Of a stretch of DNA of 15,194 nucleotides, positions 1 through 15,194 are shown piece by piece. The stretch is from Octopus sinensis (taxonomy: Eukaryota). Position numbers and translations under genes: made by a program. The notes beneath the pieces are model-generated. The model saw only the letters and a list, made by a program, of their open reading frames with translations. It had not been told where the DNA came from and made no database searches. The stretch spans positions 1 through 15,194 of the forward strand of contig NW_021825538.1 of the NCBI RefSeq assembly GCF_006345805.1, in the 5' to 3' direction. Each line of letters begins with the position of its first letter. The first letter of the stretch is position 1.

Positions 1-159
1 TGTCTGATAATAGGTTTTAGGTTTTGTTTTGGGGGTGAGGGTCGTAAATCACTTCCTAGTTTCGGCGGGGGGGGGGGAGGTTGAAATTTGATATTATTGT
101 GATGAGTGGTCAGTCTACATCTATCCATCACTACAGGTTTATAACTTTATGTTTATAGT

Positions 160-270
160 GTGTATGTGCGTGCATATACACACACATACATATATACATA
201 CATACACAGGCGTATGTACGTACATACATGCGTGTATACATACATGCACACATACATATGTACATATATA
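160..270. repeat. Compound (TA)/(CA)/(TG) microsatellite
   Basis: Alternating purine-pyrimidine runs seen directly. Confidence 0.9.
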
Positions 271-911
271 TGACGAACTAACTGTTACTTTCTCAGATGC
301 AGCACGGATTTTTGTCAGTGAACAGGTCGCGGATTTTTGCGACGAAAATATTTTGACAAATTAAACTTAAATGTTGAAGTGAATCGAACGGCTTTTGTGT
401 GTTTCTTAAACACCTTACAAACACCTTCCACGCTGCAATTGTTTTTGTTTCAGCACACGATCTCAGATCAAATCACTTGTTATGCAAGTACATCTCCAAA
501 ATATATTTGTTACATTTCAAATGTAATGTTTATAAAAATAATTCTAATATTTCAACTTTATAAATTGTATTCTGACATTATAAAAGTTAAACATCTTATA
601 AAATTAAAAAAGATTATAGTTTTGATATATTTTTATAAATTACATTTAAATATTGTATTTGAAGGAATAGTCTATGTTATAATTTGGTAAATTTAGAAAT
701 ATTCTTGGAGATTTCTGTGGAATTATCAGCTTGGTTGAGGAATAGAATAGTGATGGGTTTTTTTCTTTAAGTGTAGATTTGTGGATGAGAAAGACATGAA
801 TAATAATTGAAGAGAGGGTGTGTCATTTATAGAGATAGGTTAACAGACTAAATGGTGGTGGTCATGGTGAAGTAGAGATTTCAAGTTATGTATGTAATGT
901 GTGGCTGATGT

Positions 912-1050
912 GCTTTACTCCTTTAGTTATTGAACCATGGCCATGCTGGAGCATTGCCTTTATGTATTTAGCTGATTGTATTAGCACCAACATTTCTTTT
1001 TAAGTCCGGTAAATATTTTAACCGAATCTATTTGTGGATCAGCTAAATTA
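912..1050 (-). mobile_element. Diverged SINE 3' fragment (same family as 1443-1635)
   Basis: ggccatgctggagcattgccttt is the reverse complement of aaaggcagtgctccagtatggcc in the 1443-1635 copy, with few mismatches. Confidence 0.6.
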
Positions 1051-1108
1051 GGAAAGGAAGTTGATATTTTAATTAAACAGTAAGTACTAATGATTAATCA
1101 TGGAAAGA

Positions 1109-1151
1109 ATATATATATATATATATATATATAAAGTGAGAGAGAGAGAGA
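1109..1151. repeat. (TA)n plus (GA)n microsatellite
   Basis: Direct observation. Confidence 0.9.
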
Positions 1152-1442
1152 TACACACTTGTATACATACATATATACACACACTCTTCACGTTTGTGCT
1201 AATTTCTCCAACCATTTTATAAACTATAAAAAATGTGTCCAGGATTTCAAATACTTTTACAAGAGAAAGTTTATTTTTTTGAACAATTCAAAAATATTTG
1301 ATGAATTCTTAAGAAAGAAAATGTAAATTATATAATGACAAAAAGGTTTAGATTTTATTTTGCATGGAAAATTCAAAATTTAAATCAATTTTACAGAAAT
1401 TATAGCTAAGAAATCAAATAGGTACGTAATGTGTCTTTATTT

Positions 1443-1635
1443 TTGTCCCACTAACATTGCTTGACAACCGATGTTGGTGTGTTTACATCCCTGTAACTTA
1501 AAAGTTCAGCAAAAGACACCAATAGAATAAGTACTAGGCTTACAAAGAATAGGTCATGGGGTCAATTTGTTTGACTAAAGGCAGTGCTCCAGTATGGCCA
1601 CAGTGAAATGACAGAAACAAGTGCAAGAGAATAAG
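1443..1635 (+). mobile_element. SINE 3' part, octopus-type family
   Basis: gcttgacaaccgatgttggtgtgtttacatccctgtaac...aataagtactaggcttacaaagaat...gtgctccagtatggcc; recalled as a high-copy octopus repeat, with an inverted homologue in this window. Confidence 0.65.
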
Positions 1636-1752
1636 AGATTATATATACATATATACACGTACACTATATAAACACACACACAAATATATATACATGTTTA
1701 TGTAAAAGGGAAATAAAATGTTGAAGTTGATAGTGAAAAGGAGAGAGGGAAT

Positions 1753-1759
<7 letters not shown>

Positions 1760-1792
<33 letters not shown>
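1760..1792. repeat. (GA)n microsatellite
   Basis: Direct observation. Confidence 0.95.
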
Positions 1793-1796
<4 letters not shown>

Positions 1797-1849
1797 AGTA
1801 AAAGAAGAGAAGGACATATGAAGGATATAAAATAGGAAAGGAAGGGTTG

Positions 1850-1901
1850 TTATCATTATTATTAATTACTATTATTATTATTAATTACTATTACTATTAT
1901 T
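1850..1901. repeat. (ATT)n microsatellite
   Basis: Direct observation; lies immediately 5' of SINE copy A. Confidence 0.9.
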
Positions 1902-1902
1902 T

Positions 1903-2131
1903 GGGTGGTGAGCTGGCAGAATCGTTAGCATGCTGGGCAAAATGCTAGGCAGCTATTTGTTTGCCTTTACGTTCTGAGTTCAAATTTTGCCGACATCAAC
2001 CTTGTTCCTTTCGGGGTCAATAAAATAAGTACCCTTTGAGTTCTGGGGTCGATGCAATCAATTTACCTGCTCTCCAGAACTTTCTGGGCTTCTGTTAAAA
2101 TTTAAAGCCATTATTATTATTATTATTATTA
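1903..2131 (+). mobile_element. tRNA-derived SINE copy A with (ATT)n tail
   Basis: A-box-like gagctggcagaatcgttag, B-box-like gagttcaaatt (1976-1986), and core cctttcggggtcaataaaataagtacc shared with copies B-D. Confidence 0.8.
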
Positions 2132-2350
2132 CGACTCATCTGCCACTACATTCTGAGTTCAAATTCAACCAAGGTCAACTATGGCTTTCATTCTTTTGGG
2201 GTCAATTCAATAAGTTCCAGCTATGCACTGGAGGCGATGTAATTTACTAGTCCCCTCACCCCAAATTTCAGGCCTTGTGCCCATAGTAAGAAAGTATTCT
2301 TCTCCTTATTCTTATTCTTATTCTTATTATTATTATCATTATTATTATCG

Positions 2351-2386
<36 letters not shown>

Positions 2387-2393
2387 TTATAAT
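2132..2393 (+). mobile_element. 5'-truncated SINE copy B with (ATT)n-type tail
   Basis: ttctgagttcaaattcaaccaaggtcaact...ggggtcaattcaataagttccag...aaatttcaggccttgtgcc. Confidence 0.75.
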
Positions 2394-2395
2394 TA

Positions 2396-2606
2396 CTGTG
2401 ACGAGCTGGCAGAATTGTGAGGATGCAAAGCAAAATGTTGAGCGGCATTTTGTCCATCTTTACATTCTGAGTTCAAATTCCACCAAGGTTGACTTAGCCT
2501 CTCATCCTTATGGGATCGATAAATTAAGTACTAGTTGAGTACTGGGGTCAGTGTAATAGACTGGCCCCTTCCTTGAACTTGCTGGCCTTGTGCCAAAACT
2601 TGAAAT
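2396..2606 (+). mobile_element. tRNA-derived SINE copy C
   Basis: gagctggcagaattg...ttctgagttcaaattccaccaaggttgacttagcctctcatccttatgggatcgataaattaagtact. Confidence 0.8.
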
Positions 2607-2645
2607 CATTTTTATTATATTAAAAAAAAACATAAAAGAAATCAT

Positions 2646-2756
2646 TGCTGTTGTTGTTGTTGTTTTTGCTGCTGCTGCTAATATTATTATTATTGATGTT
2701 GTTATTGTTATAGTTATTGATATTCTTCTTCTTATTATTATTATTATTATTATTAA
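2646..2756. repeat. Compound (GTT)n/(GCT)n/(ATT)n/(CTT)n microsatellite
   Basis: Direct observation; lies between SINE copies C and D. Confidence 0.9.
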
Positions 2757-2757
2757 T

Positions 2758-2980
2758 GTGATGAACAAGCAGAATTGTTACAAAATGCCAGACAAAATAC
2801 TTTGCATCATTTCTTCCAAGTTTACATTTTGAGTTCAAATTCCACCAAGGTTGATTTTGCCCCTCGTCCTTTTGGGATTGATAAAATAAGAACCAGTTAG
2901 GGGCTGGGGGTGACATAATCAATTAACCCCCCACACCCAAAATTTCAGGCCTTATGGCTATAGTAGAAAGAATTATTATT
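2758..2980 (+). mobile_element. tRNA-derived SINE copy D with short (ATT)n tail
   Basis: gcagaattgtt...gagttcaaattccaccaaggttgattttgcc...gataaaataagaaccag...aaatttcaggccttat. Confidence 0.8.
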
Positions 2981-3006
2981 ATCTTCAAAATATTACCAAA
3001 AACATT

Positions 3007-3226
3007 TGGGGGCATGGCTGTATGGTTAAGAAACTCACTTCAGAACCTTGTGGTCTCAGGTTCAGTCCCACTCTGCAGCACCTTAAAGAATTAACTTCTT
3101 CTAATGTTCCAGGTTGACTCAAGGCTTGTGAATGGGTTTCGTACATGGAACTGATAAAGCCTATGGTATATACATGTGTGTGTATATTCATGTATGCATA
3201 TCTACATTTGTACATGTATGTGTATG

Positions 3227-3271
<45 letters not shown>

Positions 3272-3455
3272 ATGTCTGCTCATGTCTCCTTGTCTTGACA
3301 TCTGTTGCTTATTATAAACAAATGTCATGTCAAACAAACAGAGTCGTTTGTTTGCAGTGTTCCACCAGAAAACATATCCAACCATTGTGCTGTTCATGTT
3401 GGAAGAACTTGGGAAAATATTCTCTTGCTTGAAGCCAGGTGAGGATTGGTGACCC
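3007..3455 (+). mobile_element. Second tRNA-derived SINE family with an internal (TG)n tract
   Basis: A-box-like tggctgtatggttaag, B-box-like ggttcagtccc (3059-3070), (TG)n at ~3225-3268, then a body ending ggaaaatattctcttgcttgaagccaggtgaggattgg. The 3' extent rests on recall of the family. Confidence 0.65.
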
Positions 3456-3574
3456 TCATCGAGTGTAGTCATAGACTTGACTGAGTGGCACTCTCAAGAA
3501 CCTGGCAAGAAAAAAAAACAAAATTATGAGAGGGAAAATACAAAAAAGAAAATACATCATCTGATGTATTATAA

Positions 3575-3712
3575 AGGTTTTGACATCCATTTTCCCTAAC
3601 TGGCATGGGTAGGACAGTTGACGAGGAAGCAGTGAACCAGAGGACATTGCTGAGCTCCAATGAAAGATTTGGCAAGATTTCTACAGCTGGATGATCTTCT
3701 TAACACCAGATG
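3575..3712 (-). mobile_element. Diverged SINE tail fragment (family of 4206-4560 and 5020-5185)
   Basis: ggcatgggtaggacag...ggcaagatttctacagctggatg aligns by eye with 4240-4330. Confidence 0.6.
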
Positions 3713-4205
3713 CACACACACACACGTGTGTGTATGTGTTTATGCAGGCATAAGAGTATATGAATGAATAAACATGGGTTTACTTATGTTTGATTGCACT
3801 TCTGACTTTGTGTGCTAGCATGGGTTAGGTGAATATATTATTGTAGCCTTGTTTTACAGACAGACAGCCTTCCTATTGCTTACCCAAAACCATTTTGCAA
3901 GAACAAAAGTTCTTATTTCCCATGTCTTCCAAGGTGGGGGTGATTGGTTGACAGATGTTTCTGCTTGGAGCAACTTAAAAAAGATTGCAAACATAAACAA
4001 ATGCACAGACACCTACGCGCACACACACTCAGCTCGAGTTCACTGCTTCCTGTAGCAGAAACAGCTGGAAGCTAATGAAGGTGTCTACGTAACTCTTGTT
4101 CTTTTGTCATTCATTGATTCATAGCTATAAACATACATAGACACAGATATTTGTACATGGGTGTGTGAAGGTATATATATGTATATATATACATATATAT
4201 ATATA

Positions 4206-4560
4206 TCATCGTCATCATTTACCATCCGCTTTCCATGCTAGCATGGGTTGGACGGTTCAAATGGGGTGTGGGAGGCCAGAAGGCTGCACCAGGCCCAGTC
4301 TGATCTGGCAAGGTTTCTACGGCTGGATGCCCTTCCTAACGCCAACCACTCCATGAGTGTAGTGGGTACTTTTTATGTGCCACCAGCACGGGGGCCAGGC
4401 GATGCTGGCAACAGCCATGGTCGGATGGTGCTTTTTATGTGCTACCACCACGAAGGCCAGTCGGGCGGCGCTGGCAACGGTCACGTTCAGATGGTTCTTT
4501 TACATACCACCGGCACTGGTATCACAACTACAATTTCCATTGATGTTGATTGACTTGGAT
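4206..4560 (-). mobile_element. SINE-like element with (TGA)n tail and 62-66 bp internal tandem units
   Basis: Tail tcatcgtcatca at 4206-4217. Internal repeats ttttatgtgc-cacc...gctggcaac...gatggt start at ~4370, 4432 and 4498. Inverted homology with 5020-5185. Confidence 0.75.
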
Positions 4561-4636
4561 TTTGATTTTGATATATATATATAAATATTTAGCAGAAGTA
4601 ACAAAGTGACCCAAGATCCAAAAGTTTCGTTTAATA

Positions 4637-4701
4637 GCATTTATCAAACTGGTTCTTTGGAGGTATATTCCCAGACCTCCAAAAACCAGTTTGATGAGTG
4701 T
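4637..4701 (+). other. 65-nt hairpin, pre-miRNA-like geometry
   Basis: 27 base pairs (3 G:U), one 1-nt bulge (C4655) and a 10-nt loop (4665-4674), paired by hand. Confidence 0.4.
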
Positions 4702-5019
4702 CAACTCTCGGACCTTGAGTCCCTACTGTCACGCCCCTATCACCCCTACCTCTATCTTTCATCTCTCAATCACTCTCTCTTCTTCTTTTTACTCTACTAT
4801 CTTACTGCTGTGACAAAGATTGGCAGTAAATCTCTTCTCTTTACCATTCTTCCAATGAAACTAGGGATGTTACTGGACCTACCTGGGTCTCTCCCCAACA
4901 CTCAGCCACTCCTTTTCATATATTTATTACCCTAGATCTCTCACACATCCCAAGGTATATGTCACACCCAGAGATTGAGGGGAACCTTTAGTTTTGTCAA
5001 GGACATGGCGATTGTCTCT

Positions 5020-5185
5020 AGTGACGGTGCCATAAGATGCACCCAGTGCACATCGTGCAGTGGTTGGTGTCAGGAAGAGCATCCAGCTGTAGAAAGAAAA
5101 CCAGAAAATGTAACTTCAGGCAAGATATTCTTTGAACCATCCAACCCATTCCAGCATGGAAAGTGGGAGTAAAATGATGATCATC
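5020..5185 (+). mobile_element. SINE 3' fragment with (TGA)n tail
   Basis: gtggttggtgtcaggaagagcatccagctgtagaaa...ccaacccattccagcatggaaagtgggagtaaaatgatga. Confidence 0.75.
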
Positions 5186-6371
5186 ATACATACATACAGA
5201 CGTATGGATGTATAAATATACATATGTGCATCCTTGTGTATATATTATACACATTCATTCTATCATATATACATATATATGTATGTGTATCCTGAAGAAG
5301 GTCTCTTTTATTTTTCATTCCTCCTGGGGTCAATAGAGTAACAGTCATTATTTCATAGACCAAGGAGGGGTGGAGGATCATTCTGATGATGATGGGTCAC
5401 CAGAATGTCATTAAACACCCCCACCAATATTTCCTAATCCACCTCATTAAATCCCTAATACTTCATAATAAACTACACCAAGTTATAACTCCTCACCTAA
5501 CACAAAACAAAACACACTTCACCTGCCAAACCCCTTTTTCATACAAACACATCTTTCTCATTGCTACCCAAACATTGTCCCTTATATTAAAGATAATTAA
5601 GATGAACCTACCTTTCATTAATTGGGCTTATTCATTAACCAATCTTTATGATCTCAATCAGCAACAAATAATAACGATCCTCTCAACATGCTGTCTATCA
5701 GTGTGATTATATGAAAGCCCATCTTTGGATAAGCTTTCCGAGTTAATCAATGTTGTGTATGATAATTGTGTGGATTATATTGAAATGTCGAGAGATTTAC
5801 AGCATTTGTCAGGTTAAGAACAGTTTCATCTCCAGCTTTATTCGTATCTGTTAATCCAGGTAAATATGATGGAAACCAAGCCAACCATGACTGTCCCATC
5901 ATTAGTAATACTTGTACCTGACAAATGTCTATGAAACATAATAAAGTCTATGTTTTGCTAATTGTTCCATGTTAACGAAGTTTGAACATGATTGCTGTGT
6001 GTTGGGACATAATATAGCATGTACACCAATTAAAGTTAATTTTCTCTACAGCTTAGAGTGTCTCGTTATTGAGTGCTTTTGGAGCAGGGGAATCTCTTTG
6101 ACTAATTATCGTTAAATAAATCTAAACCACACATGACTATTTCTTTGTGATGTTGAGAGCAAATATCATTTCCAGTGAAAATAATTATTTCTAATATTTA
6201 GACTCCATGTAATTAATGAAACTTAATACATCTTAGAATAGATTGTAATAAGTTGTTTAAATATTAATTAGACAAGATTAATTCACTGACAGAAATACAT
6301 AAATGTTTTGTTGGTGTTTTTCAAATGATGAAGCAAACATCATCTCCCTGAAACTTTAATATTTTCACAAA

Positions 6372-6401
6372 GCTAAATGTTTTCCTTATATTTCTTTGCA
6401 G
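6372..6401 (+). promoter_or_regulatory. 3' splice acceptor (branch point-like GCTAAAT, pyrimidine tract, TTGCAG) preceding the large coding exon
   Basis: gctaaatgttttccttatatttctttgcag|attcactATG; the AG is at 6400-6401. Confidence 0.7.
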
Positions 6402-6408
6402 ATTCACT

Positions 6409-7485
6409 ATGGAAGACCAGACTGAAAATACCCAGAAAAGAGCTTTAAGGGACTCAACACCAAAATGGGATGAAGGAAGAGTTGACAATAAAAGGTGTAA
6501 ATATGAGGAATATGATGGTTCAAGGAGAAGTGAAGAAAATACCCAGAAAAGAGCTTTAAGGGACTCGACACCAAAATGGAATGAAGAAGTTGACAATAAA
6601 ACGTGTAAATATGAGGAAGATGATGGTTCAAGGAGAAGTGATGAAGGATATTGTAGTGTTAGTTCAGAGAGAGAATCAGCAGTGAAGGCCATATCTGTGG
6701 CAAGACTCAACACACATGGAGACAAAGAAAGCACAAAAGAAACTGAAAAACAAATAGTTGCTAAAATACAGAGGATTCATCTTCAATATGATCGCTGCAT
6801 GATGTTTATGGAGCATATAGTTAAGGAGAGCAAACATTATGAAAGTCTGGGGTTAAGTGCCAATTGTATTTTAGAAAAGGTCAAAGAGAGACTTGGAATT
6901 TTGCTGAAATATACTAAAGAACAGAATATTTCTATTGAGCAGGACCTCGAATGGTTTCAACAAAGACTCTTTGACATTTATGTCACCTGTAACCCATACA
7001 ACCACAAGACCATTGAACCAGCAAAAGTAACCACGAAATTTCGGCCGCTTCAGCCAGTTGTGACCAGAGAAGTAAATATTGAGGAATCTGGAGAAGAATT
7101 TGAAGAAATCCCAATAATATCCAATATTGTCATCATAGAGGAGGGAGTAATGACATATTCCCACCTTTGTAAGACAATAAGTTTAGTAACAAGAGACAGT
7201 GACAGAATTGATGTCCATTGTCCATCTTCTGTGACCAGTTTCACCAGAATCAGTGAAGACATGGTTCTGGCAACCCTCCCCTTCCATGAAATGATTCTTA
7301 TTATCAGCCCCAAAACCTTCAAGATCAAAAGGATACAGTTGGGGTTACATATGGTGAGTTACTTGGAAGATTCTACACTTATAGGTGTAGAAATGTTTGG
7401 TAAGATAGTTTACCAATTTGATTGGGAGGATAATACCATTAACTATCAATTTATTACCAAAGAAACCCCTACAGATATTGTGTAG
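6409..7485 (+). CDS. First ORF fragment (358 aa): repeats, coiled-coil-like region and start of propeller module 1
   Basis: ATG lies 7 nt after a splice acceptor. The helical segment runs ESAVKAIS...WFQQRLFDIY, and beta-rich sequence starts at PIISNIV (7111). It continues in frame +3 as VGVQNILVITFASINRVICYKLDGQQLW. Confidence 0.75.
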   Translation: MEDQTENTQKRALRDSTPKWDEGRVDNKRCKYEEYDGSRRSEENTQKRALRDSTPKWNEEVDNKTCKYEEDDGSRRSDEGYCSVSSERESAVKAISVARLNTHGDKESTKETEKQIVAKIQRIHLQYDRCMMFMEHIVKESKHYESLGLSANCILEKVKERLGILLKYTKEQNISIEQDLEWFQQRLFDIYVTCNPYNHKTIEPAKVTTKFRPLQPVVTREVNIEESGEEFEEIPIISNIVIIEEGVMTYSHLCKTISLVTRDSDRIDVHCPSSVTSFTRISEDMVLATLPFHEMILIISPKTFKIKRIQLGLHMVSYLEDSTLIGVEMFGKIVYQFDWEDNTINYQFITKETPTDIV

Positions 7486-10400
7486 GGGTCCAGAATATAC
7501 TTGTAATTACATTCGCCAGCATCAACAGAGTAATCTGTTACAAACTGGATGGCCAACAGTTATGGGAGGTAGAGACCCATTCTCTGCACCTCCCAAGTAA
7601 AATCTCTCTCTACCAAAATTATTTCTATGTCCTCCAGGGACAAATAATTTATAGGATTTCAGCTAAAGGTGGTGTGACAAGGAGGGACATTGGCAGGAAA
7701 TGCCGCTCTATTTCTGTTGGTAAAGATACCATTTTGGTAACAGATTATTGCGGCAAACACATGGTATTCAAATGAATAAAGACTTTTGGCCCAACCTGTC
7801 ATACAATCACCAGCTACATACCCCCAGTTTAAAAGACTATATTGATATTGAGGATTGCTACAACATTACAAATATTCTACCTATGTCTGTATCTTCTATA
7901 TTAATAATTACAAAAACAAGAAAGCTAATTATTCACTGATAACGGGGAAATAATTAACCAAAATAATTCAGTTTTCCTTGAGCTTCCTTCTTTCTGTTGT
8001 AGAATAAATGCAAACAGGTTCCTGGTATTTTATTGTGAAATGAAAGGGTTTCAGTATATCACCTGTCCTGAACTAAGAAAAGGCCCTTTAATAAAGGTGC
8101 AAACTGGTTACATGAAAATATGTCATGTTGTATCAAATAAGTGTCTAGCTGTGACCACCACTGAAAACAAAAGCGAGGTCCATATCCTCTTGATCAACGA
8201 AGATAAAGTTGACATTGCAGAAAGAATTTCTCTGGGACATCATAATGTCAGCATTGCTGCAACTCCAATTAATTTTGTAGTCGTAGATGGAACGAAACGA
8301 AAAAAATGGTATTTTATTCCACATGTGGTGAAGAACTTTTTCAAAAATACCTTCCATTCTATGGCTACCCTCATCACATCTACTCTGATAATGTTTATTT
8401 CTATGTCCTCTTCAGGAGACACTCTATTCTCAGATGTTACGATCTATATGGAGAAATGAAATGGCAGTGGGAACTGCCTTTCCCTGTTCACCCTCACATT
8501 GCTGTTTTCCAAGGAACTCTTTATGTCCCGGACACTCAACTCAACAGGGTTCTTCTTTACAAGTATCAAGACCGGTCGTCTGGCGGTCTTTTACCCATTA
8601 AAAATCCTTACATCAGAAATCTAAATCTACGACTCAAAGAAAAGGAGAATGACCAAAAACTTGTAATTGGCGAAATATGTAATCTGTCCAATGGACAGTT
8701 GGTGGTTTCTGACATCAACCATGATTGCTTGTTGTATATTTCTGAGGAAGGAGACATTGTGTCCAGATTATCTCTGCCGTCTACAGCCACAAATATATGT
8801 CGATGGGATTCTAATCATATAGGGGTCACATTACCCCTACAGAAACAATTAAGGGTCATCGGAAACCTATCAAAGAGAGTGAGAAGTGTATCATTAAGGC
8901 AGCCTTATGTACAGGTGTGTAAGATGGGTGAATGTGAAATTGTTTGTTATTGTGATAAACCATCACATTTAGACATTTTAGCCATCAATTATTATAATCA
9001 AGTTGAAGTAATTAAGACAATTAATATCCCTGTGTTTGTAAAATCATTATCAATAGACAAGAAAAACAGAAAAGCTATTATTGTTACTAGGGGAAAAGCT
9101 TTTCAGTACAACACTAGAATAGGTGGTGGTGGTCGTGGAGGTCGTCAGATGGTCCCCAGTGTTTTAATGTCTCAAGTGAAACGTCCCCTCAGTCTCCAAG
9201 GTGGATCTATTGACCAAACGTCTTTTTTATCTGATAGACAGAAGCCGTATGTTTGCCATAAACGATCAGAATTTGTTGGTTAATGATCTCGTTACTAATA
9301 ATCAACTTATTATTATATCGACCTGGTGGATGTATTTTCCAGACACATTTCTCTCAGTGAAATGTTGTCTTCCACTTTATATCTACAGGACCTGACAGTT
9401 TCTGATAAAGCCAGACGTATTCCTCTCCCTAAACATTTGGGAGACAAAGAACCAGCGAGGATTAAACGTTTGGTTCTTACTGAAAATAATCTGATTGCAG
9501 GATGTGACAAAAAGAATGGAAACATTAAGATATTCACATTGGATGGTCACCTTATGGATTCAATCAAAGTGAATCTTTATTATTATATTAAAATGTGTCG
9601 ATGGCAGTCAAACACACTGGTCATTACGACTGGGGATCGTTATGATTATAATAAACACCAACTGTTGACATTAAAAGTGGAATTTCCATTGTCGTTGGTA
9701 ATTTACAAAACGAGAAATAAATATCAATGTGTGGCTTCTTTATCAAACAATCAACTGGTTTTGAGTGAATGGAGAGATGTAAGACATTTGCATTTTGTTG
9801 ATATTGATGAAATACATTCGAGTGTGAAGGAAATAAAAAAAATAGACATACCTGAACCATTAATAGAGAGATACGAATATGGAGGTTATTCTGATGAAAT
9901 CCAGGATATTAAAGTTACTGATGAAGATGTCATCATTGTCTTCAACTTCAGATTCATCATTTTCTTCAACAGTGGTGGTCAATATTTACATTCAGTCAGA
10001 CACTACATGGAGTATTATGTTGGTGATGATGACAGGTTGACAATTGATGACAGTTTTTTGTACATTCATGGTCCGTGGGAGAAATGTTTTGGTTCAACTG
10101 GATATCAAAACATTTTGTGTTTGACCCAGAATGGGGAATACAAGAGAATATTTTTAAATGAAAGGATTTATAAAGATGAAGTAGAATTCTCCAGTATAGA
10201 CTGTAAAGGACCAAGGTTTGTTGGAAGCCCCAGGTGGGGAGAAAGGAATGAATTGTATGTTGAAGGGTTGTTTATGGTGAATCGAGACAGCTTCCCGGTT
10301 GCTCGTTTACAAACAGACGACTGTCCTGTGCAAGTAAAAGATTTTGATGTCTCTGAGGAAGGAAAGACAGTTGTGTGTGAAAAAGCCAATAATGGAAATG

Positions 10401-11966
10401 TTAAAATATTCGATGAAGACGGCCAGTTGCTACGTCACAGAAATGTTGCAAGTTTAGTTGGTGGTGTGTTGTTTTACACAAGAATCACACATAATGGCCA
10501 CGGTTCCTAAAAGGAAAGAAATATTTCAACTGAATGGAGAAGATTTGCAGACATCTCAAGTTTGGTCGAGTCTCATCCCTTATGGTGTAATATGGAGAAA
10601 AGTGGCGGGTATTTACTGGTGTGTACATAATGAATTGATTGAATGTCATTGCATAAAGATTGATGGGGACCAAGTGAACATTCTGGAATCTGTGTCGTTA
10701 TTAAATCTTGATTCTGGTCTTCGTTTCCCTTCCATTACATCTGAAACGAACAAGGAAATATTCAGTAATGAATTAATTAATAAATCGGAATACAGAGGAG
10801 GAGATGGAGATGGAGGAGGAAGAAGAAGAGGTAAATCAGGTGAAATAATTGGTAAAGGTAGATTAAAGGTGAGATGTGGTAATTACATAGCAGAGATTAA
10901 TAATTCAGGAATTGATGAAATATCAGTGAGGAGACTTCCATATAGGACAGCAATGGTCCCTTTTTCCATTCCTGCATTTGAGGAACCTGTTCATTATGAT
11001 TTTAGGGACATTAGGGACCGGAACAGTAAACTAATTAAGTTAGATGAGAATGTGAGTGTGTTGATGTTTCGAGAAAGTGTCACATTAATCAGAACAACAA
11101 ACAACAAAACAGTGGACATACTTCAACATGAACAACAACAACGAACACCACTGGACATATGTCGGTGGACAGAGGAATGTTTCATTGTCGCCTTTGGGAG
11201 AGAAATGAGGGTCTTCAACAGGGATCTCCGTCGTTTAAAAACCATCAGAACTGAGAAATACTACAACAGGATTTATAAATACAACGACAATCAACTCGTG
11301 TGTGGTGGTCACGATATTAGAGACATAACTCAAGAAGAGAGAGACAAGAAATACCAAAGAAGATGGATAAACAACAAGGATTACTATTATTGCGATGACC
11401 GCGACATCTTTGACCCTTATTATGTGGATGTGGTTGATATCAAAGATGGGAAATGTAAAGATGAAGTGTGTGGTGGGAAGATGAGGAGATGGGAAAGGTT
11501 TGAGGGAGATGAAGGGGTGGATTGTGTGGGAGTCACATCTTTTGGTGATGTTGTTGTTGTGAGGTGGGAGATGAAGAAGAAGAAGGGGTCTGGAGATTGG
11601 GAAGTTTTTTGTTTTGTGGAATGGTTCAGGGAAAAGTCTTTGGTGAGGAGGATAAGAATAGAAGGAGGAAGGTTTTATGGTCGGGAATATTATATTGCAA
11701 GACCTCGTCTGACCATAATTGGTGAATGTGTTTATATAACAGAGATCATGAACAATATTTACGAAATACCTCGACATATTGAAGAGGAAACATCTGAAGA
11801 TTATGAGATCCTGGGATTAAAAGATAATCCAAAATATTTACTCCTCAGACGGGATGATAATGAAGTCTTTGCAGTTCTTGGTTTGGATGTTTCAGACAAT
11901 TCTTTGATGGTTTTTGGAATTATTCCTGGACGTCAATCTTTTGCTTTCTTTTATTTTGACAAATAA
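6409..11966 (+). CDS. Reconstructed single-exon ~1852-aa protein: charged N-terminal repeats, helical/coiled-coil segment, six tandem NHL/TolB-like beta-propeller modules; interrupted by 7 single-base frameshifts
   Basis: Protein-like sequence continues across frame changes without an in-frame stop. Segments: 6409-7482 (+1), 7482-7766 (+3), 7766-7927 (+2), 7929-8306 (+3), 8306-9199 (+2), 9201-9305 (+3), 9305-10468 (+2), 10470-11966 (+3). A recurring blade motif (FTRISEDMVLATLP, CCRINANRFLVFY, ICRWDSNHIGVTLP, MCRWQSNTLVITT, VCFTQESHIMATVP, ICRWTEECFIVAF) occurs every ~230-290 aa. The fold call is pattern recognition, not an HMM hit. Confidence 0.8.
6424..6642 (+). repeat. In-frame tandem duplication (111 nt + 108 nt; 37 and 36 aa)
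   Basis: ENTQKRALRDSTPKWDEGRVDNKRCKYEEYDGSRRSE / ENTQKRALRDSTPKWNEEVDNKTCKYEEDDGSRRSD; the units start at 6424 and 6535. Confidence 0.95.
7482..8306 (+). CDS. Middle fragments largely missed by the ORF track (end of module 1, first half of module 2)
   Basis: Hand translation. Frame +3: VGVQNILVITF...DTILVTDYCGKHMV. Frame +2: IQMNKDFWPNL...IITKTRKL. Frame +3: LFTDNGEII...VVVDGTKRKK. Confidence 0.7.
8306..9305 (+). CDS. Fragment covering the end of module 2 and most of module 3
   Basis: ORF 8306..9283 is protein-like up to KRPLSLQ (9199). It then continues in frame +3 as VDLLTKRLFYLIDRSRMFAIN, a typical blade-like P-x-x-L-x-V-D...RLFY pattern. Confidence 0.75.
9305..10468 (+). CDS. Fragment covering the end of module 3, module 4 and start of module 5
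   Basis: ORF 9326..10510 extends upstream to 9305 (TYYYIDLVDVF). It contains NHL-like strings IAGCDKKNGNIKIFTLDG and VVCEKANNGNVKIFDEDGQLL. Confidence 0.78.
10470..11966 (+). CDS. C-terminal fragment: modules 5 and 6, ending at TAA 11964-11966
   Basis: ORF 10458..11966 (502 aa). Removing one T at 10469 gives SLVGGVCFTQESHIMATVPKRKEIF across the junction. Confidence 0.78.
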   Translation, partial: CFTQESHIMATVPKRKEIFQLNGEDLQTSQVWSSLIPYGVIWRKVAGIYWCVHNELIECHCIKIDGDQVNILESVSLLNLDSGLRFPSITSETNKEIFSNELINKSEYRGGDGDGGGRRRGKSGEIIGKGRLKVRCGNYIAEINNSGIDEISVRRLPYRTAMVPFSIPAFEEPVHYDFRDIRDRNSKLIKLDENVSVLMFRESVTLIRTTNNKTVDILQHEQQQRTPLDICRWTEECFIVAFGREMRVFNRDLRRLKTIRTEKYYNRIYKYNDNQLVCGGHDIRDITQEERDKKYQRRWINNKDYYYCDDRDIFDPYYVDVVDIKDGKCKDEVCGGKMRRWERFEGDEGVDCVGVTSFGDVVVVRWEMKKKKGSGDWEVFCFVEWFREKSLVRRIRIEGGRFYGREYYIARPRLTIIGECVYITEIMNNIYEIPRHIEEETSEDYEILGLKDNPKYLLLRRDDNEVFAVLGLDVSDNSLMVFGIIPGRQSFAFFYFDK

Positions 11967-11967
11967 A
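11962..11967 (+). terminator. Polyadenylation signal AATAAA overlapping the stop codon
   Basis: gac aAA TAA Ata; a GT-rich (TTG)n tract follows at 12008-12021. The hexamer is common by chance in AT-rich DNA. Confidence 0.3.
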
Positions 11968-12024
11968 TATTTCCAGAAATATTAAACTTCAATCAATCTT
12001 CTCTTCTATTGTTGTTGTTGTAAA

Positions 12025-12047
12025 TGGCTTCGCCCGGGAATCGAACC
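12025..12047 (-). pseudogene. tRNA-like 3' fragment or SINE-head remnant with a Pol III B box
   Basis: The minus strand reads GGTTCGATTCCCGGGCGAAGCCA, followed by a (CAA)n tail (12008-12021). No matching 5' acceptor strand was found. Confidence 0.35.
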
Positions 12048-12104
12048 TGCATCGCATACATTGCATTCTACACACTTATTGTCGTACATTCCTCAACACT
12101 CTCT

Positions 12105-12220
12105 CTTTGTGTGTGTGTGTATATTTATATACAGTATATATACATGCGTTATATATATATACACACATATTTAGGAATGTATGTATAGAAATAAGGCTAT
12201 AAGTATGTATGTTTGTTGTG

Positions 12221-12267
<47 letters not shown>

Positions 12268-12292
12268 ATATATATACGCATGCATGTATGTA
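12105..12292. repeat. (TG)/(TA)n microsatellite region
   Basis: Direct observation. Confidence 0.9.
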
Positions 12293-12352
12293 TAGGAATG
12301 TCTGGTCCGAAAGCAGAGACTTTCATAATCATTGATTCTCCATTAAAAGGCA

Positions 12353-13187
12353 GACGACACCGCCGCCGTCTCCGCCGTCGTCGTGGTCGTGGTCGTCGTG
12401 GTCGTGGTCGTCGTGGTCGTGGTCGTCGTGGTCGTCGTCTCCGCCGTCGTCGCGTCGTCGTCGCCCGCCGTCGTCGTCGTGCGTGGTCGTCGTGGTCGTG
12501 GGCGCGTCGTCTCCGCCGTCGTCGTCGTGGTCGTCGTCGTCTCCGCGTCGTGGTCGTCGTCATCATCATCATCATCGTCGTCATCATCATCATCATCGTC
12601 GTCGTCATCGTCGTCATCATCATCATCGTCATCACCATCATCGCCATCATCATCGTCATCATCATCATCATCGTCGTCATCATCACCATCATCATCGTCA
12701 TCATCATCATCGTCATCACCATCATCGTCATCATCGCCATCATCATCGTCATCGTCATCATCATCATCTCGTCTCATCATCATCGTCATCATCGCCATCA
12801 TATCGTCATCACCATCATCGTCATCATCGCCATCATCATCGTCATCATCATCATCATCATCGTCATCACCATCATCGTCATCATCGCATCATCAATCTGC
12901 ATCATCATCATCATCGTCGTCATCATCACCATCATCATCGTCATCATCATCATCGTCATCACCATCATCGTCATCATCGCATCAATCGTCTCATCATCAT
13001 CATCGTCGTCATCATCACCAATCATCGCATCATCATCGTCATCATCATCATCGTCGTCGTCATCATCACCATCATCATCATCATCGCATCATCATTATCA
13101 TCATCGTCATCACCATCATCATCGTCGTCATCATCACCATCATCGCCATCATCATCGTCATCATCATCATCATCGTCGTCGTCATCA
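12353..13187. repeat. ~835 bp compound trinucleotide array (CGC/CGT/GGT, then CAT/CGT)
   Basis: Direct observation; accounts for the poly-S/H/I/D/M/R ORFs on both strands. Confidence 0.97.
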
Positions 13188-13346
13188 GCGTTGTGTGTGC
13201 GTGTGTGCAGTCTGCTCTGATAGTTTTTAACGTTTAATAAGAATAGATTGTTGTTGTTGTTGTTGTTGCAGTGACATTCCAACTGCACACACGCACAAAC
13301 ATTGCCTTTCGTCCTCGTAGGGTGTTGTTTGTTGTTTTTTGGGGTT

Positions 13347-13730
13347 CATAAAAAAGAGAAGGACACTTGAAGAAGCATTCAGTAAAAGCTTTCCCATAGC
13401 TGGTGTCATTTTCACGCTAGAAATAGAAACCACTTTATTTTTCATATAAATTTGAAGGACAGATAAGAGCATTCATAAATAAAATTGACCTTTATATGGT
13501 CTCATTTCATGCTAGAAAGAGCCATCTAAACCTTCACATTTTTGTCTCATCACAAATAAAAATCCAGGACAATTTACAAAGCATCCATGTCAATATTGTC
13601 CTATAGATGGCCTAACATCATGCTAGAAATAACAGCCAAATACTCTGAAATTTGTATCGTTTGTCATAAAAAAAGTGAAGGACACTTTAAGAAGCAACTC
13701 CGAAAATATTGTCCTGCGGCGGTTTAAGTG
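13347..13730 (+). repeat. Degenerate minisatellite, ~3.5 units of 96-117 bp
   Basis: Units start at 13347, 13443, 13548 and 13665. Each has cat...aggaca...agca; the first three also have gctagaaa (13416, 13511, 13622). Confidence 0.65.
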
Positions 13731-14240
13731 TAAAATATTATAAAAGTATGCATCTATGAGTTTTATGTGTTTAAAAAACATAGCAAAGACATGTGTGTAT
13801 ATGTAGGTATATATAAATATACATCGTATAAAGGTATTTTTGCATAAAAAAATGGTATTTTTGAATGAAATTTGGTAGAAATAACTTTCAAACGATGTAG
13901 ATTACGATTACAAAGAAATTTGTTGCAAAATGTTTTGTAAGGGTTCGAGGGAAAAGTGTGTGTTTAAGGAGATTTGGCTGTTGTTTCTAGCACACCACCC
14001 TCCTTGTCTTCTTTTTTTTTTCTCATTTTTCCCTCAGAAACAATTTATGTTATAAAAAAATAAAAGAATATTTTAAAATCTCTGATTATTTTTAGCCCCA
14101 CTTCCTGGCCCCCGATTCTTCTCTTTATATAATTGTAAAATATTGGAGAGCCTGAGAATTCTTGCTGGGATTTATCCACAGGGATTTAAATAAGAGCTTT
14201 GTAAAAGAGGATTTCTTTTGAGAGCATGCTTTTCTCTTAG

Positions 14241-14338
14241 AAAATGAAAGTGGAAGTTTCATTAAAAATATCCATCTTCCTGGAAGTTATGAGGAAACAA
14301 AGTCGATGGGGTGTTCATCTGTAGTTATGCCACAGGAT
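14241..14338 (+). CDS. Candidate 98-nt internal coding exon of an unidentified gene
   Basis: Acceptor cttttctcttag|, donor gat|GTATGT, and an open frame NESGSFIKNIHLPGSYEETKSMGCSSVVMPQD. No family recognised. Confidence 0.3.
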
Positions 14339-14339
14339 G

Positions 14340-14340
<1 letters not shown>

Positions 14341-14392
<52 letters not shown>
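14341..14392. repeat. (TA)n microsatellite
   Basis: Direct observation. Confidence 0.95.
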
Positions 14393-14394
<2 letters not shown>

Positions 14395-14614
14395 CTGTAG
14401 AAATGTAGGTGTGTATATATATATATTATATGTATGTGTGTTTGTGTATACATTTATTCATGTATATGTACAAGTTTAAAAAAGAAATATCAAAAGATGT
14501 TGGAATATTTGAGGTATTGGATAATTTCCGACTCAGGATTGCCAATACATTTATATAGGAATATAAATATACATCATTATTATACGTAGCCTTCTTGCAC
14601 ACACATAAGCATAC

Positions 14615-14750
14615 CTCGTAGAGAAGATGACGGGTAAATCCATCTGTGACAAGCCATGCTTAAGGGTGTCTGGTGATATTTCTGGTCTGGTATCACACAA
14701 ACCGCCCAGTCTGGAGTCTCTATAACTTCTGCCGCTTCCCGTTCAATTGT
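14615..14750 (-). other. Candidate first exon of a minus-strand gene ending at a splice donor
   Basis: The minus strand reads ...ctacgag|GTATGC (intron starts at 14614), with ATGs at 14657 and 14643. It lies just downstream of the X-box on that strand. The 5' boundary is unknown. Confidence 0.3.
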
Positions 14751-14758
14751 TTCTATCT

Positions 14759-14771
14759 GTTGCCTAGCAAC
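14759..14771. promoter_or_regulatory. RFX X-box motif GTTGCCTAGCAAC
   Basis: Exact match to the RFX consensus GTNRCC(N0-3)RGYAAC, inside a locally GC/CpG-richer patch with GGCGGGAAA (14804-14812) nearby. Confidence 0.55.
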
Positions 14772-15194
14772 GCTAATTTGAATGACAAAAAACGTGGAGA
14801 AAAGGCGGGAAATTTAGACAAAACTTTGTCTAAATTATTTATTTAAAATCAAAGAGACATTGTCAGCATTTTTATGAATTAAATAATGTTAAATTACATT
14901 AAGGTCTCACAATTAAGTCATTAATTAGGAATTATAATTAATTTGGACGTGAAAAAGAAGGAAACTAACGGATGTGTGTATATGTATGTATTTATGTATG
15001 TACATAAGCAGGTAAATATTTATATGTAAGTGTGTATGAATATTTACATACGTCTATAGAGAGAGAAAGGGGGAGAGAGAGGGTGGAGTATTACACATGT
15101 ATACACATAAGACGAATGATGTCTGGGGTGTGTATCGGTGTGTCTGTGTGTGTGTATACACGCCTGTTTATGTTTGTGCGTGTGTGTGTATTTA

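What the first reader, a model, noticed from the sequence alone, without database searches (positions are those of the whole stretch)
6409..11966. Hidden ~1852-aa protein with six tandem beta-propeller-like modules behind a coiled coil
Seen: the joined frame has a periodic blade motif at nt 7243, 7998, 8798, 9596, 10470 and 11160, spaced ~252, 267, 266, 291 and 230 aa apart. Each is followed by a second shared blade (LHMVSYLEDSTLIGV, GYMKICHVVSNKCLAV, PYVQVCKMGECEIVCY, KYQCVASLSNNQLVLS, PYGVIWRKVAGIYWCV, YYNRIYKYNDNQLVCG). Known: TRIM-NHL proteins (Brat, LIN-41/TRIM71, TRIM2/3) pair a coiled coil with one six-bladed propeller, and molluscs have many such genes. Inference: this is a lineage-specific multi-propeller derivative in which six highly diverged modules form a multivalent ligand or RNA recognition array, possibly for innate immunity or post-transcriptional control. 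I do not know a characterised protein with this layout. Automatic annotation would split it into several small 'uncharacterised' genes.
Basis: partly seen in the sequence, partly recalled or inferred. Interest (0 to 1): 0.78.

Follow-up and report, generated by a model that had tools for sequence, protein, structure and literature searches.

The report
Broken octopus six-propeller gene copy
The window holds a frameshift-damaged copy of an octopus-only gene family whose ~1,800-residue proteins string six NHL-type beta-propellers behind a helical region; no member has been characterised, and one face of the fourth propeller varies strongly between recent copies.

Summary
Window 6409-11966 (+) reads as one 1,848-aa protein once 8 small frameshifting indels are bridged. 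Intact relatives of 1,660-1,910 aa exist in Octopus vulgaris, O. sinensis, O. bimaculoides and Argonauta hians. All are annotated only as "uncharacterized", have no Pfam domain, and no paper was found.

The layout is a charged, disordered N-terminus, about 110 aa of helices, then six modules of 230-330 aa. AlphaFold2 gives about 24 strands (six four-stranded blades) for modules 1, 2, 4 and 6. Profile comparison links modules 1, 3, 4 and, more weakly, 5 and 6, in register, to NHL domains of mollusc RING/B-box/NHL proteins. There is no RING or B-box, so this is not a TRIM protein. A coiled coil was not demonstrated.

Among recent paralogues, dN/dS is about 2 in propeller 4, 1-1.6 in propeller 6 and 0.3-0.6 elsewhere. 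In propeller 4 every second inter-strand loop, meaning one face, is hypervariable. This fits a recognition array with one variable binding face, but the ligand and the function are not known.

All eight frameshifts are unique to the window, and there are no premature stop substitutions. I cannot tell a young pseudogene from uncorrected assembly errors.

The parts
6380..6401 (+). Polypyrimidine tract plus AG splice acceptor, 7 nt upstream of the ATG. The coding sequence lies in one exon.
   Evidence: The sequence reads ttttccttatatttctttgcag|ATTCACTATGG. In L001 the gene model has a short 5' exon about 11.5 kb upstream and one 5.6-kb coding exon. P0003 is a single 5,406-nt exon.
6409..11966 (+). 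Whole coding region of the six-propeller family member. It gives 1,848 aa after 8 frameshifts are bridged. The stop is at 11964-11966.
   Evidence: It is 89% aa and 95.7% nt identical to O. vulgaris P0002/L001 over its full length.
6409..6657 (+). Charged N-terminal region predicted to be disordered. It contains a 108-nt (36-aa) tandem duplication at 6424-6645.
   Evidence: pLDDT is below 30 for residues 1-87. Tandem Repeats Finder reports period 108, 2 copies, 92% matches. There is no signal peptide or TM segment.
6658..6990 (+). Helical region with four predicted helices, about 110 aa. A coiled coil was not demonstrated.
   Evidence: AlphaFold2 helices at 85-102, 107-147, 152-172 and 181-195, pLDDT 56-77. 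The heptad test is not significant, p about 0.06. There is no profile match to the region between B-box and NHL of TRIM-like proteins.
7111..7792 (+). Propeller module 1 (M1).
   Evidence: About 24 strands, pLDDT 73-89. hhalign to the Mytilus NHL protein P0063 gives 90% probability over 149 columns. dN/dS is 0.30.
7835..8563 (+). Propeller module 2 (M2).
   Evidence: About 23-24 strands, pLDDT 54-87 by ten-residue block. Sequence links to the other modules are weak. dN/dS is 0.5-0.6.
8636..9430 (+). Propeller module 3 (M3), the most conserved module.
   Evidence: hhalign to NHL proteins P0062 (95.5%) and P0060 (91.5%). M3-M6 match at 88% probability. AlphaFold2 confidence is low.
9413..10264 (+). 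Propeller module 4 (M4), the hypervariable module.
   Evidence: 24 strands, including an N-terminal strand placed to close blade 6; pLDDT about 45-90 by ten-residue block, mostly 70-90. hhalign to the Sepia pharaonis RING-B-box-NHL protein P0061 gives 95% over 212 columns. dN/dS is 2.0-2.3. Alternate loops are hypervariable, p=7e-8.
10265..10976 (+). Module 5 (M5). It is short and conserved, carries a Gly/Arg-rich insert, and its propeller status is tentative.
   Evidence: pLDDT is below 50. hhalign gives M4-M5 66% and M5-P0061 69.5% over 137 columns. dN/dS is 0.5-0.8.
10980..11963 (+). Propeller module 6 (M6). It has insertions and variable patches in its C-terminal blades.
   Evidence: About 25 strands; pLDDT mostly 60-91, with two low-confidence inserts below 50. 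M3-M6 88% and M4-M6 70%. dN/dS is 1.0-1.6.
7481..7481 (+). Frameshift 1: 1-nt deletion relative to paralogues.
7758..7758 (+). Frameshift 2: 1-nt deletion (CC to C).
7908..7927 (+). Frameshifts 3 and 4: two 1-nt deletions 19 nt apart (TTT to TT, AAA to AA).
8298..8299 (+). Frameshift 5: 2-nt insertion within a complex change next to an A-run.
9222..9309 (+). Frameshifts 6 and 7: +1 at 9222 and -1 at 9309. The 29 codons between them are read in another frame.
10469..10469 (+). Frameshift 8: 1-nt insertion.

Best explanation
Shown: the window is octopus genomic DNA. It carries one copy of an octopod-specific multigene family with a single coding exon. The encoded protein has no signal peptide or TM segment, so it is probably intracellular. 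It consists of a charged disordered N-terminus, a helical region of about 110 aa, and six tandem beta-propeller modules. The modules descend from the NHL-type six-bladed propeller found in mollusc RING/B-box/NHL proteins, but the protein has neither a RING nor a B-box.

Shown: the family has old, well conserved members on other chromosomes and a recently expanded set of paralogues spread along one small chromosome. The window copy belongs to the expanded set.

Shown: among these recent copies, amino-acid change concentrates in propeller 4 and, less so, propeller 6. In propeller 4 it falls on every second inter-strand loop, which means one face of the disc.

Inferred mechanism: propellers 1-3 and 5 are a conserved scaffold or partner-binding part. 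Propeller 4, and perhaps 6, presents a rapidly diversifying ligand-binding face. NHL domains of Brat and LIN-41 are known to bind RNA on one face of the propeller (established knowledge); I could not tell here whether the variable face is the same one. The family would therefore act as a repertoire of intracellular recognition proteins whose target evolves fast, whether pathogen-derived, selfish-element-derived or RNA.

The copy in the window cannot make this protein as written, because 8 private frameshifts break it. Either it is a very young pseudogene or the assembly has uncorrected indel errors. The evidence does not separate the two.

The confidence figure applies to the whole statement. 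Identity and architecture stand at about 0.9; the recognition mechanism at about 0.35-0.4.
For: Family and intact relatives:
- Searches give 37 Octopus-only hits of mostly ~1,100-2,100 aa (two fused models are longer).
- One search finds only 33 clusters among 1.84 billion representatives.
- Searches show all strong hits are Octopus spp. or Argonauta hians.

Single exon and duplicated flanks.

Architecture:
- AlphaFold2 gives helices at 85-195 and about 24 strands for each of M1, M2, M4 and M6, mostly at pLDDT 60-91.
- Foldseek top hits are tandem-propeller proteins, E 1e-20 to 1e-12.

NHL ancestry:
- The weak but library-significant hits (E 7e-6 to 2e-4) are proteins with RING, B-box and/or NHL Pfam domains.
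- hhalign gives M4-P0061 95%, M3-P0062 95.5%, M3-P0060 91.5% and M1-P0063 90%, with in-register multiple hits.
- The only PDB sequence hit, not significant, is the TRIM71 NHL domain.
- There is a sub-threshold Pfam NHL match in family member P0043.

Old conserved subfamilies: 92-99% identity between species.

Selection pattern:
- dN/dS is 2.0-2.3 in M4, against 0.3-0.6 in N, M1, M2 and (in two of three comparisons) M3, and 0.5-0.8 in M5, across three pairwise comparisons.
- In M4, alternate loops have entropy 0.98 against 0.15 bits, Mann-Whitney p=7e-8. M1 and M2 show no alternation.

No TM or signal peptide.

Lesions.
Against: - No Pfam family passes threshold on the window protein or on P0002.
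- M3 and M5 were modelled with pLDDT below 50, and M2 has only weak sequence links to the other modules. 'Six propellers' therefore rests on combined, uneven evidence.
- I could not inspect coordinates, so ring closure and which face carries the variable loops are inferred from strand order alone.
- Positive selection is suggestive only: 5 synonymous against 44 non-synonymous changes in the variable loops, omega about 2, p=0.087, from three sequences.
- There are no expression data, no ligand and no literature.
- The conserved single-copy subfamilies suggest that at least part of the family has a housekeeping role rather than a recognition role.
Confidence: 0.65

Rival explanations
1. The window gene is intact in the animal. 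The eight 1-2-nt frameshifts are uncorrected consensus errors of a long-read assembly, in a paralogue-rich region where short-read polishing works badly.
For: - All 8 frameshifts are private to the window.
- None of the 105 window-specific substitutions creates a stop. About 4.6 would be expected if the whole branch were neutral, and about 2.3 for the time needed to collect 8-10 indels at the flank rate.
- Omega on the window branch (0.68) is no higher than on the intact paralogue's branch (0.89).
- Several indels sit in short homopolymers: TTT to TT, AAA to AA, and a T-run at 9222.
Against: - Only about half of the indels are in runs of 3 nt or more.
- One is a 2-nt insertion within a complex change, and one deletes a non-repeated C.
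- Broken copies also occur in an independent chromosome-level O. vulgaris assembly: L002 has 2 frameshifts.
- Many family models are truncated, as expected in a birth-and-death family.
Confidence: 0.45
2. The window copy is a young pseudogene in a birth-and-death gene cluster. The frameshifts are real and recent.
For: - There are eight frameshifts of mixed type: five -1, two +1 and one +2, several outside homopolymers.
- Another paralogue (L002) is also broken and annotated as two genes.
- No protein model from this locus is on record.
- Finding zero stops has a probability of about 0.1 under a short neutral phase, so it is not excluded.
Against: - There is no nonsense substitution, no rise in omega and no extra branch length: 106 window-specific substitutions against 107 for L001.
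- The module-specific pattern of constraint is fully retained.
Confidence: 0.5
3. The family is a structural scaffold or adaptor of a conserved cellular machine, like the multi-propeller proteins DDB1, IFT-A subunits or UTP proteins, and not a variable recognition repertoire. The variability of propeller 4 would reflect relaxed constraint in redundant copies.
For: - Foldseek top hits are such scaffolds.
- Two subfamilies are single-copy-like and 92-99% conserved between Octopus species.
- The excess of non-synonymous change is not statistically secure.
Against: - Relaxation would not confine change to every second loop of one propeller while the alternate loops and the neighbouring modules stay constrained at omega 0.3-0.6.
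- The Foldseek matches have TM of about 0.15-0.25 and about 10% identity, which is generic propeller similarity.
- Sequence homology points to NHL, not WD40.
Confidence: 0.25
4. The region encodes several independent short genes, or the frame changes mark short introns, rather than one long protein.
For: A mechanical ORF list shows five or six separate ORFs of 139-502 aa.
Against: - The window is collinear, base for base, with uninterrupted 5.4-5.6-kb single-exon ORFs in paralogues, and the differences are 1-2-nt indels.
- There is no spacer, start codon or splice-size insertion between the modules.
- Homologues in four species keep the same end-to-end layout.
Confidence: 0.02
5. The ORF is carried by a transposable element, which would explain the many dispersed copies.
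For: - There are dozens of copies spread over 7-23 Mb of one chromosome and on other scaffolds.
- Two gene models are fused to zinc-finger or DUF4371 (transposase-derived) domains.
Against: - The ORF has no transposase, reverse-transcriptase or integrase domain.
- Duplicated segments extend well beyond the ORF, with ragged ends.
- No terminal repeats flank the ORF.
- Conserved orthologues sit on other chromosomes.
Confidence: 0.04

Closest known systems
TRIM-NHL proteins (Brat, LIN-41/TRIM71, TRIM2/3) and the expanded mollusc RING/B-box/NHL proteins (e.g. Sepia pharaonis CAE1315789.1 = P0061)
   Same: Each module is homologous at profile level to a whole NHL six-bladed propeller: M4 against P0061 gives 95% probability over 212 columns. 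The modules follow a helical segment. The protein is probably intracellular.
   Different: There is no RING and no B-box. There are six propellers instead of one. The Pfam NHL model does not reach threshold. The helical region shows no detectable similarity to TRIM coiled coils.
Multi-propeller scaffolds (DDB1 with three propellers; IFT-A subunits and UTP21/WDR36 with tandem WD40 propellers)
   Same: Several beta-propellers lie on one chain. These are the top Foldseek matches, E 1e-20 to 1e-12.
   Different: The similarity is at fold level only: about 10% identity and TM of about 0.15-0.25. Those are WD40-type, seven-bladed propellers in conserved eukaryotic machines. This family is NHL-derived, about six-bladed, octopod-specific and has many copies.
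Rapidly evolving TRIM restriction-factor clusters (primate TRIM5/22, fish finTRIM), as an analogy from established knowledge
   Same: Both form tandem or segmental paralogue clusters with broken copies. In both, non-synonymous change concentrates in surface loops of the C-terminal recognition domain.
   Different: The recognition domain there is B30.2/SPRY and the effector is a RING E3 ligase. Here the variable unit is one face of an NHL-type propeller and no effector domain is recognisable. An antiviral role is not tested.
Six-bladed propeller families of the same broad kind (DUF4934, Mala_s_1-like, SGL/SMP-30)
   Same: Sub-threshold Pfam matches to these six-bladed propeller families occur in family members and in the distant NHL hits.
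   Different: All matches are below the curated cut-offs. They give no evidence of enzymatic residues or of membership.

Membership tests
NHL-repeat beta-propeller superfamily (Pfam PF01436 and relatives) | A match to the NHL repeat profile at or above the curated threshold | tested here: not met
   There is no Pfam hit for the window ORFs or for P0002, P0025, P0031 or P0035. The best result in the family is P0043 at 18.5 bits against a cut-off of 20.
NHL-repeat beta-propeller superfamily (Pfam PF01436 and relatives) | Significant profile-level homology to bona fide NHL domains across most of a propeller | tested here: met
   A profile of M1-M4 hits RING/B-box/NHL proteins at E 7e-6 to 2e-4 in a library of 1.84 billion. 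hhalign gives 90-95.5% probability for M1, M3 and M4, 69.5% for M5, and a weak match for M6.
NHL-repeat beta-propeller superfamily (Pfam PF01436 and relatives) | Six blades of four antiparallel strands forming a closed ring | tested here: inconclusive
   DSSP on the AlphaFold2 models gives about 24 strands for M1, M2, M4 and M6. M3 and M5 have low confidence.
TRIM / tripartite-motif proteins (TRIM-NHL subgroup) | An N-terminal RING finger | tested here: not met
   No RING family is found in the window protein or in P0002, P0025, P0035, P0038, P0040 or P0043.
TRIM / tripartite-motif proteins (TRIM-NHL subgroup) | One or two B-box zinc fingers | tested here: not met
   No B-box family is found in those same proteins. 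The distant hits P0060, P0061 and P0064 do have them.
TRIM / tripartite-motif proteins (TRIM-NHL subgroup) | A coiled-coil region before the C-terminal domain | tested here: inconclusive
   Four helices are predicted at aa 85-195 with pLDDT 56-77. Heptad contrast is not significant, p about 0.06. There is no profile match to the corresponding TRIM region.
WD40 tandem-propeller scaffolds | WD40 repeat signature / homology | tested here: not met
   There is only fold-level Foldseek similarity. No WD40 Pfam hit reaches threshold.
Pseudogene | Disabling mutations that are real in the genome, and loss of constraint | tested here: inconclusive
   There are eight private frameshifts. However, there are 0 stop gains and window-branch omega is 0.68 against 0.89 for the intact paralogue. 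Read-level support cannot be tested with these tools.

The most novel reading that the evidence does not exclude
Octopods have evolved a new class of intracellular recognition proteins. They took the NHL propeller of a TRIM-like ancestor, multiplied it six-fold on one chain, dropped the RING and B-box, and then expanded the gene into dozens of paralogues. In these, one face of propeller 4 (and part of propeller 6) is under diversifying selection. This would be a germline-encoded variable receptor repertoire against viruses, transposons or other fast-evolving targets, in animals whose immune receptors are poorly known.
Probability: 0.2. Interest if true: 0.8.

Novelty: new variant of a known kind. 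Interest (0 to 1): 0.55.

Why it matters
Cephalopod genomes are known for a few large lineage-specific expansions. Much of their 'uncharacterized' gene content has no structural or functional reading.

This work gives one such family a concrete architecture: six NHL-derived propellers behind a helical region. It also gives it an origin in TRIM-like NHL proteins and a taxonomic range of Octopus plus Argonauta, with nothing detected in decapodiform cephalopods or other molluscs.

It further yields a testable functional hypothesis: a hypervariable binding face on propeller 4. If that pattern holds up under proper site models, the family becomes a candidate variable recognition system in an invertebrate with no adaptive immunity.

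For annotation, the case shows that frameshifted copies of this family get split into several short genes or are missed altogether.

Tried and rejected
- Pfam on the window ORFs and on four family members gave nothing above threshold.
- Rfam on the whole window gave no match. ARAGORN found no tRNA.
- A PDB sequence search with the M1-M4 profile gave only TRIM71 NHL at E=1.7, which is not significant.
- Foldseek with the two multi-module models returned only generic tandem-propeller matches with low TM.
- A second word-indexed homologue search, using a diverse family alignment, returned the same Octopus proteins and no new taxa in its 40 listed rows.
- An exact look-up of the first window ORF found no record, so the source assembly could not be identified.
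- Four literature searches, including six LOC identifiers of family members, found nothing relevant.
- A crude heptad test for a coiled coil was not significant.
- Loop alternation in M6 was unclear, p=0.19. This may be because extra strands shift the parity.
- I considered and rejected four other readings. Introns do not fit because the differences are 1-2-nt indels in a collinear alignment. Separate short genes and a transposon-borne ORF are treated under rival explanations. RNA editing cannot restore a reading frame.


Full report
**1. What is in the window**

The window is AT-rich eukaryotic DNA with many microsatellites. Between 6409 and 11966 the + strand has long open segments that hop between the three frames. 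Joining them at eight points gives a 1,848-aa protein with no internal stop.

**2. What it is related to**

The joined protein hits 37 proteins, all from Octopus vulgaris, O. sinensis or O. bimaculoides. All are named 'uncharacterized' or 'hypothetical', and most are 1,100-2,100 aa long. The best is P0002 (1,903 aa), 89% identical over the whole length.

An exhaustive HMM search with a profile of modules 1-4 against 1.84 billion representatives found only 33 clusters. The strong ones are Octopus spp. plus two Argonauta hians proteins of 1,913 and 1,925 aa. The family therefore looks octopod-specific.

A distance tree shows several old subfamilies. Two of them behave like conserved single-copy orthologues: P0038/P0067/P0068 at 92-99% identity, and P0043/P0071 at 94%. 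There is also a recently expanded clade, and the window groups with P0002 inside it.

At least two dozen O. vulgaris models lie on one 29-Mb chromosome record (OX597841.1), at positions from 7.08 to 22.7 Mb. The coding sequence is a single exon: P0003 is 5,406 nt uninterrupted. P0002 has one short 5' exon about 11.5 kb upstream and then the 5.6-kb coding exon. The window has the matching acceptor just before the ATG. Flanking DNA is duplicated together with the gene.

**3. The lesions**

Against L001, the P0002 locus, the coding region is 95.7% identical. It shows 8 frameshifting indels (five -1, two +1, one +2) and 5 in-frame indels. A three-way alignment with a second O. vulgaris copy (L002) shows that all eight are private to the window.

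The window-specific branch has 29 synonymous and 76 non-synonymous changes, giving omega 0.68. It has no stop gain and is no longer than the branch of the intact paralogue, 106 against 107 substitutions.

About 4.3% of random substitutions in this CDS would create a stop. A fully neutral branch would therefore predict about 4.6 stops. A neutral phase just long enough for 8-10 indels, at the flank ratio of 5.2 substitutions per indel, predicts about 2.3.

Indels are 3.6 times rarer relative to substitutions in the CDS than in the flanks. The gene was therefore constrained for most of its history.

The indel contexts are mixed. Some sit in short homopolymers, one is a complex 2-nt change, and one removes a unique C. 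L002, in an independent chromosome-level assembly, also carries two frameshifts and is annotated as two genes of 1,228 and 275 aa.

I cannot decide between a very young pseudogene and residual assembly errors. Reads would settle it.

**4. Architecture**

AlphaFold2 on P0002, run in two overlapping parts with 24-sequence family alignments, gives the following:

| Region (part: residue numbers) | Prediction | pLDDT |
|---|---|---|
| Part A 1-87 | disordered | below 50 |
| Part A 85-195 | four helices | 56-77 |
| M1 (part A 236-463) | all-beta, about 24 strands | 73-89 |
| M2 (part A 478-720) | all-beta, about 23-24 strands | 54-87 |
| M3 | low confidence | below 50 |
| M4 (part B 50-333) | 24 strands | 45-90, mostly 70-90 |
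| M5 | low confidence | below 50 |
| M6 (part B 570-916) | about 25 strands | mostly 60-91; two inserts below 50 |

Twenty-four strands in 230-290 aa is what a six-bladed, four-stranded propeller needs.

Foldseek against the PDB returns tandem-propeller proteins first: IFT-A, UTP proteins and DDB1, at E 1e-20 to 1e-12. TM-scores are low, as expected when several domains are compared at once.

I could not inspect coordinates, so ring closure is inferred and not seen.

**5. Are the modules repeats of one another, and of what?**

Profile-against-profile comparison of the six modules gives in-register matches: M3-M6 88%, M4-M6 70%, M4-M5 66%, and weaker ones for the other pairs. The N-terminal control region gives none.

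The weak but library-significant hits of the family profile (E 7e-6 to 2e-4) are mollusc proteins with RING, B-box and NHL Pfam domains. They include:
- a 656-aa Sepia pharaonis protein with RING + B-box + NHL;
- a Potamilus protein with RING + B-box;
- a Mytilus protein with a sub-threshold NHL match and other weak beta-propeller matches.

hhalign places whole NHL domains on single modules:
- M4-P0061, 95% over 212 columns;
- M3-P0062, 95.5%;
- M3-P0060, 91.5%;
- M1-P0063, 90%;
- M5-P0061, 69.5%.

The P0061 NHL domain also finds M4, M3, M5 and M6 in register when suboptimal alignments are listed.

The modules are therefore diverged NHL-type propellers, one propeller per module. The family has no RING or B-box, so it is not a TRIM protein. 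The helical region shows no significant heptad pattern or similarity to TRIM coiled coils, so 'coiled coil' remains a guess. There is no signal peptide or TM segment.

**6. How it evolves, and what that suggests**

I compared three recent paralogues: the window, L001 and L002. dN/dS by region is as follows:

| Region | dN/dS |
|---|---|
| N-terminus, M1, M2 | 0.3-0.6 |
| M3 | 0.6 in two comparisons, 2.0 in the third (2 synonymous changes only) |
| M5 | 0.5-0.8 |
| M6 | 1.0-1.6 |
| M4 | 2.0-2.3 in all three comparisons |

I then took 14 close paralogues and mapped variability onto the predicted strands of M4. All 12 loops of one parity are variable (mean entropy 0.98 bits, up to 9 different residues per site). 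All 11 loops of the other parity are nearly invariant (0.15 bits). The Mann-Whitney p is 7e-8.

Successive loops of a propeller alternate between its two faces, so the variable residues lie on one face. M1 and M2 show no such alternation.

In the variable loops the three-sequence count is 5 synonymous against 44 non-synonymous changes, omega about 2, p=0.087. This is suggestive and not conclusive.

From established knowledge, the NHL domains of Brat and LIN-41 bind RNA on one face of the disc. I could not tell whether the variable face of M4 is the same one.

My best reading has three parts:
- Propellers 1-3 and 5 form a conserved body.
- One face of propeller 4, and perhaps parts of 6, forms a rapidly diversifying ligand-binding surface.
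- The family would then be an intracellular recognition repertoire.

The nature of the ligand and any immune or post-transcriptional role are inference only.

**7. Comparison with what is known, and novelty**

Closest by descent are the mollusc RING/B-box/NHL proteins and TRIM-NHL proteins. Closest by layout are multi-propeller scaffolds such as DDB1 or tandem-WD40 proteins. Closest by evolutionary behaviour are the rapidly evolving TRIM clusters.

None of these has six NHL-type propellers on one chain without RING and B-box. No family member is characterised, and there is no Pfam model or paper that I could find. I rate it a new variant of a known kind.

**8. Verdict**

The structural interpretation is largely right, while the 'coiled coil' and 'TRIM' aspects are not supported. 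The copy in this window is broken, for a reason that remains undecided. Interest is moderate at 0.55.

Noticed in passing
window 6424-6645: A 108-nt (36-aa) tandem duplication, 2 copies at 92% identity, lies inside the charged N-terminal coding region. It is also present in P0002. Some other subfamilies appear to have one copy (e.g. P0014).
   Followed up: partly
window 5289-6390: The 1.1 kb just upstream of the ATG (intron or promoter-proximal DNA) is 98.7% identical to the paralogous locus L001. This is clearly more conserved than the coding region (95.7%) or the other flanks (86-96%). It could reflect gene conversion or a conserved regulatory segment.
   Followed up: partly
window 12343-13244: About 0.9 kb of (CGT)n/(TCA)n trinucleotide repeat lies downstream of the gene. 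It produces long spurious ORFs on both strands (e.g. 12181-13230 +, 12171-12767 -).
   Followed up: no
window 1850-2980 (copies at 2147-2268, 2461-2582, 2823-2944): A repeat unit of about 314-362 nt is present in three diverged tandem copies. It also matches several places in the paralogous loci L001 and L003. It may be a dispersed short repeat element of the octopus genome.
   Followed up: no
window 12020-12075: Just after the stop codon there is a segment (GGCTTCGCCCGGGAATCGAACCTGCATCGC) that looks like the reverse complement of a tRNA T-arm/acceptor, possibly a SINE fragment. ARAGORN calls no tRNA there.
   Followed up: partly
L002 13651-14630 (O. vulgaris OX597841.1, about 7.09 Mb): Another paralogue in the chromosome-level O. 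vulgaris assembly has two frameshifts and is annotated as two adjacent genes (1,228 aa and 275 aa). Broken or mis-assembled copies are therefore not peculiar to this window.
   Followed up: partly
proteins P0004, P0010, P0001 (O. vulgaris models): Some gene models of the family are fused to C2H2 zinc fingers (P0004) or to DUF4371, a transposase-derived domain (P0010). P0001 contains two family copies in one 2,526-aa model. These are probably annotation fusions with neighbouring genes.
   Followed up: no
proteins P0007, P0009, P0012 (joined aa ~389 to 549): Several O. vulgaris models share the same internal gap, lacking most of M1's end and M2's start. This is either a real deletion variant that spread by duplication or a recurrent gene-model artefact.
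   Followed up: no
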